Source of the DNA: Xanthobacteraceae bacterium
Lineage (GTDB): Bacteria > Pseudomonadota > Alphaproteobacteria > Rhizobiales > Xanthobacteraceae
Assembly (NCBI GenBank): GCA_041397365.1
Contig: JAWKWT010000012.1
Span: 25,165-89,164, forward strand
Direction of reading: 5' to 3'
Length of the DNA: 64,000 nt
The translations under genes and the position numbers were made by a program. How positions within the stretch are numbered: position 1 is the stretch's first letter; every line of letters starts with the position of its first letter. The notes beneath the pieces were generated by a model. It worked only from the letters and a program-made list of their open reading frames with translations. It searched no databases and was not told the DNA's origin. Below, piece after piece: positions 1 through 64,000 of this stretch.

Positions 1-446
1 CAGTAGCGCGCGCGCTCGATCGCCTCGCGCTCGGCGCTGGCGAAGCCGGGTGCGCCGATCAGGCCGAGAAATGTCATGCCGGAGGCGCGCATCAGCGTGT
101 TGTGCTGCGCCACCAGCAGGTTTTCCAGCAGCGTCATGCCGGCGAACAGGCGGATGTTCTGGAAGGTGCGGGCGACTTTCGCCAGTTTCGAAATGCGATA
201 GTCGAACAGCCGTTCGAGCAGGAACGTCTGCCCGTCGGCATGCGTGAGTTGCATCATGCCGGTGGTCGGCTTGTAGAAGCCGGTGATGCAGTTGAACGCC
301 GTGGTTTTGCCCGCGCCGTTCGGGCCGATGATCGCGGTGATCTTTCCGCGGCCGGCCGAAAAGCTCATGTCGCCGATAGCGACAATGCCGCCGAAGCGCA
401 TCGACAGATGCGTGACCTCAAGGATGTTGTCGGCGGCGTCCGTCAT
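1..446 (-). CDS. livG: branched-chain amino acid ABC transporter ATP-binding protein (N-terminal part; 3' end lies beyond the window)
   Basis: Truncated, so absent from the ORF track. Reverse translation from ATG 446..444 gives [60 protein letters not shown] (Walker A GPNGAGKT). ATGA start/stop overlap with livM. Confidence 0.85.
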
Positions 447-1776
447 CCGTGCCCCTCCTTGACGAGGGAGGAGGAGATCGTCGTCCTGGTGTCGTGAAGA
501 AAGACGGTCGGCGCGCGGTGTCCGATCAGGCCGCGCGGACGCCAGACCATCAGCAGCACCATCGCCATGCCGAACACCATCATGCGGTATTGTTCGAGGC
601 CCCGGAACAGTTCGGCGCCACCGACCATCGCCACCGCCGCCAGCACCACGCCGAGCTGCGAGCCCATGCCGCCGAGCACGACGATGGCGAGGATCAGCGC
701 GGATTCGAGGAAGGAGAAGGATTCGGGGCTGATGAAGCCTTGCCGGGTGGCGAAGAACGAGCCCGCGAAACCGCCGAACATCGCGCCGACGGCGAGGCGG
801 TCAGCTTCGTCGTGGTGGTGTTGATGCCGAGCGAGCGGCAGGCGATCTCGTCCTCGCGCAACGCCTCCCAGGCGCGTCCGATCGGCAGGCGGCGCAGGCG
901 GATGGTCGCCCAGTTGGTCAAGAGCGCCAATGCGAGAATGATGTAGAACAGAAACACGATACGATGCGTCGACGAGAATTCGAGGCCGAATCGCGCGGCG
1001 AAGCCCTCGTCGGACGCATCGAACGGAAGGCCGAAGAAGGAGGGGCGCGGAATGCCGCTGATGCCGTTCGGCCCGCCGGTGACGTTCGACCAGTTGATGA
1101 GGACGAGACGGATGATCTCCCCAAAGGCCAGCGTCACGATCGCCAGATAGTCGCCGCGCAGGCGCAGCACCGGGAAGCCCAGCAGGATGCCGCAGAACGC
1201 GGCGAGAATGCCGGCCAACGGCAGGCAGATCCAGAACGACAGATCGAAGGTGGTCGCCAGCAGCGCATAGGAATAAGCGCCGACCGCATAGAAGGCGACG
1301 TAACCGAGGTCGAGCAGGCCGGCGAGACCGACGACGATGTTCAGCCCCCAGCCGAGCATGACATAGGTCAGCACCAGAATGCCTAGATCGAGGATGTAGC
1401 GCTGATCGTAGAAGATCACCGGCATCAAGAGCGTGAAGCCGAGCAGCGCCGGGCCGATCCACTGTCCGAGCGCCGCCAGCGGGCGTTCGAGCGAGGCCGG
1501 AACGAGACTCGCCGGCTCGACATGGCGAAAGCGGTGGCGCAGCAGCTCGATCAGGATGCTGCCGCCGAACACCGCCGCGACCACGGCCGCGAGCTGGCCG
1601 AAGCGCGTCCAGTAGATCAGTTGCGCCGACGGTCCGGCATCGGTGCGGATGCCGATCATCAGCACGAACAGGAAGAACGCGACCAGCGCGCTGATGCCGG
1701 CCTTTTTCAGGATGAAGGCCGCGCGCGGCGCGGCGGCGGACGAGGCCGGGGCGGGCGCGGTCGCGTCGCTCGCCAT
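443..1776 (-). pseudogene. livM: branched-chain amino acid ABC permease LivM, frame broken by an apparent 1-nt deletion near 795
   Basis: The N-terminal ~330 aa are in ORF 694..1776 (...[20 protein letters not shown]). The C-terminal part is in the frame of ORF 443..1462 ([28 protein letters not shown]...WRPRGLIG). The junction accgcc-tcgccgtc lacks one T of the expected TAFAVGA. Confidence 0.8.
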
Positions 1777-2690
1777 CAGACTTTCTCGATCTCGGGACGG
1801 CCGAGAATGCCGGTCGGCATGAAGATCAGCACCACGATCAGGATCGAGAACGCCGCGACGTCCTTGTACTCGACCGAGAAATAGGCCGACCAGAACGTCT
1901 CGATCAGCCCGATCGCGAGGCCGCCCAGCATCGCTCCGGGCAGCGAGCCGATGCCGCCCAGCACCGCCGCGGTAAAGGCTTTGATGCCGGCGATGAACCC
2001 CATGTAGAAATCGACGACGCCGTAATAGAGCAGGTACATCAGCCCGGCGACGGCGGCGAGCGCAGCCCCGATCACGAAGGTCATCGAGATGGTGCGGTCG
2101 GTGTCGACGCCGAGCAGCGCGGCCATCGTCTTGTCCTGTTCGCAGGCGCGCATGTCGCGGCCGAACCGCGTCTTCGCCACCAGGAACGAGAACAGCGTCA
2201 GCAGAACGATCGTTGTGACGACGACGATGATCTGCACGTTGGAGAGCTGCACCGCGAAATTGTTTCGCTCCAGCAGCGTGTAGCCGCCGCTGACGATCGG
2301 TGGCACCGCCTTGACCTGCGCGCCTTGCGACACCTGCGCGAAATTGCCGAGCACGAACGACATCCCGATCGCCGACAGCATCGGCGCGAGGCGGAACGAC
2401 TGGCGGAGCGGGCGGTAGGCGATGCGCTCCACCGTCCAGCCGTAAAGCGCGGTCGTTGCCATCGCCACCAGCAGCACCAGCAGCAGGATGAGAGGCACCG
2501 AGGTCAGGCCGATCGATACCAGAACGAGAAACGCGATCAGGGAGATGAACCCGCCGATCATGAAGATGTCGCCATGGGCGAAATTAATCATGCCGACGAT
2601 GCCGTAGACCATCGTGTAGCCGATGGCGATCAGGCCGTAGATGGAGCCGAGCGCAATGCCGTTGATGAGCTGCTGAGCAAAATATTCCAT
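1776..2690 (-). CDS. livH: branched-chain amino acid ABC permease LivH
   Basis: [41 protein letters not shown]... is the typical LivH N-terminus. Start taken at ATG 2690 rather than ORF start 2789. ATGA overlap with livM. Confidence 0.9.
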
Positions 2691-2947
2691 GCGCCGCCGC
2701 GAAACCGATCCGGCAGTCGCGACCGCGCCGCCTGTAAACTGGTAGCAGCGGGAACCGGCAGCGGCAACCGGGGCAGGGGACCGGCGCATTGCTGTCCACG
2801 GTCATCATGACGCGGCGGCGGACGGTTCCGCCGCCATGCGGCGGCCGCCGCTTCGCCGCAGGAATACCTCGCCGGAACTCGCGCTTTCATGCAACCCGGA
2901 CGCCAGGACTGGCGTTGAATGGATGTTCACTCAAACAGGAGTTGGTC

Positions 2948-3103
2948 ATGAACCAGCAGAATCAGCAGAACCAAAATCCGAATCAGAATCCGAACCAGAA
3001 GCCCGGTCAGCAGCAGCAGGGCGGTGGTCAAAAGCCCGGTCAGCAGCAGCAGGACCAGAGCAAACCCGGTCAGCAGGGCCAGCATCGGCCGGACCAGAAG
3101 TGA
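2948..3103 (+). CDS. 51-aa Gln/Asn/Pro-rich low-complexity small protein
   Basis: MNQQNQQNQNPNQNPNQKPGQQQQGGGQKPGQQQQDQSKPGQQGQHRPDQK. AGGAG lies 8 nt upstream of ATG 2948 and a hairpin terminator follows. Confidence 0.55.
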   Translation: MNQQNQQNQNPNQNPNQKPGQQQQGGGQKPGQQQQDQSKPGQQGQHRPDQK

Positions 3104-3153
3104 TCGGAGCGGTCCGACGCGCCTTATAATATGGAGAATCGGACCCGACAGAG

Positions 3154-3175
3154 GCCCCGCGCGAGCGGGGCTTTT
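3154..3175 (+). terminator. rho-independent terminator
   Basis: gccccgc-gcga-gcggggc followed by tttt. Confidence 0.7.
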
Positions 3176-3311
3176 GCCGTTTCGCGGCCGGTCTCCGGAG
3201 TTTGCGATTTGCAACGAAACGCAGAAATCCGGGGGTATTAAGGTAAACGAATGGTTTAAATTGCGCGGCCAATTCGCTCCGCGTTAGCTCGCCGTCTTGA
3301 ACGGGACGGCG

Positions 3312-3809
3312 ATGATGGCGAACGGCTGGCGCATTACGACTTTCAACGGCCTCCTGCTGGCGGTCTATTTTGTGCCGGTGTGGATGTCGGCGCTGTTGAA
3401 GATCGTGATCTTTCCGCTGCGCGGCATCTATGACCGGGCGAATATCGGCCCGGCAATGTTCGCCAACGACTATTTCGCTTTCACGACACTCGGCATGGTG
3501 CGGTTCGCCTGGCTGCTCGCACTCGCGAAATTTCTGGTCGTGACCTATTTCGCGCTGTTCGCGGTTCTGTCGCTCGGCCTGTCGCGGCGGGAGTCGGGCG
3601 CGAGCGACGAGCCGCTCGCCTTCGCGCTGGCGGTCGGGGGGCTCGTGAGCGGCGTCAGCATGATTCTGGCGGCGAAGGTCGGCGAGACGGCGGCGATGCA
3701 GTTGCACGCGACCGAGACGCTGATGCTTGTATCGGGCCTCGTTCTGCTGGTGGTCGATTCGCGCAGCTACGGCGTGCCGCGGCGTGTGCCCGCGCAGCAG
3801 CCGGCCTGA
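3312..3809 (+). CDS. hypothetical polytopic membrane protein
   Basis: ORF 3297..3809 has several hydrophobic helices (LLLAVYFVPVWMSALLKIVIF, FAWLLALAKFLVVTYFALFAVL, LMLVSGLVLLVV). First ATG is at 3312; the TTG at 3297 is also possible. Confidence 0.6.
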   Translation: MMANGWRITTFNGLLLAVYFVPVWMSALLKIVIFPLRGIYDRANIGPAMFANDYFAFTTLGMVRFAWLLALAKFLVVTYFALFAVLSLGLSRRESGASDEPLAFALAVGGLVSGVSMILAAKVGETAAMQLHATETLMLVSGLVLLVVDSRSYGVPRRVPAQQPA

Positions 3810-3932
3810 GCCGCGGGGCGAGGCCGCCCTCTCCACTTGATGACTTTGCAACCGGCCCGGTCTGCTCTAATCATGGAGGCGACGCATGCGGCCCTTGCTG
3901 CCGGCGCGTCCAAGACGTTGGAGGGTCTTCCC

Positions 3933-4388
3933 ATGGCGATGACGATGAGCGGCGCGTATCAGTTGAGCGCGCCCCGCGAGGTGGTGTGGGCGAAACTCAA
4001 CGACGCCGAGGTGCTGAAAGCCTGCATTCCGGGCTGCGAGGAACTTGAGAAGGTTTCGGACACCGAATTCCGCGCCGTCGCCAAGATGAAGGTCGGGCCG
4101 GTGTCGGCGCGCTTCAAAGGCCGCGTCACGCTCAGTGAACTCGATCCGCCGAACGGCTACAAGATCGCCGGCGAAGGCGAGGGCGGCGTCGCCGGCTTCG
4201 CCAAGGGCGGCGCGACCGTGGCGCTGGCCGAACAGGATGGCGGCACCGCGCTCACCTATAATGTCGAGGCGCAGATCGGCGGCAAGCTGGCGCAGCTCGG
4301 CCAACGGCTCATCAATGGCTCCGCCAAGAAGCTGGCGGACGAATTCTTCTCCAATTTCGCCGACGCCGTGCAAGGCAAGCAACCGTGA
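3933..4388 (+). CDS. coxG: CoxG/SRPBCC family carbon-monoxide-dehydrogenase subunit G-like protein
   Basis: MAMTMSGAYQLSAPREVVWAKLNDAEVLKACIPGCEELEKVSDTEF...GGKLAQLGQRLINGSAKKLADEFF. GGAGGG lies before ATG 3933. Confidence 0.8.
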   Translation: MAMTMSGAYQLSAPREVVWAKLNDAEVLKACIPGCEELEKVSDTEFRAVAKMKVGPVSARFKGRVTLSELDPPNGYKIAGEGEGGVAGFAKGGATVALAEQDGGTALTYNVEAQIGGKLAQLGQRLINGSAKKLADEFFSNFADAVQGKQP

Positions 4389-4501
4389 CCCGCGGTTGCT
4401 AGGGACCGAATTGCTCCCTATCATACGCTTTAGATCGTTTCCAAAACCCGGATTGCCGGGCGATCAATTGCCGTGCCGTAAGCATCGCAGGAGGAAATTG
4501 G

Positions 4502-4981
4502 GTGGCGAAAGTTTCGATAACCGTCAACGGAACGGCGCATTCGGCGAACATCGATCCGCGGATGCTGTTGGTTCAATTCCTGCGTGAAAACCTGCGCCTG
4601 ACCGGCACCCATGTCGGCTGCGACACCTCGCAATGCGGCGCGTGCGTGGTTCACCTGAACGGCCGGGCGGTGAAATCCTGCACCACGCTGGCGGTGATGG
4701 CCGATGGAGCGGAGGTCCTGACGATCGAAGGGCTCGCCGCCGATGGCGCGCCGCTGCATCCGATGCAGGAGGCGTTTCGCGAAAATCACGGCCTGCAATG
4801 CGGCTTCTGCACGCCGGGCATGATTATGACCGCCGTGGATATGGTCAAGCGCAAGGGGCACGATCTCGACGATCACACCATTCGCGAGGAGCTGGAGGGC
4901 AATCTCTGTCGCTGCACCGGCTATCACAACATCGTCAAATCGATCGCGGCCGGCGCGAAGGCGATGGGACAGACGGCGTAG
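4502..4981 (+). CDS. coxS: molybdenum hydroxylase small subunit, [2Fe-2S]-binding (CoxS-like)
   Basis: Two Fe-S cysteine motifs: [11 protein letters not shown] and CGFCTPG...CRCTGY. GTG start after AGGAGG. Confidence 0.9.
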
Positions 4982-4997
4982 GTTCGGGGATACGACG

Positions 4998-5798
4998 ATG
5001 TACGAATTCAAGTTTGTCCGTCCCGGCACGGTTCGTCAGGCCGCCAATCTTCTCGCCAAGAGCGAGGACGCCAAGCTGATCGCGGGTGGTCATACGCTGG
5101 TGCCGGTGATGAAGCAGCGGCTGGCGCGGCCGACGCAGCTCGTCGATCTGTCGAAGATCGAGGGGCTCGACACGATCGAGATGAAGGGCCGCGCGCTGGT
5201 GATCGGGGCGATGGCGCGGCATGTCAGCGTCGCCAACTCCGATGTGGTGAAGGCGAACATTCCGGCGCTCGCCCATCTCGCCTCGCTGATCGGCGATCCG
5301 GCCGTCCGCCATATGGGCACGATCGGCGGCTCGCTCGCCAACAACGATCCGACCGCGGATTACCCGGCCGCCGTGCTGGCGCTGGACGCGACCATCGTCA
5401 CCAACAAGCGCAAGCTGAAGCCCGAGGAATTCTTTCAGGGCCTGTTCACGACGGCGCTGGAGCCTGACGAGATCATCGTCCGCGTGCAATTCCCGCTGCC
5501 GAAGAAGGCGGCCTACGTCAAATTCCGCAATCAGGCTTCGCGCTATGCTCTGGTCGGCGTGTTCGTCGCGCGCCGCCCGTCCGAGGTGCGCGTCGCGGTG
5601 ACGGGCGCTGGCGGCGACGGCGTGTTCCGCGTGCCCGAATTCGAGGAGGCGCTGAAGAAACGTTTCTCGCCAAAGGCGCTCGACGGTCTCGCCGTTTCGC
5701 CCGACGGGCTGAACAGCGACCTGCATGGCAGCGCCGAATATCGCGCGCATCTGATTGGCGTTCTCGCGCGCCGCGCCGTCGAAGCGGCGAACGCTTGA
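4998..5798 (+). CDS. coxM: molybdenum hydroxylase medium subunit, FAD-binding (CoxM-like)
   Basis: LIAGGHTLVPVMKQRLARP and GTIGGSLANNDPTADYP are motifs of the FAD-binding PCMH domain of CO/xanthine dehydrogenase medium subunits. Confidence 0.9.
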   Translation: MYEFKFVRPGTVRQAANLLAKSEDAKLIAGGHTLVPVMKQRLARPTQLVDLSKIEGLDTIEMKGRALVIGAMARHVSVANSDVVKANIPALAHLASLIGDPAVRHMGTIGGSLANNDPTADYPAAVLALDATIVTNKRKLKPEEFFQGLFTTALEPDEIIVRVQFPLPKKAAYVKFRNQASRYALVGVFVARRPSEVRVAVTGAGGDGVFRVPEFEEALKKRFSPKALDGLAVSPDGLNSDLHGSAEYRAHLIGVLARRAVEAANA

Positions 5799-5826
5799 GC
5801 AGGCCCGGCACGGATCGGGGGCTGCC

Positions 5827-6741
5827 ATGACCACCATTGCGATCCCGGATTCGGTCGATGCGACGCTCGAACTGCTTCTGAGCCATGGCTATCTCGCCGA
5901 GCGCGCGCTTGCGACCGTCACGTTTCTGTCGCTGAAGATGGGGCGGCCGCTGTTCCTGGAAGGCGAGGCCGGCGTCGGCAAGACCGAAATCGCCAAGGTG
6001 CTGGCGACGGCGCTCGGACGCAAGCTGATCCGCCTGCAATGCTATGAAGGGCTCGACGTCTCGTCCGCCGTCTATGAGTGGAATTCCGCCGCGCAGATGA
6101 TCGCGATCCGCCTTGCGGAAGCCTCCGGCGAAACCGATCGCGAGCGCCTGTCGCAGGACGTGTTTTCCGAGCAGTTCCTCATCAAGCGGCCGCTGTTGCA
6201 GGCGCTCGAAGCGGATGTCGCCGGTCCGCCGGTACTGCTGATCGACGAACTCGACCGTGCCGACGAGGCGTTCGAGGCCTTCCTTTTGGAAATCCTCTCG
6301 GACTTTCAGGTGACGATCCCGGAGTTCGGCACGGTGAAGGCTCAGAAGCCGCCGATCGTCATCGTCACCTCCAACCGCACGCGCGAAATTCACGACGCGC
6401 TGAAGCGGCGCTGCCTCTATCACTGGGTGGATTATCCGTCCGCCGAGCGCGAGATCGCCATCGTCAAATCGCGCGTCTCCGGAATCTCCGCGAAATTGTC
6501 GGAGCAGGTGGTCGCCTTCGTTCAAGCATTGCGCGGAGAAGATCTGTTCAAGCCGCCGGGCGTCGCCGAAACCTTGGACTGGGCTACGGCCCTGCGCGAA
6601 CTCGATGCGAAAACGCTGACGCCGCAGGTGGTCGGCGATTCGCTCGGCGCGCTGTTGAAATATCAGGACGACATCGCCCGCATGCAGGGCGACACGCTGG
6701 CGAAAACGCTGGAAACGGCGACCTCGACCAAAACAAGATAG
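5827..6741 (+). CDS. coxD: MoxR-type AAA+ ATPase (CoxD-like)
   Basis: Walker A GEAGVGKT and Walker B LLIDELDRA. Start taken at ATG 5827 (MTTIAIPDSV) within ORF 5755..6741. Confidence 0.88.
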   Translation: MTTIAIPDSVDATLELLLSHGYLAERALATVTFLSLKMGRPLFLEGEAGVGKTEIAKVLATALGRKLIRLQCYEGLDVSSAVYEWNSAAQMIAIRLAEASGETDRERLSQDVFSEQFLIKRPLLQALEADVAGPPVLLIDELDRADEAFEAFLLEILSDFQVTIPEFGTVKAQKPPIVIVTSNRTREIHDALKRRCLYHWVDYPSAEREIAIVKSRVSGISAKLSEQVVAFVQALRGEDLFKPPGVAETLDWATALRELDAKTLTPQVVGDSLGALLKYQDDIARMQGDTLAKTLETATSTKTR

Positions 6742-6819
6742 GCCGCGCATGCCTGACGGCGTCGCAGAACCGCAACCAAGGGCGCCATCGCCGACAACAT
6801 CATCGGCTTTGCGCGGGCG

Positions 6820-7950
6820 TTGCGCGCGGCCGGCCTGCCTGTCGGTCCCGGTGCGACGATCGACGCCTTGAAGGCGCTGGAAGTGGTCGGCCTCGACAAT
6901 CGCGCCGATGTGTTCGCGGCGCTGGAGAGCGTGTTCGTCAAGCGCCACGAGCATGCGGCGATCTTCGCGCAGGCGTTCGACCTGTTCTTCCGCGTCGAGC
7001 AGAACTGGGACCAACTCGTCGACGCCGTGCCGTTGCCGGGCCAGCCCGAGCAGAAGCCGCCGCCGCCCGCCTCGCGCCGCGTGCAGGAGGCGCTGTCGCA
7101 GCGCGACCTGGTGCAGGAGCGCGAGACCTCGGCGCGCGAAATGCAGCTTTCCGTCTCCGACGAGGAAGTCTTGCAGAGCAAAGACTTCGCGCAGATGAGC
7201 GCGGCGGAGATCGACGAGGTGAAGCGCGCGATCCAGCGCATGACGCTGCCGCTGGCGGAGCGGCCGACGCGTCGCTTCCAGCCTTTGCGGACGGGCCACA
7301 AACTCGATCTGCGGCGCACGCTGCGCGGCAGTCTTCGCACCGGCGGCGAGATCGTCAACCTGCATCGGCTGGGTCACATCGACAAGCCGGTGCCGATCGT
7401 CGCGCTGCTCGATATTTCCGGCTCGATGAGCGAATACACGCGGCTGTTCCTGCATTTCCTGCATGCAGTGACGGACGCCCGCAAGCGCGTCTCGGTGTTT
7501 CTGTTCGGCACGCGGCTGACCAACATCACGCGCGCGTTGCGTGCCCGCGATCCGGACGATGCGCTGGCGCGCTGCTCGGCGCTGGTGGAGGACTGGTCCG
7601 GCGGCACGCGCATCGCGCCCTCACTGCATGCGTTCAACAAGCTGTGGGCGCGTCGCGTGCTGGGACAGGGCGCGATCGTGCTGCTGATTACCGACGGGCT
7701 CGAACGCGAGGCCGATGACCGGCTCGGTTTCGAGATGGACCGGCTGCGCAGATCCTGCCGGCGGCTGATCTGGCTGAACCCGCTGCTGCGCTATTCCGGC
7801 TTCGAGCCGAAGGCGCAAGGCATCAAAATGATGCTGCCGCATGTTGACGAATTCCGCACCGTGCACAATCTAAAGTCGATTGGCGACCTGATCGATGCGC
7901 TGTCATCGGCCCCGTCCCGCAATCGCATCGATAACCGCTTCGCAGCCTGA
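6820..7950 (+). CDS. coxE: VWA domain protein (CoxE-like); true 5' end uncertain
   Basis: LLDISGSMSEY is a MIDAS-like motif, and the CoxE family position after MoxR fits. The family-like N-terminus GAIADNIIGFARAL lies in frame upstream of TTG 6820 with no start codon. ATG 6749 is in another frame, so a frameshift near 6778 is possible. Confidence 0.8.
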   Translation: MRAAGLPVGPGATIDALKALEVVGLDNRADVFAALESVFVKRHEHAAIFAQAFDLFFRVEQNWDQLVDAVPLPGQPEQKPPPPASRRVQEALSQRDLVQERETSAREMQLSVSDEEVLQSKDFAQMSAAEIDEVKRAIQRMTLPLAERPTRRFQPLRTGHKLDLRRTLRGSLRTGGEIVNLHRLGHIDKPVPIVALLDISGSMSEYTRLFLHFLHAVTDARKRVSVFLFGTRLTNITRALRARDPDDALARCSALVEDWSGGTRIAPSLHAFNKLWARRVLGQGAIVLLITDGLEREADDRLGFEMDRLRRSCRRLIWLNPLLRYSGFEPKAQGIKMMLPHVDEFRTVHNLKSIGDLIDALSSAPSRNRIDNRFAA

Positions 7951-7962
7951 GGGGAGGCGACC

Positions 7963-8289
7963 ATGCTCAGCCGCGACGACGACATTCTCAAAACCGCCGA
8001 AGACTGGACCAGGGCCGGACACGGCGTCGCCCTGGCGACGGTGGTGCAGACCTGGGGCTCCGCGCCGCGGCCGACCGGCTCGCATCTCGTTATCAACGAC
8101 GAAGGCGCGTTTCTCGGCTCCGTCTCCGGCGGCTGCGTCGAAGGCGCGGTGGTGACGGAGGCGCTGGAGGTGATCGAAAGCGGCGCGCCGAAGATGCTGG
8201 AGTTCGGCGTCGCCGACGAGACGGCGTGGCAGGTCGGCCTGTCCTGCGGCGGCACCATCCGCGTCTTTGTCGAAAAGGTCGGGCCGTGA
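7963..8289 (+). CDS. XdhC/CoxI family protein, N-terminal-domain type
   Basis: ATVVQTWGSAPRPTGSHLVINDEGAFLGSVSGGCVEGAV is the typical XdhC_CoxI domain. Confidence 0.85.
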   Translation: MLSRDDDILKTAEDWTRAGHGVALATVVQTWGSAPRPTGSHLVINDEGAFLGSVSGGCVEGAVVTEALEVIESGAPKMLEFGVADETAWQVGLSCGGTIRVFVEKVGP

Positions 8290-8999
8290 GAACCGAAACG
8301 CTGGCCGCGCTGAATGCGGAGCGCGCCGCGCGACGGCCGGCGCTGCTCGTGACCGACATGGAGAGCGGCGAACAGCGGCTGGTGAAGGCTGCCGACATCG
8401 CGCACGATTCGCTCAGCGGCGAACTCGACAAGCATCTGCGCATGGGCAAGAGCGGCCTGGTCGAGATCGACGGCCGCAACCTGTTCATCACCGTGCATGC
8501 GCCGACCGCGCGGCTGGTGGTGATCGGGGCTGTCCATATCAGTCAGGCGCTGGCGCCGATGGCTAGCGCGCTGGATTACGACGTGACGGTGATCGATCCG
8601 CGCACCGCCTTCGCCAGCCCCGAACGTTTCCCCGACGTGCCGCTGATCGCCGAATGGCCGGAGGTGGCGCTGCCGCCGCTGAATGTCGATCGCTACACGG
8701 CATTCGTCGCGCTCACGCATGATCCGAAGATCGACGATCCGGCGCTGATCCACGCACTGGAGCGGGACTGTTTCTATATCGGTGCGCTCGGATCGCGAAA
8801 GACGCATGGGCGACGGCTGGAACGGCTGAAGCAGCAGGGCCTGTCGGACGCGCAGCTCGCGCGGATTCATGCGCCGATTGGCTTGAATATCGGCGCGGTG
8901 TCGCCGGCTGAGATCGCGGTTTCGATCATCGCCGAGATCACCGCGCAATTGCGTATGCCGAAGACGGTAACCGCTCCTCTTGCGCGGGAGCCGGCATGA
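8286..8999 (+). CDS. XdhC family protein, Rossmann-like C-terminal-domain type
   Basis: RLVVIGAVHISQALAPMASALDYDVTVIDPR...ALTHDPKIDDPAL...YIGALGSRKTH. GTG 8286 overlaps the previous stop (GTGA). Confidence 0.8.
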   Translation: MRTETLAALNAERAARRPALLVTDMESGEQRLVKAADIAHDSLSGELDKHLRMGKSGLVEIDGRNLFITVHAPTARLVVIGAVHISQALAPMASALDYDVTVIDPRTAFASPERFPDVPLIAEWPEVALPPLNVDRYTAFVALTHDPKIDDPALIHALERDCFYIGALGSRKTHGRRLERLKQQGLSDAQLARIHAPIGLNIGAVSPAEIAVSIIAEITAQLRMPKTVTAPLAREPA

Positions 9000-10597
9000 A
9001 ATTCGGCGCGATGACACCGTTCGAGGCGATCGGCGGCGTGACGGTTCACAGCATCCGCCAGAACGGTCTCGTTCTGAAGAAGGGTGTCGTCATCGGCGAA
9101 GCCGAAGCCGAGGCGATGACCAAGGCCGGCGTCGCCGAGATCGTCGTCGCAAAGCTCGACGCGGGCGATGTGTCGGAGGACGAAGCTGCGGCCGACATTG
9201 CGGGCGCGATCGGCGGTGACGGCGTGATCGTCGAGCGCGCCTTCACGGGCCGTTCGAATCTGTTCGCGGCGAATGCCGGCGTGCTGGTGGTGGATCGCGA
9301 GGCAGTCGACAGTATCAACCGCGTCGACGAGGCGATTACGCTGGCGACGCTCGCCAATTTCAAGCCGGTGGTCGAGGGCGAGATGATCGCCACGGTCAAG
9401 ATCGTGCCGTTCGGCATGCCGGCGCGGTTGCGCGATGCGGCCGTCGCCAGCGTCGGCAAGGACGTGCTGCGCGTCGCGCCATATCGGATCAAGAAGGTTG
9501 GCATCGTCTCGACGCTGCTGCCGGGGCTCGCGCCAAAGGTCATCGACAAGACGCTGAAGGTGACGGCGGAGCGGCTCGCACCTGCGGAGGCGAAGATCAT
9601 CGCCGAGCGGCGGATTCAGCATGACAAGGATCAGCTCACCGCCGCCATCGCCGCGCTGCTCGGCGAGGGCGCGGAGCTGGTGATCGTGTTCGGCGCGTCG
9701 GCGATCGCCGACCGGCGCGACGTGATCCCGGCGGCCATCGAGAGCGTCGGCGGCATGGTCGAGCATTTCGGCATGCCGGTGGATCCGGGCAATCTGATGC
9801 TGGTCGGCCGGGTTGGTGCGACGCCGGTGCTGGGCGCGCCGGGCTGCGCGCGCTCGCCGAAGGAAAACGGTTTCGACTGGATTCTGATGCGGCTGCTCGC
9901 CGGCCTGCCGGTGACGCGCGCGGATATCACCGGGCTCGGCGTCGGCGGCCTGCTGATGGAAATCGTCACCCGTCCGCAGCTGCGCGTGGTGTCGCCGGCC
10001 GAGGGCAATCGCAAGGTCGCCGCGATCGTGCTGGCGGCCGGGCGCTCCAGTCGCATGGGCGGGCCGAACAAGCTTCTGGAAACATTGGGCGGAAAACCGC
10101 TGGTGCGGATCGTCGCCGAACAGGCGCTCAGTTCGCAGGCAGGTCCGGTGCTGGTCGTTACCGGCCATCAGGCGGAGCGGGTCCGCGCAGCGCTGGGTGG
10201 CTTGAACGTCCGCTTCGTCGCCAACGAGGATTATGCCAGCGGCATCGCCAGTTCGGTGAAGGCCGGCATCGCCGCCGTGCCGGATGAGGCGGACGGCGCG
10301 ATCGTCTGCCTCGGCGACATGCCGCTGGTCGATGCCGGGCTGATCGATCGGCTGATCGGCGCGTTCGCTCCGGACAAGGGCGCGCTGGTGGTGCTGCCGG
10401 CCGCCGAGGGGCGGCGCGGCAATCCCGTGCTGTGGTCGCGCCGTTTCTTCGACGAACTGATGACGCTCGAAGGCGATGTCGGCGCGCGTCATATGATCGC
10501 GCGCCATGCGGAAGCCGTGGTGGAGGTCGAGACCGACGGGCAGCGCGCGTTTCTCGATATCGACACGCCGGAGGCGCTGGCGCTCGCGCGCGGCTAA
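8996..10597 (+). CDS. molybdopterin-binding (MoCF-biosynthesis domain) protein fused to a MobA/MocA-like nucleotidyltransferase
   Basis: N-terminal half has ...ELVIVFGASAIADRRDVIPAAIE...PVDPGNLMLVG. C-terminal half has AAIVLAAGRSSRMGGPNKLL...CLGDMPLV, the MobA-like NTP-transferase motif. Confidence 0.75.
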   Translation: MKFGAMTPFEAIGGVTVHSIRQNGLVLKKGVVIGEAEAEAMTKAGVAEIVVAKLDAGDVSEDEAAADIAGAIGGDGVIVERAFTGRSNLFAANAGVLVVDREAVDSINRVDEAITLATLANFKPVVEGEMIATVKIVPFGMPARLRDAAVASVGKDVLRVAPYRIKKVGIVSTLLPGLAPKVIDKTLKVTAERLAPAEAKIIAERRIQHDKDQLTAAIAALLGEGAELVIVFGASAIADRRDVIPAAIESVGGMVEHFGMPVDPGNLMLVGRVGATPVLGAPGCARSPKENGFDWILMRLLAGLPVTRADITGLGVGGLLMEIVTRPQLRVVSPAEGNRKVAAIVLAAGRSSRMGGPNKLLETLGGKPLVRIVAEQALSSQAGPVLVVTGHQAERVRAALGGLNVRFVANEDYASGIASSVKAGIAAVPDEADGAIVCLGDMPLVDAGLIDRLIGAFAPDKGALVVLPAAEGRRGNPVLWSRRFFDELMTLEGDVGARHMIARHAEAVVEVETDGQRAFLDIDTPEALALARG

Positions 10598-10688
10598 CCG
10601 CGACCCGCCGCCGCATCCGGTTCCGTCTTCACCAAACGGCAACTGCTTTTGCCTAGCCTGCTCTCCGTTGTTCGGGGAGGGGGCTCCT

Positions 10689-11063
10689 TTGCCAAAACTG
10701 TTTTTGCGCGCGATGGCTGTCGCGGTCGCGCTGATCGTGAGCGCGATGGCGGGGCCGGAGGCGCGTGCGGCGGGCGCGCTCGCCGTCGGCCAGTGCGGCG
10801 CTTTTGGGCATGCGTTCGATTTCGGCCGCTCCAGGGATGCGGTCGAGGCGGCGAAGAAGCAGTGCCATGGCGATTGCAAGGCGATCCCGATGGCGCGTGC
10901 GTGCGCGGCGCTGTCGATCGACATGGCGAATCCGTGCGGCGCGCATGGTTATGCGGTGGCGCCGAAGATTTCCGCGGCGCTGAACGGCGCGACCAAAAAT
11001 TGTTACAAGTTCGGTGGCAAGGATTGCGTGATCCGTGCCTGGGCCTGCGACGCGCGGGGATGA
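10689..11063 (+). CDS. secreted Cys-rich protein (DUF4189-like)
   Basis: Signal-like LPKLFLRAMAVAVALIVSAMAGPEARA, then GALAVGQCGAFGHAFD...AKKQCHGDCK...CAALS...CGAHGYA...KNCYKFGGKDC. GGAGG lies before TTG 10689; ATG 10713 is an alternative start. Confidence 0.6.
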   Translation: MPKLFLRAMAVAVALIVSAMAGPEARAAGALAVGQCGAFGHAFDFGRSRDAVEAAKKQCHGDCKAIPMARACAALSIDMANPCGAHGYAVAPKISAALNGATKNCYKFGGKDCVIRAWACDARG

Positions 11064-11079
11064 GCGACGTCGGAAGTAT

Positions 11080-11823
11080 TCAACGTCGCGTCAGGACACC
11101 GAAGCGGCCATAGGCGCCGGAGCGGCTGTTGTTGTCGATCGCGTAACCGCCGCCGAGCGACCATTCGAAATCGCCGGTGCGGAAGGCGGTGACATGCGCC
11201 CCCACGCGATACTGCCGATAGTGGAAATCCGTGAACGTTTCGATTTCGGGGCCGGCGAAGAAATGATCCATGAAGCGCCAGCCGAAGGCTGCGCGCGCGC
11301 CGAACGTGTTGCCGATCGTCGATCCCGACGCTGACGCTGCGACCATCACGTCCGGCACCGGCTGCCACCAGGCTTCGGCGTTGACGCGCACGCCGTAGAG
11401 CATGCCTTGCAGCTTGTTGTTGAAGTCGAACGTGCTCAGCCGGTGATATTGAAAGTCCGGCCCGACAAACATGCGAAGCTCGAAACCGTTTCGCTCAAGC
11501 CGATAGCCGGCCATGATCGAGTCGAGCGCATGCACGCCGATCACGTTGACGCCGCCCGAACGGTAGCGATAGGCGCCGCCGGCCGACAGCAATTTTATGA
11601 GAAACCCGTCCCGCGTGAGCGTTTGCGGCGCCCATAGCAGCCCCGCATGGCCCGAGAGTCCGTTCCGCCAGATATCGAAGCCGGCGAACAGCATAACCGT
11701 CTCGGCGGTGTGGCCGCCGCGCAGGAAATCACGCGTGTCGTCGTCCCATGTCGCAAGGGCGGAGCTGGGAGTGCCCAGCATCAGCAAGGTTCCGAGCCAT
11801 AGTCTGTCCGCAACACGACCCAT
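11080..11823 (-). CDS. outer-membrane beta-barrel protein (BcsS-like)
   Basis: Signal peptide LWLGTLLMLGTPSSALA. Alternating aromatic/Gly beta-strand pattern, ending ...GAYGRFGVLTRR. The family name is from recollection only. Confidence 0.65.
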   Translation of the reverse strand: MGRVADRLWLGTLLMLGTPSSALATWDDDTRDFLRGGHTAETVMLFAGFDIWRNGLSGHAGLLWAPQTLTRDGFLIKLLSAGGAYRYRSGGVNVIGVHALDSIMAGYRLERNGFELRMFVGPDFQYHRLSTFDFNNKLQGMLYGVRVNAEAWWQPVPDVMVAASASGSTIGNTFGARAAFGWRFMDHFFAGPEIETFTDFHYRQYRVGAHVTAFRTGDFEWSLGGGYAIDNNSRSGAYGRFGVLTRR

Positions 11824-11964
11824 GACGACGCACTCGCCATACTATCGACGATAAACAGCAATATTTAATATCAATGTCGCGAGTATGGGCGGATGTCGTT
11901 TGCTCTGCAAGGGGAACGATGGCTGCGTCCCCAGCGGCAATGAGATCCAGTGCGGCGCATCAAA

Positions 11965-12438
11965 CTAGAATTGCGGCGCGACGAGATCTTCGATCGTGAC
12001 GTGCTCGCGCTCCTCGATGATCTCCGCGATGAATTTTCGGTGGCAGACCCGATGGTCGCGCTCGTAGCAGAGGATGCAGACGGGGCCCGCCGTCTCGACC
12101 AGCGCAGCGAGTTCGTCCATCTCTTCTTTCGCTTGCGGGGTCTTCAGATGCTTCATGTAGATGCGATGCATCGTCTTGACGTCGCCGGACCTGGCCGCGA
12201 TCCGTCCTTCTTTCGGCGTGCCGAGAGCGCGCAGATGAATATAACCGATGCCGCGTTCCTTCAGTCCGGCCGAAAGCGCGCCCTTGGAAAATCCCGGCCG
12301 GCGCGACGACGCGACGGCGCGCACATCCACCAGCAGTTTCACGCCCGCGCCTTCAAGTTCGTCGAGCACCGCCTTCGGCGGCGTCTGTTCGTAACCGATC
12401 GTGTACAGGCGTTTTTTCTTCGCAGATGTGTTCGCCAT
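11965..12438 (-). CDS. DUF488 family protein
   Basis: RLYTIGYEQTPPKAVLDELEGAGVKLLVDVRAVASSRRPGFSK...CILCYERDHRVCHR is the typical DUF488 signature. Confidence 0.8.
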   Translation of the reverse strand: MANTSAKKKRLYTIGYEQTPPKAVLDELEGAGVKLLVDVRAVASSRRPGFSKGALSAGLKERGIGYIHLRALGTPKEGRIAARSGDVKTMHRIYMKHLKTPQAKEEMDELAALVETAGPVCILCYERDHRVCHRKFIAEIIEEREHVTIEDLVAPQF

Positions 12439-12473
12439 TGGTCTTGCCTTGGCTTTGCTCCGCTGTCGCGCGC

Positions 12474-13433
12474 CTAACCCAGCCGGGAAATCAGCTCCAT
12501 CGCCGCCGCCGGCGCGCGCACCTTACCCTCGTGAATGACATAGGCGAACACGTCGCGCGGCACCTTCGGCGCATCGGCCTTGTCGACGCGCGGCAGGTCC
12601 GCCGGCTGGCCGCCCTTCGCCCAGACTTTCAGCCGTTCGGTCCAGGTGTCGAGCGCCTTCGGCGGATAGCCCGTGGCGAGCTTGTCGTCGCCCTTTTGCA
12701 GGCGCGCATAGACGAAGTCCGAGGTGATGTCGGCGATCTCGGTGTAGGTCTCGTGTTCGGAATAGACGATGCCGACATTGAACTGTCGCACAAGCGCGAT
12801 GAAGGCCGGTGTCTTGAAGCTGTCATGCCGCACCTCGACCACATGCCGCAGTTTCTGATTGCCGACCTTGTGCGGCAGCAATTCCAGAAATTTGCCGAAA
12901 TCCGCCTCGTCGAACTTCTTGTGCGGGTTCATCTGCCAGAGCAGGGGGCCGAGCCGGTCGCCGAGTTCGAGCACGCCGGAATCGATGAATTTCTTGATCG
13001 AGTCGCCGGCTTCGGCCAGCACGCGGCGGTTGGTGACATAGCGCACGCCCTTCACCGAGAACACGAAACCGTTCGGCACCTCGGACGCCCATTTGTGAAA
13101 GGTCGCCGGCGTCTGCGAGCGATAGAACGTGCCGTTGATCTCGATCGAGGTCAGATGGCGCGAAGCGTAGGGCAGCTCCTGCGCATGCGGCAGGCCGTCC
13201 GGATAGAATACGCCGCGCCAGGGCTCGAACGTCCAGCCCCCGATGCCGGTGTAGATGCGTCCGCCGCCCTCGACGGTTTGCGGCGCGATCGCGGTTCCGG
13301 AATCGGCGATCACCGAAGCTGAAGACGCCTTGGTTTTCGGCGCGGCTTTTTTTACAGTCCTTTTTCCTGCTCTTTTTGCGGATTTGTCAGGCGCCGCTGC
13401 TTTCGGCTGCGCCGGTTTCGAACTTTTCGCCAT
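12474..13433 (-). CDS. DUF72 family protein with a Lys/Ala-rich N-terminal tail
   Basis: IYTGIGGWTFEPWRGVFYP...HLTSIEINGTFYR...LGPLLWQM is the DUF72 core. Start at ATG 13433 (MAKSSKPAQPKAAAPDKSAKRAGKRTVKKAAPKTK). Confidence 0.8.
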   Translation of the reverse strand: MAKSSKPAQPKAAAPDKSAKRAGKRTVKKAAPKTKASSASVIADSGTAIAPQTVEGGGRIYTGIGGWTFEPWRGVFYPDGLPHAQELPYASRHLTSIEINGTFYRSQTPATFHKWASEVPNGFVFSVKGVRYVTNRRVLAEAGDSIKKFIDSGVLELGDRLGPLLWQMNPHKKFDEADFGKFLELLPHKVGNQKLRHVVEVRHDSFKTPAFIALVRQFNVGIVYSEHETYTEIADITSDFVYARLQKGDDKLATGYPPKALDTWTERLKVWAKGGQPADLPRVDKADAPKVPRDVFAYVIHEGKVRAPAAAMELISRLG

Positions 13434-13678
13434 GACCGCCTCTTGAAAACCGCAATTGCGTGACCATATGCTTTCCAACGGCGATGTCGATGCTCTCAAA
13501 CGCTCCGTCGCTGGGACGACCACGCTCTGATCTGCTGCGCCGGATGTACGCGCAACATGTAGATCAAGTCGTGGTCGTTGGCATTTTTGGGGCTCGCACG
13601 AGACCCGCACGTCGGAAACCGACTTGTTCCACCCCCGCCTTTCAGAGGCCACCCGTTTTGCGGGAATTGGCTACGCGG

Positions 13679-13927
13679 TCAACGTGCGCGTTTGAAGCGC
13701 ACGCCACCGCCTTCGGGCAGGCGGAACGCGATATAACCACCCGCAAGGCAGGCTTCCCGCTGCGGCATCTTTTCCTGCGGACTGCGGCGCGTCTCCCACC
13801 AGGAGGCGCGCTGCGCCGCGCGCGGCAGCGATTGGCCGATCAACTCCTCGATCTCGTCGAAAGAGAGAACGAATTCGGCGGCGGTCTGCCGCTTCAGATA
13901 GTCGCGCAGGGCGTCGTAGTTGCTCAC
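13679..13927 (-). CDS. hypothetical small protein
   Basis: 82-aa ORF, MSNYDALRDYLKRQTAAEFVLSFDEIEELIGQSLPRAAQRASWWE... Codon usage is host-like. Confidence 0.55.
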   Translation of the reverse strand: MSNYDALRDYLKRQTAAEFVLSFDEIEELIGQSLPRAAQRASWWETRRSPQEKMPQREACLAGGYIAFRLPEGGGVRFKRAR

Positions 13928-13999
13928 GGGATCGCTCGGTCTCTTTATTCTGGCATCAGGGTTGTCCGAAACCCGCTTCGCACTTTTCGGCCCGATGCT

Positions 14000-14859
14000 C
14001 TAGTGGTCGCCGTCTTTCCACGGGCGAGGGGTCGCGCGCTCCTGCGCGCTGAAACGATCGTTCTGCTTCTTCGACCATGCGACGCGGTCGTCGCCGTCCA
14101 TTTCGCGCCGCGACGAATGGCTCAGCAGCCAGAAATTGCCGGAGGCGCGCACGGCCGCAGATTGGCCCATGATGTCGGCCGCCTGATTGACGGACATTTT
14201 CGACAGTTTCAGCGACAGCAGATCGTTCAGCGCGATGCGTTCGGCGAGCCATTTCGTCGCCGACTGCAGTTCCGCGCGCGGCACCACATGATTGACCATG
14301 CCGAGCTGCCGGGCGGTGGCTGCGTCGATGAAATCTCCGGTCCAGAGATACTCCTTGGCCTTCTTCACGCCGAGGTCGAAGAAATGCGTCGGGTATTCGT
14401 GATGCACGCTGCCCCAGCGCACCGAACGGTCGGCGAATTTCGCATCCTCCGAGGCGATCGCGAGATCGCAACAGGCCGCCAGCATCCACGATCCCATGAT
14501 GCAATAGCCCTGGATCATGGCGATGGTCGGCTTGCCGATGTTGCGCCAGCGGTCGTGCATCCGCCAATAGACGCCGCTGTCCATGTCCTTCACCCGGCCC
14601 ATCGGCGTGTTGTCGCGCGGAAAGTCCGGCAACTCGCTCACCATCTCCGCCGAACCGAGATCATGCCCCGCGCCGAAATGATCGCCGGCGCCTGCGACGA
14701 TGATGACCTTCACGCCGTCATCGTCCTCCGCGCGCGAAAACGCCTGGTCGAGTTCGGCATAGACGCAGCGGCTGATCGCATTCAATTGCGCTCGGGGCGG
14801 TCGACCATGATGGTGACGATCTCGCCTTCCTGCTCGTAGCGTACATATTTGGCGTCCAT
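14000..14859 (-). pseudogene. enoyl-CoA hydratase/isomerase family protein, frame broken near 14786
   Basis: AGGAGA RBS plus ATG 14859 gives MDAKYVRYEQEGEIVTIMVDRPERN*. The crotonase fold continues in ORF 14000..14785 (LNAISRCVYAELDQAF...VIIVAGAGDHFGAGHDL). One nt is missing in cgcaa-ttgaat. Confidence 0.8.
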
Positions 14860-14906
14860 CGTGCTCTCCTTGGTCTTCGGAACAGGCATCGTCGCCGGCC
14901 GCGGCC

Positions 14907-16607
14907 TCAGGTCCCGCTGGACGAGGCCGTCTGCACCGCGATCGGCACTTCGTTCATGGCGATATCGGGCGTCTCATCCTTCCAGCGGACCGAGCCGAAC
15001 GGACGCTCCAGCATCCGGCGGATGCGAACGGGGCCGGGACCCATATGCATGTCGCTGGCGGTCTTCTGCACGGCCCGCTCGGCCAGCGTCGGCCGGCTGC
15101 GCTGGCGCAGATAGTCGTACCAAGTCGGGCAATGGTAGCGTTCGGTCCAGAGCGCGGGGTCGGCGACATCGCGGGCGATCGACCAGCCATAGGCGCCGTT
15201 GCGCTGCCGGTTCAACTGCACCTCCTGCATGATGCGGTAGAAGGTGCGGGCGTTCTGCGGATCGATCCGGTATTCGAGTTCGACCACGATCGGCCCGCTG
15301 CGCGGCGTCAGCGCCAGACGCACCTCCGGATCGGTGGCCGGATCGGCGGCGTCGCGGTTGGTGCCGTCCACCTCCGGCATGCGCAGCCAGATCGCGGCCA
15401 GCGGCGACAGGCTGAGAGCGATGGCGCAGACCAGAAACGTCGTCTGGATGCCGATATGATCGGCCATATAGCCCCACATCCAGCTTCCGACCGCGAGTCC
15501 GCCGGAATTGGCGCTGCGGAAACCCGCCAGCGCACGGCCCGACACCCAGCGCGGCGCCGAGAGCTGGATCGAGATGTTGAACAGCGCCATCGACATCATC
15601 CAGCCGGCGCCGCAGAGCGTCAGCGCCACGGCCGTCACCGCGGGAATTTTGCTCATGGCGGCGATGCCGGTGCCGATGGCCATCAGCCACATGCAGCTTG
15701 TGGCGGCGACTTCGCTTCCGAACTTCTTGCGGACCGTACCGACATAGAGCGCGCCGACGATCGCGCCGATGCCGAACGCGCCGAGCATCACGCCATAGGT
15801 CTGCGCGCCGCCGCCCAGCACATCGCGCACCAGCAGCGGCAGAAGCGCGAACACCGACGCGCCCAGAATTCCGGTGATGGCGCAGCGGACCATCACCGTG
15901 CGCATCGGCGGCGAGTTCAAGACGTAGCGAATTCCGGAGATGATCGCGCGTGTGAGCCGTTCCGGCGGCAGCCGTGACGGCTCGACCTTGCGCCGCCAGA
16001 AATACAGTGCGGCGATCAGCGGCAGGTAGGACAGCGCGTTGACGGTGAAGGCGGCGACAGCGCCTGCCGCGGCCACGACCGCGCCGCCGATCGCCGGACC
16101 GAAGCTGCGGGCGATGTTGAAGCTGATGGCGTTCAACGCGATCGCGGCCGGCAGCATCTGCGGCGGAACCTGTTCGTTGACCGAGGACTGCCAGGCGGGG
16201 CCGAACAGGGCCGTGCCGGCGCCGATCGCGAAGCAGAGGGCGAGCAGGCTGATCGGCGTGACGAGATCGAACCATGCCAGCACCGAGAGGGCGGCGGAAG
16301 CCGCGAGCGTTATCAGCAGCGCGACAAGCCCGACGATGCGCCGGTCGTACATGTCCGCGATCGCGCCGGCGGGCACCGACAGCAGCATGATCGGCAGCAT
16401 CGCCGCCGTCTGCACCAGAGCGACCATGTCGGCCGAATTGGTCATCTGGGTCATCGCCCAGGCGGCGCCGACGCCCTGAATCAGCGAGCCGAAATTCGAC
16501 AGCAGGCTTGCGGTCCAGATCCGGCGGAAAACGGTTTCGCGTAAGGGCGCGCCGACCTGATCGTCAGCGAAAATGCGTTGAAACATGCCTTGCCGGGACG
16601 GCGCCAT
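14907..16607 (-). CDS. MFS transporter with a ~160-aa soluble C-terminal extension
   Basis: 12 predicted TM segments (FRRIWTASLLSNFGSLIQGVG..., MFS_3-like), then a hydrophilic tail EVRLALTPRSGPIVVELEYRIDPQNARTFYRIMQEV... Confidence 0.8.
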   Translation of the reverse strand: MAPSRQGMFQRIFADDQVGAPLRETVFRRIWTASLLSNFGSLIQGVGAAWAMTQMTNSADMVALVQTAAMLPIMLLSVPAGAIADMYDRRIVGLVALLITLAASAALSVLAWFDLVTPISLLALCFAIGAGTALFGPAWQSSVNEQVPPQMLPAAIALNAISFNIARSFGPAIGGAVVAAAGAVAAFTVNALSYLPLIAALYFWRRKVEPSRLPPERLTRAIISGIRYVLNSPPMRTVMVRCAITGILGASVFALLPLLVRDVLGGGAQTYGVMLGAFGIGAIVGALYVGTVRKKFGSEVAATSCMWLMAIGTGIAAMSKIPAVTAVALTLCGAGWMMSMALFNISIQLSAPRWVSGRALAGFRSANSGGLAVGSWMWGYMADHIGIQTTFLVCAIALSLSPLAAIWLRMPEVDGTNRDAADPATDPEVRLALTPRSGPIVVELEYRIDPQNARTFYRIMQEVQLNRQRNGAYGWSIARDVADPALWTERYHCPTWYDYLRQRSRPTLAERAVQKTASDMHMGPGPVRIRRMLERPFGSVRWKDETPDIAMNEVPIAVQTASSSGT

Positions 16608-16769
16608 ACCTTGCTCTTAGGCGGGGCCGGCCCGCACGTCTATCGCTTGCAACTATTGCTTCCGGCCTATTGTCGACGGGATAGATTCGGGGATCAAGCC
16701 CAAACGACGATTGTCCCGTCGGATGCGAGTTGCGGCTCTCCATCCGGACCGATTGCGGGGTCGGCCGCC

Positions 16770-17561
16770 TCAGCGCGGCCACGCCCGCAACGCAATGAGG
16801 CCGCCATCGATCGGCAGCAGGATGCCCGTCACCCAGCGCGATTCGTCGGAGGCGAGATAGACCGCGCCATAGGCGATGTCCCATGCCGTGCCTTCGGTTT
16901 CCATCGGCACCATCTTGCGCCGCCGCTCGCGCGCTTCGTCGCCGAGATGCGCGACCATCGGCGTATGCACTGAGCCGACGATGATGCAATTGGCGCGGAT
17001 GTTCTGCGTCGCATAGTCGGCTGCGACCGATTGCGTGAAGCCGTGCAGGCCGGCTTTCGCGGTGGAATAGGCAACCGCGCCGGTGCTGTTGCCCGTCAGG
17101 CCGCGGGCGCCGGCGATCGACGACACCATGATGATCGAGCCGCCGCCGCCGGCCTTCATGCGCGGCAGACAGGCTTTGGAGCACAGCATCGTCGTGGTGA
17201 GATTGGCTTCGAGCACGCTGTTCCAGCCTTCCAGCGTCACCGTTTCGGGGGTACCCGGCGCGCCGATGCCGACGTTGTTGTGCAGGATGTCGAGCCGGCC
17301 ATAGGTCTTCATGGTGAAATCGGCCATCGCCTCGCACACGTCGGGTTTGGCGACGTCGCCGGCGAACACCGACGCCTCGAAACCTTCGTCCTTGATCTGC
17401 TTCGCCAGCTTTTCGGCCCGTTCCGCGCTGCGGTTCACCAGCACGACCTTCGCGCCCTCACGCGCGAACATGATGGCGGTCGCCATGCCGTTGCCGACGC
17501 CGTCTCCGCGCGGCGCCGCGCCCGTCACCACCGCTACCTTGCCGTCCAGCCGCCCCGCCAT
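16770..17561 (-). CDS. short-chain dehydrogenase/reductase
   Basis: GKVAVVTGAAPRGDGVGNG..., catalytic YSTAKAG. GAGGAGG lies before ATG 17561. Confidence 0.88.
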   Translation of the reverse strand: MAGRLDGKVAVVTGAAPRGDGVGNGMATAIMFAREGAKVVLVNRSAERAEKLAKQIKDEGFEASVFAGDVAKPDVCEAMADFTMKTYGRLDILHNNVGIGAPGTPETVTLEGWNSVLEANLTTTMLCSKACLPRMKAGGGGSIIMVSSIAGARGLTGNSTGAVAYSTAKAGLHGFTQSVAADYATQNIRANCIIVGSVHTPMVAHLGDEARERRRKMVPMETEGTAWDIAYGAVYLASDESRWVTGILLPIDGGLIALRAWPR

Positions 17562-17734
17562 GTCGTCGTCCTCCTCAGGTTTCCCCAGCTTTGCCGGATG
17601 TCGTTCGAACGGCCACCTTAGCCGGTGATGTCGCCGCTGGCGAATGACGTTTGCGGAGGCGTCTAATCGGAAATCGCAGGCTCGCTTGCGCTTGAAAGAT
17701 GTCTGCGGCCTTCGCATAGTGACGCAAAGACAAA

Positions 17735-19363
17735 ATGCCGCTCGACGGCCGGGAAGAAGCGATGCACGACAAGAGGTCGATGTGCTGATTATCGGCTCGA
17801 GGCGCCTCGGGCGCGGCGGTGGCCTGGAGCCTTTGCCGACACAAGGATGCGCATCCTCTGTCTGGAGCAGGGCGACTGGTGGCTCGACCGACTATCCCAC
17901 CAACGGCCGCGACTGGAGGCGCGCGCCTTCAGCAGGGCCCTGCGTTGGCCCGAACCGGCGCGCGCGGCCAACCGACTACCCGATCAACGACGCCAACTCG
18001 CCGATCAAGATCGTCAATTTCAACGGCGTCGGCGGCAGCACGATCATGTACACGGCGCATTATCCGCGCATGCATCCGTCCGACTTCAAGGTGAAGACGC
18101 TCGACGGCGTCGCCGACGACTGGCCGATCGATTATGCGACGCTGGAGCCGTTCTTCGCCGAAAACGATCGCATGATGGGCGTGTCCGGGCTCGCGGGCGA
18201 TCCGGCCTATCCGCCGAAGCAGCCGCCGATGCCGCCTTTGCCGCTCGGCAAATCCGGCGCGCGGTTCGGCAAGGCGATGAACCGGCTCGGCTGGCACTGG
18301 TGGCCCTCCGACAGCACCATCGCCACTGTCGATTATGAAGGCCGCGGCCACTGCCTCAATCTCGGCCATTGCACGCCGGGCTGCGCGCAGGGCGCGAAGG
18401 CGTCGACCGACATCACTTACTGGCCGCACGCGCTGCGTGCCGGCGTCGAATTGCGCACCTATTGCCGCGTGCGCGAGATCACCCTGGACGAGCACGGCAT
18501 GGCGTCCGGCGTGATCTATTACGACCGCGAGGGCAGGGAGCATTTTCAACCGGCGGAAGTCGTCATTCTGGCCTGCAACGGCGTCGGCACGCCGCGGCTG
18601 ATGCTGAATTCGGTGTCGGGGCGCTTTCCGAACGGTATCGCCAATTCGAGCGGTCTGGTCGGCAAGAATCTGATGCTGCACCCTTACGCGCAGACCTATG
18701 GCTATGTCGACGAGCCGCTCGACGGCAATCACGGCCCGCCGCTCTGCCTGTGGAGCCAGGAATTCTACGAGACCGATCCGCAGCGCGATTTCGTGCGCGG
18801 CTATACGTTCCAGTTCGGGCGCGGCGTCGGCTCGATCACGGAGGCGATCGTCAGCGAGGCCGCGGGACGGCTGCCTTGGGGTGAGGATCATCACAAGGTC
18901 TATCGCGAATTGATGAACCGCCGCATCGGCATGTCGGCGATCTGCGAGGACCTGCCGGAGGAACACAATCGCGTCACGCTCGATCCTGTGCTGAAGGACT
19001 CCAACGGCATCCCCGCGCCGAGGATCGACTATACGCTGAGCGAGAACAGCAGGAAGATGCTCGCGCACGGCGTCGCGCGGGCGAAGGAGATTCTCACCGA
19101 AGCCGGCGCGAAGAATTTCGGCGGCGAGGTACCGATCTCGAACGGTGGCTGGCATCTGCTTGGCACCGCGGCGCATGGGCACCGATCCGGACCGCTCGGT
19201 GGTGAACGCATGGGGCCGCTGCCACGACGTGAAGAACCTGTTCATCGTCGACGGCAGCATCTGGGTGACGTCCGGCGGCGTGAACCCGACCTCCACGATC
19301 CAGGCGCTGGCGCTTTACGTTGCCGACAGCATCAAGCAGCGCCTCGCCAACCTGTTCGATTGA
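17735..19363 (+). pseudogene. GMC-family FAD oxidoreductase (flavoprotein subunit), multiply frameshifted
   Basis: Family segments appear in alternating frames: MPLDGREEAMHDK / EVDVLIIGS / GASGAAVAWSL / ADTRMRILCLEQGDW / STDYPTNGRDW / EARAFS / GPNRRARPTDYPIN...(1.2 kb)...GGWHLLGTA / RMGTDPDRSVVNAWGRCHDVKNLFIVDGS...LANLFD*. Confidence 0.8.
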
Positions 19364-19371
19364 GAAAATCC

Positions 19372-19818
19372 ATGCAGACCGAAACCCTGTCCGACAACGA
19401 AATCCGCGATTTTCGCGCGCTCGCGCGCTGCATCATTCCGCCGAACGCGACCTACGATGTTCCCGGCGCGGATGACGATCTGATCTTCGCCGATATTCTG
19501 CGCAGTCTGGAGCGCGACCACGATCGCGTGCGGCAGGCGCTGGCGCAACTCGAGACGCTTTCAGGCGGTTCGTTCGCAGCACTGGATGCACCGGCGTGCG
19601 ACGCGGCGGCCAAGGCGTTCAAGGCGGCCGGCGGCGCGGAACTGGCCGCGCTCGTGCGCATCGTGCTGCTCTGCTACTACCGCGACGACCGGGTGATGCG
19701 GTCGCTCGGGCAGGAACCGCGCTCACCGTTTCCGAACGGGCATGTCGTCGAGCAGGGCGACTGGAGCCTGCTCGATCCGGTGCGTGCGCGTCCGCCATTC
19801 TATCGGCGGGTTGGGTAG
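19372..19818 (+). CDS. gluconate 2-dehydrogenase subunit 3-like small subunit partner of the GMC oxidoreductase
   Basis: MQTETLSDNEIRDFRALARCIIPPNATYDVPGADDD... starts 8 nt after the GMC stop. It was fused into ORF 17644..19818 only because of the upstream frameshift. Confidence 0.7.
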   Translation: MQTETLSDNEIRDFRALARCIIPPNATYDVPGADDDLIFADILRSLERDHDRVRQALAQLETLSGGSFAALDAPACDAAAKAFKAAGGAELAALVRIVLLCYYRDDRVMRSLGQEPRSPFPNGHVVEQGDWSLLDPVRARPPFYRRVG

Positions 19819-19851
19819 CGCGCCGGTCGTTTGCCGCCGCAGAAAAATCAA

Positions 19852-19877
19852 AACCCCGGCATCGCTGCCGGGGTTTT
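19852..19877. terminator. bidirectional rho-independent terminator between convergent genes
   Basis: aaccccggca-tcgc-tgccggggtt, flanked by an A-run and a T-run. Confidence 0.7.
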
Positions 19878-19915
19878 GCTTGTTCGCTCTCTTGTCCGCT
19901 GATTGCGAGCCTTAC

Positions 19916-21710
19916 TCAGCCGAAGCGATAGTGCTTCGGCATGTCCTTCTTGAGATGCGTCATGTGCTCGTAATATTGCAGGAACGTGCCGTTGTAATTG
20001 CCGTCCTGCCGCTTCTGATCCTCGCCCTCGAAATTGTAATAGCCGGGCGTGCATTCCTTGTTGCGGTTGGTGCGTCCGCGATTCTTGATGACCTCGTCGA
20101 CCCACCATTGCTCGGTGTCGGGAGCGGCATCGATCGTCGTGTGGCCGTGATCGCGAACGTATTTGATGCATTCGGCGATATGATCAGCCTGGGTTTGCAG
20201 CATGAAGGTCAGGTTGAACTGAACGAGGCCTGGATAACCCCCATGATGAACATGTTCGGATAGCCGGAGGAGGATGCCGAACACGGTGCGCATGCCGTCC
20301 TTGTATTTGTCGTTCAGCTCGAGCCCGTTCTCGCCGCGAATGTCGTTGTAGATGCCGGTTCGCTGCACGACGAAGCCGGTCGCGTAGATCAACAGGTCGA
20401 GCTTTATATCTCTTGCCCTCGAACACCGGACCGTTCTCGGTGATCTTGGTGATGCCCTTGCCGTCGGTGTGGACGAGATGCACGTTCGGCCGGTTGAAGG
20501 TCGGCAGATACACGTCGTCATAGGTCGGCCGCTTGCAGCGGTGCATGTACCACGGCTTCAGCGCATCGGCGGTCTTCTTGTCCTTGACCACCTCATCGAC
20601 GCGCCGGTGAATGCGCATCATGTGCTCGATGTTCAGATTCTCCTGACGGCGAATCTTCTCCTCGCGATCGAGCGCGGCAAGCGCCTGCTTCTCCTCCTCG
20701 GTCCGCTGCGGCCCGCGCATGTGCGTCATGCGGCGTTCCTTCTGCCAGCCGGGTTGCAGGCTCGCCGCCCAGTTCGGATCGGTCTCGACATCGTCGCGGA
20801 AGTCGATCGCTGAGGGCGTGCGCTGGAACACATAGAGTTCCTTCGCGGCCGCGCCGACGCGCGGGATGATCTGCACGGCGGATGCGCCGGTGCCGATGAT
20901 GCCGACCACCTTGTCCTTCAGCTTCGACAGATCTTGGCCGGTGTAGTCGTAGTCGAAGCGCGAGGTGTGGAACGAGTGTCCCTTGAACGTCTCCATGCCG
21001 TCGATGATCGACAGCTTCGGCTGCGACAACGTGCCGTTGGCGATCACGACGAAGCGCGCGGACATCGTGTCGCCGCGATCGGTGCCGACGCGCCAGAGTT
21101 TTTCCTTCTCGTCCCAGACGGTGGAAGTGACGGTCGTCTGGAACACCGCCAGCTTGTAGAGGTCGTATTTCTTCGCGATCTCCTGGCAGTGCGCATAGAT
21201 CTCCGGACCGCTCGCGTAATAGCGCGGCGGAACCTTGCCCATTTCGTCGAGCAGAGGAATGTAGTCGTAGGAGGGCGTGTCGCAGGCGATGCCCGGATAA
21301 CGGTTCCAGTACCAGGTGCCGCCGACATCCGCGCCACGCTCGACGATGCGGATGCTCTCGACGCCGCGCTCGCGCAGGCGCGCGGCCGTCAACAGCGCCG
21401 AGAAGCCGCCGCCGATGCAGATCACCTCGACCGTGTCGGTGATCGGCGCGCGCTCCTTGAAGGGTTCCGCGAACGGATCGGTCTCGTACTTCGCAAGGTT
21501 CTCGGTCTTGTCGAGATCGGTGATGTATTGCGCCTTGCCCTCGGGGCGGTAGTTCAGGCGAACGTCACGTTCCTCAGCGAATTTCTTCTTGATGTCGTCG
21601 TAATAGGATTGCGGTTTGTCGGTCGGCGGCTTCAGCGGGTCGAAATTGCGCACACGCGAAACGCGGGCCTCCGCGGCTTCCGGAGCTTTGACCTGAACCT
21701 TGTCCGACAT
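19916..21710 (-). pseudogene. Baeyer-Villiger (flavin-containing) monooxygenase, frameshifted
   Basis: ICIGGGFSALL and GIIGTGASAVQ are Rossmann motifs; FKGHSFHTSRF is a BVMO fingerprint-like motif. The frame breaks at the T-run 20403..20405 (...FEGKRYK|LDLLIYATGF). The GYPNMF motif is out of frame between ~20270 and ~20221. Confidence 0.8.
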
Positions 21711-22034
21711 TGGCGTTGTTCCCTGTTCGATTCTTTGAATGATTTGTGCGGCCGCATTTTTGTGTCGGCCCGGCAAGGATGCAAGCCAAACAAGCGAGCG
21801 AAATCGCTGCGGCCCTGTGCATTTTTGACGCGCGAGTATTGTCGGAAACGTTCCCACACTCGTTCGATGGGTGTTTGTTGGAATAAACAGGAAGTGCATC
21901 TTGTCGCACTGCATGTTGCGGTGCGGCGTGCGACGGTTCGTACGCGTTCCAGGTTTTCGACGCTTTCAGGCGGCTGAGCGGTGCGATAGCATTGCGCCAC
22001 CGAGCCAAAAATGGCCGATCACCGGGAGGGTTAC

Positions 22035-23003
22035 ATGCGCACCATTGGATGGATTGCGGCGGCGGCGGCCGCTGTTGCTTTGTTCGCCGGACCGCGCGTC
22101 GCGGCAGCCCAGGATTTTCCAACGCGGCCGATTGTGCTGGTTACGCCTTATTCGGCCGGCGGGCCTTACGACATTCTTGCGCGCTTCATGAGCGAGAGCA
22201 TGCGCAAGCAGAAGCTGGCGCACCCGGTGATCGTCGAGGCGAAGCCCGGCGGGAACACGCTGGTCGGCATCCAGCATGTGCTCAATGCGCCGGCGGATGG
22301 GCACACGCTGCTGATCTCGACGCTGCCGATCACCGCCAACATCATTCTGATGAAGAATCCCGGCTACAAATACGAGGATTTTGTTCCGGTCGGGCCGGTC
22401 GCGCGGCATCCTTACATCCTGTTCGTGCCGGCGAGCCTGCCGGTGTCCAATCTCAAGGAACTTGTCGCCTATGCCGAGAAGAACCCCGGAAAACTCAACA
22501 TCGGCTCGCTGTCGCCGGGCGGGCAGGTGCAGCTTCTGGCTGACAAGTTCATCCGCGCGTCGAAGCTGAAGATGGAGAAGATCCCCTACAAGGGCGCGGC
22601 GGATCTTGCGACCGCGCTGCTGACCGGCGACATCCAGATGAGCTTCTTCGCCTATTCGGCCGGCGCGCCGTTCCTGAAAGACGGCAAGCTCAAGCCGATC
22701 GCGATCGCGACCGAGGAGCGCTCCGCGCTCACGCCCGACATTCCGACATTCAAGGAACTCGGCATGGACGGCGTCAGCGGCGAAAGCTGGGTGGCGCTGT
22801 TCGCACGCTCGAACACGCCGAAGCCGGTCCTCGCCAAACTCAACGCAATCATTGCCGAGGCGAGCAAGGATCCCGAATACGTCACAAAGATCAAGCAGGC
22901 CGGCAATGATCCCTGGGTGATCGCGACCGACAAGATCGATGATTTCATCAAGGCCGACTTCAAATATTGGGAGCCGGACCTGAAGCTGATCCCGCCGCAA
23001 TAG
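22035..23003 (+). CDS. tripartite tricarboxylate transporter substrate-binding protein (Bug/TctC family)
   Basis: Signal peptide, then QDFPTRPIVLVTPYSAGGPYDILAR...IPYKGAADLATALLTGDIQM. GGGAGG lies before ATG 22035. Confidence 0.88.
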   Translation: MRTIGWIAAAAAAVALFAGPRVAAAQDFPTRPIVLVTPYSAGGPYDILARFMSESMRKQKLAHPVIVEAKPGGNTLVGIQHVLNAPADGHTLLISTLPITANIILMKNPGYKYEDFVPVGPVARHPYILFVPASLPVSNLKELVAYAEKNPGKLNIGSLSPGGQVQLLADKFIRASKLKMEKIPYKGAADLATALLTGDIQMSFFAYSAGAPFLKDGKLKPIAIATEERSALTPDIPTFKELGMDGVSGESWVALFARSNTPKPVLAKLNAIIAEASKDPEYVTKIKQAGNDPWVIATDKIDDFIKADFKYWEPDLKLIPPQ

Positions 23004-23012
23004 GCTCAAAAG

Positions 23013-23045
23013 AAAAAGCCCGGCGCGAAGGCCGGGCTTCTGTTT
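23013..23045. terminator. bidirectional terminator between convergent TctC genes
   Basis: agcccggc-gcgaag-gccgggct with flanking A and T runs. Confidence 0.65.
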
Positions 23046-23066
23046 GTGCGAGGATGAGGTCGCGGT

Positions 23067-24032
23067 CTATTCCGGCTGGATGCCGGCCGCGTCGAGCGTC
23101 TGCTTGGTCTTGACGCGCTCCTCCGCCAGGAACTTCTCCAGTTCCGCCGGGCCGTAGCCTTTCATCATGATCGAGCCGCGGTCGGCGTAATATTTGATGA
23201 CTTCCGGATCTTTCAGCATGTCCTCCACAGTCGCCGCGAGCTTGTCGACGATCGGCTTCGGCGTGCCGGCCGGCGCCAAAACCAGCGTATAGGCACTGAC
23301 GACCACCTTGTAGCCCTGTTCGACGAAGGTCGGCGTCTTCGGCATGGTCGGCAACCGTTCATTCGCGGCGACGCCGAGTGCGATGGCCTTGCCGTCCTGC
23401 ACTAGCGGCGCGAGGCCAAGCTGATAGTCGATCATCACGTCGATCGAGCCGCCGAGGAAGTCGACCATGGCCTGCGAGCCGCCCTTGTAGGGAATGTGCG
23501 TCAGCTTCATGCCGGCTTCCTTTTGCAGGAGTTCGGCCAGGATGTGATGCGCGGAGCCCTGACCGACGGTCGCGAAGGTCACCTTGTCGGGATTCTTCTT
23601 CGCATAGGCGATCAGTTCGGCGAGCGTTTTGTAGGGCGCGTCGGCGCGCACCGCGATCATCAGCGGCGTGATCGAGACGCCATGCACGGGCGCGAAAGCC
23701 TTCTGCGGATCGAAGGACAGCTTCTTGAACAGGAACGGATAGGTGACGACGACGCCGTTGCTGGCCGTCACCAGCGTGTAGCCGTCCGGCTTGGAATTGG
23801 CGACGAATTCGGCGCCGACGATGCCGCCCGCACCGGCCTTGTTGTCGACGATCACGGACTGGCCGAGCCGCGCGGCCAGCGCCTTGGCGATGGTTCGCCC
23901 GCCCGAATCAGCGATTCCGCCGGCGGGGAAAGGAACGACGAGGGTGATGTTTCTGTCCGGATAGGTTTGGCCCAGCGCCGGCCCGGCGAGCAGCCCCGCC
24001 GCGAGCGCGGCGGCGATAGCGAGATGTCTCAT
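23067..24032 (-). CDS. tripartite tricarboxylate transporter substrate-binding protein (Bug/TctC family)
   Basis: MRHLAIAAALAAGLLAGPALGQTYPDRNITLVVPFPAGGIADSGGR...IPYKGGSQAMVDFLGGSIDV. Confidence 0.88.
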   Translation of the reverse strand: MRHLAIAAALAAGLLAGPALGQTYPDRNITLVVPFPAGGIADSGGRTIAKALAARLGQSVIVDNKAGAGGIVGAEFVANSKPDGYTLVTASNGVVVTYPFLFKKLSFDPQKAFAPVHGVSITPLMIAVRADAPYKTLAELIAYAKKNPDKVTFATVGQGSAHHILAELLQKEAGMKLTHIPYKGGSQAMVDFLGGSIDVMIDYQLGLAPLVQDGKAIALGVAANERLPTMPKTPTFVEQGYKVVVSAYTLVLAPAGTPKPIVDKLAATVEDMLKDPEVIKYYADRGSIMMKGYGPAELEKFLAEERVKTKQTLDAAGIQPE

Positions 24033-24437
24033 GGTTTCCCCCAATTGTTGTTATGACGTCCCTACGCGGGTGAGAGCGCAATGTCTCCCCGCCCGCGGCC
24101 CGGGATGTTCCATTTGTAAGCGATTTCGTTTGGCAGCGGGACGCAGGACTGTTGTGCGTATCCGGCACGGGTGCAGTCGTCGCTGGAACCGGCAAGAATC
24201 CGCAAAGCGGATCGATTGCCCTGATTTCGCCTGCACTTAATCCGCATTTAACCAAAAGCCGCCTTAATGACGCTCTGCGGTTCTGGCAGAGCTGATGCCT
24301 TGGGATGTGTGCTTGGCGACGTGCTTGGGACGTCGCTCCGAAGGGGACCTGCCAGATGGGATTGTGCGCCTGTGAGCCTTCGGCCGTGGCCGAAGGGACA
24401 AGCGGTTGGCGTTCGTCTGAGGTTGCGTTGGGTGAGT

Positions 24438-25511
24438 ATGCGTAAGCGTTCCGGAGCCGCTCCTGCGGCAGGCGATGGTCTGCGTCGGTCGCAGCCGCGC
24501 CGTCGACATCTCTCTGTCCAATCCGTCATCGGTGGCGTGGCGCTAGCGGCGATCGTCTGCGCTGCGGCGGCTGCGGTGTATCCGCATCTCGGCGCGGAGG
24601 CCGATGCCGCCACCGCGCCCGTGGCGCGCGCAAGTTTCGGCGATCGCTTCGGCGCGCTCGGCGGCAGCAGCGTCGTGGTGATGCACAGGCCGGCGCCTGA
24701 GACGTCGCCCGAAATTCCCGACGACGTCCGCCGCGGCTATGCGAAGCTGTTCGATGTGACCGCCTCGCTCGGGCCGGGCGGCGACACCTTCTCGACGGAG
24801 CCGCGCCCGTTCTATGGCCGTCGGCTGGCCAGCCTCGCGCCGGCCGGAAGCGAGGCCATCGCGCCGCCGGATATCGCCAAGCCTTCGGTGCAACTGGCCA
24901 ACACCGTGCCGCTGCCGCTGATGCGCCCGTCGAAACTCGCGCGGCTCGACAATGCGCCGGTCGCCATTCCGAGGACCAAGCCTGCGCCGGCCTCATCAGG
25001 CGCGGACCGGATTTTCGAAAAGCTGTTCGGCAAGCCCCTGAGCGGCCTCGGCACGCTGCTCGCCTACGCGCCGTCCGACGGCGGCATTCTGAGCGACGGG
25101 CAGAGCGCATCGCCGACCGGCCGCTACGACCGCACCACCGCCGTCTACGACATCACGGCGAAGAAGGTCTATCTGCCCGACGGCACCAGACTGGAGGCGC
25201 ATTCGGGCCTGGGTCCGAAGATGGACGATCCGCGCTTCGTGCATGTGAAGATGCATGGCGCGACGCCGCCGCACATCTACGACCTGAAAATGCGCGAGGC
25301 GCTGTTCCACGGCGTCGAGGCGATCCGCCTGCATCCGGTCGGCGGCGCGCAGGCGATCCACAACCGGAACGGACTGCTGGCGCATCCCTATCTGCTCGGC
25401 CCGCGCGGCGATTCCAATGGCTGCGTGTCGTTCAAGGACTACGAGGTGTTCCTGCGCGCCTTCAAGCGCGGCGACATCAAGCGTCTGGCCGTGGTCGAGC
25501 GCGTGGAGTAG
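24438..25511 (+). CDS. membrane-anchored DUF2778 (L,D-transpeptidase-fold, Tlde1-like) domain protein
   Basis: N-terminal TM segment VIGGVALAAIVCAAAAAVY, a Pro/Ala-rich linker, and a C-terminal YLPDGTRLEAHSGLG...IRLHPVGG...NGCVSFKDYEVFLRAF. The family name is from recollection. Confidence 0.65.
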   Translation: MRKRSGAAPAAGDGLRRSQPRRRHLSVQSVIGGVALAAIVCAAAAAVYPHLGAEADAATAPVARASFGDRFGALGGSSVVVMHRPAPETSPEIPDDVRRGYAKLFDVTASLGPGGDTFSTEPRPFYGRRLASLAPAGSEAIAPPDIAKPSVQLANTVPLPLMRPSKLARLDNAPVAIPRTKPAPASSGADRIFEKLFGKPLSGLGTLLAYAPSDGGILSDGQSASPTGRYDRTTAVYDITAKKVYLPDGTRLEAHSGLGPKMDDPRFVHVKMHGATPPHIYDLKMREALFHGVEAIRLHPVGGAQAIHNRNGLLAHPYLLGPRGDSNGCVSFKDYEVFLRAFKRGDIKRLAVVERVE

Positions 25512-25544
25512 GGCGCGACAACCAGCTTCGTGGCCTCGCGAAAG

Positions 25545-25977
25545 CGAGGACGCTTGCCTCGTTCGCGCAAAGAAAACCCGCGCCATTTGCGGGCGTAGTT
25601 GATCGCCCCTGTTGTTTGCGATGGCGCACGCGCGCGAGGCTTGCCTCGTTCGCGCAAGAGAACCCGCGCCACTTGCGGGCGTAGTTGATCGCCCCCGTTG
25701 TTATGACGGCGCACGCGCGCGAGGCTTGCCTCGTTCGCGCAAGAGAACCCGCGCCACTTGCGGGCGCATTTGATCGCCCCTGTTGTTTGCGATGGCGCGC
25801 GCGCGCGAGGCTTGCCTCGTTCGCGCAAGAGAACCCGCGCCACTTGCGGGCATATTTGACCGCCCCTGTTGTTTGCGATGGCGCACGCGCGCGAGGCTTG
25901 CCTCGTTCGCGCAAAGAAAACCCGCGCCACTTACGGGCGTATTTGATCGCCCCTGTTGTTATGATGGCGCGGGGCGC
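25545..25977. repeat. five tandem copies of an ~86-bp GC-rich unit, each with two hairpins
   Basis: Units start at 25545, 25635, 25720, 25806 and 25892 (cgaggcttgcctcgttcgcgcaagagaacccgcgccacttgcgggcgtagttgatcgcccctgttgtttgcgatggcgcacgcgcg). Hairpins are gcgcgagg/cctcg(tt)cgcgc and cccgc-N7-gcggg. Confidence 0.9.
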
Positions 25978-26013
25978 GCCCTTCGTCTTCGGCCCTCGCG
26001 CGAGGCGAGGGGA

Positions 26014-26163
26014 ATGGAGCGCCGGGCGGCGCCGCATTTTGTCTCCGCGCAAGACGCTCCGCGACCGGCGCCGGTGACCGCGAGGCCACAACGCAGCCGC
26101 ATCGCGCCTTTCGGGCGCGGCTGCGTCCCGGCGAAGGACACATGACGCCGCCCGGCGCTCCAT
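26014..26163. repeat. 150-bp palindromic element bounded by perfect 18-bp inverted repeats
   Basis: atggagcgccgggcggcg (26014..26031) is the reverse complement of cgccgcccggcgctccat (26146..26163). Internal 10-bp stem acgcagccgc/gcggctgcgt and palindrome accggcgccggt. Confidence 0.7.
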
Positions 26164-26289
26164 GCGGGGTTTTGGGCGAAGGGGCGTCTCCTGGAGAGCC
26201 CGAGCCTCCGCGCGGACGGCTTGCGAGACCGCCGGCAGACCCGCATCCCGCTCCACCATCAAGACGCCTCTAGACAGCGCCCCTCAATG

Positions 26290-26696
26290 AGTGGGATATG
26301 ATAGGAATATAGTCAGTAGGAATAAATGTCAAGAAGATTGGCCCAAAAACTGGCCTCTATGTCCGATCCCGGTGGGGAGTGTGGAAATATTCTGTCGGCA
26401 CATCTCTTGAATTTTTCGAAAATCATCTCCATCTATTGAAAGCCTTCAGCGCGAGGCTGAAGGGGAAGGTGTTACAACTGTCAAGGCCGACAGCCAAGGC
26501 TGTCAGCTTGACGATCTGAACACTTAGCGTGACAATCATGCTGAGAAAGTGGATCATTGTGATATATCCTTCGTGATTATAGCACACTGTGTTTATTGCG
26601 GACCGGCGATGACAAGCTGAGACTTGGTTGTGTTTCGGAGGGGACATTGGTGGACGCGTACCTGCGCCCCTCCGAACTTGCTACTGGCAAAGCTGA
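26290..26696 (+). ncRNA. candidate structured non-coding RNA / leader upstream of the RT (boundaries unknown)
   Basis: No sense ORF: stops occur in all + frames, with none open beyond ~140 nt. Hairpins at 26443..26463 (8 bp), 26480..26512 (13 bp) and 26636..26674 (8 bp). TAGGAATA is duplicated at 26302 and 26317. Confidence 0.35.
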
Positions 26697-27983
26697 ATGA
26701 CTTTCAAAAAGCGTGTCGTTCGGATTGGCGGTTGGTACGTCAAGAAAAATTTCCCACACTTTGATTTGACGCTTGGCTTTGATCAAGCTCTAGCGCTTGC
26801 ATCAAATCCAGCGCGAGTGTCGGAACATGCCTTCTGGCCGTTTATTGGTTATGTGGATCAAAAAAGAAAATTTTCGAAGCTGAAGAATCGCGCTCCCGAA
26901 GTGTCGAATAAAGAAAGACCGCTTCGATACTGCTCTCACCACGATGGGTACATTCACGCCTATTACGCGAAAAGCTTGTCAGAGCGCTATGAGGTGTTTG
27001 TTCGATCCTATGGCTTGGAGAATGCGGTCATCGGATATCGCAAGGGCCTGGGGACGAATGTTGACCTAGCTAAATCGGCCTTCGACGAAATCAAATTGCG
27101 AGAAACGAGTTGTGTGATCGCGCTCGATATAACGGATTTCTTTGGCTCTATCGACCACCATGTACTCAAGCAAAATCTTTGCGAACTTCTTGAGCAGTCG
27201 CAACTGCCTGTTGATTGGTACAAAATCTATAGGTCAATGACGAAGTTTTCTTGGGTCGAGTTGTCTGAACTCGCGGATCGGCTGGGGTTTGACCAGGATA
27301 AAGTGCCTCGCCCGATTTGTTCGGCTGATAGTTTTCGACAGAAAGTGCGGGGTGGTGATGGCTTGAATTCATCTCTGGTTCGCACAAACGCAAAAGACCA
27401 CGGAATACCGCAGGGTTCGCCGCTTTCGGCGGTTTTTTCAAATGTCTATATGATGCATTTCGATATTGCTTGCTCGAGGGAATTTCACTCGCGTGGTGAT
27501 TTTTATCGAAGATACTCTGATGACATTATTATCATATGCGATGTTGATCGTGCCGGCGAAGCCATCGATTTTGTGGAGCGTCAAATCGCAGATTTGGGTT
27601 CATCATTGAAACTCAACAACGCTAAGACGGAAGTTTCGGTTTTTGAACGCATCGGGCCGGATGTGTTCGTGTGCGATAGGCCAGTCACCTATCTCGGTCT
27701 GACTTACGACGGTAAACGCACACTCCTTCGTGCGCGCACATTATCTCGCTATTACAGACGGATGACTTACGCTGCGCGGCAGGCAATCAGATCGGCAAAG
27801 AAGTCTGAGTCAAAAAAACTTTTTCTGCGGAGTACATACCGAGATCTAACTCATCTGGGGGGCCGCAATTTTTATTCGTATGCGAAGCGTGCGAGTAAGA
27901 CTCTCAAGGATGTTTCCGCTGCTAAGCAACTAAGGCGGCATTTCCCGATCCTGCACCGCAAGTTAAAGACTGGCGGAAAATAG
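26697..27983 (+). CDS. stand-alone reverse transcriptase (UG/Abi / DRT-like class)
   Basis: RT motifs: RPLRYCSHHDGYIHAYYAKSL; ALDITDFFGSIDH (A); GIPQGSPLSAVFSNVYM (B); YRRYSDDIIIICD (C, YSDD at nt 27513..27524); LKLNNAKTEV; YLGLTYDG. Basic C-terminal ~90 aa. Low GC. Confidence 0.9.
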   Translation: MTFKKRVVRIGGWYVKKNFPHFDLTLGFDQALALASNPARVSEHAFWPFIGYVDQKRKFSKLKNRAPEVSNKERPLRYCSHHDGYIHAYYAKSLSERYEVFVRSYGLENAVIGYRKGLGTNVDLAKSAFDEIKLRETSCVIALDITDFFGSIDHHVLKQNLCELLEQSQLPVDWYKIYRSMTKFSWVELSELADRLGFDQDKVPRPICSADSFRQKVRGGDGLNSSLVRTNAKDHGIPQGSPLSAVFSNVYMMHFDIACSREFHSRGDFYRRYSDDIIIICDVDRAGEAIDFVERQIADLGSSLKLNNAKTEVSVFERIGPDVFVCDRPVTYLGLTYDGKRTLLRARTLSRYYRRMTYAARQAIRSAKKSESKKLFLRSTYRDLTHLGGRNFYSYAKRASKTLKDVSAAKQLRRHFPILHRKLKTGGK

Positions 27984-28105
27984 GGTTGAGGCGTGGCGTG
28001 GCCGCTAGACGTAGAACCTAATTTTGCTGTTCAAATGGATTTTCTCCTTCATCCCGATAGGTCAAGGGGGGTCGAGAGAAGCAGAGAACATCGCGTTCGG
28101 TGAAA

Positions 28106-28132
28106 TGAAAAAGGCCCGGATTGCTCCGGGCC
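28106..28132 (-). terminator. groEL rho-independent terminator
   Basis: ggcccgga-ttgc-tccgggcc with a T-run on the minus strand (gaaaaa on plus). Confidence 0.75.
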
Positions 28133-28165
28133 CTTTCCATTTTGCCTTCGCGATGAACCGCTGGA

Positions 28166-29854
<1,689 letters not shown>

Positions 29855-29900
29855 TCAGCGGCGCGCCTCGAAGGGTGACGAATGTGTGTGCGGAAGTGGC

Positions 29901-30215
29901 TTAAGCAGCCTTCTTCTTGGCGGTGACGCCTTCGAGCACGCCGAGAATGTCGCTTTCCTTCATAATCAGGAGGTCCTGATTGTCGATCTTGACCTCGGTG
30001 CCCGACCACTTGCCGAACAGCACGACGTCGCCGACCTTGAGATCGATCGGGATCAGCTTGCCGGCCTCATCGCGGCCGCCCGGACCGACGGCAACGACTT
30101 CGCCCTGCGAGGGCTTTTCCTTGGCCGAGTCGGGGATGATGATGCCGCCAGCAGTTTTCTCCTCGGCATCGATGCGCTTGACGACGACGCGATCGTGAAG
30201 CGGACGAAACTTCAT
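29901..30215 (-). CDS. groES: co-chaperonin GroES
   Basis: [46 protein letters not shown]... Confidence 0.98.
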
Positions 30216-30260
30216 CGCTGTTCTCCTAGATGATTGATAATTCGGGACAATTCGAAACTG

Positions 30261-30287
30261 TTAGCAGTCTGATGACGTGAGTGCCAT
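30261..30287 (-). promoter_or_regulatory. CIRCE-like HrcA operator
   Basis: ttagcagtc-N9-gagtgccat against consensus TTAGCACTC-N9-GAGTGCTAA (8/9 and 7/9). It lies between the promoter and groES. Confidence 0.7.
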
Positions 30288-30300
30288 CAGGCTGAACGGG

Positions 30301-30329
30301 ACATAGGGCAGGTCCCGAAAGCGATCAAG
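30301..30329 (-). promoter_or_regulatory. RpoH (sigma-32)-type promoter of groESL
   Basis: The minus strand reads CTTGat-N-cCCTATgT, which fits the alphaproteobacterial sigma-32 consensus CTTG-N17-18-CYTAT-NT. Confidence 0.55.
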
Positions 30330-30580
30330 GGGATATCAGAAAATTTTGGCACTCGTGAGGGCCGGCTGCCAGATGTTTCGCCAGGAGGTTAACGGGCGAG
30401 GCTCGACACGTAAGGTTGATGCGCAGAAACGCGCATGGCTGACGCGCTTTCGCCGGCTATTGAGGGTCGTGAGCGGCCTGATTATAAGCATGCTTACGAT
30501 CATTGCAGAAGGCTTCGGTTGAGGCCGCGTGTGGCTCGCGCCATGCAAGCGGCTCCCGTTTTCCTCCCGGACCGCACGTC

Positions 30581-31048
30581 ATGGATCACAATCTCAAGAC
30601 TCTCGGTTTTCTCGTGCATGACGTTGCGCGGCTGTTGCGCAAGCGTTTCGAGCAGCACGCGCGCGGCTCGGGCCTGACGCGGTCGCAATGGCAGGTTCTT
30701 GCCTATCTGGAGCGCAACGAGGGCATCCATCAGGGCGGCCTGGCGGAACTGCTCGAAGTCGAGCCGATCACGCTCGGACGGATCGTCGACAGACTGCAAG
30801 AGATGGGGCTCGTCGAACGGCGGCCGCATTCCTCCGATCGCCGCGTGTGGCGGCTGCATCTGACGCCGAAGGCGCTGCCGAAGCTTGCCGAGATCGGCGT
30901 TCTCGGAGAGCGGACCCGCGCGGAGGCGCTGGCGGACATTCCGCAGGCCGAGCGCGAGCAGCTTTTGCAGACGCTGACGCAATTGAAATCGAATCTGGCG
31001 AGCGCATGCGCTGCGCCGGTCGCGCGGGAGCGCGTGAGCAATGGCTAA
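30581..31048 (+). CDS. MarR family transcriptional regulator
   Basis: LTRSQWQVLAYLERNEGIHQGGLAELLEVEPITLGRIVDRLQEMGLVERRPHSSDRR is a winged-helix MarR signature. It overlaps the emrA start. Confidence 0.88.
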   Translation: MDHNLKTLGFLVHDVARLLRKRFEQHARGSGLTRSQWQVLAYLERNEGIHQGGLAELLEVEPITLGRIVDRLQEMGLVERRPHSSDRRVWRLHLTPKALPKLAEIGVLGERTRAEALADIPQAEREQLLQTLTQLKSNLASACAAPVARERVSNG

Positions 31049-32297
31049 GAACGACATCGCCAAAACCGATCCGCCCACGGAGACGGCCGCGCTGGATGCG
31101 GCAGAGCCGGGGCGCGGGGAGGCTGCGGAAAACGTCCATCGTCTGGCGCGGCCCGAACCGCTGCCGTCCGAGCCCCCTCAGGCGCGTGAAAAGCCGGCGC
31201 AGGACGCAGCCGAGCAGCCGGCGACGCGAGCGGCCGGCGACACCAAAAGGCCGTTCCCGATGCGGACGGTGCTGTTCGCGCTGCTGCCGGTCGCCCTGAT
31301 CGCAGGCGTCTATTTCTATGTGACGGGCGGCGCGACGATGACCACCGAGAACGCCTATGTGCAGGCGGACATGGTCGGCGTCGCCAACGACATTTCCGGC
31401 ATCGTCAGCAAGGTCGAGGTGAAGGAAAACCAGCCGGTCGCGGTTGGCGACGTGCTGTTTCGCCTCGACGACAAGCCGTTCCGCCTGGCGCTCGCGCGCG
31501 CCGAGGCGCAGCTCGGCACGACGCGCAACGATCTTCTGTCCGCGCAGACGAATTATCGCGACATGCAGGCGCAGATCGCGCAGGCGCAGAACGACATCGA
31601 CTATTACACGGTCGCCTTCAAGCGGCAGCAGCAGCTCGCCACCAACAATTTCACGCCACAGGCGAGTTTCGACAGCGCGCGGCGCGACCTGCAAGTGGCG
31701 CAGCAGAAGCTCGACTCGCTGAAGCAGCAATCGGCGGGCCTCGAGGCCACGCTCAACGGCGCGCCCTCGGCGGATGTCGAAACCTATCCGCGCTACCGGG
31801 AGATGCTGGCGGCGCGCGACGAGGCGGCGCGGCAGCTCGACCACACCGTCGTTCGCGCGCCGATCGCGGGTGTCGCGACCAAGGTGCCGTCCTTGCAGCC
31901 GGGGCAGTATCTTGCCGCCTCGACGGCGTCGATCGCCATCGTCGCCACCGATCATGTCTGGGTTCAGGCGCAGCCGAAGGAAACCGAACTGACCAATGTG
32001 AAGCCGGGCCAGAAGGTGACGGTGACGGTCGATACCTATCCCGGCGTCGAATGGAGCGGCGAGGTGGAGAGCATCAGCCCCGCCTCGGCGTCGAGCTTCT
32101 CGCTGCTGCCGGCGGAAAATTCGAGCGGCAATTGGGTGAAGGTCGTGCAGCGCATTCCGATGCGGGTCAGTATCAAGAACGAGCCGGGCAAACCAAAATT
32201 GCGGATGGGCATGAGCGTCGAACTCGGCATCGACACCGGCAAGCCGCGCGGCTGGCCCGCGCCGATCGCGCATCTGTTCGGCGCGTCGGGAGGCTGA
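31041..32297 (+). CDS. emrA: HlyD/EmrA-family membrane fusion protein
   Basis: TM anchor, then TENAYVQADMVGVANDISGIVSKVEVKENQPVAVGDVLFRLDD, a coiled-coil region, and ...NWVKVVQRIPMRV. Confidence 0.88.
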   Translation: MAKNDIAKTDPPTETAALDAAEPGRGEAAENVHRLARPEPLPSEPPQAREKPAQDAAEQPATRAAGDTKRPFPMRTVLFALLPVALIAGVYFYVTGGATMTTENAYVQADMVGVANDISGIVSKVEVKENQPVAVGDVLFRLDDKPFRLALARAEAQLGTTRNDLLSAQTNYRDMQAQIAQAQNDIDYYTVAFKRQQQLATNNFTPQASFDSARRDLQVAQQKLDSLKQQSAGLEATLNGAPSADVETYPRYREMLAARDEAARQLDHTVVRAPIAGVATKVPSLQPGQYLAASTASIAIVATDHVWVQAQPKETELTNVKPGQKVTVTVDTYPGVEWSGEVESISPASASSFSLLPAENSSGNWVKVVQRIPMRVSIKNEPGKPKLRMGMSVELGIDTGKPRGWPAPIAHLFGASGG

Positions 32298-32299
32298 CC

Positions 32300-33850
32300 G
32301 TGGCCGGCGCCGTCCATGATGAAGGCGTCGTGCCGCCGGGCATCAATCGCATCGCGATCACCGGCTGCATCATTCTGGCCGTCATCATGCAGGCGCTGGA
32401 CACGACCATCGCCAATGTCGCGCTGCCTTACATGCAGGGCAGCGTGGCGGCGAGCTTCGATCAGATCAGCTGGGTGCTGACGTCCTACATCGTCGCTTCC
32501 GCGATCATGACGCCGCCCTCGGGCTTCCTCACCAACCGCTTCGGGCGCAAGCGCGTTCTGCTGGTGTCGGTCGCGGGATTCGTCGTCGCCTCGATGCTCT
32601 GCGGCGCCGCGCAGTCGCTGACGCAGATCGTCGTCTTCCGCCTGTTGCAGGGATGCTTCGGCGCGGCGCTGGTGCCGATCGCGCAAGCCGTCATGCTCGA
32701 CATCTTCACCGAGAAGGAACGCGGCACCGCGATGGGCGTGTTCGGCGTGGCGGTAATGGTGGGGCCGGTGCTCGGGCCCGTGGTCGGCGGCTGGTTGACC
32801 GAGCAGCTCAACTGGCGCTGGATTTTTTACATCAACCTGCCGCTCGGCGCGCTCGCCTTTCTCGGCATTTGGTTTTTCATGTACGAGACGCGCAGCCGGG
32901 CGCTGCATAAATTCGACTGGCTCGGCTTTTCCAGTCTCAGCCTGTTCCTCGCCTCGCTGCAATTGATGCTCGACCGCGGCAGCCAGCTCGACTGGTTCTC
33001 GTCGCTGGAAATCATCATTTATGCGGTGGTCGCGGCGTCGGCGTTCTATGTATTTATCGTTCACATCTTCACGACCAAGAACCCGTTCGTGAATCCGAGA
33101 TTGTTTCTCGACCGCAATTACGCGATCGGCATCGTCTTCATTTTCGCGGTGGGCATTTCCTATCTCGCCTCGATGGCGCTGATGACGCCCTATCTTCAGA
33201 CGCTGATGGGCTATCCGATCATCACCGCCGGTCTCGTGATGGGGCCGCGCGGGCTCGGCACGATGGTGTGCATGTTCATGGTCGGGCGCATGATCGGCCA
33301 CGTCGACACGCGCGTGCTGCTGCTGATCGGCCTCGCGCTGACCGCGTGGTCGATGCATGCGATGAGCGGCTGGACGCCGGCGGTGTCGGAGTGGACGATC
33401 GCCGTGGTCGGATTCGTGCAAGGCGCCGGCCTCGGCTTCCTGTTCGTGCCGCTGACCACCGTGACGTTCGCGACACTTGCGCCGCAGCATCGCGGCGAGG
33501 CGGCGGGCATGTACAATCTGTCGCGCAACATCGGCGCGGCGGTGGGCATTTCGATCGTCACGTTCCTTTTGACGCGCAACACGCAGGTCAATCACGCGCT
33601 GATCGGCGAGCACGTCAATCCGTACAACCGCGCGCTTTACCAGCCGGACGTGCTGGCCGTGCTGAGTCCGTGGACCGCGCAGGGCCGCGCTGCGATCGAC
33701 CAGCTCGTGACCGGGCAGGCGACGATCATCGCCTACATCAACGACTTCAAGCTGATGATGATCCTGACACTGGCGGTGATGCCGCTCGTGTTTTTGTTGA
33801 AGAAGGCGAAGCCGGCGAAAGATTCCGACGCCGTCATGGCGCATGACTAG
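32300..33850 (+). CDS. emrB: DHA2 (EmrB/QacA) family MFS multidrug exporter, 14-TM type
   Basis: IMQALDTTIANVALPYMQGSVAASFDQISWVLTSYIVASAIMTP...GRKRVLL. GTG 32300 lies 6 nt after GGGAGG. Confidence 0.88.
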   Translation: MAGAVHDEGVVPPGINRIAITGCIILAVIMQALDTTIANVALPYMQGSVAASFDQISWVLTSYIVASAIMTPPSGFLTNRFGRKRVLLVSVAGFVVASMLCGAAQSLTQIVVFRLLQGCFGAALVPIAQAVMLDIFTEKERGTAMGVFGVAVMVGPVLGPVVGGWLTEQLNWRWIFYINLPLGALAFLGIWFFMYETRSRALHKFDWLGFSSLSLFLASLQLMLDRGSQLDWFSSLEIIIYAVVAASAFYVFIVHIFTTKNPFVNPRLFLDRNYAIGIVFIFAVGISYLASMALMTPYLQTLMGYPIITAGLVMGPRGLGTMVCMFMVGRMIGHVDTRVLLLIGLALTAWSMHAMSGWTPAVSEWTIAVVGFVQGAGLGFLFVPLTTVTFATLAPQHRGEAAGMYNLSRNIGAAVGISIVTFLLTRNTQVNHALIGEHVNPYNRALYQPDVLAVLSPWTAQGRAAIDQLVTGQATIIAYINDFKLMMILTLAVMPLVFLLKKAKPAKDSDAVMAHD

Positions 33851-34019
33851 CGCGCGCCGAGGCTGCCTCCTCATCGCCTAAGGGCGCGCGGCGCGCTGCT
33901 GCTAGCAATCCATGCGCGATGCTGCCAATGCATTGAAAAGCAACAACTTATTAAATTTTTAGGCTTGAGATGAACGCTGGTCGTGCGTCAGAATTTCTCC
34001 TGCCGGAACGGAGGTTGGC

Positions 34020-34328
34020 ATGGTTGGGAATGACGTTGGTTCAGTTGCAAAGGGTGGCGTCGCGTCGAGCGAGTTCGTCCAGAGGATGCAGGGCTACGGG
34101 TTGACGACAGCCGAAATCCTCTACCGTCGGCCGGATCGCAAATGGCTGCTGCAAAGCTATGTCTGGCAGGGCTACGATCTGTTTCCGAAATTTCCAAAAC
34201 TTCAGGAGTTTCTCGCCTTCTGGCAGGAGAAGCTCGAAGGGCCTCTGTTCGCGGTGACGGTCGCGCATTCGCGGCTCATCAAGCCGACGGACTTCAAGGC
34301 CGTGGACGGGGTGTTCCGGCTGCATTGA
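34020..34328 (+). CDS. usg: Usg family protein
   Basis: GYGLTTAEILYRRPDRKWLLQSYVWQGYDLFPKFPKLQEFLAFWQEKLEGPLFAVTVAH is typical of the Usg-like family. Confidence 0.8.
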   Translation: MVGNDVGSVAKGGVASSEFVQRMQGYGLTTAEILYRRPDRKWLLQSYVWQGYDLFPKFPKLQEFLAFWQEKLEGPLFAVTVAHSRLIKPTDFKAVDGVFRLH

Positions 34329-34404
34329 GACAGCGTGAGCGCGACCGAATGAGTCTGATCCAGCGGAAGCTGAGTCAGACTCATTTCGGGATCTCTTATT
34401 CGCA

Positions 34405-34447
34405 CATGATCCGGTCCAAAAACCGGTTCCCACTTTTCGGGATCATG
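34405..34447 (-). repeat. dispersed ~45-50-bp palindromic intergenic repeat, copy 1 (inverted orientation)
   Basis: The reverse complement, catgatcccgaaaagtgggaaccggtttttggaccggatcatg, matches the copies at 59266 and 62975. Confidence 0.8.
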
Positions 34448-34449
34448 CG

Positions 34450-35181
34450 TTACGCCGTGATGCCGCCGTCGATCGCGACTTCCGCGCCGGTGATGTAGGC
34501 GCTCTCGTCCGAGAGCAGGAACAGCACGAGTTGCGCGACTTCCTCGGCGCTGCCGTTTCGCTTGAGCGGAACGGCCTTGATGCGTGCGGCGTTCTGCTCC
34601 GGCGTGCGGATGCTCAGCATTTCGGTGTCGATCGGTCCCGGATGGACGGAGTTCACGCGAATTTTCTTGCGCGCGAGATCGATCGCCGCCGACTTCGTCA
34701 TGCCGCGCAGCGCCCATTTCGTCGCGCTGTAGGCGAACGCCTGCGGCGAGCCGCGCAGCCCTGCGCCCGACGAAATGTTGACGATCGACCCGCCGCCGGA
34801 GCGCTCCATCGCCGGCACGACCGCTTGCATGCCGAGGAAGCAGCCGGTCTGGTTGATGCGCAGGTGGCGCTCCCACAGATCGGCGTCGGTCTGCATCAGC
34901 GATTTCGGCTGATAGATGCCGGCATTGTTGACGAGGCCGTGCAGACCTCCAAGACCTTCGGCCGCGCGCACGGCGCTCGCCCAGTCGGCTTCGCTGGTGA
35001 CGTCGTGATGCACGAATGTCGCCGCGCCGCCGAGGTCTTTCGCGAGTGCGTTGCCCGCGTCGTCCAGCACGTCCCCGATCACGACCTTCGCGCCCGCCGC
35101 GACCAGCATGCGCGCCTCGGCCGCGCCCTGTCCGCGCGCGCCGCCGCTAATCAATACGACCTTGCCGTCGAACCGCCCCAT
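34450..35181 (-). CDS. short-chain dehydrogenase/reductase
   Basis: GKVVLISGGARGQGAA..., NNAG, YSATKWA. Confidence 0.9.
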   Translation of the reverse strand: MGRFDGKVVLISGGARGQGAAEARMLVAAGAKVVIGDVLDDAGNALAKDLGGAATFVHHDVTSEADWASAVRAAEGLGGLHGLVNNAGIYQPKSLMQTDADLWERHLRINQTGCFLGMQAVVPAMERSGGGSIVNISSGAGLRGSPQAFAYSATKWALRGMTKSAAIDLARKKIRVNSVHPGPIDTEMLSIRTPEQNAARIKAVPLKRNGSAEEVAQLVLFLLSDESAYITGAEVAIDGGITA

Positions 35182-35236
35182 CTCATCCTCCCTGGTGACT
35201 CTTTATAACGTTGCTGTCGCGAGCGCGGAGACGCGA

Positions 35237-35985
35237 CTACCCGCGTCCCACGAACGGCATCTTGGTCGCCATGATGTTCAGGAACAGCGCGTTGGCGTCC
35301 GGCGGGCGCGTCGCCATGAAGACGATGGCGTCGGCGACGTTCTGCACATCCATGCGCGGCTCCGGCACTGTTTCGCCGTTCGGCTGCAACTGGCCGGCGG
35401 CGGAGCGTGCGGTCATCGGCGTCAGCGCGTTGCCGATGTCGATCTGGCCGCAGGCGATGTCGTAGGCGCGGCCGTCGAGCGCGGTCGCGCGGGTCAGCCC
35501 GGAGACGGCGTGCTTGGTGGAGGTGTAGGGGGCGGAAAACGGCCGCGGCGCGTAAGCGGAGATCGAGCCGTTGTTGATGATGCGCCCGCCGCGCGGCGTC
35601 TGGTTCTTCATGATGCGGAAGGCGTGCTGCGTACACAGAAACGGCGCGGTGAGGTTGGTGTCCACCGTCGCCTTCCACTGCTCGACGGTGAGGTCCTCCA
35701 GCGGCACCGGCGGCGTGCCGATGCCGGCATTGTTGAACAGCACGTCGAGCCGGCCATAGACCTCCATCGTCCTGGCGAACAGAGCCTCGATCGAGTCCGG
35801 CTTCTTCATGTCGGAGACGACGACCAGGCTCATGCCGTCGGGGCCGAGGCTGGCGGTCTCGTCAAGTTTTCCTTGCGGCGGCCGGTCAGCACCACATGAT
35901 AACCCGCCTTCATCAGCGCGATCGACGAGGCGCGGCCGATGCCGGTTCCGGCTCCGGTGACGAGTGCGACTTTCAGATCGGCCAT
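35237..35985 (-). pseudogene. short-chain dehydrogenase/reductase, frame broken in the A/T homopolymer at 35867..35870
   Basis: GGAGGA RBS plus ATG 35985 gives [40 protein letters not shown]..stop. The protein continues in ORF 35237..36373 ([20 protein letters not shown]...YTSTKHAV...). aaaa is present where aaaaa is needed. Confidence 0.8.
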
Positions 35986-36048
35986 GACGATATCCTCCGC
36001 GAATTTTTCTTTTCAGATGCTGGTGACGCCGCTTTGCGCCGGCAGCGA

Positions 36049-36795
36049 TCAGCTTGAGGGCTTGTAGGGCGGGCGCGGAATGTTCTGATGCGCGGCGCGA
36101 AGGGCGGCGGACCAGCGCGAGCGCAGGTCGTGGAAATACGGCTCGCCCTCCTCGATGCGATAGTCGAGGTCGGCGTCGCCGCTGTCCTTTCTCACCACCA
36201 GCACGTCGATCGGCATACCGACGCCGAGATTGGAGCGCATGGTGGAGTCCATCGAGATCAGGCCGATCTTCAGTGCGTCGTAGAGATCGACGTCGTAGGA
36301 GATCGCCCGGTCCAGTACCGGCTTGCCGTATTTGTGCTCGCCGATCTGCAAATACGGCGTGTCGGTGGTGCATTCGATGAAGTTGCCCGCCGGATAGACC
36401 ATGAACAGGCGCATGCGTCTGCCGTTGATCTGACCGCCGAACAGGAACGAAACATCGAAATTGATGTCCTCGGCCTGGAGCGCCTTGCCTTCGGTGGCGT
36501 TGATGGTGCGGATCGCCGAACCGATCCGCTGCGCCGCCTTGAACATGGTCGGCGCGTTCATCAGCGTTTCGAGTTCACCGGTGTCCGGATTTTCCACGCC
36601 TTCGCTGAGCGTGGAAATCACCGACTGGCTGATCGCCAGATTGCCGGCGGTGGCGATCGCCATGATGCGCTCGCCGGGTTTGCGGAAGACATGCAGTTTG
36701 CGGAAGGTTGAGATATTGTCCAGCCCGGCGTTCGTACGCGTGTCGGCGATCATCACCAGCCCGTCGCGCACCAGAATTCCGCAGCAATAAGTCAT
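36049..36795 (-). CDS. proteasome-type peptidase (Anbu, ancestral beta subunit family)
   Basis: [37 protein letters not shown]... has an N-terminal Thr/Ntn-hydrolase-like fold pattern. It sits in the conserved operon with ATP-grasp, alpha-E and transglutaminase genes. Confidence 0.75.
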
Positions 36796-37025
36796 CGCAA
36801 GTTTCCGTCAGCGTGTCAGAGAGTCGGTCATGGCCGGGCATAGCCGTTCGAAGAACGGCGTCGCTTCGCTCGCCTATGTCCCGCCATCCACGTCTAACGA
36901 CATTTCGAAAGATCGGAAAGACGTGGATGTCCGGCATAGACCGAGCATGGCGATCGAGTTTAAGCGCTCACGACTTAACAGCAATAGGATGCATGCGACC
37001 AGCGCCGAATCGATCGCCGAATCGC

Positions 37026-37850
37026 TCACGATTGGCTCTGCCGCCCCGCCTGATCGACCTTGACTGCAACCGACAGATCCTCGTTGCCGCCACCATAGCG
37101 GGTGCCGCGGACGGGCGCGGCCCCGAGATAGTCGAGCCCGATCGCCACGCGGATGTGAGCGTCGGTCACGCCGATGCCGTTGGCGGCGTCGAATCCGACC
37201 CAGCCGAGGTCGGGCACGAAGGCTTCCGCCCAGGCATGTCCGGCCGGCTGCGTCAGCCCGCCCTCGCTCGAATAGAAATGGCCCGACACGTATCGGGCGG
37301 GCACGCCGGCGCTGCGCGCGCAGGCGGCGAAAATATGGGTAAAATCCTGGCAGACGCCGCGCTTGATCCCGAACGCCTCGACAGCGGAGGTGGTGGCGCT
37401 GGTTGCGTGCGTGTCGAAGGCCATCGTCCGATTGATCTCCGTCATCAGCGCGTGGAGAAAATCGAGCGGCTTGCCGCCGGCCTTCTCGAACAGGGTGTGC
37501 GAGAGCGCGTGCATCTCCGCGTCCGGTTCGGTCAGCGGCGTGGAGCGGAGAAAGAAGCTCGGCGGAAACCGTTCGATCGTGCCTTTCAGCACGCCGCTGG
37601 TGTCCTGCGTCTCGACCATGCCGGAGACCTGCACGGTGAGTTCGGAAAGCGGGCCGTGGTTGAAAACATGCGTGACGTTGCCGAAGGCGTCGTGCCGCAT
37701 GGCGAGCCGTGTATCCACCGAGACGTCGAGATTCCAGTCGGCGACATATTGTCCGTCGTGATTGCCGGGCGTCAGCCGCAGCACCTGGACGATGCCCGTG
37801 GGCGGCGGGTCGTAGGTGTAGGTGGTGGAGTGGGAAATCCGCAGACGCAT
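37026..37850 (-). CDS. transglutaminase-like family protein
   Basis: MRLRISHSTTYTYDPPP... is the N-terminal Bact_transglu_N type. GVCQDFTHIFAACARSAGVPARYVSGH is the Cys-His-Asp core. Confidence 0.88.
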   Translation of the reverse strand: MRLRISHSTTYTYDPPPTGIVQVLRLTPGNHDGQYVADWNLDVSVDTRLAMRHDAFGNVTHVFNHGPLSELTVQVSGMVETQDTSGVLKGTIERFPPSFFLRSTPLTEPDAEMHALSHTLFEKAGGKPLDFLHALMTEINRTMAFDTHATSATTSAVEAFGIKRGVCQDFTHIFAACARSAGVPARYVSGHFYSSEGGLTQPAGHAWAEAFVPDLGWVGFDAANGIGVTDAHIRVAIGLDYLGAAPVRGTRYGGGNEDLSVAVKVDQAGRQSQS

Positions 37851-37937
37851 GCCGATGCCTTGCTTGTTCCTTCGTTCCGGCGGGGCTGGAGTCCGATCCA
37901 ACTGCGTTGGATCAGACTCGTCGCTTATCTCTAGCTT

Positions 37938-37987
37938 GAGCATGATCTTTTGCCAAAACCGGCTTGCGCTTTGCGCGGATCATGCTC
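37938..37987. repeat. dispersed palindromic intergenic repeat, variant copy 2
   Basis: gagcatgatc-ttttgccaaaaccggcttgcgctttgcgc-ggatcatgctc. Confidence 0.65.
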
Positions 37988-38931
37988 TAGGCCAGCAGAT
38001 ACTGCTTGCCGATGATCTCGCCAAGCCGGGCGTTGTCGGCGATGAATTCGCTGATGAATTCGTGCAGTCCGCGCTGGAAGATTTCGTCCATATTCGAGTT
38101 CTCAAGCCGGTTGCGAATGCCGCGGGCATGCCGCTGCGAGGGACCCTGGCGGCCATAGGCGACGCCGATCTGGTCCAGATTGCGTACGAGATTTTCGTAG
38201 CTGCTTGCGAGCGAGCGCGGCAGCGAATTGTTGAGGATCAACAGATCTGCGATGAGCCAAGGTTTCAGCGTCTCACGATAGACCCACTGATAGGCCGTGA
38301 GCGCGGAGACCGAGCGCAGAATCGAAGTCCATTGATAGTAATCCAGCGGACCGCCGACATGTTCCGCCTCGGGCAGCAGCATGTGATATTTCACGTCGAG
38401 GATACGCGCGGTGTTGTCGGCGCGTTCCAGATGCAGGCCGAGCCGCGAGAACCAGTAGGCGTCGTTGCGCAGCATGGTCCGGTAGGCGGAGCCGTCGAAG
38501 CGCAGCGAGGTCTCCTGCACGAAAATCAGGAAGCGCGAGAGGTTGTCGCGCGTGCGCGGCCCATGCACCCAGGATTGCAATTCGATCCACGCGCCGTTGA
38601 TCGTGTCCCACATCTCGCGTGTCAGCGCGGTGCGCACCGCGCGCGAATTGATGCGGGCGTTCTCGATGCAGTTGCGGATCGAGGACGGATTCTGGCTTGA
38701 GAAAGCGAGATATTCGACGACGTTCTTCTCGTCGGCGGTCTCATACAGCTTGAAGAAGTCGTCCGCGACTCCCGCCGTGGCGAGGGCGGATTCCCATTCA
38801 TTGGTCTTGCCGACATAGGCGCTCGGCAGCGCGGTCGCGCGCAAGGTGCCGTCGATGGCGCGCGCGAGATATTCGGCGCGTTCGACATAGCGCGCGAGCC
38901 AGTACAGGTTTTCGGCGGTTCGTGACAGCAT
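37987..38931 (-). CDS. alpha-E domain protein
   Basis: MLSRTAENLYWLARYVERAEYLARAIDGTL...YWFSRLGLHLERADNTARILDVKY is typical of the alpha-E family. Confidence 0.85.
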   Translation of the reverse strand: MLSRTAENLYWLARYVERAEYLARAIDGTLRATALPSAYVGKTNEWESALATAGVADDFFKLYETADEKNVVEYLAFSSQNPSSIRNCIENARINSRAVRTALTREMWDTINGAWIELQSWVHGPRTRDNLSRFLIFVQETSLRFDGSAYRTMLRNDAYWFSRLGLHLERADNTARILDVKYHMLLPEAEHVGGPLDYYQWTSILRSVSALTAYQWVYRETLKPWLIADLLILNNSLPRSLASSYENLVRNLDQIGVAYGRQGPSQRHARGIRNRLENSNMDEIFQRGLHEFISEFIADNARLGEIIGKQYLLA

Positions 38932-38933
38932 GG

Positions 38934-40379
38934 CTAATCGTCCAGCACCCAGGTGTCTTTCGTGCCGCCGCCCTGGCTCGAATTCACCACCAGCGAGCCC
39001 TCCTTCAGCGCGACCCGCGTGAGACCGCCGGGAACCACGGCCGTTTGTTCGCGGCCTGTCAGCACGAACGGACGCAGATCGACATGCCGCGGCGCGAGAC
39101 CCTTCTCGGTGGCGATCGGGCAGGTGGACAGCGCGAGCGTCGGCTGGGCGATGAAGTGATCCGGATGGGCCTTCAGCTTGTCGCGGAAGGTCGCGATCAT
39201 CTCCCTGGTCGAGGCCGGGCCGATCAGCATGCCGTAGCCGCCCGAGCCGTGAACTTCCTTCACGACCAGTTCGCCGAGATTGTCGAGCACGTATTTGAGG
39301 TCGTCCTGCTCGCGGCAGCGCCAGGTCGGAACGTTGTTCAGGATCGGCTCCTCGCCGAGATAGAATTTCACGATCTCAGGCATGTAGCTGTAGACGGCCT
39401 TGTCGTCGGAGATGCCGGTGCCGACGGCGTTCGCCAGCGTGATGTTCCCGGCCATATAGGCCGACATCAGCCCCGGCAGGCCCAGCATCGAATCGGGGCG
39501 GAAGGCGAGGGGATCGAGGAAATCGTCGTCCAGCCGCCGGTAGATGACGTCGACGCGCTTCAGCCCCTCGGTGGTGCGCATGAACACCTCCTCGTCCTTG
39601 ACCACAAGGTCGCGGCCCTCGACCAGTTCGATGCCGAGCTTGTCGGCGAGGAACGAGTGTTCGTAATAGGCGGAGTTGTAGATGCCGGGCGTCAGCAGCG
39701 CGATGGTCGGCTCGGTCGAGGCGGTCTGCGGCGCGACAGAGCGCAGCGTGGCGAGCAGTTCGTCCGTATAATTCTCCACCGGCGCGACGCGGTGGCGGGC
39801 GAACAGGTCCGGAAACAGCCGCATCATGATTTCGCGGTTTTCCAGCATGTAGGAGACGCCGGAGGGGGTGCGCGCATTGTCCTCCAGCACGTAGAATTTT
39901 TCCGGATCGACGCGGACGATGTCGATGCCGGCGATATGGACGTAAATATCGTGCGGCACGTCCTGACCGTTCATCTCCGGGCGGAACACCGGGTTCTGGT
40001 AGATCAGGTCGTCCGGAACGATGCCGGCGCGCAGAATGTCGCGCGCATGATAGATGTCGCTGAGGAACATGTTCAGCGCCCGGGTGCGCTGCTTCAGCCC
40101 GGCCTCCAGAATCGTCCATTCCTTGCGGGAGACGATGCGGGGGATGACGTCGAACGGGATCAGCCGTTCCTGCGCCGCCGCCTCGCCATAGACCGCGAAG
40201 GTGATGCCGATCCGCCGGAACAGCAGCTCCGCCTCCTGCCGGCGATATTCCAGCGCCTCCGGCGGCGTATCCTTGAGCCAGAGCGCGATTTCCCGGTAGG
40301 CCTCGCGCAGGCCGCCGTCCGGCATGTTCATCTCGTCGAACGTAAATGCCATGCTGTCCGAGACGCCCCTGTCTGCCAT
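38934..40379 (-). CDS. circularly permuted type-2 ATP-grasp protein
   Basis: ...VVKEVHGSGGYGMLIGP...GGLTRVALKEGSLVVNSSQGGGTKDTWVL. The start could be Met10 (MAFTFDEM). Confidence 0.85.
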   Translation of the reverse strand: MADRGVSDSMAFTFDEMNMPDGGLREAYREIALWLKDTPPEALEYRRQEAELLFRRIGITFAVYGEAAAQERLIPFDVIPRIVSRKEWTILEAGLKQRTRALNMFLSDIYHARDILRAGIVPDDLIYQNPVFRPEMNGQDVPHDIYVHIAGIDIVRVDPEKFYVLEDNARTPSGVSYMLENREIMMRLFPDLFARHRVAPVENYTDELLATLRSVAPQTASTEPTIALLTPGIYNSAYYEHSFLADKLGIELVEGRDLVVKDEEVFMRTTEGLKRVDVIYRRLDDDFLDPLAFRPDSMLGLPGLMSAYMAGNITLANAVGTGISDDKAVYSYMPEIVKFYLGEEPILNNVPTWRCREQDDLKYVLDNLGELVVKEVHGSGGYGMLIGPASTREMIATFRDKLKAHPDHFIAQPTLALSTCPIATEKGLAPRHVDLRPFVLTGREQTAVVPGGLTRVALKEGSLVVNSSQGGGTKDTWVLDD

Positions 40380-40575
40380 CCGGAAGTGGATGGATCGAAG
40401 TCATGGTAGCAAGCGGCGGGCCAGCACGATATGCATGGAATGGAGGCCGTTTCGATGGGTCAAAACCACGCTCTGCCGAAATAATGAGCGGTTTTTTGCC
40501 GCCGGAATGGGCAGGGTGCGATGGTAGATCCGACGTTGCGGTGCGGTGGCCCGTGAGGTCGAGGGAGTTTGAGCG

Positions 40576-41310
40576 ATGAACGACATAGTGACGGCCGGTA
40601 TTCTGGTGATTGGAGATGAAATCCTGTCCGGCCGGACCAAGGACAAGAATATCGGTTTTATCGCCGAATATCTGACCAATATCGGCATCGACCTGAAGGA
40701 GGTCCGGGTCGTCGCCGACGACGAGGCCGATATCGTCGCCGCTCTCAACGCGCTGCGGGGACGGTACGACTATGTGTTCACCACCGGCGGCATCGGGCCG
40801 ACGCATGACGACATCACCGCCGACAGCGTGGCGAAGGCGTTCGGCGTGCCGATCAACTATCACCCGGACGTGGTCGAGCGTTTCAAGAAGCGGTTCGGCG
40901 CCGACCTCAACGAGGCGCGGCTGCGGATGGCGCGCGTGCCGGACGGCGCGGCCTTGGTGGAGAGCGCGACCATCATGGCGCCGGGCTTCTGGCTCGGCAA
41001 CGTCATCGTCATGGCGGGCGTGCCGACCATCATGCAGGCGATGATGGACATCGTCGCGCCGAAGCTGAAATCCGGCCCGCGCATGCTGTCGGAGAGCGTC
41101 AAGGCCAACGCCCGCGAAGGCGACATCGGCGGCCCGCTGCGCGAGATCGCCGAAGCGCATCCGGAAACCGTGATCGGCTCCTATCCGTTCCTCGACGAGG
41201 AGAAGAAGCCGAACACCAATCTCGTCGTGCGCTCGCGCGACCCCGACAAACTGCGCGCGGCGATGGACGCGGTGCAGGCGATGCTCGCGACGATCAAGAC
41301 CGTGCGGTGA
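40576..41310 (+). CDS. CinA-like molybdopterin-binding (MoCF biosynthesis) domain protein
   Basis: [27 protein letters not shown]...[19 protein letters not shown]. Confidence 0.85.
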
Positions 41311-41329
41311 CGATGGGATCATCTCTGTC

Positions 41330-41839
41330 GTGAGTGCGTCCGCGCCCCCGCCTGAAAAAGTGTTTCCCGTCTCCTGGGAGCAGTTTCATCGCGACTGCCG
41401 CGCGCTGACGTGGCGGCTGAACGGCCTCGGGCCGTTCGCGGCGGTGATCGGCATCACCCGCGGCGGGCTCGTGCCGGCGACGATCGTTGCGCGAGAACTC
41501 GGCGTGCGGATCATCGATACGGTCTGCGTCGTCAGCTACGATCACCAGACGCGCGGCGAATTGCGGCTGCTGAAAGGCGTGTCCGATTCAACGATGAAAC
41601 TCGGCGAGGGGACGGGCAAGGGGCTGTTGATCGTCGACGACCTCGTCGACACCGGCAAGACCGCGCGCGTCGTCCGCGACCTCTTGCCGGACGCACATTT
41701 CGCCACCGTCTATGCGAAGCCGATGGGCAAGCCGCTGGTCGATACGTTCATTACGGAAGTGTCGCAGGACACCTGGATTTATTTTCCGTGGGATACCGGA
41801 CTCGCCTTCCAGCCGCCGCTCCGCGACGGCGCGGCGTAG
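41330..41839 (+). CDS. gpt: xanthine-guanine phosphoribosyltransferase
   Basis: [17 protein letters not shown]...[18 protein letters not shown]...[14 protein letters not shown] (PRPP motif)...WIYFPWD. GTG start. Confidence 0.9.
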
Positions 41840-41881
41840 CCTTCATCGCCATTTTCAAACAAGAAAAGCAGGGAGGAACCA

Positions 41882-42499
41882 ATGATTATCGAAATGCGCA
41901 CCTATACGCTGAAGCCGGGCTCGATTCCCGAACTGGAGAAGCGTTTCGCCGACGCTTTGCCCGCGCGCGAAAAACATTCCAAGCTGGCTGCGTTCTGGCA
42001 CACCGAGATCGGTCCGCTCAACCAGGTCGTCCACATCTGGCCCTATGAGAGTTTCGAGCAGCGCCTCGCCATCCGCGCCGCCGCCGTGAAGGACGGAAGC
42101 TGGCCGCCGAAGATTTCCGAATTCTGCATCGACCAGCAGAGCGAAATCCTGCTGCCCGCGCCGTTCTCGCCGAAACTGGAGCCGCGCGATGTCGGTCCGA
42201 TGTTCGAGATCAGGCAATACACGCTTCAGGGCGGCGCGATTCCGGGACTGATCGAGCGTTGGTCATCGAAGATCGAGGAGCGGCAGACGCATTCGCCGCT
42301 GGTCGGCGCCTGGTATTCGGAGGTCGGCACGCTCAACAAATGGGTGCATATCTGGGCCTATAAGGACATGAACCAGCGTTTCAGCGCGCGTCAGGCCGCC
42401 GCTGCCGGCGGCAACTGGCCGGCGAAAAATCCGCCGGGCGTGGTGCTGAAGATGGAGAATGCGCTGGTGATGCCGGCGGCGTTCTCGCCGATCAGGTGA
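41882..42499 (+). CDS. NIPSNAP family protein (two NIPSNAP repeats)
   Basis: MIIEMRTYTLKPGSIPELEKRF...NQVVHIWPYESFEQR, repeated as FEIRQYTLQGGAIPGLIERW...NKWVHIWAYKDMNQR. Confidence 0.85.
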   Translation: MIIEMRTYTLKPGSIPELEKRFADALPAREKHSKLAAFWHTEIGPLNQVVHIWPYESFEQRLAIRAAAVKDGSWPPKISEFCIDQQSEILLPAPFSPKLEPRDVGPMFEIRQYTLQGGAIPGLIERWSSKIEERQTHSPLVGAWYSEVGTLNKWVHIWAYKDMNQRFSARQAAAAGGNWPAKNPPGVVLKMENALVMPAAFSPIR

Positions 42500-42584
42500 A
42501 ATCGGCGCGAAGGCCGCGGCGTCCGCGCGCGCATGCGGAAATTGCGGCGTGAAGCCGCGACAGACAAGAGCAAGAGAGAGCATC

Positions 42585-42797
42585 ATGGACCGGGACGTCG
42601 CGGAAAAATCATGCCGGATGGTCGAGGAGATCGTCGAGAAGCTGGAAGCATTCGCCGCCTACGCGCACGAGCACGGCGCGGGCGACAGCGCGCGCCAGGC
42701 GGTCGGCGTCTGCATCGCGGAGCTGGACATGGAGATTCTCGAACCGATCTATGAGCGCTTCCCGGACCTGATGCCGGATGTGCCGGAGGAGGGTTGA
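42585..42797 (+). CDS. hypothetical small acidic protein
   Basis: MDRDVAEKSCRMVEEIVEKLEAFAAYAHEHG... within ORF 42549..42797. No recognisable family. Confidence 0.45.
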   Translation: MDRDVAEKSCRMVEEIVEKLEAFAAYAHEHGAGDSARQAVGVCIAELDMEILEPIYERFPDLMPDVPEEG

Positions 42798-42807
42798 GCC
42801 GCCGGAC

Positions 42808-43293
42808 TCATGAGCCGGCGGCGGCTCCGGTCGAATTCGGCGTCGGCTTGTCCCGCCAGCGGTTGACGATCCACAACGCCCCCCATGATCCCCAGACGGT
42901 GGCGAGCATCGTGACGGCAAGAGCGATAAAGAGCAGCGGGCCTCCCGTGGCGGCCAGCGACCCGTTCATCTCCACGAACGGACTGAGCAGCATGAGGACG
43001 ATCATGAAAATCATGCCGCCGATCTGGGCGCCGAAAAAGGCGCCGACGAACGACACGACGATATTCACGATCCAGCCGAACACGCCTCGCTTCTTCGTCC
43101 AGGCCTCGTGAATTCCGACCGCCATCGCGGCGGCGAAAAAAGCGAGCGCGAGCGTCATCGGCCCGCCGACGCTGGACAGCGGCACCGCGCCGCTCGCCTG
43201 GAGGAGCATGATGCCGATGACGGCAATCAGTGAGATGTATATCATGAGGTCCGCCCGTGCCGGCCTGTTGACGGCGTGAGTGTTGAAATCCAT
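42808..43293 (-). CDS. hypothetical integral membrane protein (4 TM)
   Basis: LMIYISLIAVIGIMLLQ, MTLALAFFAAAMAVGI, GWIVNIVVSFVGAFFGAQIGGMIFMIVLMLL, LLFIALAVTMLATVWGSWGALWIV. Confidence 0.7.
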   Translation of the reverse strand: MDFNTHAVNRPARADLMIYISLIAVIGIMLLQASGAVPLSSVGGPMTLALAFFAAAMAVGIHEAWTKKRGVFGWIVNIVVSFVGAFFGAQIGGMIFMIVLMLLSPFVEMNGSLAATGGPLLFIALAVTMLATVWGSWGALWIVNRWRDKPTPNSTGAAAGS

Positions 43294-43500
43294 GTCGTTG
43301 AAATTCGTGTCGTCGAAATGCCCTGTCTTCGTCCGGTTTCAGTCAAGGACCGTCCGCAGGTTTAAGTCGCAGCTCCCGCCAAAACGTTCATCGGCTGCCC
43401 CGAACGGGACTTCCCGAACGCCAATAAATTTGCATAATCGGGTGCAAGTTCACTCGCATCCGGCCCCGAATGCCGGAGCGGTTCGCAAGGGGAAACGCGC

Positions 43501-45765
43501 ATGACGTCACGATTCCAGGGCCGCATCGGCCGTACCGTCTACGAATCCACGCCGCATTGGCCGGAAATGAAGAAGCCGCGCGACGGCGCGCCGAATGTGG
43601 TGATTCTGCTGTTCGACGACCTCGGCTTCGCCCATCTCGGCTGCTATGGCTCCTCGATCGCGACGCCGAACATCGACAGGCTGGCCGCCGGCGGCCTGCG
43701 CTTCTCGAATTTCCACACCACGGCGCTGTGCTCGCCGACGCGCGCGGCGCTGCTCACCGGCTGCAACCACCATTCGGTCGGCATGCGCGGCCTCGCCAAC
43801 TGGAACACCGGCTATCCGAACTGCACCGGCACTGTCTCCAAGAGCGCGGCGACGCTGGCCGAAGTGCTGCGGCCGAACGGCTATTCGAGCTTCGCGGTCG
43901 GCAAATGGCATCTGACGCCGATGGAGCAGACTTCGCCCGCGGGGCCGTTCGATCAATGGCCGCTCGCGCGCGGCTTCGACCGTTTCTACGGCTTCATGGA
44001 AGGCGAGACCGATCAGTGGCATCCGGACCTCACCAGCGACAATCATCCGGTGCAGCCGCCGAAGACGCCGGAGGAAGGCTATCACCTGTCGGAGGATCTG
44101 GTCGATCAGGCGATCGGCATGGTGCGCGCGCAGAAGATCGCGGTCGCCGCAAAGCCGTTCTTTCTCTATTTGTGCTTCGGCGCGACGCATGCGCCGCATC
44201 AGGCCCCGAAGGAGTACATCGACAAGTACCGCGGAAAATTCGACGCGGGCTGGGATGTCGTGCGTCAGCAATGGTACGAGCGGCAGAAGCAGCTCGGCAT
44301 CATTCCGGAAGGCACCGAGCTTGCGCCGCGCAATCCGGGTGTCGAGGCGTGGGCCGATCTGTCCGACGACGAGAAGACGCTGGCGCTGCGCTTGCAGGAA
44401 GCCTTCGCCGGCTTCCTCGAACACACCGATGCGCAAATCGGTCGGCTGATGGACTACCTCGAAAAGTCCGGCCAACTGGACAACACGCTGTTCATCCTGA
44501 TGTCCGACAACGGCGCGAGCCAGGAAGGCGGCCCGCGCGGCATGGTCGATTATTCGCGCTACTTCAACGGCCGTCCCGAGCAGCTCTCCGAAAGCATGGC
44601 GCGGCTCGACGACATCGGCACGCCGCGCGGCTTCAACAATTATCCGTGGGGCTGGGCGCAGGTCGGCAATACGCCGGGCAAGCGCTATAAGCAGAATACC
44701 CATGGCGGCGGCATCCGCGATCCGCTGATCGTGCACTGGCCGAAAGGCATCGACGACAGAGGCGGCATCCGGCACCAGTTCCACCATGTCACCGACATTG
44801 CGCCGACCGTGATCGAGATCGTCGGCGCGACGCGCCCGGATACGGTCAACGGTGTTGTGCAGATGCCGTCGCATGGGACGAGCCTCGCCTATTCGTTCCC
44901 GCGCGAGGCTGCGAAAACGCCGACGCACAAGCATGTGCAGTATTTCGAGATGTTCGGCCATCGCGGCATCTGGGCCGACGGCTGGAAGGCGGTGACCTAT
45001 CACGAGCCGGACACGCCGTTCGATAGCGACGTGTGGGAGCTTTATCATCTCGACAAGGACTTCTCCGAATGCCGCGATCTGGCGCAGGAAAATCCGGCGA
45101 AGCTGAAGGAGCTGATCGATATGTGGTGGATCGAGGCGGGCCGCAACGGCGTGCTGCCGCTCGACGACCGCCGCGCGGAACTCTGGCGCGCGACCACGAG
45201 CTGGGGCGATCCGCGCAACAAGGAGCGCTACGTCTACCATCCGCCGGTGGAGGAAATCCGCATGTCCACCGCGCCGTCGATGGGCAACCGCACCTTCAAG
45301 ATCACCGCCGATATCGAACGCGACCGCGCCGACACGCAAGGGTGCATCGTCACCTTCGGCGACGGCCGCAGCGGCTTTGCGCTCTATGTGCTGAAGGACC
45401 GGCTGGTGTTCGACTACAATCTGTTCGGCGAGCACCTGAAGGCGGTGTCGAGCAAGCCGCTGCCGACGGGCAAGGTCAAGGTCGGCGTGCTGCTGGAACG
45501 GCTCGGCCGCGTCGGCCGCGCCAGCGTGCTGATCGACGGAGAAAGCTGCGGCAGCGTGGACATCGCGTTTCTCGTGCGGCGGCATTCCGGCGGCAACCTC
45601 AATATCGGACGCGACGAGGGAATCGCCGTCAGCGACGATTATTCCGCGCCGTTCGAATTCGAGGGGCAGATCAGTGAAGTGGTGATCGATCTGCCGGTGC
45701 AGTCGCCGAAACAGGCCAAGCAGGCGGCGCAGGCCGACCTGGATGTCGCCCTCGCGCGGCAATAG
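43501..45765 (+). CDS. arylsulfatase (Cys-type, formylglycine-dependent) with an extended C-terminal domain
   Basis: PNVVILLFDDLGFAHLGCYGS...TTALCSPTRAALLTG is the sulfatase signature C-x-P-x-R. Confidence 0.9.
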   Translation: MTSRFQGRIGRTVYESTPHWPEMKKPRDGAPNVVILLFDDLGFAHLGCYGSSIATPNIDRLAAGGLRFSNFHTTALCSPTRAALLTGCNHHSVGMRGLANWNTGYPNCTGTVSKSAATLAEVLRPNGYSSFAVGKWHLTPMEQTSPAGPFDQWPLARGFDRFYGFMEGETDQWHPDLTSDNHPVQPPKTPEEGYHLSEDLVDQAIGMVRAQKIAVAAKPFFLYLCFGATHAPHQAPKEYIDKYRGKFDAGWDVVRQQWYERQKQLGIIPEGTELAPRNPGVEAWADLSDDEKTLALRLQEAFAGFLEHTDAQIGRLMDYLEKSGQLDNTLFILMSDNGASQEGGPRGMVDYSRYFNGRPEQLSESMARLDDIGTPRGFNNYPWGWAQVGNTPGKRYKQNTHGGGIRDPLIVHWPKGIDDRGGIRHQFHHVTDIAPTVIEIVGATRPDTVNGVVQMPSHGTSLAYSFPREAAKTPTHKHVQYFEMFGHRGIWADGWKAVTYHEPDTPFDSDVWELYHLDKDFSECRDLAQENPAKLKELIDMWWIEAGRNGVLPLDDRRAELWRATTSWGDPRNKERYVYHPPVEEIRMSTAPSMGNRTFKITADIERDRADTQGCIVTFGDGRSGFALYVLKDRLVFDYNLFGEHLKAVSSKPLPTGKVKVGVLLERLGRVGRASVLIDGESCGSVDIAFLVRRHSGGNLNIGRDEGIAVSDDYSAPFEFEGQISEVVIDLPVQSPKQAKQAAQADLDVALARQ

Positions 45766-45883
45766 AAGTCTCAGGCGGTTTGTCGTAAGACGGTTCTCTG
45801 GTACGGAGCGGGATGAACTCACGCTCCGGCCATGAAGCCGTCATGACCGGCGCAGACAAAAGATAAGAATGGAAACGCGACCC

Positions 45884-46498
45884 ATGATCGAGATGTTTTT
45901 CGACTGCTCCAGCCCCTGGACCTATCTGGCGTTCAACAACATCCAGCCGATCGCCAAGCAATTCAATGTGCCGATCACCTGGCGGCCGGTGCTGGTGGGC
46001 GGGATTTTCAACGCGGTCAACCAGAACGTCTACAACAACCGCAACGCCCCCGTGCCGGCGAAGCAGGCCTATAGCAAGAAGGACATGCAGGACTGGGCGC
46101 GCTTCTCCGGCATCAAGATCAAGCATCCGCCGACCGTGTTCCCGGTGAATGCGGTGAAGTCGATGCGCGGCTGCATCTTCCTCGACCGCGAGGGCAAGCT
46201 GCTGCCGTTCGCGACCGCGTGCTTCGAAGCCTATTGGGGCGACGACAAGGACATCTCCAAGGACGAGGTGCTGTCGGAGATCTGCCAGAAGATCGGCGTC
46301 GATCCGCAGAAGTTTCTGGCCGGCATCACCGAGCAGTCGGTCAAGGACCAGCTCAAGGCCAACACCGACGAGGTGATCGCGCGCGGCGGCTACGGTTCGC
46401 CGACGATGTTCGTCGACAAGACCGACATGTATTTCGGCAACGACCGCCTGCCGCTGCTGAAGGAGGCGCTGGCGCGCAAGCTCGGCGCGCAGGCCTGA
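45884..46498 (+). CDS. 2-hydroxychromene-2-carboxylate isomerase / DsbA-like family protein
   Basis: MIEMFFDCSSPWTYLAFNNI...GGYGSPTMFVDKTDMYFGNDRL. An alternative ATG is at 45869. Confidence 0.85.
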   Translation: MIEMFFDCSSPWTYLAFNNIQPIAKQFNVPITWRPVLVGGIFNAVNQNVYNNRNAPVPAKQAYSKKDMQDWARFSGIKIKHPPTVFPVNAVKSMRGCIFLDREGKLLPFATACFEAYWGDDKDISKDEVLSEICQKIGVDPQKFLAGITEQSVKDQLKANTDEVIARGGYGSPTMFVDKTDMYFGNDRLPLLKEALARKLGAQA

Positions 46499-46597
46499 GC
46501 GACACTTTTCGCCGGAGCTATTTGAACGAGCTGCGACGGTTGTCTGTCGACATGCCGTCGCTGCCTTGCGTTTCGATACACACAAAAAGGAATGAGA

Positions 46598-47572
46598 ATG
46601 CCAAGAGCCGTCGTCGTCCGCGAACTGGGTGAACCGGAAGCGCTGCATCTGGAGGAATTCGAGAGCCAGCCGCTGAAGGCCGGCGAGGTGCGCGTCAAGG
46701 TGCGGGCGGCCGGACTGAATTATCCGGACGTGCTGATGATTGCCGGAAAATACCAGCACAAGCCGCCGCTGCCTTTCGTGCCCGGCATGGAAGCTGCCGG
46801 CGACGTGACCGAGATCGCGAAGGACGTGACCGAGTTCAAGGTCGGCGACCGCGTGATGGTGAAGCCGCGGCAGGGCAGCTACACCGAAGAGATCATTTCG
46901 GTGCCGGAAGACCTGAAGCTGATGCCGGCCCCGTTCGACTACGCGCAGGGCGCGACGTTCTTCGCGGGCCACGGCACCGCCTATTATTCGATCGTCGATC
47001 GCGCACGGATCCAGCCCGGCGAAACGCTGCTGGTGCATGGCGCGGCGGGCGGCGTCGGCCTTGCGACCGTCGAACTCGGCAAAGCCTATGGCGCGAAGGT
47101 GATCGCCATCGCCTCGACGCCGGAGAAACTCGCGGTCGCCAAAGCGCGCGGCGCGGACCATGTGCTGCTGTCGGGCGAGTCGTTCCGCGAGAAGGTGAAG
47201 GAATTCACCGACGGGCGCGGCGCGGATGTGGTGTTCGATCCGGTCGGCGGGCCGTCGTTCGAGGAAAGCCTGCGCTGCATCAATTGGGGCGCACGCATCT
47301 GCGTGGTCGGCTTCCTGCAAGGCGTCGGTCTGGCGAAGACCAACCTCGTGCTCATCAAGAATGCGAGCGTGCTCGGCATTCGCGCCGGCGAAGCGATGCG
47401 CCGCGATCCGTCGCTGGCCGGTCCACGTATGCGCGACCTGATGCGGCTGGCGGAGGAAGGCAAGATTTCGCCGAACATCTCGCACCGCCTGCCGCTGGAG
47501 CGCTGGGCGGAGGCGATGCGGCTGCTGATGAACCGGCAGGCGATCGGCCGCGTCGTGCTGGAGATGAGTTAG
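46598..47572 (+). CDS. NADPH:quinone oxidoreductase (zinc-type MDR family)
   Basis: MPRAVVVRELGEPEALHLEEF...GLNYPDVLMIAGKYQ...LLVHGAAGGVGLATVELGKAYGAKV. Confidence 0.88.
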   Translation: MPRAVVVRELGEPEALHLEEFESQPLKAGEVRVKVRAAGLNYPDVLMIAGKYQHKPPLPFVPGMEAAGDVTEIAKDVTEFKVGDRVMVKPRQGSYTEEIISVPEDLKLMPAPFDYAQGATFFAGHGTAYYSIVDRARIQPGETLLVHGAAGGVGLATVELGKAYGAKVIAIASTPEKLAVAKARGADHVLLSGESFREKVKEFTDGRGADVVFDPVGGPSFEESLRCINWGARICVVGFLQGVGLAKTNLVLIKNASVLGIRAGEAMRRDPSLAGPRMRDLMRLAEEGKISPNISHRLPLERWAEAMRLLMNRQAIGRVVLEMS

Positions 47573-47738
47573 GCCGTTGGAGCCTGGTCCTTACGAAAGG
47601 CTCGCTCTCTCGCACCGATGTCGCCCCCGCAAAAGCGGGGGCCAGTAATCAACGGCGTTGTCTGAACAACGAGACTTTGCATGTACTGGATGCCCGCTTT
47701 CGCGGGCATGACAGCGACGGACTCCGGCTCCTTCCGCC

Positions 47739-48623
47739 TCACTCGTATTTCGGTTCCTCCCACCACGGGAAATAGGACGGCATGTTCTTCGACACGGTGT
47801 CGGGGAATTGCGGCGGGCGCTTTTCGAGGAACGAACGCGAGCCCTCGCGCGAGTCGCCGGAGAGGCTGCGCGAATAGACGCCGCGGCTGTCGAGCTTGTG
47901 CCCTTCCATCGGATGGTTCGCGCCGAGCATGCGCCACAGCATCTGCCGCGTCAGCGCGATCGAAACCGGCGATGTGTTGTCGGCGATCTCGCGGGCAAGG
48001 GCGCGCGCATGCGGAATCAGATCGTCCGGCGGCAGGATCTTGCTTACGAGGCCGCCTTCCAGCGCCTCCTGCGCCGGAAACACGCGGCCCGTATAGGTCC
48101 ATTCGAGCGCCTTGGCGATGCCGACCACGCGCGGCAGGAACCAGCTCGAACAGGCTTCGGGCACGATTCCGCGCCGCGCGAAGACGAAGCCGTAGCGTGC
48201 GGTCTCCGAGGCGAGGCGGATATCCATCGCAAGCTGCATCGTCACGCCGACGCCGACGGCCGGGCCATTGCAGGCGGCGATGATCGGCTTGAGGCACTGG
48301 AAGATGCGCAGCGTCAACTTGCCGCCGCCGTCGCGCACGGCCTCGTCGGTCCACTCCGGCTCGCCGTTCGGCCGCAGCGGCGCGACCGGCCGCCCCGATT
48401 TGGCGCGATCGAAGCCGCTCGAAATGTCGGCGCCGGCGCAGAAGGCGCGGCCTGCGCCGGTGACGATGATCGCCCGCACATTGTCGTCCTTGTCGGCGCG
48501 GTCGAAACAGTCGATCAGCTCCGGCACCATGCCGGTGGTGAAGGCATTGAGCTTTTCGGGGCGGTTGAGCGTGATCGTCAGGATGTTGTCCTGAACGTCA
48601 TAAAGTACGGTTTCGTAGGCCAT
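47739..48623 (-). CDS. enoyl-CoA hydratase/isomerase family protein
   Basis: MAYETVLYDVQDNILTITLNRPEKLNAF...IIVTGAGRAFCAGADI. GAGGGA lies before ATG 48623. Confidence 0.9.
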   Translation of the reverse strand: MAYETVLYDVQDNILTITLNRPEKLNAFTTGMVPELIDCFDRADKDDNVRAIIVTGAGRAFCAGADISSGFDRAKSGRPVAPLRPNGEPEWTDEAVRDGGGKLTLRIFQCLKPIIAACNGPAVGVGVTMQLAMDIRLASETARYGFVFARRGIVPEACSSWFLPRVVGIAKALEWTYTGRVFPAQEALEGGLVSKILPPDDLIPHARALAREIADNTSPVSIALTRQMLWRMLGANHPMEGHKLDSRGVYSRSLSGDSREGSRSFLEKRPPQFPDTVSKNMPSYFPWWEEPKYE

Positions 48624-48823
48624 CCGGCGTTTCCCTCGTTGTGTATTCTCAAGGCGATCCGCCGGTCGCGGCGCGATGCCATTGGCGGCGATGGTGGCAC
48701 GCGCCGCAGGCGGCGTAAATGCGCGCGGCCGCGCCGCGGTGTGCGCCTTGCGCATGCGGGAGCAGGGCAAATTCCGGCCGATGCCTTTGCGGACAGGCGT
48801 TTAAGTCGTATAGGTGAGCTCAC

Positions 48824-49115
48824 GCGGGCGTGGCGAAATTGGTAGACGCATCGGACTTGAAGGATTGAGTGCCCTTGGGGAAACCCTTGGAGCAGAACTG
48901 CTCAAAGTCGGGGAAACCTTCGCTGGCAATCCCGAGCCAAGCCTCCGCCAGGAGGAAGGTGTAGAGACTAGACGGGCGGCACCTACAGCTCACGAGCCAA
49001 GGTGAAGGGATAGTCCAGACCACGAACGCCGAATGGCGGCGGCGAAAGCCGAAGTGGTAAGAAAATCCGTGGGACCGCAAGGTCTGTGCCGGTTCGAGTC
49101 CGGCCGCCCGCACCA
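48824..49115 (+). tRNA. tRNA-Leu(UAA) interrupted by a 203-nt group I intron (exons 48824..48858 and 49062..49115)
   Basis: Acceptor GCGGGCG/CGCCCGC, D-arm GCG-AAAUUGGUAGA-CGC, anticodon stem UCGGA/UCCGU. The spliced loop is CUU|AAAA. Long variable arm, T-arm GCCGG-UUCGAGU-CCGGC, ACCA end. Confidence 0.85.
48859..49061 (+). ncRNA. group I (IC3-like) self-splicing intron
   Basis: It follows exon U58 and ends in G49061. GAGU (48867..48870) can form P1 with a U-G wobble. It has GAAA tetraloops. GAGCCAAGC...GAAGGUGUAGAGACUAGACGG (48955..48975) matches the recalled core of the Azoarcus tRNA-Ile intron. Confidence 0.8.
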
Positions 49116-49235
49116 GTTCTCCTGTTTCGATGGCATCCGAATTGTATGGTCGTGCGAGCCGACGCGCGGTCATCCGTGCCGGCGTTGCGACGGTGTCCAT
49201 GCGGGCACCGCCGCAACGATGGTCTGTCAGATGTA

Positions 49236-49730
49236 TCAGGCGGCGTTCCGGTTGATCGCGGATTCGGCCAGTTTGGTCAGCGTCGCATCGGTCTTCTTTT
49301 CTTCATCCAGCGTCTGCTGGAGAAGCTGTGCGGCTTCCTTCATCCCGAGCTGCTCGGCCCATGCCACCAGCGTTCCATAGCGCGCCATCTCGTAATGCTC
49401 GACCGCCTGCGCGCCCGACAAAAGGCCGGCGTCGAGGGCGGGCGAATCTTCGAAATCCTCCATGACCTCCTCGCCTTCCTCAACCAGGCCGAGGATCGCC
49501 GGACACGTCTTGCCCTTCGGCTGCTTTTTCAGAAGCTTGAAGACCTGCTTCAGCCGCTCGACCTGACCTTCGGTCTCCTGAACGTGCTTTTCGAACGCCG
49601 CGCGCAACTCGTCGGAGTTCACGGCCTTGGCCATCTTCGGCAACGCCACGAGGATTTTCCGTTCCGCGTAATAGATGTCCTTCAGGTTCTCGAGGAAAAG
49701 GTCTTCGAGGTCCTTGGTCTGTCCGGGCAT
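49236..49730 (-). CDS. ferritin-like DUF892 (YciF-type) stress protein
   Basis: MPGQTKDLEDLFLENLKDIYYAERKILVALPKMAKAV...EHYEMARYGTLVAWA. AGGAG lies before ATG 49730. Confidence 0.85.
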   Translation of the reverse strand: MPGQTKDLEDLFLENLKDIYYAERKILVALPKMAKAVNSDELRAAFEKHVQETEGQVERLKQVFKLLKKQPKGKTCPAILGLVEEGEEVMEDFEDSPALDAGLLSGAQAVEHYEMARYGTLVAWAEQLGMKEAAQLLQQTLDEEKKTDATLTKLAESAINRNAA

Positions 49731-49982
49731 TCGTCGCTCCTGAGATATTCGGTGGAATGCGCCCTTAACGGCTGCCGGCGGGCCTGGTTCCGTGATCGGC
49801 AGCAAGACCCATGCGACGTGTTGGCGGACATCATGGAGCCGTCCGCATCAGCGTCGGCGGCTGCCCGCGACCTGTATTTCCTGCCGGGAATGGTCGAAGC
49901 CGCGCGTGCGAGGAAAACCGGCTTCGGTTTGCGACTGTATCGAGAAAGGGCGCTGAAATTCGAGAGCCGACAAGCCGCGAGA

Positions 49983-50635
49983 TCAATCCTGTCCGTTCAT
50001 CGCCTGGTCGATGGCGCGGGCGAGATCGTCATCGAGAAACGGCTTCTGAAGCGTGACAAATTTGACGTTGCTCGCGGGCAACTCGGTATAGCCGGTCACG
50101 ATCACGATCCGGATGCGGGCACAGCGTCGCTCGCGGCGGCGGCAAGCTCGACGCCGGTCATGCCGGGCATCGACTGGTCCGTCACCAGCAGGTCGATGCA
50201 ATGGCCGCCACGCAGAATCTCCAGCGCTGCCTTGCCCGATGGCGCTTCGACGACGCTGTGGCCGAGATCCTCGAGCAAGGCGGTGACGTTCATGAGCACC
50301 AGCGGATCGTCGTCGACCGCGAGAATTCGTAAACTCGACGGTTGAGGCAGTGGTTGCGCGGCGGGCTGGGTGACGATGCGATTTGGGGCAGGATCGGCCG
50401 CCGGCGCGGCGCCGTAGTTGATCCTCCCGCGCGCGGGATCGCCCTCATGCGCGCTGTCTTCCCGAGAGCCGTATTCGCGAGACATGGCCGCGTCTTCTTC
50501 GGACATGACCGCAGCCGCCAAACCCTGATTCATCCAAGCACTCCCGGCGCCGCTACCGCACGAGCGCGTAAACCCAACGTCGGAGGAAACCGTCGGTTCC
50601 CCGGTTGCTTGAAAAAATGGCATGAGCGGGAACAA
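49983..50635 (-). pseudogene. response regulator receiver protein with an N-terminal extension, frame broken near 50125..50145
   Basis: LRILAVDDDPLVLMNVTALLEDLGHSVVEAPSGKAALEIL...LLVTDQSMPGMTGVELAAAA is in ORF 50102..50635. The remainder, IVIVTGYTELPASNVKFVTLQKPFLDDDLARAI, is in ORF 49983..50201. The start is uncertain. Confidence 0.7.
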
Positions 50636-50716
50636 TTACCCTTCGAGCGCATTTTAACCGTCAAACCCGAGAAGATGACAAGCTTTATGTGTTAAAATAG
50701 GCGCATACAGACGGCG

Positions 50717-53206
50717 ATGACTTCCGAACTCACGTCGGATCCGACCGTGTCGGATCAGGCTGTCCCGCAAAGGGTGACTGCCGGGGCTGATTCCGATCCT
50801 TCTGACAGTCTCCAGGCGCGGCTCGCGGCTATCGCTGCCGAACGCGACGAGTATGTGAGCGCTCTGCGCGAGCGTGAGGCGGAGCTTGCGCGCGTCCAGC
50901 AGATCGGCAAAGTCGGCGGCGTCGAAGTCGATCTCCGCTCTGGTTTCCGCAACCGTCGCTCGCCCGAATATCTGCTGATCCACGGTCTTCCGCCCTCGGC
51001 CGCGAACGAGACGCATCAGGATTGGGTCGGCCGCATCCACCCCGACGATCGTGAGCGGACCGAGCGGCAGTTCCTGGAGGCCGTTGCCGGCCATGCCGTC
51101 GATTATTTGTCCGAATATCGCATCGTCCGGCCGAATGACGGCGAGGTTCGCTGGATTCGTGTCGTCGCCAAGATCGAGCGCGACGAGGCCGGTCAGGCGA
51201 TCCGTCTGGTCGGCGCGCATATCGACATCACCGATCGCATGCTCGCGCAGGAAACGCTGCGCGAGAGCGAGGAGCGGTTCCGGCTGATCGCCGATTCCGC
51301 GCCGGTGCCGATCCTGGTCTGCCAGCGCGATGGCAAGTGGGAGTTCGCAAATCGCGCCTTGCAGGCGTTTCTCGGCACGAACGTCGAGGATGCGCCGGCC
51401 TTCGATTGGGTCTCGATCGTCCACCCGGAGGATTTGCCGCGGATCTTGCAGGAGCATTATGCTAACAAGTCCTCGGAGAAATCCTTCGTGCTGGAAGGGC
51501 GCTTCCGCAGGGCCGACGGCGAGTGGCGATGGGTGCGGGCGGAAATCCTGCCGCGCTACGATGCGGTAAGCCGGCACGTCGGCTTCATCGGCGTGGCGTA
51601 TGACATCACCATCGCCAAGCAGGCGGAGGAAGATCTCAAGCGCATCAATGAGGGGCTGCACGTTCAGATCGAGCGGCGGACGCGCGAGCACGACCGGCTC
51701 TGGAACGTCTCGCAGGACCTGCTGCTGATACTGGATCATCAGGGCCGGTGGCTGAGTGTCAATCCGGCGTGGTCCTCGGTTCTGGGATGGACCGAGACGG
51801 AGCTGATGAACGGCTTTGCGCCGGCCACGTCGCTGCTGCCGGAACCGTTTCTGGCTGCGGCGCGCGATCTGGTGGGTTTCGCGCTCGATCCGCACGCCAC
51901 GCGCTTCGAGAACCGCTTTGCGCATCGTGACGGGACCATGCGCTCCATCTCGTGGACGTCGGTGATCGACAATGATGCGATCTTCGCCGTCGGGCGCGAC
52001 GTGACCGCCGAACGCGAGGCGGAAGCCGCCCTGCGCGCCGCCGAGGATCAGCTGCGGCAGTCGCACAAGATGGAGGCGATCGGCCAGCTCACCGGCGGCA
52101 TCGCCCATGATTTCAACAATCTCCTGACCGGGATCATCGGCGGGCTGGCGATCGTCCAGCGCCGGATCGACAGCGGACGCTATGACGATGTCGCGCGCTT
52201 CATGCAGGCGGCGACGGCATCGGCGCATCGCGCCGCCGCGCTCACCCACCGGCTGCTGGCGTTCTCGCGCCGTCAGCCGCTGGCGCCGCGCACGTTGGAC
52301 GTCTGCCATCTCGTGCGCGGCATGGAGGAGATGATCCAGCGCAGCCTCGGCGAGCAGGTGCGTCTGAGCATCGGCTGCGAGGCCTTGCCGTTGATTGTGG
52401 AAGCCGATCCCCATCAGCTCGAAAACGCCATTCTCAACCTTGCGATCAATGCGCGCGACGCCATGCCGGATGGCGGCAAACTGACCATCGCCTGCGGTCT
52501 CGTGGCGATCGACGGGCGGCAGGCCACTCTGCATGAACCGATCGAGCCCGGCGACTATGTCGCGATCGATGTGCGCGACCATGGCGTCGGTATGGATGCG
52601 GAGACGATCAAGCGCGCCTTCGATCCGTTCTTCACGACGAAGCCGATCGGGCAGGGGACCGGGCTCGGCCTGTCGATGGTCTATGGCTTCGCCAAGCAGT
52701 CGAAAGGACATGTCCGGATCGACAGCCAGAAGGGCGCAGGGACAACGCTCACGATCCTGCTGCCGCAAAGCAAGGCCGGCTTGGACCGTGCGGGCGCGGA
52801 AAGCGCCGGCGCGATCGCGAAGGCGTCGAGCGGTGAAAGCATCCTGCTCGTCGAAGACGAGGTTGCCGTCCGCCTCGTGGTGGCAGACCTGCTGAGCGAG
52901 ATCGGCTACCGGGTGACGCAGGCGGAGAACGCGCCCGAGGCGCTGGAGCTGCTGGAGCGGCTGCCGGACCTGCATATGCTGATTACCGATGTCGGCCTGC
53001 CGGGAATGGACGGCCGGCAACTCGCGGAGCGGGTGCTTGCGAGCCGGCCACGGGCGAAGGTTCTGTTCATGACCGGCTATGCCGAGCGGGCCATTCCCAG
53101 CGCCGAACTGCTGACCTCCGGGGGGCAGGTGATCGTCAAGCCGTTCGTGGTCGAGACCTTCGCCGAGACGGTGCGCAAGGTGCTGGATTCCCGCACAGCG
53201 CCGTAA
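50717..53206 (+). CDS. hybrid sensor histidine kinase (PAS repeats, HisKA, HATPase, C-terminal receiver)
   Basis: PAS-like repeats (YRIVRPNDGEVRWIR, RFRRADGEWRWVR). H-box GGIAHDFNNLLTGI, N/G boxes NLAINARDAMPDGG and GTGLGLSMVYG. REC domain ILLVEDE...LITDVGLPGMDG. Confidence 0.9.
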   Translation: MTSELTSDPTVSDQAVPQRVTAGADSDPSDSLQARLAAIAAERDEYVSALREREAELARVQQIGKVGGVEVDLRSGFRNRRSPEYLLIHGLPPSAANETHQDWVGRIHPDDRERTERQFLEAVAGHAVDYLSEYRIVRPNDGEVRWIRVVAKIERDEAGQAIRLVGAHIDITDRMLAQETLRESEERFRLIADSAPVPILVCQRDGKWEFANRALQAFLGTNVEDAPAFDWVSIVHPEDLPRILQEHYANKSSEKSFVLEGRFRRADGEWRWVRAEILPRYDAVSRHVGFIGVAYDITIAKQAEEDLKRINEGLHVQIERRTREHDRLWNVSQDLLLILDHQGRWLSVNPAWSSVLGWTETELMNGFAPATSLLPEPFLAAARDLVGFALDPHATRFENRFAHRDGTMRSISWTSVIDNDAIFAVGRDVTAEREAEAALRAAEDQLRQSHKMEAIGQLTGGIAHDFNNLLTGIIGGLAIVQRRIDSGRYDDVARFMQAATASAHRAAALTHRLLAFSRRQPLAPRTLDVCHLVRGMEEMIQRSLGEQVRLSIGCEALPLIVEADPHQLENAILNLAINARDAMPDGGKLTIACGLVAIDGRQATLHEPIEPGDYVAIDVRDHGVGMDAETIKRAFDPFFTTKPIGQGTGLGLSMVYGFAKQSKGHVRIDSQKGAGTTLTILLPQSKAGLDRAGAESAGAIAKASSGESILLVEDEVAVRLVVADLLSEIGYRVTQAENAPEALELLERLPDLHMLITDVGLPGMDGRQLAERVLASRPRAKVLFMTGYAERAIPSAELLTSGGQVIVKPFVVETFAETVRKVLDSRTAP

Positions 53207-53421
53207 GCAAGCCGGCGCAAGGATCGGCAGAGCTGGCATGCTGATGGCTACCGCTGGACAGGCGATGCCGCGCGTGTCATTGGCGCAGGCTGCACGATGC
53301 GTGGGCCATCGGCAGCAAAATGACAGAAAGGCCGGAAAGGCCAAAAATCAGGGTTCGAAACAAGATGCGATCAAAGGCTGCTTTTCCGCGCCGTGGCGGA
53401 ACCGAATTTCTCACCCGCGCC

Positions 53422-54162
53422 ATGCAATCCTGTCTCCATCTTGCGACGACGCTCGCCGTGCTGCTTGTCGCGGCAACCACCGGCACCGCGCTGGCGCAGG
53501 AGCCGAAGCTGACGCTGCTGCCCGATATGGTTCTCACCGGCCCGACCGACCGGCTGTCGCTCGAAGCGCCGAAGGGGATCGATGTCTCCAAGGTGAAGCT
53601 GTCGCAGATTTCAGTCGTGCCGGATAACGACGTGCGCGGCATCAAGATCATCGGCACCGACACGAGAGCCGTGGCGATCGCGCTCGATCTTGCCGGCAAC
53701 GCGAAGATCGGCAAGCGCGAGATCAGGCTGTCGGTGGACGGCAAGGTTTTGACCGGCACGCTGGATGTGATCCAGGGGCCGTCGCTGGCCATCGAATGGC
53801 CGGGCGCCGCGTCGCAGAATAAAAAGGCCACCACCACGCTGAGCGTGCAATCGCGCGCCGGGCTCGATCTGTCGAAGGTCGAGGCGAAGGACATCACAGT
53901 CACGCCGGCGGGCGTGTCGGTGGTGGAGGTGAGCGGACAAAGCGCCGAAGCGCTGACGCTGGGGCTTAACGTTGCATCGTCGGCCGACCGCAATGCGGTG
54001 CGCACGCTGAAAATCGGGCGGGACCTCAACATGGCCGCGAACTTCTCGCTGGCGACCAAGCCGCATGCGCCGAAAGCCTGCGCGAAGCTGCAACATTGCT
54101 GCGAAGGCACGGCCGACCGCTGCACCGTCTGCCGTCCGCTCGATCAGCTCTGCAAGAAGTAA
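53422..54162 (+). CDS. hypothetical secreted protein with a Cys-rich C-terminus
   Basis: Signal peptide MQSCLHLATTLAVLLVAATTGTALA. Repeated beta-rich modules. C-terminus CAKLQHCCEGTADRCTVCRPLDQLCKK. Upstream in-frame starts at 53320 and 53365 are possible. Confidence 0.6.
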   Translation: MQSCLHLATTLAVLLVAATTGTALAQEPKLTLLPDMVLTGPTDRLSLEAPKGIDVSKVKLSQISVVPDNDVRGIKIIGTDTRAVAIALDLAGNAKIGKREIRLSVDGKVLTGTLDVIQGPSLAIEWPGAASQNKKATTTLSVQSRAGLDLSKVEAKDITVTPAGVSVVEVSGQSAEALTLGLNVASSADRNAVRTLKIGRDLNMAANFSLATKPHAPKACAKLQHCCEGTADRCTVCRPLDQLCKK

Positions 54163-54257
54163 TCGCTCGAAAGAGATTGCGGCGCGCGCGTGTCTGCTGT
54201 CATTCTTCGAAAACCCGTGACGCGGAGAACCGCGCCGACGATTTTGGGAGGGGCACG

Positions 54258-55949
54258 ATGACGGCAGACTGGCGCAGCCGCGCGGGCACGAGCTTTGCCT
54301 GCCAGAAACAGGTCGCGACCGGCAGTCGCGGCGTGGTCGTGAGCAATCATCCGCTGGCCTCGGCGGCGGGCGCGGAAATGCTCGCCGCCGGCGGCAACGC
54401 CATCGATGCCGCGATCGCGACACTGTTCACGCTGACGGTTGTGGAGCCGATGATGGTCGGCATCATCGGCGGCGGCATCGCGCATATCCGCCTCGCCGAT
54501 GGCAGCCATCGATTTATCGACGGGCAGAGCACGGTGCCGCTCGCGGTGCGGCCGGACACCTATCGCTCCAGGCCCGGCTCTGCGCATGACGTGTTCGACA
54601 CGGTGGACGACGAGAATCTGAACGGGCCGCGCGCGGTCGCCACGCCCGGCTCGCTGAAAGCCTGGTGCGAAACGCTTGAACGGTTCGGCACCATGAGCCT
54701 CGCCGATGTCATGCAGCCGGCGATCAAGCATGCCGCGCGCGGTTTCGCGGCGACGCCCTATCTGCACGAATGCATCGTCGATGGCGCGAGCGAGATGCGC
54801 AAGGACAAGCCGATCTCGACGATCTATCTGCCGGACGGCGAGCCGCTGAAGGCCGGCGCGCGCGTCGTGCAATCCGAATATGCCGAGACGCTGCGCTATA
54901 TCGCGCAGCACGGATCGGCCGCGCTTTACGAAGGCGCGCTCGGCGACGTTCTCGTCGACTACATGAAAGCCAATCGCGGCTTCATCACGCGCGACGATCT
55001 CAGCTGGTACAAAACCGCCGAGCGCGCGCCGATCAAGGCCGACTATCGCGGCTGGGAAATTCTCGGGCCGCCGCCGCCGGCCGCCTCCGGCGTGCATATC
55101 GCGCAGATGCTGAATATCCTCGAAGGCTACGACGTCGCGGCCATGGGGTTCGGCACGGCCGAGACGATCCACCTTCTGGCGGAAGTGCTGAAGATCGCCT
55201 TCGCCGACCGCGCGGCGGCGAGCGGCGATCCGGATTTCATCAACGTGCCGGTGGAGCGGCTGACCTCGAAGGACTATGCCGCCGAGCGGCGCGGCGCGAT
55301 CGATCCGACGCGTGCGCAGGCGTGGGATGCGGGCGTGCAGCAGCTTGAGAGCGCGCACACCACGCATATGACCGCGGCCGATGCGTTCGGCAATGTGGTT
55401 GCGACCACGCAGACCATCAACAATCTGTTCGGCGCGAAAATCCTGATTCCGGGGCTCGGCACGGTGCCCAACAACTACATGAATCTCTATGACCCGCGGC
55501 CGGGTCATGCGCTGTCGCTCGCGCCGGGCAAGCGCGTCACCACCTCGATGTCGCCGATGATGGCGCTGCGCGACGGCAAATTGCGCTACGCGCTCGGCCT
55601 GCCGGGCGGCAAGCGCATTTTCCCCAGCGCGTTTCAGGCGCTGGTCAATCTGATCGATCACGGCATGAGCTTGCAGGAGGCGGTGGAAGCGCCGCGCGTG
55701 TGGACCGAAGGCAATGCGCTGGAGGTCGAGCAGGCGGTGCCGCTGCCGGTTCGCGAGGCGCTGAAGGCGCGGGGACATGATGTGCTGCCGGTCGCCACCG
55801 TCGCCGGCGGCATGAACGGCATTGCCTTTCACGAGGATGGAACGATGTACGGCTCGGCCTGCTGGCGCGCCGACGGAACGCCGGTCGCGTTGGCGGGTGG
55901 CCTGGCGAAGCCCGGCGTCCGTTTCCGCATCGACCCGCTGCCGAGTTAA
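54258..55949 (+). CDS. ggt: gamma-glutamyltransferase
   Basis: GVVVSNHPLASAAGAEMLAAGGNAIDAAIA...SAHTTHMTAADAFGNVVATTQTINNLFG contains the nucleophile Thr region. GGGAGGGG lies before ATG 54258. Confidence 0.9.
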   Translation: MTADWRSRAGTSFACQKQVATGSRGVVVSNHPLASAAGAEMLAAGGNAIDAAIATLFTLTVVEPMMVGIIGGGIAHIRLADGSHRFIDGQSTVPLAVRPDTYRSRPGSAHDVFDTVDDENLNGPRAVATPGSLKAWCETLERFGTMSLADVMQPAIKHAARGFAATPYLHECIVDGASEMRKDKPISTIYLPDGEPLKAGARVVQSEYAETLRYIAQHGSAALYEGALGDVLVDYMKANRGFITRDDLSWYKTAERAPIKADYRGWEILGPPPPAASGVHIAQMLNILEGYDVAAMGFGTAETIHLLAEVLKIAFADRAAASGDPDFINVPVERLTSKDYAAERRGAIDPTRAQAWDAGVQQLESAHTTHMTAADAFGNVVATTQTINNLFGAKILIPGLGTVPNNYMNLYDPRPGHALSLAPGKRVTTSMSPMMALRDGKLRYALGLPGGKRIFPSAFQALVNLIDHGMSLQEAVEAPRVWTEGNALEVEQAVPLPVREALKARGHDVLPVATVAGGMNGIAFHEDGTMYGSACWRADGTPVALAGGLAKPGVRFRIDPLPS

Positions 55950-56018
55950 TCTGCGGCCTCAATAGCGACACAGGCGCGTTCTACCGGACGCCGGGTTTGA
56001 CAATTTGTCTGATGTGAA

Positions 56019-56429
56019 ATGGTGCAGGGGCGCGTGTCGGGGACTGTTCGGGTTGTGTTGCTTGCAATGCTGGCGCTGGGGCTCGCGGGCTGCGCCGGCG
56101 CGCCCGGCCGCGGCTTCGACGAAAGCGCGGTGTTCGCCGATCCGGCGCATTATTCGCTCTATGATTGCAAGCAGCTCGCCGCCGCGCATCAAACGCATGC
56201 GGCGCGGGTGGAGGAACTGAAGCGCCTGATGGCCAAGGCGGAGACCGGTCCGGCCGGCAGCGTCATGTCGGAACTGGCCTACCGCTCCGACTATCTGTCC
56301 GCGCAGGCGCAGCTCAAGGCCGTCAACGCGCGCGACGGCGCGCAACCGATGCGGTTCCGAAGGGGCGGCGCAAAATCCCGCGCCGGCTGGCCAGAGCACC
56401 GGGCGGCTCTACTGATCGGTGTTGCCTGA
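56019..56429 (+). CDS. hypothetical lipoprotein
   Basis: Lipobox LALGLAGC after a signal sequence. The 3' end overlaps the convergent monooxygenase gene by ~20 nt. Confidence 0.55.
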   Translation: MVQGRVSGTVRVVLLAMLALGLAGCAGAPGRGFDESAVFADPAHYSLYDCKQLAAAHQTHAARVEELKRLMAKAETGPAGSVMSELAYRSDYLSAQAQLKAVNARDGAQPMRFRRGGAKSRAGWPEHRAALLIGVA

Positions 56430-57654
56430 GATGTCGGGACGCCAGCCATAGAGCCAGTCCCGTTGCGCCATCAGGCGCGCCCCGCCGAGGAGCTTCATCG
56501 TCAGGTCGCGCGCGGTCGCGACCGGTTCGGGCAGGTGGAAGATCCCGCCGGACTGCGCCGTCACGCGCTGCACGCGGGCGACGCGCGCGCGCCGCAGCTC
56601 CGCATAGCGCCGAAAGGCCTGGCTCGGATCGTCGTGTTGCGACAGCAATGCTGCGAGCATCGCTGCGTCCTCGATTGCCATCGCCGCGCCCTGGGCCGCG
56701 AAGGGCGGCATCGCGTGCGAGGCGTCGCCGATCAGCGCGACGCGGCCTTGTGTGAATTCCGCAAACGGCATCTTGAACAGCGGCCATTTCGTCCATGACG
56801 GAACGGCCGCGATGATCGCGCGGACGTCGTTCGTCCAGCGGAGACTTTCGATATAGAAGGAAACGGCGTCCGGATCGCCGGCGTCATTCGGGTCGGGTCG
56901 GGTTTCCGCGCCGGGCAGGATCGCCACCACGTTGAGAAGCCCGCGCTCCCGCATCGGATAGGCGACCAGATGCGCGCCGCTGTCGAGCCAAGTCATGACG
57001 CTGTTCATGACGCTGTCGCCACGAAGCGACGATGGCAGCGCGTCGGTCGTGGCCATGCCGCGCCATGCGACATAGCCGGTGAACGCCGCATGCGTCCGGA
57101 AAACCTGCTCGCGCAGGCGCGACCAGACGCCGTCCGCGCCGATCAGCGCGGCGGCTTGCAGGTGGATTCTTTGCGCGGCCGTTCGGCAAACGATATTCAC
57201 CTCGGCGGGCGTGGTCTCTACCCGCTCGAACGCCGTTTCCAGTCGCAATTCGATCTGCGGAAAATCGCGCAGGCGCGCCAGCAGGGCGGATTGCAGTTCG
57301 GCGCGGTGCAAAACCCAATAGGGCGCGCCGTAGCGGGCGGCGCCGCCCGGTCCGAGCGGCATGCGCAGGATTTCCGCGCCGCTACGGGCGCGCATGATGC
57401 GGATGTCGGCAGGCGCGATCACCCGCGCGGCGAGGAGCGGCTCCAGCCCCAGCTCGATGAGGATGCGGCTCGCATTGGGCGAAAGTTGCAGGCCCGCACC
57501 GGTCTCTTCCAGGCGCGGCGCGCGATCGATGAAGCGTGACGTCGAAGCGCCGTTTCGCCAGCGCGATCGCCGCGGTCAGGCCGGCGATGCCTGCGCCGGC
57601 GACAACGATCCTGCGCGAGGCCGGCGTCAGGCCGCCTTGTCCTTCAGCGCGCAT
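56409..57654 (-). pseudogene. FAD-dependent monooxygenase (salicylate/UbiH-type hydroxylase), frame broken near 57532
   Basis: RRIVVAGAGIAGLTAAIALAKRRFDVTL is in the frame of ORF 57382..57795. IDRAPRLEETGAGLQLSPNASRILIELGL...ALIGDASHAMPPFAAQGAAMAIEDA is in the frame of ORF 56409..57422. There is an extra nt in cttcatcgat. Confidence 0.8.
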
Positions 57655-57872
57655 TCCGGCGGCCGCGACTCGGTGGGGGCCAGATCCTTGGCGTAGCGAT
57701 AGAGCGTCGAGCAATAGGGGCAGATGATCTCGCGATCGTTGCCCATGTCGAGAAAGACATGCGGATGATCGAATGGCGGCCGCGCGCCGACACACATGAA
57801 TTCGGTCGCGCCGATCTCGATGACGGAAACACCCGCATCATTCTGGAAGTGGGGAACGACGTGATCGGCCAT
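57627..57872 (-). CDS. zinc-finger domain protein (NDUFS6-like Zn-ribbon)
   Basis: MADHVVPHFQNDAGVSVIEIGATEFMCVGARPPFDHPHVFLDMGNDREIICPYCSTLYRY. Confidence 0.8.
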   Translation of the reverse strand: MADHVVPHFQNDAGVSVIEIGATEFMCVGARPPFDHPHVFLDMGNDREIICPYCSTLYRYAKDLAPTESRPPECALKDKAA

Positions 57873-58161
57873 CTCAAAACCTCGACAAAATCCGCAAGGC
57901 CGGCGAAAGGAGCAAACCCCGCCGGCACGAGCAGCGTTTAGCATAGTTCCGGCGGTTTCCAATTCCCAGCGGTGGAAACCTGTCCCGCGATTTGCGCCGA
58001 CGCAGCATTTGCGTCGCTGACCGACAAATTCGACACAATCTGCGGGTTTAGGAAGACCGTCTTTGGTCGCACCCGTCAGAGTTGCGCTGGCGGAGGGCGT
58101 GGTTATCTGTTGTGCGGCCCCATGTGACGGGGCGCATGATTCCCGGAGCGGAACGGACCGC

Positions 58162-59273
58162 ATGAACGCGCGCGCACGGCTTCTTCTCAGTCTCGCAAGT
58201 CTTGCGGCCTGCGCCGTCGCCCTGGCGGTGGTGGTACCGCAGGCGCGCGATGCCGCGGCGACTTTTCTGGTGCAGGATGATCCGGCCGCCTTGAGCGACC
58301 TCCAGCTTCGGCGGGCGACGAAGGCGGACCCCGCGCTGGTGGAACGTGAAATCGATCTGGCATTGGCCGACGGCGACACCGATCTGGCGAGCAGTTTTGT
58401 TGATCTTGCCGCCGCGCAGGGACTCCCTCTGTCGTCCGACCAGATCGCGCGCGTTCAGGACGCCGTGGCAGAAGCGGGCTCGGTGTCGCATCTGGCGGGG
58501 CGGTTCACGACCGGGTTCCTGACCGGCGACGTCAGCGATGTCGCAAGCTTCAGCGGTACGGTCGCCGGCGACCTGTTCACCTTCGGCGATATCCGCGACG
58601 TCGTCCGCGAAAGCCATCGGCTGGCGACCGGCGCGGAGGCGGACAGCCTGGTTCTCGCCCTGGCGGCGGTCGGCCTCGCGGTCACCGCCGGCACCTATGC
58701 CTCGGTCGGCACCGCGAGCCCCGCGCGCGCAGGTCTGAGCCTGTTCAAGGGCGCCCGCAAGAGCGCGCGGCTCTCCGCCGGCCTCACAGACTGGGCGCGG
58801 CGCTCGGCCGCCGGCATCGTCGACACGGCCGCGCTGCGGCGGGCGGCCGGCAGCGCTTCGGTCACGCGCCCGCTCGAATCGGCCGGCGCGATCAAGGCGG
58901 CGATCCGCACCGAGAAAGCCGGGCTGATGGTCGCGGCGCTGAAAGATGTCGGGCAGGTCGGACGCAAGGCGGGAACGCGGACGGCGCTCGATGTCGTCAA
59001 GGTCGCGGACAATCGAAGGACCTCGCCCGCGCGGCGCGGCTGGCGGGATCGAAAGGCAGCCAGACCCGCGCGCTCCTGAAGGTGCTCGGCCGCGGCGCGC
59101 TGCTGCTGACGGCCGGCGCGTTCCAGCTCGCGAGCTGGATTTTCTCCGCGCTGCTTTTCATCCTGGGCCTCGTCGTCTCGATCAAATCGCTGACCGAGCG
59201 GCTGACCTTCGCCTGGCTGCGGCGTGCGCGCGAGCGGCGTTTGCGGAACGCAGCCATGGGCGCTAGAGCATGA
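58162..59273 (+). pseudogene. hypothetical membrane protein, frame broken near 59014
   Basis: MNARARLLLSLASLAACAVALAVVV...LDVVKVADN is in one frame. KDLARAARLAGSKGSQTRALLKVLGRGALLLTAGAFQLASWIFSALLFILGLVV is in the next (ORF 59082..59273). One nt is missing in gacaatc-gaagg. Confidence 0.65.
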
Positions 59274-59315
59274 TCCCGAAAAGTGGGAACCGGTTTTCGG
59301 AACAGATCATGCTCA
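59266..59315 (+). repeat. dispersed palindromic intergenic repeat, copy 3
   Basis: agagcatgatcccgaaaagtgggaaccggttttcggaacagatcatgctc. Confidence 0.8.
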
Positions 59316-59418
59316 AACAGGAATGTAAGACGTGAGGTGCTTCAACCGGAACAGATCGCGCGCTATGGCTTGATCCTCTCCCGCGATATCCTCTCCCACA
59401 ACGCGCTGAACCTGCCTT

Positions 59419-60165
59419 ATGCCCAGCTTCCATCATGGTGACGTCGAGATCGCCTATCTCGACGAAGGCGAGGGCGATCCGATCGTCCTCGTGCATGGCT
59501 TTGCGTCCACCAAGGACGTGAACTGGGTCTATCCGACCTGGGTGTCGCTGCTGCGCCAGTCCGGCCGCCGCGTGATCGCGCTCGATAATCGCGGGCACGG
59601 GGAATCGACCAAGCTCTACAATCCGGAAGATTATCATATCGGCGCGATGGCGGGCGATGTCCGCGCGCTGCTGGATCATCTGTCGCTCGCCAGCGCCGAC
59701 ATCATGGGCTATTCGCTCGGCGGCCGCATCACCGCGTTTCTGGCCTGCCACCATGCGGGCCGCGTCCGCCGCGCGATTTTCGGCGGCATCGGTATCGGGC
59801 TGATCGCCGGCGGCGGCCCCGGCGAGAATGTCGCGGCGGCGCTGGAGGCAGACTCGTTGCAATCGGTGCCGGACCGGATGGGCCGGATGTTCCGCGCCTT
59901 CGCCGATCAGACCCGCTCGGACCGGCGCGCGCTCGCCGCGTGCCTGCGCGGCTCGCGGCGGCTGATGACGCGCGAGGAGGCGGCGTCGATTTCCGTGCCG
60001 GTGCTGATCGCGGTCGGCACGACGGACGATATCGCAGGGTCCGCGCACGAGCTTGCACAGATCATTCCCGGCTCGCAGGTGCTGGACATTCCGCGCCGCG
60101 ATCATATGCGCGCCGTCGGCGACAAGGTCTACAAAGAGGGCGTTCTGGCGTTCCTGTCGGCTTAG
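59419..60165 (+). CDS. alpha/beta-fold hydrolase
   Basis: PIVLVHGFASTKDVNW...DIMGYSLGGRI is the nucleophile elbow G-x-S-x-G. ...RRDHMRAV carries the catalytic His. Confidence 0.88.
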   Translation: MPSFHHGDVEIAYLDEGEGDPIVLVHGFASTKDVNWVYPTWVSLLRQSGRRVIALDNRGHGESTKLYNPEDYHIGAMAGDVRALLDHLSLASADIMGYSLGGRITAFLACHHAGRVRRAIFGGIGIGLIAGGGPGENVAAALEADSLQSVPDRMGRMFRAFADQTRSDRRALAACLRGSRRLMTREEAASISVPVLIAVGTTDDIAGSAHELAQIIPGSQVLDIPRRDHMRAVGDKVYKEGVLAFLSA

Positions 60166-60210
60166 ATCAGTTTCGGTTTTCGTTGAATCGCGAAACTGAT
60201 CTAAGTTTTT
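60161..60210 (+). terminator. rho-independent terminator (15-bp perfect stem)
   Basis: cttagatcagtttcg-N15-cgaaactgatctaag followed by ttttt. The stem starts at the stop codon. Confidence 0.7.
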
Positions 60211-60263
60211 GGTGTGTCGCGTTTTCTTCACGCGAACCGGTATCCACTTCGCTCGAAAACGCT

Positions 60264-61631
60264 CTAGCGCCTGCCCGGAGCATTCTCGAAACGCCGCAGG
60301 ACGATCAGCAGCAGCACGAAGCTCGCCGTCCAGACGATGCGCGAGCCGTAGCGGTCATGCGGGCCGGAGAGCCCGCCGCAGATGACGGCATTGCCGAGCA
60401 GCGCCAGCGTCACCGTGCCCGCGAGAATCGTCAGGTCGTCGCGGTGCCGCCGCCAGAGCGCGTGTGCGAGCCAGGCGGCGAGCAGCAGCATCGACAGCCA
60501 CGCGACCGGAACATGGATTGCGTTCCATCGCTCGACATGCAGTTCGCCACGATGCTGGCGCGACGCATGCATCAGGTCGGCCTGATAGGGCAGATAGCGT
60601 TCGATGATCCGGTGCGTATGCATCAGGTCGTTGTGGACGCCTTCGCCGGTCGCCACCATCGCGATCTGTCGCGCGGCTGAGGTTGCGACCGAGACGAGGT
60701 TCTGGAGCGGATAGTCGCGCAGCGAACCCAGCACGATGTGCTTCATTTCCTCGCCGAGCCCGTCGAACCGGCCGAGATCGTTGAACGCGCCGCCGCCCCA
60801 GAGGAATTTGTCGCCGGTGTCGGGCAGCGAATGGCGATAGGGGCACAGCTTCAGCTTCTCGGTGGCGCAGTGATCGTCGAGATAGCGCGTGACGATTCCG
60901 TCCTGAAGGATGCGGCCGAACAGGATGCCGTAGCCACCTGGCGTCCATGCGACCTTTCCCGACATCATGAAATTCGCGGCGAGCAGCATCAGCGCGCCGG
61001 CGATCACCGACACGCTGCCGCGCACCGCGCCGGCGAGGGAGATGCGCTCTCGCAACATCGGACGAACGATCCATGCGCAGAGCGACAGCCCGAACAGGAC
61101 GCCGAGCGTCGCATTGTGCGTGCCGGCCGAGAACGCGGTGAAGACGATCAGCGCGCAACGCTCCGTCCGCGAGAACGCCTCGCCATGCGCGACGATCAGA
61201 AAGAAGGAGAGCACCGCAAGCCCCGCGAAAATATCGGTGAGCAGCAGGCTGGTGAGAAACGGCAGCGCGGTCACGAGCGACAGCGCCAGGCAGACGACCA
61301 CGAGCTGCAATGGCCGCGCAAGGCCGAACACGCGCAGCGTGCAGAGCAGGATCCAGAGCGTGGCGAGCGCCTGTATCTTGACGTTCAGCCAGAAGCGGGT
61401 GGTCTCGCCGAGATGCAGATAATAGCCGAACACGGTCGAGCGGCTGGGAACGAGATAGCCTTCATACCAGCGCGCGATATAGCCGCCGGTGTCGTATTGC
61501 AGCAGCGGATATCCGTTCCAGAGTGCCGGCGCGATGAGGGCGAGCGGCAGCATCATCGCCGCGACCATTGCGGCGATCTGGCCCCATGAGCGCCTGCCGT
61601 CCGCAAGCGCGGTCGCCGCTGTCCCCCTCAT
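60264..61631 (-). CDS. hypothetical polytopic integral membrane protein
   Basis: 455-aa ORF with about 10 hydrophobic segments and a central soluble loop (DHCATEKLKLCPYRHSLPDTGDKFLWGG). No family recognised. Confidence 0.7.
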   Translation of the reverse strand: MRGTAATALADGRRSWGQIAAMVAAMMLPLALIAPALWNGYPLLQYDTGGYIARWYEGYLVPSRSTVFGYYLHLGETTRFWLNVKIQALATLWILLCTLRVFGLARPLQLVVVCLALSLVTALPFLTSLLLTDIFAGLAVLSFFLIVAHGEAFSRTERCALIVFTAFSAGTHNATLGVLFGLSLCAWIVRPMLRERISLAGAVRGSVSVIAGALMLLAANFMMSGKVAWTPGGYGILFGRILQDGIVTRYLDDHCATEKLKLCPYRHSLPDTGDKFLWGGGAFNDLGRFDGLGEEMKHIVLGSLRDYPLQNLVSVATSAARQIAMVATGEGVHNDLMHTHRIIERYLPYQADLMHASRQHRGELHVERWNAIHVPVAWLSMLLLAAWLAHALWRRHRDDLTILAGTVTLALLGNAVICGGLSGPHDRYGSRIVWTASFVLLLIVLRRFENAPGRR

Positions 61632-61827
61632 CCGTCAGGCATATTGCGTCTTGGGAACCGGCGTGGCAATCCCGAGACGCGGTGCGCTGTAAACCATTGA
61701 TTTCGCAGGTGAGTCTTGCTCTGCCGCGAACGATTTCACCGTGAACGCCGAATCCGCGAACGTTGTATCCTCGCGGAGCGGCATTATGTGCTAGGCTCTT
61801 TCTCCGACCACGCCGAAAGATACGCCC

Positions 61828-62652
61828 ATGCAGAAGACCCAGCTCGATCCGCAGTCCATGCTCAGCAAGCTCGATCCCGTATGGGCGCATGTGCGACGGG
61901 AGGCGGAGGAAATCGTGCGGCGCGAGCCGGAGCTTGCGACGCTGATCTATTCGTCGGTCCTCAATCAGGAACGGCTCGAGGACTCGGTCGTTCACCGCGT
62001 GGCGGAGCGGCTCGATCACGCGGAACTGTCGGGCGACATGATCCGCAAGGCATATCAGGACGCGCTGCGCGACGAGCCGGACATCGGCAATGCGTTCCGC
62101 GCCGATCTCGTCGCGGTCTATGATCGCGATCCGGCGACGTCGCGCTTCATCGATCCGCTTTTGTACTTCAAGGGCTTTCATGCGATCCAGGCGCATCGCC
62201 TCGCGCATTGGCTGTGGCGCAAGGGCCGCAAGGATTTCGCCTATTTCCTGCAAAGCCGTTCGTCGGTCGCCTTCCAGACCGACATCAATCCGGCGGCGCG
62301 CATCGGCCGCGGCATCTTCCTCGATCATGCGACGGGCTTCGTGATGGGTGAGACGGCCGTGATCGAAGACGACGTGTCGATCCTGCATGACGTGACGCTC
62401 GGCGGCACGGGCAAGGAGAACGAGGACCGTCACCCGAAGATCGGCCGCGGTGTCATGATCGGTGCGGGCGCAAAAATTCTCGGCAACATTCGCGTCGGCC
62501 ATTGCGCGCGCATTGCGGCGGGCTCGGTGGTGGTCAAGCCGGTGCCGAACAATGTGACGGTGGCCGGCGTTCCGGCGAAAGTGGTCGGCACCGCCGGCTG
62601 CGCGGAGCCGTCGCGGACCATGGACCAGATGATGCTGGACGCCAGCGAATAG
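61828..62652 (+). CDS. cysE: serine O-acetyltransferase
   Basis: DPLLYFKGFHAIQAHRLAHWLW...DINPAARIGRGIFLDHATGFVMGETAVIEDDVSILHDVTLGGTGK shows hexapeptide repeats. Confidence 0.93.
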   Translation: MQKTQLDPQSMLSKLDPVWAHVRREAEEIVRREPELATLIYSSVLNQERLEDSVVHRVAERLDHAELSGDMIRKAYQDALRDEPDIGNAFRADLVAVYDRDPATSRFIDPLLYFKGFHAIQAHRLAHWLWRKGRKDFAYFLQSRSSVAFQTDINPAARIGRGIFLDHATGFVMGETAVIEDDVSILHDVTLGGTGKENEDRHPKIGRGVMIGAGAKILGNIRVGHCARIAAGSVVVKPVPNNVTVAGVPAKVVGTAGCAEPSRTMDQMMLDASE

Positions 62653-62744
62653 CGGCGCGCGAATTGGCTCTGGCGCTTCACGGCAACAGGCAATAAAGGG
62701 TTGGCGGAAACAATTCCGCGCGCTGTCGCGCAGGGACCGGGAGA

Positions 62745-62969
62745 TTGATTGCCGTGGACGTGAAGGAAGTCAGGAAGCTCGACGCTTATCTCAAGAAGGT
62801 GTTCGGCAATCAGCGCGTGCGCGTGGTGCCGCGCCCGAAGAAGGACGACTCGGCCGAGGTCTATATCGGCGATGAGTTCATCGGCGTGCTGTTCGTCGAT
62901 GACGAGGACGACGATCGTTCCTATCAGTTCCAGATGGCCACTCTCGATACCGATCTGGACGAAGTCTGA
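62745..62969 (+). CDS. DUF3126 family protein
   Basis: VRKLDAYLKKVFGNQRVRVVPRPKKDDSAEVYIGDEFIGVLFVDDEDDDRSYQFQM. Confidence 0.8.
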   Translation: MIAVDVKEVRKLDAYLKKVFGNQRVRVVPRPKKDDSAEVYIGDEFIGVLFVDDEDDDRSYQFQMATLDTDLDEV

Positions 62970-62974
62970 GTTCC

Positions 62975-63023
62975 AAGCATGATCCCGAAAAGCGGGAATC
63001 GGTTTTCGGATCAGATCATGCTC
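62975..63023 (+). repeat. dispersed palindromic intergenic repeat, copy 4
   Basis: aagcatgatcccgaaaagcgggaatcggttttcggatcagatcatgctc. Confidence 0.8.
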
Positions 63024-63030
63024 AGGCAGG

Positions 63031-63744
63031 TTATTTCGCGCGGCTCTGCAATCGCGCGATGAGCGTATCCATCGCCTGCGCGACGCCGCGCCAATCCGAC
63101 AAATAGCTCCGCGCGAAGCGGAACGTCACGCTGGCGCCGTCGACACGGCGCTGGCTGAGACACGTTCCAGCCGTCATCGCGTCGCGCGTGCAGCGGGCGA
63201 CGAAGGCGGGCGCGTCCGCCGTGAACAGATCCTCGCCGCGATAGGGCGTGTCGTCGCGGAAAGCCTGGCCGGTGAGCCCGTCCTGCGTCACCGCCTGCGG
63301 ATCGACATAGCGCGGATAGATCGTGCGGGCGCGCTCCTGCGGCGTGACGACGTCCGCATCCGTCGAGATCGACAGAAAGATCCGGTTGGTGGCGTGGGTG
63401 TGTTCCGCGGTGTCGGAGGTGACATGCCCGTGCGGAGCGGGCGGCGTCAGCGACGGATAGTCGAAGGCGAGATCGATCCGCTCCTGTGGGCCGGCGCGGC
63501 GCTGCATCCGCATGCGGATCGCGTCGGACGGTACGTTGAACAGGGCGCTTCCGATCGAGATCGGCAGCCGCTCGGGATCGCTCGACCCGCCCGCATGCCA
63601 TGTCGGGCGCAGCAGATAGGCGATCAGCCCGATCGCGCCCGCGCCGACGACGCAGGCGATGAGGATCAGCAGCCAGTTCGAGCGGGGCCGCCGGGCGGCG
63701 TTCGGAAGCGAGGCCGAAGACGAAAACGAATTCATGGGGACCAT
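63031..63744 (-). CDS. hypothetical membrane-anchored protein
   Basis: 237-aa ORF with an N-terminal TM segment WLLILIACVVGAGAIGLIAYLL, then a soluble domain. No family recognised. Confidence 0.6.
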   Translation of the reverse strand: MVPMNSFSSSASLPNAARRPRSNWLLILIACVVGAGAIGLIAYLLRPTWHAGGSSDPERLPISIGSALFNVPSDAIRMRMQRRAGPQERIDLAFDYPSLTPPAPHGHVTSDTAEHTHATNRIFLSISTDADVVTPQERARTIYPRYVDPQAVTQDGLTGQAFRDDTPYRGEDLFTADAPAFVARCTRDAMTAGTCLSQRRVDGASVTFRFARSYLSDWRGVAQAMDTLIARLQSRAK

Positions 63745-64000
63745 CTGCGGGGGCGGCGAATCAGCGACGACTATGCCACGCGCGATTCGGTCGTCCCGCT
63801 AAAACGCGCGTGAGGGCCCGCGAAAATTTCCGGTTCCGTGCGGCTGCGAGGCACGCGGCGTTAACCTTTTCTTAAGGATATGCTGGCGCGGGCGCGGGCC
63901 GTCTGCGATGCGTAAAGGCGTGGAAAACGGGGCCGCGCAGACCGATGTCGCCAGAAGCGTTTCAGTCCTTTCTCGCCATCGGCATCGGCTTTGCGTTCGC

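Follow-up and report, generated by a model that had tools for sequence, protein, structure and literature searches.

The locus studied here raises the question of how a reverse transcriptase (RT) gene, lying alone in a low-GC islet behind a long leader and with no partner protein beside it, could serve in antiphage defence. It is located in a window of 64,000 nucleotides, being the whole stretch of DNA analyzed, from the Xanthobacteraceae bacterium contig JAWKWT010000012.1. A preliminary description of this DNA had proposed a defence-type, stand-alone and ncRNA-dependent RT with the architecture of DRT2/UG2 or DRT9/UG28, or else a member of an uncharacterised UG clade. Our results indicated that the islet very probably (with a probability of about 0.88) represents a complete antiphage system of the DRT2 type (UG2, Class 2 UG/Abi), its two parts being an ncRNA and an RT in one transcript unit. 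On this reading, it is a complete member of an already characterised system, i.e., of a known and not of a new kind. The criteria defining DRT2 were taken from previous work (PMC12039810; 10.1101/2024.05.08.593200). The islet and its gene are as follows:

26270–28100, no strand: low-GC islet, delimited by the GC drop relative to its flanks
26697–27983, plus strand: drt2 reverse transcriptase gene, 428 aa, based on the ORF and on profile and structure matches

The drop in GC content was confirmed, with values of 0.46–0.53 across approximately 26270–28100 compared to 0.63–0.73 in both flanks (300-nt windows, the low-GC windows running from about 26200–26499 to 27850–28149). The sole long ORF of the islet is the RT gene, which encodes every RT motif quoted previously, YSDD being residues 273–276 (nt 27513–27524). 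The neighbours were also recovered as described: the upstream gene encodes a PF10908 Tlde1_dom protein, which we take to be the family named DUF2778 before, and groEL and groES are located downstream on the opposite strand. Neither an integrase nor a conventional second ORF was found in the islet, and no direct or inverted repeats were found flanking its ends; it is solitary, without mobility genes, and embedded in a housekeeping neighbourhood. The claim that a second islet ORF is absent holds for conventional ORFs, but a predicted antisense 120-nt neo template, representing a second coding element, lies within the supposedly non-coding leader.

By the curated thresholds applied to its sequence, the RT is a bona fide Drt2. 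It obtained 426 bits with the NCBIfam equivalog NF041746 (Drt2; cut-off 390) over residues 13–423 of 428; in view of this score and of the defining DRT2 template features of the leader, an assignment to an uncharacterised UG clade is not supported. Its PADLOC match to Drt2 has an E-value of 5.7e-132, the next non-Drt2 family following at 2.5e-21, and the PDB Drt2 entries 9c0i and 9lje match residues 13–414 at 1e-67, with 33% identity between the RT and the solved Drt2. Functionally named homologues among the best 120 listed were all called Drt2. In accordance with the reported lack of a maturase or endonuclease domain, a Pfam search returned RVT_1 alone and no other domain; the protein is a single-domain RT of the ~425-aa class, with an intact YxDD motif and without a fused effector. 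Its insert of ~75 aa and its K/R-rich tail fall inside the near end-to-end alignment with the solved Drt2 and can, by analogy, be taken as the finger insertion and long thumb of the Drt2 structure (PMC12039810); they would therefore not be peculiar to this RT.

Profile searches with PADLOC, as suggested in the preliminary description, and with NCBIfam also bear on the proposal that the gene encodes the RT of another retroelement, namely of a group II intron, a retron, DRT9/UG28 or an Abi-type protein-primed system. Weak secondary matches of this sort do exist, comprising TIGR04416 for group II intron RTs (73.5 bits), NF038233 for retron RTs (retron St85, 58 bits), the PADLOC retron RT model (E = 1.8e-13) and the PADLOC Drt9 model (E = 1.1e-12). 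However, the intron and retron scores are far below their cut-offs of 300 and 235 bits, and all of these weak matches cover the palm motifs alone. The match to Drt2, by comparison, spans the full length and surpasses them by more than 100 orders of magnitude, and the Rfam search of 24000–31000 detected neither a group II intron RNA nor a retron msr/msd RNA. The probability of such an origin is negligible, and the reading is effectively refuted by the profile and Rfam results. The earlier view of a defence-type, stand-alone and ncRNA-dependent RT, linked neither to introns and retrons nor to Cas genes, was thus supported by the profiles; of the two architectures named there, DRT2 was retained and DRT9 was rejected.

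Upstream of the RT gene, the leader is occupied by a structured RNA, for which the following features were determined:

26407–26435, plus strand: putative promoter of the ncRNA-RT transcript, read by eye
26442–26683, plus strand: DRT2 ncRNA, ~242 nt, based on fold and covariation, with approximate ends
26443–26468, plus strand: 5' handle, consisting of the hairpin CCTTCAGC-GCGAG-GCTGAAGG (26443–26463) followed by GGAAG (26464–26468)
26582–26593, plus strand: mini-hairpin GCAC (26582–26585)/GTGT (26589–26592), based on covariation
26598–26683, plus strand: 3' scaffold, with helices based on covariation and the tail CTTGCTA

In the putative promoter, a -35 element TTGAAT (26407–26412) is separated by 17 nt from a -10 element CATCTA (26430–26435), which is weak; a consensus promoter scan did not call it at 26407–26435. 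A TTGAA(N) element is positioned 29–30 nt ahead of the 5' hairpin in eight relatives. The 5' end of the ncRNA was placed according to this promoter and to the start of the similarity to the metagenomic homologue L081 at 26438, and its 3' end at the conserved tail CTTGCTA, taken as the counterpart of G277-C278-N-A280 in the Klebsiella ncRNA. The predicted fold is strong (minimum free energy -100.9 kcal/mol, z = -5.54; none of 200 shuffled sequences was as stable), and its helices covary across 11–12 relatives, with compensatory changes in 16 of the 46 consensus pairs. Within the 3' domain, pairing was seen for 96.7% of cells and compensatory changes for 14 of 25 pairs, a result matched by none of 500 shuffles.

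Covariation supports the 5' hairpin, the 10-bp tower with its tip helix, the short hairpin and the closing helix; the potassium-stabilised pseudoknot was not identified. The stem of the 5' handle appears as CCCTTGGC/GCCGAGGG in L081 and as CCGTCGG/CCGACGG in another relative (L007), and the last GG of this stem forms, together with GGAAG, the conserved GGGGAAG. In the mini-hairpin, two pairs are compensatory, in five and two sequences, respectively. The 3' scaffold is composed of the closing helix GCGG (26598–26601)/TTGC (26678–26681), the short hairpin CGGC (26604–26607)/GCTG (26616–26619) and the 10-bp tower TTCGGAGGGG (26634–26643)/CCCCTCCGAA (26667–26676), which has the tip GGT (26649–26651)/ACC (26660–26662) and an invariant loop, GACGCG. 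A permissive search of 24000–31000 against Rfam 15 assigned no family to the leader and yielded only weak terminator-like matches at the 3' end of groEL.

Between the 5' handle and the 3' scaffold, the leader holds the predicted template of the neo gene:

26469–26473, plus strand: jump repeat 1 (GTGTT), directly 5' of the template; an identical GTGTT pair is present in L081
26474–26593, plus strand: template, 120 nt, whose reverse complement corresponds to a single neo repeat unit coding for NTVCYNHEGYITMIHFLSMIVTLSVQIVKLTALAVGLDSC
26479–26484, minus strand: putative neo -35 element TTGACA, read from the sequence
26576–26581, minus strand: putative neo -10 element TATAAT, read from the sequence
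26555–26572, minus strand: putative neo ribosome binding site (RBS) GAAGGA (reverse complement of 26567–26572) and in-frame ATG (reverse complement of 26555–26557), read directly

The GTGTT repeats at the flanks of the template are exactly 120 nt apart, the second copy (26589–26593) forming the right half of the mini-hairpin; the register of the template is ambiguous within this 5-nt repeat, from 26469–26588 to 26474–26593. Joined head to tail, antisense copies of the template yield one stop-free frame of 40 codons running across the junctions, compared to 8–12 stops per three units in the other two antisense frames. The predicted Neo repeat is 40 aa long and hydrophobic (GRAVY 0.92). AlphaFold2 folded four such repeats into a moderate-confidence beta array with a pLDDT of 70, the five models being discordant (40–70). 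In genomic order, the -10 element lies 91 bp away from the -35 element, on the side opposite to that of a working promoter. A perfect TTGACA-17-TATAAT promoter (12/12, scored against the E. coli-type consensus, the use of which in a high-GC alphaproteobacterial host is an assumption) arises only across the repeat junction, with unit positions 109 and 132 for the -35 and -10 elements, respectively. The ATG starts 18 nt past the -10 element, in the open frame. A 12/12 promoter, a unit length divisible by three and freedom from stops coincided in 1 of 5000 shuffled leaders, and in none of 5000 when a microhomology of at least 5 nt was included.

This leader lacks the jump motif ACA-1/ACA-2 known from the Klebsiella clade: the ACA at 26474 is without a partner at +120, and L081 has ACG at this place. 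As judged from the sequence, the GTGTT repeat would take the place of the ACA pair, representing a functional equivalent in the form of flanking microhomology. Two ACA-based units were considered and rejected. The unit ACA(26474)/ACA(26612), 138 nt long, is open but implies a promoter spacing of 35 nt and is not conserved in L081, while the unit ACA(26474)/ACA(26584), with 110 nt, is not divisible by three.

To place these features in a broader context, leaders of 80 DRT2 loci were compared. In 49 of them, the antisense leader strand held promoter elements in reversed order with a score of 11/12 or better, and among these loci with a strong junction promoter the unit length is divisible by three in 44 and the unit stop-free in 43; control regions and shuffles gave 2–12 such promoter pairs, 0–2 of which showed the other features. 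All nine of the closest relatives conform, with units of 117–129 nt. The close clade uses jump repeats with a GT core, ACA pairs being found only in ten distant loci.

The mechanism of DRT2 was solved in 2024 for the system of Klebsiella pneumoniae (KpnDRT2; UG2), where concatemerised cDNA copied from the ncRNA codes for the effector, Neo (Wilkinson et al. 2024, PMC12039810; Tang et al. 2024, 10.1101/2024.05.08.593200; PDB 9c0i/9c0j). The analysis showed for the present locus and its relatives that the RT belongs to the family, that the ncRNA structure is conserved and covaries, and that the template has the geometry described (repeat length, open frame, junction promoter and flanking microhomology); cDNA synthesis, triggering by phage, Neo toxicity and defence would follow from the Klebsiella work and from the sequence features. 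Accordingly arranged, the RT would bind the 5' hairpin and the 3' scaffold of the ncRNA, use the 3' end of the same ncRNA as a primer and copy the 120-nt template (26474–26593). At the 5' terminus of this template, the nascent cDNA end, complementary to the first GTGTT, could re-pair with the second GTGTT at the template 3' end, allowing further rounds of synthesis and producing a tandem 120-nt concatemer with repeats joined as ...ACAACGTGTT-type at the GTGTT junction. Upon phage infection, the concatemer would turn double-stranded, each repeat junction would provide the perfect TTGACA-17-TATAAT promoter followed by GAAGGA and ATG, and transcription and translation from the junction would give a stop-less, hydrophobic Neo of 40-aa repeats, arresting the cell (abortive infection). 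The missing partner would then be Neo, made de novo from cDNA. The earlier statement that the RT has no partner protein is correct for the genome itself, yet gives a false picture of the function, Neo being cDNA-encoded in DRT2 (PMC12039810; 10.1101/2024.05.08.593200).

Several features are shared with KpnDRT2. In both systems, the only protein is an RT of ~425 aa, which can be aligned over its whole length, and the ncRNA lies immediately upstream on the same strand. The template measures 120 nt in both, with a stop-free antisense frame and a hydrophobic 40-aa Neo repeat; TTGACA and TATAAT are out of genomic order and acquire a 17-bp spacing at the junction, with an RBS and ATG shortly past the -10 element; and both have a 5' hairpin handle, a long 3' tower hairpin and a 3' tail ending in ...GCNA. 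Besides the low protein identity, the differences concern the catalytic motif (YSDD here, YCDD in KpnDRT2), the jump microhomology (GTGTT/GTGTT here, the clade as a whole sharing a GT core, versus ACA-1/ACA-2), the location of repeat 2 in a local mini-hairpin, the ncRNA length (~240 nt versus 280 nt, i.e., ~40 nt shorter, with the pseudoknot identified only in KpnDRT2) and the setting as a solitary chromosomal islet in a high-GC alphaproteobacterial host.

These differences give some weight to the idea that a DRT2-family RT uses its ncRNA otherwise than in Klebsiella, by a different jump register, a non-concatemeric cDNA or a Neo-independent effector. The identity of 33% and the missing ACA-1/ACA-2 motif are in line with it, as is the reach of the covariance model of the 3' domain, which recovers only the 11 training relatives and one further locus (L010) at E < 0.01 and extends neither to gammaproteobacterial DRT2 leaders nor to the majority of the distant ones. 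Tang et al. also consider alternative mechanisms possible in "more divergent DRT2 clades", for which an annotation of Neo did not succeed (10.1101/2024.05.08.593200). However, all sequence requirements for Neo (unit, frame, 17-nt junction promoter, RBS/ATG and microhomology) are present and conserved in the clade, and a Neo-independent system would have no reason to conserve an open frame and an out-of-order promoter. A deviating use of the ncRNA is therefore regarded as improbable.

Even less probable is that the islet is a relic, i.e., what remains of a DRT2 module that was acquired horizontally and has since decayed or lost its function. Its solitary position without mobility genes amid housekeeping genes would fit a relic, as would the limited extent of conservation: similarity to the locus of the nearest relative covers 26438–27969 only, and the segments 26270–26437 and 27984–28100 are low in GC but conserved in no relative. 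Against decay, the ORF is intact and keeps all 45 columns (YSDD included) that are invariant across 35 aligned homologues, which holds by definition of these columns; the ncRNA helices, the junction promoter and the open frame are all perfect; and an identical RT protein is present in five metagenome contigs.

The complete DRT2 system favoured here has its closest counterparts in annotated alphaproteobacterial Drt2 homologues such as those of Bradyrhizobium sp. sGM-13 (L001) and the metagenomic P0002 (L081), with 60–76% RT identity. They share the co-linear ncRNA with the same helices, 120-nt units, the GT-core jump repeat and the nature of solitary low-GC islets between housekeeping genes, but each occupies its own chromosomal site, and their Neo sequences diverge except where promoter and RBS impose constraints (YN.EG and LD motifs). 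Rhizobium and Bradyrhizobium homologues are among the entries of the supplementary table of Tang et al. (10.1101/2024.05.08.593200). A tblastn search of plasmids for the Klebsiella locus gave a best match of 53% identity, from Photobacterium.

A metagenome scan with the Tlde1 protein retrieved only relatives at 44–71% identity. These showed synteny and a slot varying in size and content, an AbiU2 islet being located there on one contig. No precise empty site was found among these relatives, and an exact-protein look-up of GroEL for such a site returned the same contig only. Tentatively, and with somewhat less than even odds, we propose that the alphaproteobacterial DRT2 clade performs rolling-circle template jumping by a lineage-variable GT-core microhomology (3–6 nt) instead of ACA-1/ACA-2/SL2, with the downstream copy sequestered in a covarying mini-hairpin and with a shorter scaffold, and that its modules, as solitary islets lacking an integrase, spread into intergenic slots that are variable and also hold other Abi/TA cargo. 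If true, the GT-core jump signal on a shorter scaffold would amount to a variation on the DRT2 mechanism and not to a new system.

DRT9 (UG28) and DRT10 resemble the present locus in belonging to the Class 2 UG RTs, in combining a single RT with an upstream ncRNA and in using cDNA synthesis as immune output. DRT9 is reported to make protein-primed poly-dA and DRT10 protein-primed tandem repeats (PMC12483538, PMC12632851). The Drt9 profile match is ~120 orders of magnitude weaker here than that of Drt2, and the leader differs from those of DRT9 and DRT10 in carrying a coding template.

The main value of the analysis lies in correct annotation, since the apparent combination of an RT with a long non-coding leader conceals an effector gene, neo, which is predicted to exist only after reverse transcription. 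Its design (unit divisible by three, open frame and 17-bp junction promoter) has persisted in high-GC alphaproteobacteria at an RT identity of 33%, while the jump motif was free to change from ACA, and the clade provides a natural variant set for testing the requirements of template jumping. This suggests that ACA-based pipelines may under-annotate Neo. The linear antisense frame is also mis-annotated by gene callers as a small hypothetical ORF, for example, at 26423–26557 of the window, corresponding to 6950–7084 of locus L082.

The low-GC islet of the window is a complete DRT2 system. The GC content falls to 0.46–0.53 between approximately 26250 and 28100, compared with 0.65–0.70 on both sides (300-nt windows), and the trough holds the following gene:

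26697..27983, plus strand: reverse transcriptase (RT) ORF, 428 aa, the sole long ORF inside the GC trough

Every motif quoted in the preliminary description was found in this ORF, so that its account of a low-GC islet with a single long RT ORF holds. The catalytic YSDD occupies residues 273–276 (nt 27513–27524), and RVT_1 was the sole Pfam domain of the 428-aa protein.

The preliminary description left the subgroup of the RT open and suggested that it may belong to an uncharacterised UG clade, a suggestion that is not supported, since the curated NCBIfam equivalog NF041746 ("antiviral reverse transcriptase Drt2") matched residues 13–423 with 426 bits (cut-off 390), and two Drt2 models of PADLOC reached E-values of 5.7e-132 and 1e-114, compared with 2.5e-21 for the best differently named family; the PADLOC Drt9 model gave 1e-12. 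Solved Drt2 structures (9c0i, 9lje, and others) matched residues 13–414 at E 1e-67 and 33% identity. In total, 958 homologues were found at E ≤ 1e-10, and, among the matches listed, all functional names were Drt2. The models for group II intron RTs (73.5 bits, cut-off 300) and retron RTs (58 bits, cut-off 235) failed, as the preliminary description had proposed in placing the RT with neither type. Based on the profile, structure, and homologue matches and the failed intron and retron cut-offs, the RT is a DRT2/UG2 enzyme. Both the "insert" separating motifs A and B and the basic tail at the C-terminus fall inside the region aligning with solved Drt2 and would, by analogy, correspond to the finger insertion and the elongated thumb, which hold the ncRNA in DRT2 (PMC12039810).

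The criteria for DRT2 were taken from Wilkinson et al. (PMC12039810) and Tang et al. (10.1101/2024.05.08.593200). By these criteria, an ncRNA of ~280 nt, whose 5' part forms a hairpin handle and whose 3' part forms a scaffold (tower, buttress, and pseudoknot), is located upstream of the RT and contains a central template of ~111–129 nt with a short repeat (ACA...ACA) on both flanks. Primed by the ncRNA's own 3' end, the RT copies the template in repeated rounds into a concatemeric cDNA, whose reverse complement features a stop-free frame, the unit being divisible by three. The −35 and −10 hexamers, being in the wrong order in the genome, are brought to a spacing of 17 bp by each junction, and the −10 is followed by an RBS and an ATG. 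The product, Neo, causes growth arrest.

In the leader of the window RT, the following elements were identified:

26469–26473 and 26589–26593, plus strand: GTGTT direct repeat, 5 nt, exactly 120 nt apart
26479–26484, minus strand: neo −35 TTGACA, reverse complement of the genomic sequence
26576–26581, minus strand: neo −10 TATAAT, reverse complement of the genomic sequence

TATAAT and TTGACA stand in the wrong order on the minus strand of the genome. When the unit 26474–26593 is joined head to tail and read antisense, TTGACA, a 17-nt spacer, and TATAAT span the junction, followed by GAAGGA and an in-frame ATG starting 18 nt after the −10. One frame of the antisense 120-nt concatemer is stop-free (NTVCYNHEGYITMIHFLSMIVTLSVQIVKLTALAVGLDSC), the other two being interrupted by 8 and 12 stops in three units. 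A junction promoter of 12/12, a unit divisible by three, and an open frame occurred together in one of 5000 shuffled leaders, and in none of 5000 when a microhomology of at least 5 nt was added. By the published criteria, the window leader thus contains a DRT2 template. The preliminary description had seen an RT without a partner protein; the predicted partner is Neo, which would have a coding sequence only once the antisense strand of 26474–26593 exists as concatemeric cDNA. Like Klebsiella Neo, the window Neo unit is hydrophobic (GRAVY 0.92; I/L/V/F/M/A/C 53%). By analogy with the Klebsiella system, cDNA synthesis, a phage trigger, Neo toxicity, and defence would be expected of this locus.

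Gene callers placed small hypothetical ORFs antisense to DRT2 leaders, in the window at 26423–26557 (minus strand). This ORF is the linear genomic read-through of the neo frame, from the neo ATG to the first stop past the template, and is an annotation artefact of the latter. Minus-strand ORFs were also called at the same position in three relatives (L081, the nearest metagenomic relative, 5700–5858; L168, 6738–6857; L170, 6655–6858), and, judging from the matching position, these are probably template artefacts as well. Neo annotation was reported to be harder in divergent DRT2 clades (Tang et al., 10.1101/2024.05.08.593200).

At the nucleotide level, the window and L081 were similar over 26438–27969 only, indicating that the conserved module consists of the ncRNA and the RT. 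A TTGAA(N) element was present 29–30 nt upstream of the 5' hairpin in eight relatives, and the window counterpart, read by eye (TTGAAT, 26407–26412), points to a putative transcription start near 26442. Region 26440–26686 folds with −100.9 kcal/mol (z −5.54), and RNAalifold on 11 sequences predicted 46 pairs, and compensatory changes occur in 16 of these. In addition, 12 sequences were aligned to a covariance model built for the 3' domain; 96.7% of cells are paired, with compensatory changes in 14 of 25 pairs. These values were reached by none of 500 shuffles, and sliding the partners lowered pairing to 37–54%. The ncRNA comprises the following plus-strand elements:

26443–26463: 5' handle, then conserved GGGGAAG
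26582–85 with 26589–92: mini-hairpin GCAC/GTGT, containing jump repeat 2
26598–601 with 26678–81: closing helix GCGG/TTGC
26604–07 with 26616–19: short hairpin
26634–43 with 26667–76: 10-bp tower with tip helix and invariant GACGCG loop
end at 26683: tail CTTGCTA

The CTTGCTA tail is likely the ncRNA 3' end and primer, because of its analogy with G277-C278-N-A280 of the Klebsiella RNA (PMC12039810). The DRT2 pseudoknot was not found in the window ncRNA, and Rfam holds no family for it.

For comparison, 80 DRT2 loci from species-representative genomes were analysed together with L081 (RT identity 76%). An out-of-order promoter pair of at least 11/12 was present on the leader antisense strand in 49 of the 80 loci, of which 44 had a unit divisible by three and 43 a stop-free one. 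The four controls (leader sense strand, downstream sequence, far-upstream sequence, and shuffled leaders) yielded 2–12 promoter pairs each, 0–2 of those satisfying the remaining criteria. All nine closest relatives (RT identity 43–76%) conform, with units of 117–129 nt and Neo units of 39–43 aa; conserved Neo residues are limited to YN.EG and LD, both forced by the promoter and RBS.

The window carries the GTGTT pair, as opposed to the ACA-1/ACA-2 pair of Klebsiella: the trinucleotide ACA at 26474, which is replaced by ACG in L081, lacks a counterpart 120 nt further downstream. ACA pairs were detected in 10 of 45 loci with open units, all ten being distant (RTs 33–36% identical to the window RT), and the jump repeats of the window clade share a GT core (GTGTT, GTA, GTAA, GCGTAA, GTTATC, GCGT, and CGTTG). 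Furthermore, the window ncRNA is ~40 nt shorter than that of Klebsiella, and its RT has YSDD instead of YCDD. These differences are member-level variations. DRT2 homologues from Rhizobium and Bradyrhizobium have already been listed by Tang et al. (10.1101/2024.05.08.593200). The locus adds a further member to the already known DRT2, the main points of note being a jump motif other than ACA and the lesson for annotation.

The islet sits among housekeeping genes, in the order two TctC genes, a Tlde1_dom gene, the RT, GroEL, GroES, MarR, an RND/EmrA-type protein, and an MFS transporter. The host-gene neighbours named earlier were recovered, namely Tlde1_dom (PF10908, which we take to be the family formerly named DUF2778) upstream and groEL/groES downstream on the opposite strand. 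In the closest relatives, too, the islet is low in GC, solitary, and surrounded by housekeeping genes, with no site shared between them:

FAA hydrolase / AdoHcyase
DUF6636 and a small unannotated ORF (after two GST genes) / acetyltransferase
UvrB / unannotated small ORFs
TauE / CTP synthase
unannotated ORFs / amidohydrolase

None of these relatives' islets contains an integrase or lies within a defence island. The convergent Tlde1–groEL pair is kept in ~22 related metagenome contigs, none with an RT, the gap ranging from 265 to 3789 nt. In one of them (L116, 1164–3408), the slot holds a different low-GC two-gene islet, composed of an HEPN_AbiU2 gene (E 5.7e-24) and a gene for a 332-aa protein without a Pfam or PADLOC match. 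The slot is therefore a small variable spot with at least one other abortive-infection islet. ORF sequences read by eye resembled HigB and HigA in two contigs (L150, 4054–5670; L143, 6948–8266), so that, by this reading, toxin-antitoxin-like ORFs also occur there; a 183-aa ORF of other contigs appeared GNAT-like. The variable slot, compared without an exact empty site, fits a defence role.

No terminal repeats marking the islet ends were found. Its outer parts (26270–26437, ~170 nt on the left, and 27984–28100, ~115 nt on the right) contain no noteworthy ORF, are conserved in no fetched relative, and may be remnants of the module's delivery vehicle. Across the left GC transition, an 87-nt stretch (26230–26315) is 75% identical to 2525–2607 of L002, a segment that precedes the DRT2 ncRNA of another alphaproteobacterial MAG by ~1 kb, with the common core CTAGA..GCGCCCCTCAA and ATGTCAAG; this likeness could be chance, a common regulatory site, or an old boundary. 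On the right, the groEL terminator hairpin (28103–28142) gives rise to a weak, sub-threshold match of 28102–28170 (minus strand) to BjrC68, a Bradyrhizobiaceae sRNA family (19.4 bits, gathering score 39), which fits a Bradyrhizobiaceae-like host and is no evidence of an sRNA. A tandem array (25552–25979), located between the islet and the Tlde1_dom gene, comprises 4.7 copies of an 86-nt GC-rich unit (92% match). The array is 171 nt, or two copies, shorter in L082, a metagenome contig with the same locus, and its copy number therefore varies between samples. Long spurious ORFs cross the array on both strands.

Follow-up and report, generated by a model that had tools for sequence, protein, structure and literature searches.

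The leader preceding a reverse transcriptase (RT) gene in the window, i.e., the whole 64,000-nt stretch of DNA that was analysed, is best explained as the ncRNA of a DRT2 system, with the antisense frame of this leader being a 40-codon unit of a never-ending gene, neo, that would be made only in tandemly repeated cDNA. We put the probability of this explanation at roughly 0.9. The computational case for it comprises the family of the RT, the conservation and covariation of the RNA, a split promoter, a microhomology, the length of the repeat unit and the open frame, whereas rolling-circle reverse transcription, a phage trigger and Neo toxicity would apply here by homology with the DRT2 system of K. 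pneumoniae (KpnDRT2). The mechanism itself was already described in 2024, and the locus adds no new one. A DRT2-type template ncRNA with an antisense neo had been suggested in an earlier sequence-only reading of the same DNA, and that suggestion holds: the RT is a Drt2 equivalog, and the neo mRNA of KpnDRT2 comes from the strand opposite to the ncRNA (Tang et al. 2024, PMC11100668; Wilkinson et al. 2024, PMC12039810), so the strand fits.

The reverse transcriptase and its genomic setting

26697..27983 (+): Drt2 reverse transcriptase, 428 aa, from PADLOC, NCBIfam and PDB matches
28103..28142 (no strand): GC-rich hairpin flanked on either side by A/T runs

The ORF at 26697-27983 matches the PADLOC Drt2 model with E = 5.7e-132 and scores 426 bits against the NCBIfam Drt2 equivalog NF041746, for which the cut-off is 390. 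Over residues 13-414 it matches two solved structures of DRT2, 9c0i and 9lje, with E ~1e-67, which marks it as a clear but not close relative of those chains. Its YSDD active-site motif is intact, with Y273, D275 and D276 invariant across 35 homologues. In contrast, PADLOC Drt9 (E = 1.1e-12) and the PADLOC retron RT (E = 1.8e-13) fall far below Drt2, and two retron RT models give just 58 bits (cut-off 235) and 27 bits (cut-off 450); a retron identity, considered as a candidate, was rejected on these scores. By homology, we identify the ORF as the Drt2 reverse transcriptase of a DRT2 (UG2) anti-phage system; NCBIfam annotation would already call it Drt2, and an ncRNA and a neo are to be expected alongside it.

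The GC content drops at about 26280 from 0.65-0.70 to about 0.48-0.50 and stays there until about 28050; the GC break that had been noticed ahead of the leader is thus present. The DRT2 system lies complete within this isolated 1.8-kb low-GC insert, the host genome being GC-rich (about 65% GC). A search around the insert for flanking direct repeats and an integrase, the marks of a mobile element, found none, and no tRNA or tmRNA was found near the locus. The hairpin at 28103..28142 is likely a bidirectional terminator common to the RT gene and a convergent groEL.

The nearest relatives of the RT are alphaproteobacterial, and one homologue (P0003) is 75% identical. While a scan of genome contigs with the single RT protein recovered only 2 loci, a metagenome scan with the RT alignment as query recovered 80; a tblastn search of plasmids for the Klebsiella DRT2 gave none. 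The locus geometry was compared across the window and its 12 closest relatives (13 aligned leaders), and the published ncRNA sequences used were those in the consulted part of Table S1 of Tang et al. (PMC11100668). As the homologous loci are related to each other, none of the locus counts below is a count of independent events.

The ncRNA: extent, structure and covariation

26407..26435 (+): putative promoter of the ncRNA and RT gene, TTGAAT (26407-26412), 17-nt spacer, CATCTA (26430-26435)
~26442..~26684 (+): DRT2 ncRNA, about 243 nt, made up of SL1, the 120-nt template (three-way junction) and the 3' scaffold
26443..26463 (+): SL1 hairpin, CCTTCAGC-GCGAG-GCTGAAGG, with compensatory changes in 4/8 pairs across 12 loci
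26465..26469 (+): 5' arm GAAGG of the template-closing stem, with partner CCUUC at 26568-26572
26480..26512 (+): template-internal hairpin, one arm of the three-way junction in the MFE fold of the window
26583..26593 (+): mini-hairpin CAC-ACU-GUG, the right arm of which overlaps the acceptor GUGUU (26589-26593)
26604..26619 (+): short scaffold hairpin, CGGC-GAUGACAA-GCUG, in the MFE fold
26636..26674 (+): long scaffold hairpin, CGGAGGGG...CCCCUCCG, with inner stem GGU/ACC and invariant loop GACGCG

The element had originally been delimited as 26290-26696. An ncRNA does lie within these bounds, but the full span does not stand: the block kept in all 13 aligned leaders is 26442-26684, and it is this block that aligns end to end with the Table S1 ncRNAs, from their 'GC...' start to their '...TTGCTA' end, whereas 26290-26441 is an AT-rich flank with the promoter, outside the conserved RNA. 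The sequence TAGGAATA occurs at both 26302 and 26317, a duplication that had been correctly spotted. From this conservation, 26442-26684 (+) is very probably the ncRNA of a DRT2 system, and is predicted to be co-transcribed with the RT gene. Upstream of it, a TTGA-type -35 and a YAnAT-type -10 recur at a fixed distance from the 'GCC' of SL1 in 13/13 aligned leaders, placing the predicted transcription start at about G26442; the published ncRNAs in the consulted part of the work of Tang et al. (PMC11100668) likewise begin with 'GC'. In a scan with the E. coli consensus, the site at 26407-26435 was too weak to pass. No Rfam family matched the leader, either over 6 kb at E <= 1 or over 321 nt at E <= 10.

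That the leader is structured, as the sequence-only reading held, is borne out by folding (z = -3.26, with 0/100 shuffles as stable). Its three hairpins lie exactly where they had been placed (26443-26450/26456-26463, 8 bp; 26480-26512, 6 + 7 bp; 26636-26643/26667-26674), the third ending 22 nt short of the RT start codon at 26697. The same reading was mistaken in stating that nothing on the sense strand is open beyond ~140 nt: one frame has no stop over 68 codons (204 nt), though it contains no ORF of at least 50 aa with a start codon.

The covariation across leaders that had been proposed as a check is seen in hairpins 1 and 3, i.e., SL1 and the long scaffold hairpin. Between them, the template-closing stem is paired in 95% of cells, recurs in MFE folds and covaries to GGAG/CUCC in 3 loci. 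A hairpin that begins with GUCAAG and is equivalent to 26480-26512, though different in sequence, is also predicted by folding for most homologues; here covariation (GACAGCC/GGCTGTC versus GACGGCC/GGCCGTC) was seen by eye, in an alignment whose register varies between loci. The middle pair of the mini-hairpin covaries as GC 7, UA 6, AU 2 and CG 2 among 22 sequences, and as GC 5, UA 5 and AU 2 on 12 loci; by analogy, we equate this element with the SL2 that bears ACA-2.

A covariance model built on the 3' scaffold matched 21 loci, every one of them just upstream of an RT and on the RT strand. The helix holding the long hairpin is paired in 97% of cells, with compensatory changes in 9/15 pairs, and the scaffold as a whole in 96.5% of cells, with 13 pairs showing compensatory changes, as against 39-55% in slid controls. 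The long hairpin is possibly the 'tower' and the short one possibly the 'buttress'; for the latter, CGGC/GCCG alternates with CGAC/GTCG in the alignment by eye, in columns that are shifted between loci. The DRT2 3' scaffold is known to have a pseudoknot (Wilkinson et al., PMC12039810), and a candidate for it, UGCG (26597-26600) with CGCG (26655-26658), is pairable in 87% of cells; across loci it shows no compensatory changes, both sides being nearly invariant.

The predicted repeat unit, junction promoter and Neo frame

26471..26590 (-): 120-nt repeat unit or neo proto-gene, with the template on the plus strand and the coding sense on the minus strand
26469..26473 (+): donor microhomology GUGUU, with an exact second copy 120 nt downstream (26589-26593)
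26479..26484 (-): -35 TTGACA of the junction promoter; GTCAA invariant on the plus strand in 13 loci
26576..26581 (-): -10 TATAAT of the junction promoter; ATTATA kept on the plus strand, ATTGTA in 2 loci
26567..26572 (-): RBS GAAGGA, separated from the ATG by 9 nt; CCTTC/CTCC conserved on the plus strand
26555..26557 (-): predicted neo start ATG, first base 26557, in the stop-free frame

On the minus strand, TATAAT and TTGACA stand out of order and 91 nt apart in the linear genome. Joining units head to tail yields TTGACA-17 bp-TATAAT solely across the junction, and the 17-bp spacer is the same in 13/13 loci. In its linear form, the leader gave no minus-strand hit in a promoter scan. The predicted junction reads ...TTGACAGTTGTAAC|ACAGTGTGCTATAAT..., and the 29-mer spanning it, TTGACAGTTGTAACACAGTGTGCTATAAT, is absent from the linear window. 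The bases of the RBS double as the 3' arm of the template-closing stem.

The microhomology sits at the offset that this geometry predicts. In the window, up to 5 nt match at the predicted offset and no more than 2 nt at control offsets; across loci the mean is 3.55 nt versus 1.56 nt. Further, its third base covaries between donor and acceptor, being GUU/GUU in the window and two relatives (L083 and L004) and GUA/GUA in 8/13 rows. The template length, which the sequence-only reading had asked to be divisible by 3, indeed is: the unit measures 120, 126 or 129 nt at each of the 13 closest loci, whose template sequences are strongly diverged and differ by indels of 6 and 9 nt. In a blind test, the unit length deduced from the promoter spacing alone was divisible by 3 in 22 of 29 non-identical loci (p = 3.4e-6, the loci being related), with 7 misfits.

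The ACA-1/ACA-2 motifs, which are described as strongly conserved in Kpn-like systems, are absent as a pair in the window, and the first-site ACA is unconserved across the 13 aligned leaders. Because this pair is missing, we infer the exact jump point from a different microhomology, and on the sequence comparison the jump would use GU(U/A), not ACA. Two ACA-bounded units were tried and rejected. That between ACA 26474 and ACA 26584 is 110 nt long, not divisible by 3, and leaves a 7-bp spacer; that between ACA 26474 and ACA 26612, of 138 nt, is divisible by 3 and open, but has a 35-bp spacer and is unconserved.

When the 120-nt unit is circularised, its three antisense frames hold 0, 4 and 3 stops. 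The same antisense register is stop-free in 13/13 loci, thereby answering the check on stop depletion, and is the sole open frame in 12/13. The 85-codon stop-free frame first noted on the minus strand (26680 to 26426) and the 74-aa ORF from ATG 26647 (26423..26647) are both there. As for what they signify, the conservation of the frame at homologous loci stands, whereas its length alone is not unusual: when the leader is shuffled with its dinucleotides preserved, a frame of 85 codons or longer arises in 1540 of 5000 cases (31%), and a circular frame free of stops turns up in 35% of shuffled 120-nt units. The significance of the antisense frame comes only from its conservation across homologous loci. 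The open frame runs past the template by 30 codons upstream and 15 downstream and does so again in homologues; this extension carries no independent information, since it overlies the highly conserved scaffold. The start at ATG 26647 has to be given up, lying as it does in the scaffold hairpin and being unconserved. The relevant start is probably ATG 26557: an in-frame ATG is found at unit offset 33 or 36 in 12/13 loci, with GTG in the remaining one (L001). The residues quoted earlier as a 'hydrophobic core' turn out to be those with which the Neo unit opens. The 40-aa unit of the window reads MIHFLSMIVTLSVQIVKLTALAVGLDSCNTVCYNHEGYIT, and the Neo units are alignable to the published ones: in both sets the -35 encodes L-D and the -10 encodes Y-N, separated by 6 codons.

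Briefly, we envisage the following mechanism. The RT would bind the 3' scaffold at the hairpins 26604-26619 and 26636-26674 and copy the 120-nt template, from 26590 down to 26471, into DNA. On reaching the 5' GUGUU (26469-26473), the nascent DNA end AACAC would re-pair with the GUGUU at 26589-26593, the acceptor being half-buried in the 3-bp mini-hairpin, and copying would restart to give head-to-tail 120-nt repeats. Second-strand synthesis, which is phage-triggered in the DRT2 systems studied (PMC11100668, PMC12039810), would then set TTGACA and TATAAT 17 bp apart at each junction, creating a promoter that is absent from the chromosome. The resulting transcripts would be antisense to the ncRNA, with each unit supplying GAAGGA, 9 nt, an ATG and 40 sense codons uninterrupted by a stop, and their translation is predicted to give a growth-arresting Neo protein, repetitive and for the most part hydrophobic.

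Competing explanations and relation to known systems

Of the competing explanations, the one closest to the above grants that the scaffold and template are genuinely those of a DRT2 system but holds that the product in this clade differs, be it through another jump or unit, a non-coding repeat DNA, or decay, with the open frame being a by-product. In the consulted part of their work, Tang et al. (PMC11100668) report that Neo was more difficult to annotate in divergent clades of DRT2, and they bring up other mechanisms. This explanation can also draw on the unconserved ACA motifs, the 7 of 29 misfits in the blind test and the Sphingomonas ursincola entry of their Table S1, which gives 119 nt and a stop. 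It would nevertheless have to account for the co-occurrence of the split promoter, 17-bp spacer, RBS, start, multiple-of-3 unit and a single open frame in 13/13 loci, whose templates are strongly diverged with those 6- and 9-nt indels, and for a microhomology lying exactly at the offset predicted from promoter geometry. We hence regard it as improbable.

The two further options, a small toxin gene and mere chance, were the alternatives entertained in the sequence-only reading, and we reject both. The antisense frame could be an ordinary small gene, with the 74-aa ORF 26647-26423 being a chromosomally expressed hydrophobic toxin or membrane peptide; the ORF does exist and has a hydrophobic stretch. 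However, the leader is without a linear minus-strand promoter and no SD was noted before 26647, the ATG there, part of the scaffold hairpin, is missing from some homologues (L084-L086, for example), the ORF has no Pfam or NCBIfam match, and the conserved RBS and ATG (26572-26555) lie within it; we accord this option very little credence. As little goes to the view that the leader is just a structured 5' UTR regulating the translation or stability of the RT, with the antisense frame there by chance. The position of the last hairpin, 22 nt ahead of the RT start codon, and the frequency of such frames in shuffles (31%) would suit it, but chance leaves unexplained the out-of-order -35 and -10, the RBS with its ATG, the multiple-of-3 indels and the open frame at 13 loci, and a plain 5' UTR leaves unexplained the homology with experimentally defined template ncRNAs.

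Returning to the DRT2 explanation, we lean, by a small measure, towards a further generalization: that a mainly alphaproteobacterial branch of DRT2 jumps via G-U-(U/A), covarying between donor and acceptor, with the acceptor half-sequestered in a 3-bp mini-hairpin, and that this rule recovers a clean neo. If true, the combination of split promoter and microhomology would recover clean neo genes, with units of 102-162 nt, in clades whose Neo annotation has been called challenging, and the published annotation would be mis-registered in at least one table entry. The locus also suggests a rule broader than 'ACA...ACA' for template boundaries in divergent DRT2 clades. A neo proto-gene, though invisible to ORF callers, is recognisable from raw sequence by out-of-order promoter hexamers, a direct repeat at the matching offset, a multiple-of-3 unit and a circularly open antisense frame.

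Among known systems, retrons likewise have an ncRNA that adjoins the RT and is copied into DNA, but the window is without an effector gene and the predicted product is a concatemer rather than branched msDNA. The tandem repeats of DRT10 and telomerase and the homopolymer of DRT9 are further parallels, in that an RT with a cis ncRNA template makes repetitive DNA; in the consulted parts of their descriptions, none of the three is said to create a promoter or reading frame, and DRT10 has a separate SLATT effector.

The locus has the following in common with KpnDRT2: a lone RT gene with a structured ncRNA (about 250-280 nt) upstream on the same strand; a template that begins about 29 nt into the RNA, if the start in the window is 26442; a 120-nt unit with one stop-free antisense frame; antisense -10 and -35 out of order 91 nt apart, which the junction brings to a 17-bp spacing; an RBS and ATG that follow the -10; L-D and Y-N as the residues read from the -35 and -10; a multi-helix-junction template fold with a basal closing stem; and a 3' scaffold with a long hairpin and an end of ...UUGCUA. 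There are also differences. The microhomology is GUGUU in the window (GU-U/A in the clade), 3 nt 5' of the equivalent of the ACA-1 site, versus ACA/ACA in KpnDRT2; the partner in the closing stem is the RBS region instead of the -10 region; and the scaffold loop is GACGCG instead of GCCGC. The GC-rich host, with the alphaproteobacterial kin of its RT, is also unlike that of KpnDRT2.

The promoter geometry together with the GU-W rule yields a clean neo for the window and for each of the 12 loci closest to it. Applied to the S. ursincola ncRNA, the closest relative in the part of Table S1 compared, the GU-W rule yields 119 nt and a stop; for this entry, as given in the consulted part of that table (PMC11100668), the cDNA boundaries were set by alignment to Kpn, and the listed 'Neo' holds a stop codon. 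Going by the same part of the table, this S. ursincola system (WP_273301833.1) has the same ncRNA sub-type as the window, the two having in common the GCC...GGC SL1, GGGGGAAG, GTTAC, TGTCAA, CATTATAGCGCACTGCGTTT, the GGACGCG loop and the CTTGCT 3' end.

The reverse transcriptase and its low-GC insert

The leader (~26290-26696) lies at the left end of an insert of 1.8 kb with a low GC content (~0.48-0.50 from ~26280 to ~28050, against a background of ~0.65), the sole long ORF of which codes for a protein of 428 aa. Sequence comparisons identify this protein as a Drt2 reverse transcriptase (RT): (i) it is recovered with E = 5.7e-132 against PADLOC Drt2; (ii) it scores 426 bits against the NCBIfam equivalog NF041746, for which the curated cut-off is 390; (iii) its residues 13-414 match the solved DRT2 structures 9c0i and 9lje (E ~1e-67). 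With the retron, Drt3 and group II intron models, its scores fall far short of the respective cut-offs. The insert is flanked on one side by a Tlde1-domain gene and GC-rich intergenic repeats, and on the other by a convergent groEL-groES operon. The wider neighbourhood is of a housekeeping character, with two TctC receptors, groES/groEL and an HlyD-MFS efflux pair; the surroundings of the RT locus are not a defence island.

Features of the insert and its flanks
24267-25511, plus strand: protein of 414 aa, immediately upstream of the insert, with a Tlde1 domain (E = 8e-28) at its C-terminus
26697-27983, plus strand: Drt2-type RT, by sequence
28103-28142, both strands: terminator candidate, a GC-rich hairpin flanked by A-runs and T-runs, situated after the RT stop codon and before the convergent groEL

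From its sequence, the hairpin at 28103-28142 is likely to be a bidirectional terminator; its Rfam matches (BjrC68, Thr leader) are weak and sub-threshold. Upstream of the insert, a GC-rich intergenic unit of 86 nt occurs three times in tandem (25705-25962), the further copies being 94% and 62% identical to the first by an ungapped measure; Rfam has no match at these repeats. Just left of the GC break lies an 18-nt perfect inverted repeat (ATGGAGCGCCGGGCGGCG / CGCCGCCCGGCGCTCCAT, 26014-26031 and 26146-26163) with its arms 114 nt apart. The left edge of the insert itself bears a 15-mer, GATAGGAATATAGTC (26300-26314), and a second partial copy of it (26317-26324). The 15-mer is identical in L083, a related DRT2 locus (~2625-2640; RT 76% identical), despite different flanking genes, and some similarity between the two loci persists for ~60 nt leftwards, inside the GC-rich part. 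The 15-mer may belong to the transferred element, or else serve as a regulatory site ahead of the ncRNA promoter.

The repeat unit and its antisense frame

In the DRT2 system of Klebsiella pneumoniae (KpnDRT2), an ncRNA of ~280 nt is situated upstream of the RT, and its nt 29-148, a template of 120 nt, are copied by rolling-circle reverse transcription using an ACA repeated at both template ends (Tang et al. 2024, PMC11100668; Wilkinson et al. 2024, PMC12039810). The neo mRNA has the opposite polarity to the ncRNA: on its strand, the elements TATAAT and TTGACA stand out of order with a 91-bp spacing, which becomes 17 bp across the repeat junction, with an RBS and an ATG downstream of the -10 and one frame devoid of stops; DRT2 unit lengths (111, 117, 120, 129 nt) are divisible by 3 (PMC11100668; PMC12039810). 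Given this published orientation, the antisense strand is also the right one in the window, settling a question of orientation that the sequence-only reading had raised. That reading had proposed a DRT2-type template RNA, and rightly so: the leader is a DRT2 ncRNA, whose 120-nt template encodes one 40-codon neo unit on the antisense strand.

Features of the ncRNA and the neo unit
26443-26463, plus strand: SL1
26465-26469 (GAAGG) and 26568-26572 (CCUUC), plus strand: template-closing stem
26583-26585 and 26589-26591, plus strand: 3-bp mini-hairpin
26636-26674, plus strand: long hairpin
26469-26473 and 26589-26593, plus strand: direct repeat GTGTT, exactly at a 120-nt offset
26471-26590, minus strand (reverse complement): predicted repeat unit, with 0, 4 and 3 stops in its three frames when read circularly
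26484-26479, minus strand: -35 TTGACA, a perfect sequence match
26581-26576, minus strand: -10 TATAAT, a perfect sequence match
26572-26567, minus strand: RBS GAAGGA within the open frame, followed by 9 nt and then ATG
26557, minus strand: predicted neo start ATG in the open frame

On the minus strand TATAAT and TTGACA lie out of order, 91 nt apart; with a junction spacer of 17 bp, the unit must therefore be 120 nt. GTGTT provides a 5-nt match at this predicted offset, the longest match at control offsets being 2 nt. One unit translates as MIHFLSMIVTLSVQIVKLTALAVGLDSCNTVCYNHEGYIT. A linear minus-strand promoter was not detected in the leader, and the predicted junction 29-mer is absent from the window.

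The open frame of the circular unit is the very frame that had been picked out earlier, as a minus-strand stretch of 85 stop-free codons (26680 down to 26426). This stretch, the 74-aa ORF starting at 26647, the three hairpins and the duplication of TAGGAATA all lie where they had been placed, and the dense structure claimed for the leader is borne out by its folding better than shuffles (z = -3.26). The hydrophobic core quoted from the frame forms the beginning of the 120-nt Neo unit. The sense strand, held to be open for no more than ~140 nt, in fact has one frame stop-free over 68 codons. Nor is the antisense frame unusual on its own: frames of at least 85 codons arise in 31% of dinucleotide-preserving shuffles of the leader, and a circularly stop-free frame in 35% of shuffled 120-nt units. 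Hence, any significance must come from the comparison with other loci.

Conservation of the unit and of the RNA fold

We collected 86 related loci, with a close set of 13 leaders from the closest RT homologues (RT identity 48-76%; two from near-identical contigs). These align from ~26415 to ~26685, with a variable template block inside. Delimited by one pair of alignment columns, the unit measures 120, 126 or 129 nt in all 13, and one common register is free of stops in every concatemer (the sole open frame in 12/13); both the antisense stop-free register and the divisibility by 3, the conservation of which the sequence-only reading had proposed to check, are kept. TTGAC and TA[TC]AAT are separated by 17 bp in 13/13, across the junction only, and a GAAGGA-like RBS is always followed by a start codon (ATG in 12, GTG in one), at unit offset 33 or 36. 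The Neo units of the clade align with the published ones: in both groups the -35 yields Leu-Asp and the -10 yields Tyr-Asn, at an interval of six codons, implying the same frame-to-promoter relation. Elsewhere the unit is hydrophobic, with little conservation.

In a blind test, the unit length was obtained from the -35/-10 distance and an assumed 17-bp spacer, with no frame or repeat condition. Of 29 non-identical loci, 22 gave a multiple of 3 (p = 3.4e-6), and microhomology at the resulting offset averaged 3.55 nt versus 1.56 nt at control offsets. More distant loci present open-frame units of 102 to 162 nt with the same geometry. The loci L012, L014, L015/L045, L034 and L036 possess the -35/-10 pair with predicted units that are not divisible by 3 or contain stops (119, 117 with stops, 110-112, 121 and 122 nt). 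Such loci could reflect decay of the system, faults in the assembly or a different geometry.

From end to end, the leader can be aligned with ncRNAs of Tang et al. Table S1 (entries from Vibrio, Stutzerimonas, Collimonas and Sphingomonas), with which it shares the GC start with SL1, GTCAA, ATTATAG, GCGG, GATG, the long 3' hairpin and a terminal TTGCTA; this places the window ncRNA at ~26442-26684. Rfam has no family matching the leader. A TTGA-type -35 and a YAnAT-type -10 stand at a fixed distance upstream of the ncRNA in 13/13 leaders; the predicted transcription start near G26442 would put the template start at ~nt 29, as in KpnDRT2.

A 12-locus alignment (95.4% of cells pair overall; 9 pairs with compensatory changes) supports SL1 and the long hairpin, the first and third hairpins of the sequence-only reading, along with the template-closing stem, whose CCUUC arm doubles as the neo RBS, and the mini-hairpin. 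The second hairpin (26480-26512) falls within the template; most homologues fold into an equivalent structure of different sequence, which makes up one arm of a three-way junction. Candidate partners for a cryo-EM-like pseudoknot are nearly invariant. A covariance model built on the 3' scaffold (26583-26688) matches once in the window and 20 times in other loci, in every case immediately upstream of the RT and on its strand. A further weak match (23.7 bits; related locus L084, 1477-1577, minus strand) overlaps the true plus-strand match; the long hairpin is near-palindromic and probably gives rise to this match as an artefact. Scored on all 22 matches, including this artefact, 96.5% of scaffold cells pair, against 39-55% in slid controls, with compensatory changes in 13/21 pairs.

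The proposed jump motif and published DRT2 systems

KpnDRT2 uses an ACA pair, whereas the window clade has an invariant GU followed by U or A at both sites. The third base covaries between donor and acceptor: the two sites read GUU/GUU in the window, L083 and L004 (another related locus), GUA/GUA in 8 of 13 aligned rows, and are mismatched in two. In the window the acceptor is partly covered by the right arm of the mini-hairpin, paralleling SL2/ACA-2 of Tang et al. (PMC11100668). An ACA pair was also tried for the unit ends: when the ACA at 26474 is combined with ACAs further downstream, the unit comes to 110 or 138 nt and the junction spacer to 7 or 35 bp, and an ACA at this site is not conserved in the clade.

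Neo annotation is reported to have been harder in divergent DRT2 clades (Tang et al. 2024, PMC11100668). Among the Table S1 entries compared, the closest relative is Sphingomonas ursincola WP_273301833.1, with the same ncRNA sub-type; its listed Neo (MTGVYNEVSTQGRIAEIMSIVASVLSIAKFLMEL*QLTGV) holds a stop codon, yet the entry carries the mark 'Neo identified = TRUE' (Table S1 of PMC11100668). For this entry, the cDNA boundaries as listed appear to be mis-registered for the sub-type; the promoter-geometry and GU(U/A) rule gives 119 nt on its ncRNA, still without a clean neo. By homology, rolling-circle copying, a phage trigger and Neo toxicity would be expected at the window locus. A specialist encountering a Drt2 RT would expect this RNA beside it, and the locus is a known kind of system whose jump motif varies slightly.

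Follow-up and report, generated by a model that had tools for sequence, protein, structure and literature searches.

In the window, by which we mean the whole 64-kb stretch of DNA analysed here, a tRNA-Leu(UAA) gene with a precursor length of 292 nt lies at 48824..49115 on the plus strand, and its anticodon loop is interrupted by a group I intron. ARAGORN found no second tRNA besides this split gene in the 64-kb window. The locus and the upstream genes used for comparison are laid out as follows.

40576..41310, plus strand: cinA-like MoCF_biosynth gene (Pfam)
41330..41839, plus strand: phosphoribosyltransferase (PRTase) gene (Pfam)
48787..48814, plus strand: promoter-like element, TTGCGG (48787..48792), 16-nt spacer, TATAGG (48809..48814), read from the sequence
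48820..49200, minus strand: spurious 126-aa antisense ORF over tRNA and intron (gene-caller prediction)
48824..48858, plus strand: exon 1, with the acceptor 5′ strand, D-arm, 5′ strand of the anticodon stem and loop nucleotides C32, U33 and U34 (ARAGORN, joined exons)
48859..49061, plus strand: group I intron of 203 nt without an ORF of its own (Rfam RF00028, 100 homologues, covariation)
49062..49115, plus strand: exon 2, with A35, A36, A37 and A38, the 3′ strand of the anticodon stem, long variable arm, T-arm, acceptor 3′ strand, discriminator A and CCA (ARAGORN)

Exon 1 (35 nt) ends in ...GGACUU, while exon 2 (54 nt) begins AAAAUCCG and finishes CGCCCGCACCA. Run on the spliced sequence, ARAGORN calls an 89-nt type II tRNA-Leu(taa) with the loop CUUAAAA, a long variable arm and an encoded CCA; the UAA anticodon sits in a 7-nt loop, the discriminator is A73 and the 3′ end reads ...CGCCCGC-A-CCA. 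This is the same tRNA that a sequence-only reading of the DNA had proposed, and the exon and intron coordinates and sequence strings given there all check out on the window. On the unspliced region, the intron mode of ARAGORN returned a tRNA-Phe(gaa) and misplaced the intron by one or two bases. We rejected this call on two grounds: no site other than CUU/AAAA combines a U-1 in a U.G pair with an omega-G, and the long variable arm belongs to a Leu tRNA. The intron thus sits between loop positions 3 and 4 (CUU/g...g/AAAA, with U-1 and omega-G). The survey by Williams (2020, bioRxiv 10.1101/2020.01.27.920355) counts this arrangement, Leu.3Ug, among four classical tRNA intron types and defines its site on Nostoc azollae as 'CUU/a...g/AAAA', which matches the window and bears out the earlier proposal of insertion between U34 and A35, at the cyanobacterial site.

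The intron starts with G and ends in ...GGUAAG. A local search with the covariance model RF00028 (Intron_gpI), named beforehand as a check, aligned it over its full length (model positions 1-253) at 49.9 bits (E = 7.3e-12), although this falls 0.1 bit short of the gathering cut-off of 50. Rfam reports nothing for the intron at the gathering threshold because 49.9 lies below 50. Fifteen of 18 undoubted homologues likewise score under the cut-off, and the Rfam group I seed holds no bacterial introns according to Williams (2020). We treat the sub-threshold score as a weakness of the model and not of the candidate intron. The 203 nt are wholly occupied by ribozyme helices and contain no endonuclease ORF, so that homing via an intron-encoded endonuclease does not apply.

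A P1-P9 model comprising 61 pairs was drawn on the window intron and tested on an alignment of 101 sequences.

48855..48870, plus strand: P1, exon ACUU and intron GA with UUGAGU (48865..48870), loop AGGA (covariation)
48871..48893, plus strand: P2 hairpin with a GAAA tetraloop at 48880..48883 (covariation, helices 2-3)
48898..48903, plus strand: P3 5′ strand CUGCUC, partner 48974..48979 (covariation, helix 4)
48908..48935, plus strand: P4 (48908..48913 with 48930..48935) around a minimal P5 (covariation, helices 5-6)
48936..48960, plus strand: P6 (GCC/GGU) and P6a hairpin (CCUCC-GCCA-GGAGG) (covariation, helices 7-8)
48964..48970, plus strand: P7 5′ strand, G-(A bulge)-GACUA (covariation, helix 9)
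48974..48979, plus strand: P3 3′ strand GGGCGG (covariation, helix 4)
48980..49004, plus strand: P8 (CACC/GGUG), internal loop and P8a hairpin (covariation, helices 10-11)
49011..49016, plus strand: P7 3′ strand UAGUCC (alignment of 101)
49019..49058, plus strand: P9 three-way junction of P9 (ACCAC/GUGGU), P9a (CGCC-GAAU-GGCG) and P9b (CGGC-GAAA-GCCG) (covariation, helices 13-15)
49061, plus strand: omega-G, last intron nucleotide, at the 3′ splice site (alignment)

Every one of the 61 model pairs is a standard pair in the window copy. Among the 101 aligned homologues, 96.2% of cells are paired in this model as compared to 28-44% when the partners are slid by 1-3 columns; 28 of the 61 pairs show changes on both sides, and none of 500 shuffles reached any of the five measures. 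The split tRNA and its intron are far beyond chance. The conserved core comprises P3-P4-P6 and P7-P3-P8 with the P3/P7 pseudoknot; pairing in its helices lies at 94-100%, and compensatory changes occur in P3, P5, P6a and P8. The homologues were gathered by an exact 20-mer from the P7/J7-3 region, which biases the sample towards one sub-lineage and makes invariance in that region partly a matter of construction. This applies to P7, whose six pairs are all 100% paired but whose 5′ strand lies inside the search 20-mer; the 3′ strand lies outside it and is invariant in 101/101. The guanosine-binding G-C pair would be 48966 with 49015, adjoining the bulged A at 48965. J8/7 (AAGGGA, 49005..49010), just ahead of the P7 3′ strand, is invariant, as is J3/4 (AAA, 48904..48906) directly after the P3 5′ strand.

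At the 5′ splice site, the wobble between U48858 and G48867 in P1 is U.G in 101/101 homologues, so that the earlier placement of GAGU (48867..48870) opposite the exon end stands; A-U and C-G pairs of P1 are likewise found in 101/101 each, and both P1-extension pairs covary. The omega-G is invariant, followed by an invariant AAAAU, again in 101/101. P3 is 100% paired, with U-A replaced by C-G in 27/101, and so are P4 and P5, the latter consisting of CC/GG (48917..48918 with 48925..48926) and a 6-nt loop, with one C-G pair turned to G-C in 27/101. Compensatory changes affect four of five pairs in P6a, five of six in P8/P8a (A-U to G-C in 38/101) and all eight in P9a plus P9b. The MFE fold reproduces the three-way junction of P9. 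At -1.95, the precursor has a modest thermodynamic z-score. P2 of the window copy contains a tandem U.U mismatch and one bulged A; its compensatory changes fall on three loop-adjacent and two lower pairs, while in L2 the G, A3 and A4 are invariant across the alignment. The GAAA tetraloops picked out in the sequence-only reading cap P2 (48880..48883) and P9b (49044..49047), and both loops are conserved across homologues.

As defined by Michel and Westhof (1990) and in GISSD, IC3 introns have a P2, lack P2.1 and P5abc, and combine short P6 and P8 with a P9 carrying a GNRA loop. The helix plan of the window intron has this architecture. The window intron shares the 21-nt J6/7-P7-J7/3 string and GAGCCAAGC with the Azoarcus seed, and over the whole intron its identity to IC3 seeds is 60-78%. 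According to Williams (2020), the group I intron database assigns Leu.3Ug and the other three classical types of bacterial tRNA intron to IC3. Together with the covariance-model match and the covariation over 101 sequences, this upholds the earlier call of a compact IC3-type intron whose P1 contains a U.G wobble and whose last nucleotide is an omega-G.

How would such a precursor mature? By analogy, the 292-nt RNA would be transcribed and its intron would then fold into P1-P9. An external guanosine bound in P7 would attack the phosphate after U48858, the U of the U.G pair in P1; omega-G 49061 would subsequently take the place of the external G in the same pocket, and the 3′-OH of exon 1 would attack after this omega-G. 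The anticodon stem of the tRNA and a short P10 would hold the exons together, ligation yielding the 89-nt tRNA with its CUUAAAA loop. We infer this chemistry for the window intron because the group I mechanism is established. As to expression, the promoter-like element stops 9 nt ahead of the tRNA 5′ end, and Bradyrhizobium lablabi L032 carries a comparable CCTTTGC..(spacer)..GTATAG ahead of its split tRNA gene; blastn similarity between the two begins at 48781 of the window. A strict sigma-70 consensus scan found no promoter for the split gene, and 48787..48814 is at most a putative one. The terminator scan found none for the split tRNA gene, the sole terminator-like site lying upstream and within chance expectation.

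P5 is reduced to two pairs in the window copy. In Azoarcus, GAAA loops contact 11-nt receptors, L2 reaching P8 and L9 reaching P5. The canonical 11-nt receptors (CCUAAG...UAUGG) are absent in the window, where P5 is the CC/GG helix with its 6-nt loop and P8 reads CCUACAG...CCAAGG; receptors of another type may take their role. Might the intron then be a decaying, non-splicing relic and the locus a tRNA pseudogene, with tRNA-Leu(UAA) supplied by another gene? Such decay would fit the mismatched P2, the two-pair P5, the lack of canonical tetraloop receptors and the slightly sub-threshold RF00028 score. However, all catalytic-core elements are intact and the same as the invariant positions of the 100 homologues, no model pair is non-standard, and both exons are undamaged, with 95% identity to their Bradyrhizobium counterparts (p-distance to B. 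lablabi 0.045). The promoter-like element is conserved with B. lablabi, and a locus identical to that of the window recurs on three contigs from independent metagenome assemblies. A metagenome scan with the spliced junction turned up no intron-less close allele: its 14 uninterrupted tRNA-Leu(UAA) genes are only 70-81% identical to the window tRNA, hence come from unrelated taxa, and say nothing on recent intron loss or gain. We consider decay highly improbable.

The mismatched P2, the reduced P5 and the missing canonical receptors may make folding less robust or dependent on help. An intron that works in vivo, yet needs a host protein or RNA chaperone or high Mg2+ in view of its reduced peripheral tertiary contacts, would agree with a length at the short end of the range among homologues (203 nt; 200-279 nt, median 230) and with a P5 of 2 bp and no 11-nt receptor in P5 or P8. 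Conservation of the L2 and L9b loops across homologues speaks against it, though, as does the neighbourhood, which holds no maturase-like gene; equally compact IC3 introns, those of Azoarcus and Anabaena, are established self-splicers (Hausner 2014 review). Dependence on a helper is in our estimate unlikely, and we retain a self-contained, spliced IC3 intron as the preferred reading.

The minus strand offers a further candidate. Gene callers predict the 126-aa ORF on every metagenome contig covering the locus, including those with the identical sequence, and one could take this protein to be the real feature and the likeness to a tRNA and intron to be incidental. The ORF (48820..49200) matches no Pfam family, however, and the stop-free antisense frame is kept in only 40/101 homologues. 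What is conserved are RNA helices with compensatory changes and not codons, and long antisense open frames are expected by chance at 64% GC. The probability that a protein explains this locus is close to nil; the tRNA and its intron do.

How unusual is the split gene? The sequence-only reading had presented an alphaproteobacterial Leu(UAA) intron as out of the ordinary, and this did not survive comparison. When species-representative genomes were scanned with the 20-nt core string, 100 of the 120 loci among the matches listed were full-length tRNA-Leu(UAA) genes split at the identical CUU/AAAA site, a lower bound of at least 100. At least 64 reside in named Alphaproteobacteria (Bradyrhizobium, Caulobacter, Sphingomonas and others) and at least 24 in Acidobacteriota; at least 12 of the 100 are from cultured strains. 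Carriers include B. lablabi CCBAU 23086, Caulobacter sp. CCUG 60055, Bradyrhizobium sp. RDT10 (CP187939.1) and Paracoccus sp. ME4 (NZ_CP151276.1). An automatic classification of 19 loci as 'Ser' and several as 'Phe' was overturned by aligning the window exons, all of these loci reading GGACTT/...G/AAAATCC, that is, Leu(UAA). The class was catalogued in 2020, but beyond this survey entry we found no biochemical or evolutionary account of alphaproteobacterial Leu.3Ug members in the literature, and the Hausner 2014 review does not discuss proteobacterial Leu introns. The window gene is real, correctly read and ordinary, one more member of a classical intron class; split genes of this kind are common in bacteria of soil and water but mostly go without annotation.

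Whether such introns are inherited or mobile was the wider question raised by the first reading. In the window, the cinA-like and PRTase genes precede the tRNA with ~7 kb of other genes between, and tblastn places one or both of them ahead of the split tRNA, in the same orientation, at 17 loci from several alphaproteobacterial orders. This synteny is visible only at the protein level, a blastn comparison of the 10-kb neighbourhood with the 120 loci giving no flank synteny in DNA. Distances between introns rise with those between exons (Mantel r = 0.395, 0/999), and 82 of 93 copies have their nearest intron relative within their own class or phylum (50 expected). Because a cinA-like/phosphoribosyltransferase/tRNA-Leu locus is common to several alphaproteobacterial orders, mainly vertical descent is favoured; the conserved locus and the co-divergence of intron and exons point to it within Alphaproteobacteria. 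Descent was not purely vertical, since a neighbour-joining tree (without support values, and with a cyanobacterial seed as outgroup) splits some genera, scattering members of Bradyrhizobium, Phenylobacterium, Azospirillum and Sphingomonas into different places.

Could the window organism have gained the intron, or even the entire tRNA locus, recently by horizontal transfer? In favour of this, congeneric genomes carry different intron and exon subtypes, the mean intron distance between phyla (0.285) barely exceeds that within Alphaproteobacteria (0.269), and intact copies occur on 316-kb conjugative Bradyrhizobium plasmids (81.8% identical) as well as on enterobacterial resistance plasmids, whole-gene copies on conjugative plasmids being a route for transfer. 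Yet the cinA-like and PRTase genes that precede the split tRNA in many other Alphaproteobacteria also lie upstream of the window copy, and no IS or integrase gene was seen among the ORFs examined around the tRNA. Its nearest intron and exon relatives, moreover, come from the lineage that the flanking proteins indicate: the best tRNA and intron matches are B. lablabi and a Bradyrhizobium MAG, and loci from Xanthobacteraceae and Bradyrhizobium encode proteins with 68-77% identity to the flanking ones, in a window of 63.9% GC. An alphaproteobacterial host, as supposed at the outset, is most likely, and probably a Bradyrhizobium-like one (Xanthobacteraceae/Nitrobacteraceae) that has so far been met in metagenomes only. 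Recent gain appears improbable for this copy, and on the question of inheritance the comparative data point to vertical descent, with the plasmid copies as a counterweight. All in all, it is very probable that the window holds a tRNA-Leu(UAA) gene split by a compact IC3 group I intron that is spliced out, and that this intron belongs to a widespread lineage mostly travelling with its host gene.

The plasmid copies merit an observation of their own. Next to aac(3)-IId, an intact but unannotated copy of the split tRNA-Leu gene is present on ~1,270 resistance plasmids as well as in 12% of complete E. coli genomes; this homologue has a compensated A-U to G-C change in P7, and its expected exon junction is GCAGACUU-AAAAUCUGC. 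A DUF3883 gene tried as a tracer of the plasmid copy led to Stutzerimonas and Pseudomonas and is a separate piece of the mosaic, since similarity ends before the tRNA. In its spread through clinical Enterobacterales, the aac(3)-IId aminoglycoside-resistance module has a split tRNA gene of this kind as an unannotated companion, which is also a clue to an alphaproteobacterial origin of that module. This side observation may matter more than the window gene, which in itself offers little new. There is also a consequence for annotation: standard pipelines, with default ARAGORN (which, without its intron mode, reported no tRNA in the whole window) and the Rfam gathering cut-off, miss the split gene, list tRNA-Leu(UAA) as absent from the genome and predict a spurious protein of 126 aa on the other strand.

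What keeps the intron in place? By analogy to bldA of Streptomyces, it could be kept as a gate on the maturation of the sole tRNA that decodes UUA, a very rare codon in these high-GC genomes; through a splicing reaction that needs guanosine and Mg2+, UUA decoding would then follow the physiological state. The starting point is the persistence of an intron that lacks homing machinery at a syntenic locus in different alphaproteobacterial orders. Nine Pfam-supported window genes contain no TTA among 3,475 codons, so that very few genes would depend on this tRNA. Neutral persistence, precise loss being hard, explains the data equally well, and we regard a regulatory gate as very unlikely.

Among known systems, a tRNA-Leu(UAA) intron at the same site was reportedly found in a subsurface Pseudomonas-like gammaproteobacterium by Vepritskiy, Vitol and Nierzwicki-Bauer (in J Bacteriol, 2002) and is reported to have been the first such intron outside cyanobacteria; its host differs from ours in being gamma- rather than alphaproteobacterial. 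The Azoarcus tRNA-Ile intron is a model system for crystallography and cryo-EM. The intron of Azoarcus sp. BH72, in tRNA-Ile(CAU), belongs to the same subgroup and size class and has GAAA loops on P2 and P9 like the window, but resides in another tRNA and loop position (Ile2.5Ug). Its P5 and P8 both carry the canonical 11-nt receptor, in contrast to the 2-bp P5 and the variant P8 loop of the window, and its P9 is a simple hairpin instead of a branched element. The sequence-only reading had put the match at 'nearly base for base'. This holds only in the core, where GAGCCAAGC and the 21-mer GAAGGUGUAGAGACUAGACGG (48955..48975 in the window) are identical and CAAAGUCGGGGAAACCU is two bases off; overall identity is ~60%.

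Overall identity to the cyanobacterial Leu intron is the same, ~60%. That intron (Kuhsel et al. 1990, as cited in the Hausner 2014 review) shares host gene, CUU/AAAA site, IC3 architecture and the lack of an ORF with the window; the Synechococcus seed Sel1, however, has a different P9, is AT-richer and reads GCAGAGACUA rather than GUAGAGACUA in P7. In the neighbour-joining tree the cyanobacterial seed falls outside all sampled proteobacterial and acidobacterial copies, which, as it served as outgroup, is not an independent test. Proteobacterial Arg introns are closer (70-76%). The Agrobacterium-type tRNA-Arg(CCU) intron (Arg.5Ug, seed Rur1; 70% identity) has alphaproteobacterial hosts and the same branched P9 tail but another tRNA and site, and forms a cluster separate from all Leu copies in the tree; Arg intron copies with the identical 20-nt core appeared in Methylobacterium, Xanthobacter and Beijerinckiaceae among the matches listed in the same scan. 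Closest, at 78%, is the non-cyanobacterial seed Ncf2.Leu.3Ug (Williams 2020), from a different organism, in which host tRNA, splice site (loop position 3, U-1, omega-G) and helix plan are those of the window, down to the P9 three-way junction and the tail ...gcggcgaaagccg..ggu aag, the window differing in its shorter P2, P5 and P8 loops.

What is the insert that divides the tRNA-Leu(UAA) gene of the window? Re-reading the sequence placed exons and insert exactly, to the base, where the sequence-only reading had put them, and the strings quoted there were found at their positions:

48824..48858, forward strand: exon 1 of tRNA-Leu(UAA), 35 nt
48859..49061, forward strand: insert (intron), 203 nt, preceded by U and ending in G
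49062..49115, forward strand: exon 2 of tRNA-Leu(UAA), 54 nt

ARAGORN, run on the spliced exons, agrees with the proposed 89-nt product, a tRNA-Leu(taa) with a long variable arm, the loop CUUAAAA and A as discriminator, whose CCA is encoded in the gene; run without intron mode, it detects no tRNA in the entire 64-kb window. With the Rfam alignment and the seeds aligned in Williams 2020 (bioRxiv 10.1101/2020.01.27.920355) as guides, helices P1–P9 could be drawn on the insert, as expected from its earlier assignment to the group I (IC3) introns:

P1, with the wobble U48858.G48867 at the splice site
P2, with a GAAA loop
P3, P4, P5 (minimal, two pairs), P6 and P6a
P7 (with one bulged A), followed by P8 and P8a
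P9, P9a and P9b, branched, with a second GAAA loop
49061: omega-G

The 20-nt core string GGTGTAGAGACTAGACGGGC, used to scan species-representative genomes, yielded at least 120 loci. Alignment of the window exons to each locus identified at least 100 as full-length tRNA-Leu(UAA) genes, all split at CUU/...G/AAAA; among the matches listed, about eight are tRNA-Arg(CCU) introns, one carries C in place of the U preceding the splice site, and the remaining listed loci are cut by locus edges. In a MAFFT alignment of 101 sequences, the drawn structure left 96.2% of cells paired, as compared to 28–44% when the 3′ partners were slid by 1–3 columns. Changes on both sides affected 28 of the 61 model pairs, and none of 500 shuffles reached any of five measures. 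Compensatory changes fell into P2, P3 (U-A to C-G, 27 sequences), P5, P6a, P8 (A-U to G-C, 38 sequences), P9a and P9b. Invariant in all 101 sequences were the U.G wobble and the omega-G, both already singled out from the sequence, as well as J3/4, J8/7 and both P7 strands; for the P7 5′ strand and J7/3, which lie within the search pattern, invariance is partly by construction, while the P7 3′ strand lies outside it. The insert is a true group I intron belonging to the compact IC3 type and displays every structural feature of the group. It contains no ORF and hence no homing endonuclease, and is therefore no homing-type mobile intron.

Why is such a gene overlooked? The window returns zero Rfam matches at the gathering threshold. 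In a permissive local scan, positions 1–253 of the Intron_gpI model (RF00028) match 48849..49041 with 49.9 bits (E = 7.3e-12), and because the curated cut-off is 50 bits, the thresholded scan reports nothing. The proposed Intron_gpI match hence exists, but misses the cut-off by 0.1 bit, the sole group I test that the intron fails. Fifteen of 18 clear tRNA-Leu intron homologues also score below the cut-off, including those of cultured Bradyrhizobium, Caulobacter, Sphingomonas, Paracoccus and Azospirillum strains (loci L032, L109, L026, L084, L053, L103, L089, L063, L072, L095, L078, L050, L047, L081 and L097), and consequently go unreported by Rfam-based annotation. The Intron_gpI seed has zero bacterial members (Williams 2020). 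Gene callers instead predict a protein over the locus:

48820..49200, reverse strand: 126-aa ORF antisense to tRNA and intron; same ORF on loci L001, L002 and L009

This ORF is called on every metagenome contig bearing the locus; as it lacks both a Pfam match and conservation among homologues, it is a false gene, arising from the missed RNA gene. Separately, seven short-read Logan contigs from the window's organism each break off within the tRNA/intron region, at precursor positions ~178–180 (L003, L004), 216 (L005) and 263, in exon 2 (L006, L007, L008, L010). These breaks likely reflect a branched assembly graph, with intron core and tRNA exons common to co-occurring species.

The data cover the fold, the splice-site geometry and the intact tRNA obtained once the exons are joined; for transcription and the splicing steps, we infer a course from what is established for group I introns (reviewed in PMC3984707). 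The precursor would be transcribed, possibly from a TTGCGG-16 nt-TATAGG element that ends 9 nt upstream of the gene, is also present in B. lablabi, and was not detected by a strict promoter scan. An external guanosine, held at the P7 G-C pair, would attack 3′ of U48858; omega-G 49061 would next occupy the same site, and the 3′-OH of exon 1 would attack after omega-G, with the exons aligned for ligation by the anticodon stem of the tRNA and by a short P10 (exon-2 AA with intron UU 48865..48866). Given the reduced periphery of this copy (P5 has 2 bp, P2 a tandem U.U mismatch, and canonical 11-nt receptors are absent), dependence of splicing on helpers or high Mg2+ is a reasonable, if minor, alternative. 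Judged by its sequence, the locus is very probably a functional, spliced tRNA gene, a main reservation being the reduced periphery. TTA is absent from the 3,475 codons of nine Pfam-supported window genes between 38934 and 53206 (TTG, 19; CTG, 185), so in this genome the codon that the tRNA would decode is extremely rare.

Is the split gene inherited or mobile? The identical 292-nt precursor and the exact DUF892 neighbour were each found only on metagenome contigs. The tRNA/intron matches that lead the list come from Bradyrhizobium lablabi CCBAU 23086, with 86.8% over a 340-nt stretch that takes in the upstream element and an exon p-distance of 0.045, and from one Bradyrhizobium MAG. Proteins flanking the window gene share 68–77% identity with Xanthobacteraceae and Bradyrhizobium loci, and the GC content is 63.9%. 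The host is therefore likely an alphaproteobacterium resembling Bradyrhizobium. Two Pfam-supported genes provide a syntenic anchor:

40576..41310: cinA-like MoCF_biosynth gene
41330..41839: phosphoribosyltransferase gene

In at least 17 loci from Hyphomicrobiales, Rhodospirillales, Sphingomonadales and Parvularculales, one or both lie immediately upstream of the split tRNA-Leu and share its strand; in the window, ~7 kb of other genes separate the pair from the tRNA. Among the matches listed, intron and exon distances are correlated (Mantel r = 0.395, 0/999), and in 82 of 93 cases (50 expected) an intron has its nearest neighbour within its own class or phylum. Together with the cross-order synteny, this points to predominantly vertical descent within Alphaproteobacteria. 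Descent is not purely vertical, however, because several genera are scattered over separate places in a crude NJ tree, between-phylum distances hardly exceed within-class distances among the matches listed, and copies reside on conjugative Bradyrhizobium plasmids:

NZ_CP094524.1 6503..6792 (= L146 5001..5290): split tRNA-Leu(UAA), Bradyrhizobium sp. ISRA443 plasmid; same in ISRA435/436/437

This copy, on a 316-kb conjugative plasmid and ~750 bp from trb transfer genes, is intact (81.8% identity to the window, 59/61 model pairs) and could be a second, transferable gene copy in the genus. The chief value of the window gene lies in this synteny evidence for vertical descent and in the annotation blind spot it reveals.

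Two distinct subtypes occur within genera (L011 versus L022, Phenylobacterium MAGs; L032/L095/L077/L036, Bradyrhizobium; L049 versus L103, Azospirillum): one combines the exon GGACTT with a short P5, the other has the exon AGACTT, a long P5 and a P1 with ...ATTGGAGTGCCC. Either replacement of the whole tRNA locus or mis-binning of MAG contigs is suggested by this pattern. In the gammaproteobacterium Carnimonas nigrificans (L055 3956..4104, NZ_JAGO01000010.1), CRISPR-DR4 repeats lie ~600 nt from the split tRNA-Leu.

A blastn search with the window precursor matched 1,280 PLSDB plasmids, mostly from Escherichia, Klebsiella, Salmonella and Acinetobacter, 926 of them conjugative; in 1,267, the match spans ≥80% of the query, with ~75% identity. 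Representative copies are:

NC_004464.2 61823..62121 (= L145 6001..6299): pCTX-M3, 35 + 213 + 51 nt
NZ_CP032204.1, L156 4001..4299: E. coli chromosome
CP033563.1, L157 1111..1410: Acinetobacter plasmid

Joining the pCTX-M3 exons gives a tRNA-Leu(taa) of 86 nt. Of the 61 model pairs, 58 are retained in the intron, and alignment gaps account for the other three; at 36.8 bits, this copy scores under the Rfam cut-off. The plasmid copy is an intact predicted split tRNA-Leu(UAA) gene. It is flanked by the tmrB-like ATPase and aac(3)-IId genes on one side and by orf192 on the other, in a stretch regarded as spacer in the literature's 'aacC2-tmrB-orf192-orf228-orf1182-ISCfr1 module'; no searchable paper connects the module's terms with tRNA or intron. 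The plasmid-type copy is present, at ≥99% identity, in 636 of 5,426 complete RefSeq E. coli genomes, with no annotation under it; one Acinetobacter record has an overlapping 'hypothetical protein'.

Where might this module come from? The plasmid copy's nearest named loci among the matches listed are alphaproteobacterial (84% intron, up to 94% exon identity), and the closest non-clinical homologues of the tmrB-like protein are from Sinorhizobium meliloti (81%) and other Alphaproteobacteria. Metagenome contigs carry DJ-1/PfpI, AAC(3) and tmrB at 86–87% nucleotide identity to the plasmid module:

L154/L155 4127..5564 (Logan SRR35547097, JGI 3300053169): AAC(3)-tmrB pair, 86% identical in DNA to the aac(3)-IId/tmrB pair of clinical plasmids and preceded by DJ-1/PfpI

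Both are syntenic with S. meliloti (assemblies L151/L152) through ECF sigma, EF-hand and BA14K genes, and on the Acinetobacter plasmid, DJ-1/PfpI, aac(3) and tmrB are kept alongside the split tRNA-Leu, colinear with the metagenome block. As the core is alphaproteobacteria-like whereas the DUF3883-ISCfr1 part is Stutzerimonas-like, the module is a mosaic. Its resistance core, probably plus the split tRNA, seems to stem from a Rhizobiaceae-like alphaproteobacterium, which points to such an origin for aac(3)-II; we found no paper connecting tmrB/aacC2 to Sinorhizobium or Ensifer.

How does the window intron compare with known ones? Its insertion site is, as proposed, that of the cyanobacterial and plastid tRNA-Leu(UAA) intron, 'CUU/a...g/AAAA', and Leu.3Ug is among the four classical types of bacterial tRNA intron, each of them IC3 (Williams 2020). 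Identities of seeds from that survey to the window intron are:

Ncf2.Leu.3Ug (non-cyanobacterial): 78%
Arg.3Ug: 76%
Thr.3Ug: 72%
Arg.5Ug (Agrobacterium type): 70%
Azoarcus Ile: about 60%
Synechococcus Leu: about 60%

The supposed near-identity to the Azoarcus Ile core holds for two of three core strings, but the third is off by two bases and the likeness stops at the periphery. Nor is a proteobacterial Leu(UAA) intron unusual, as had been assumed: at least 64 named alphaproteobacterial and at least 24 acidobacterial species representatives have one, and a gammaproteobacterial case was reportedly published in 2002. With split tRNA genes counted in thousands by 2020 (Williams 2020), the window gene is an additional example of an already known intron class. 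One homologue, L117 (Acidobacteriota MAG CAVQZU010000061.1, ~locus position 3761), is the one with C in place of U just ahead of the 5′ splice site; its junctions, GGACTC/AGACCA...G/AAAATCC, give the anticodon CAA. This fits the 'Leu.3Cg' type, reported from Proteobacteria only (Williams 2020), yet here found in an acidobacterial MAG.
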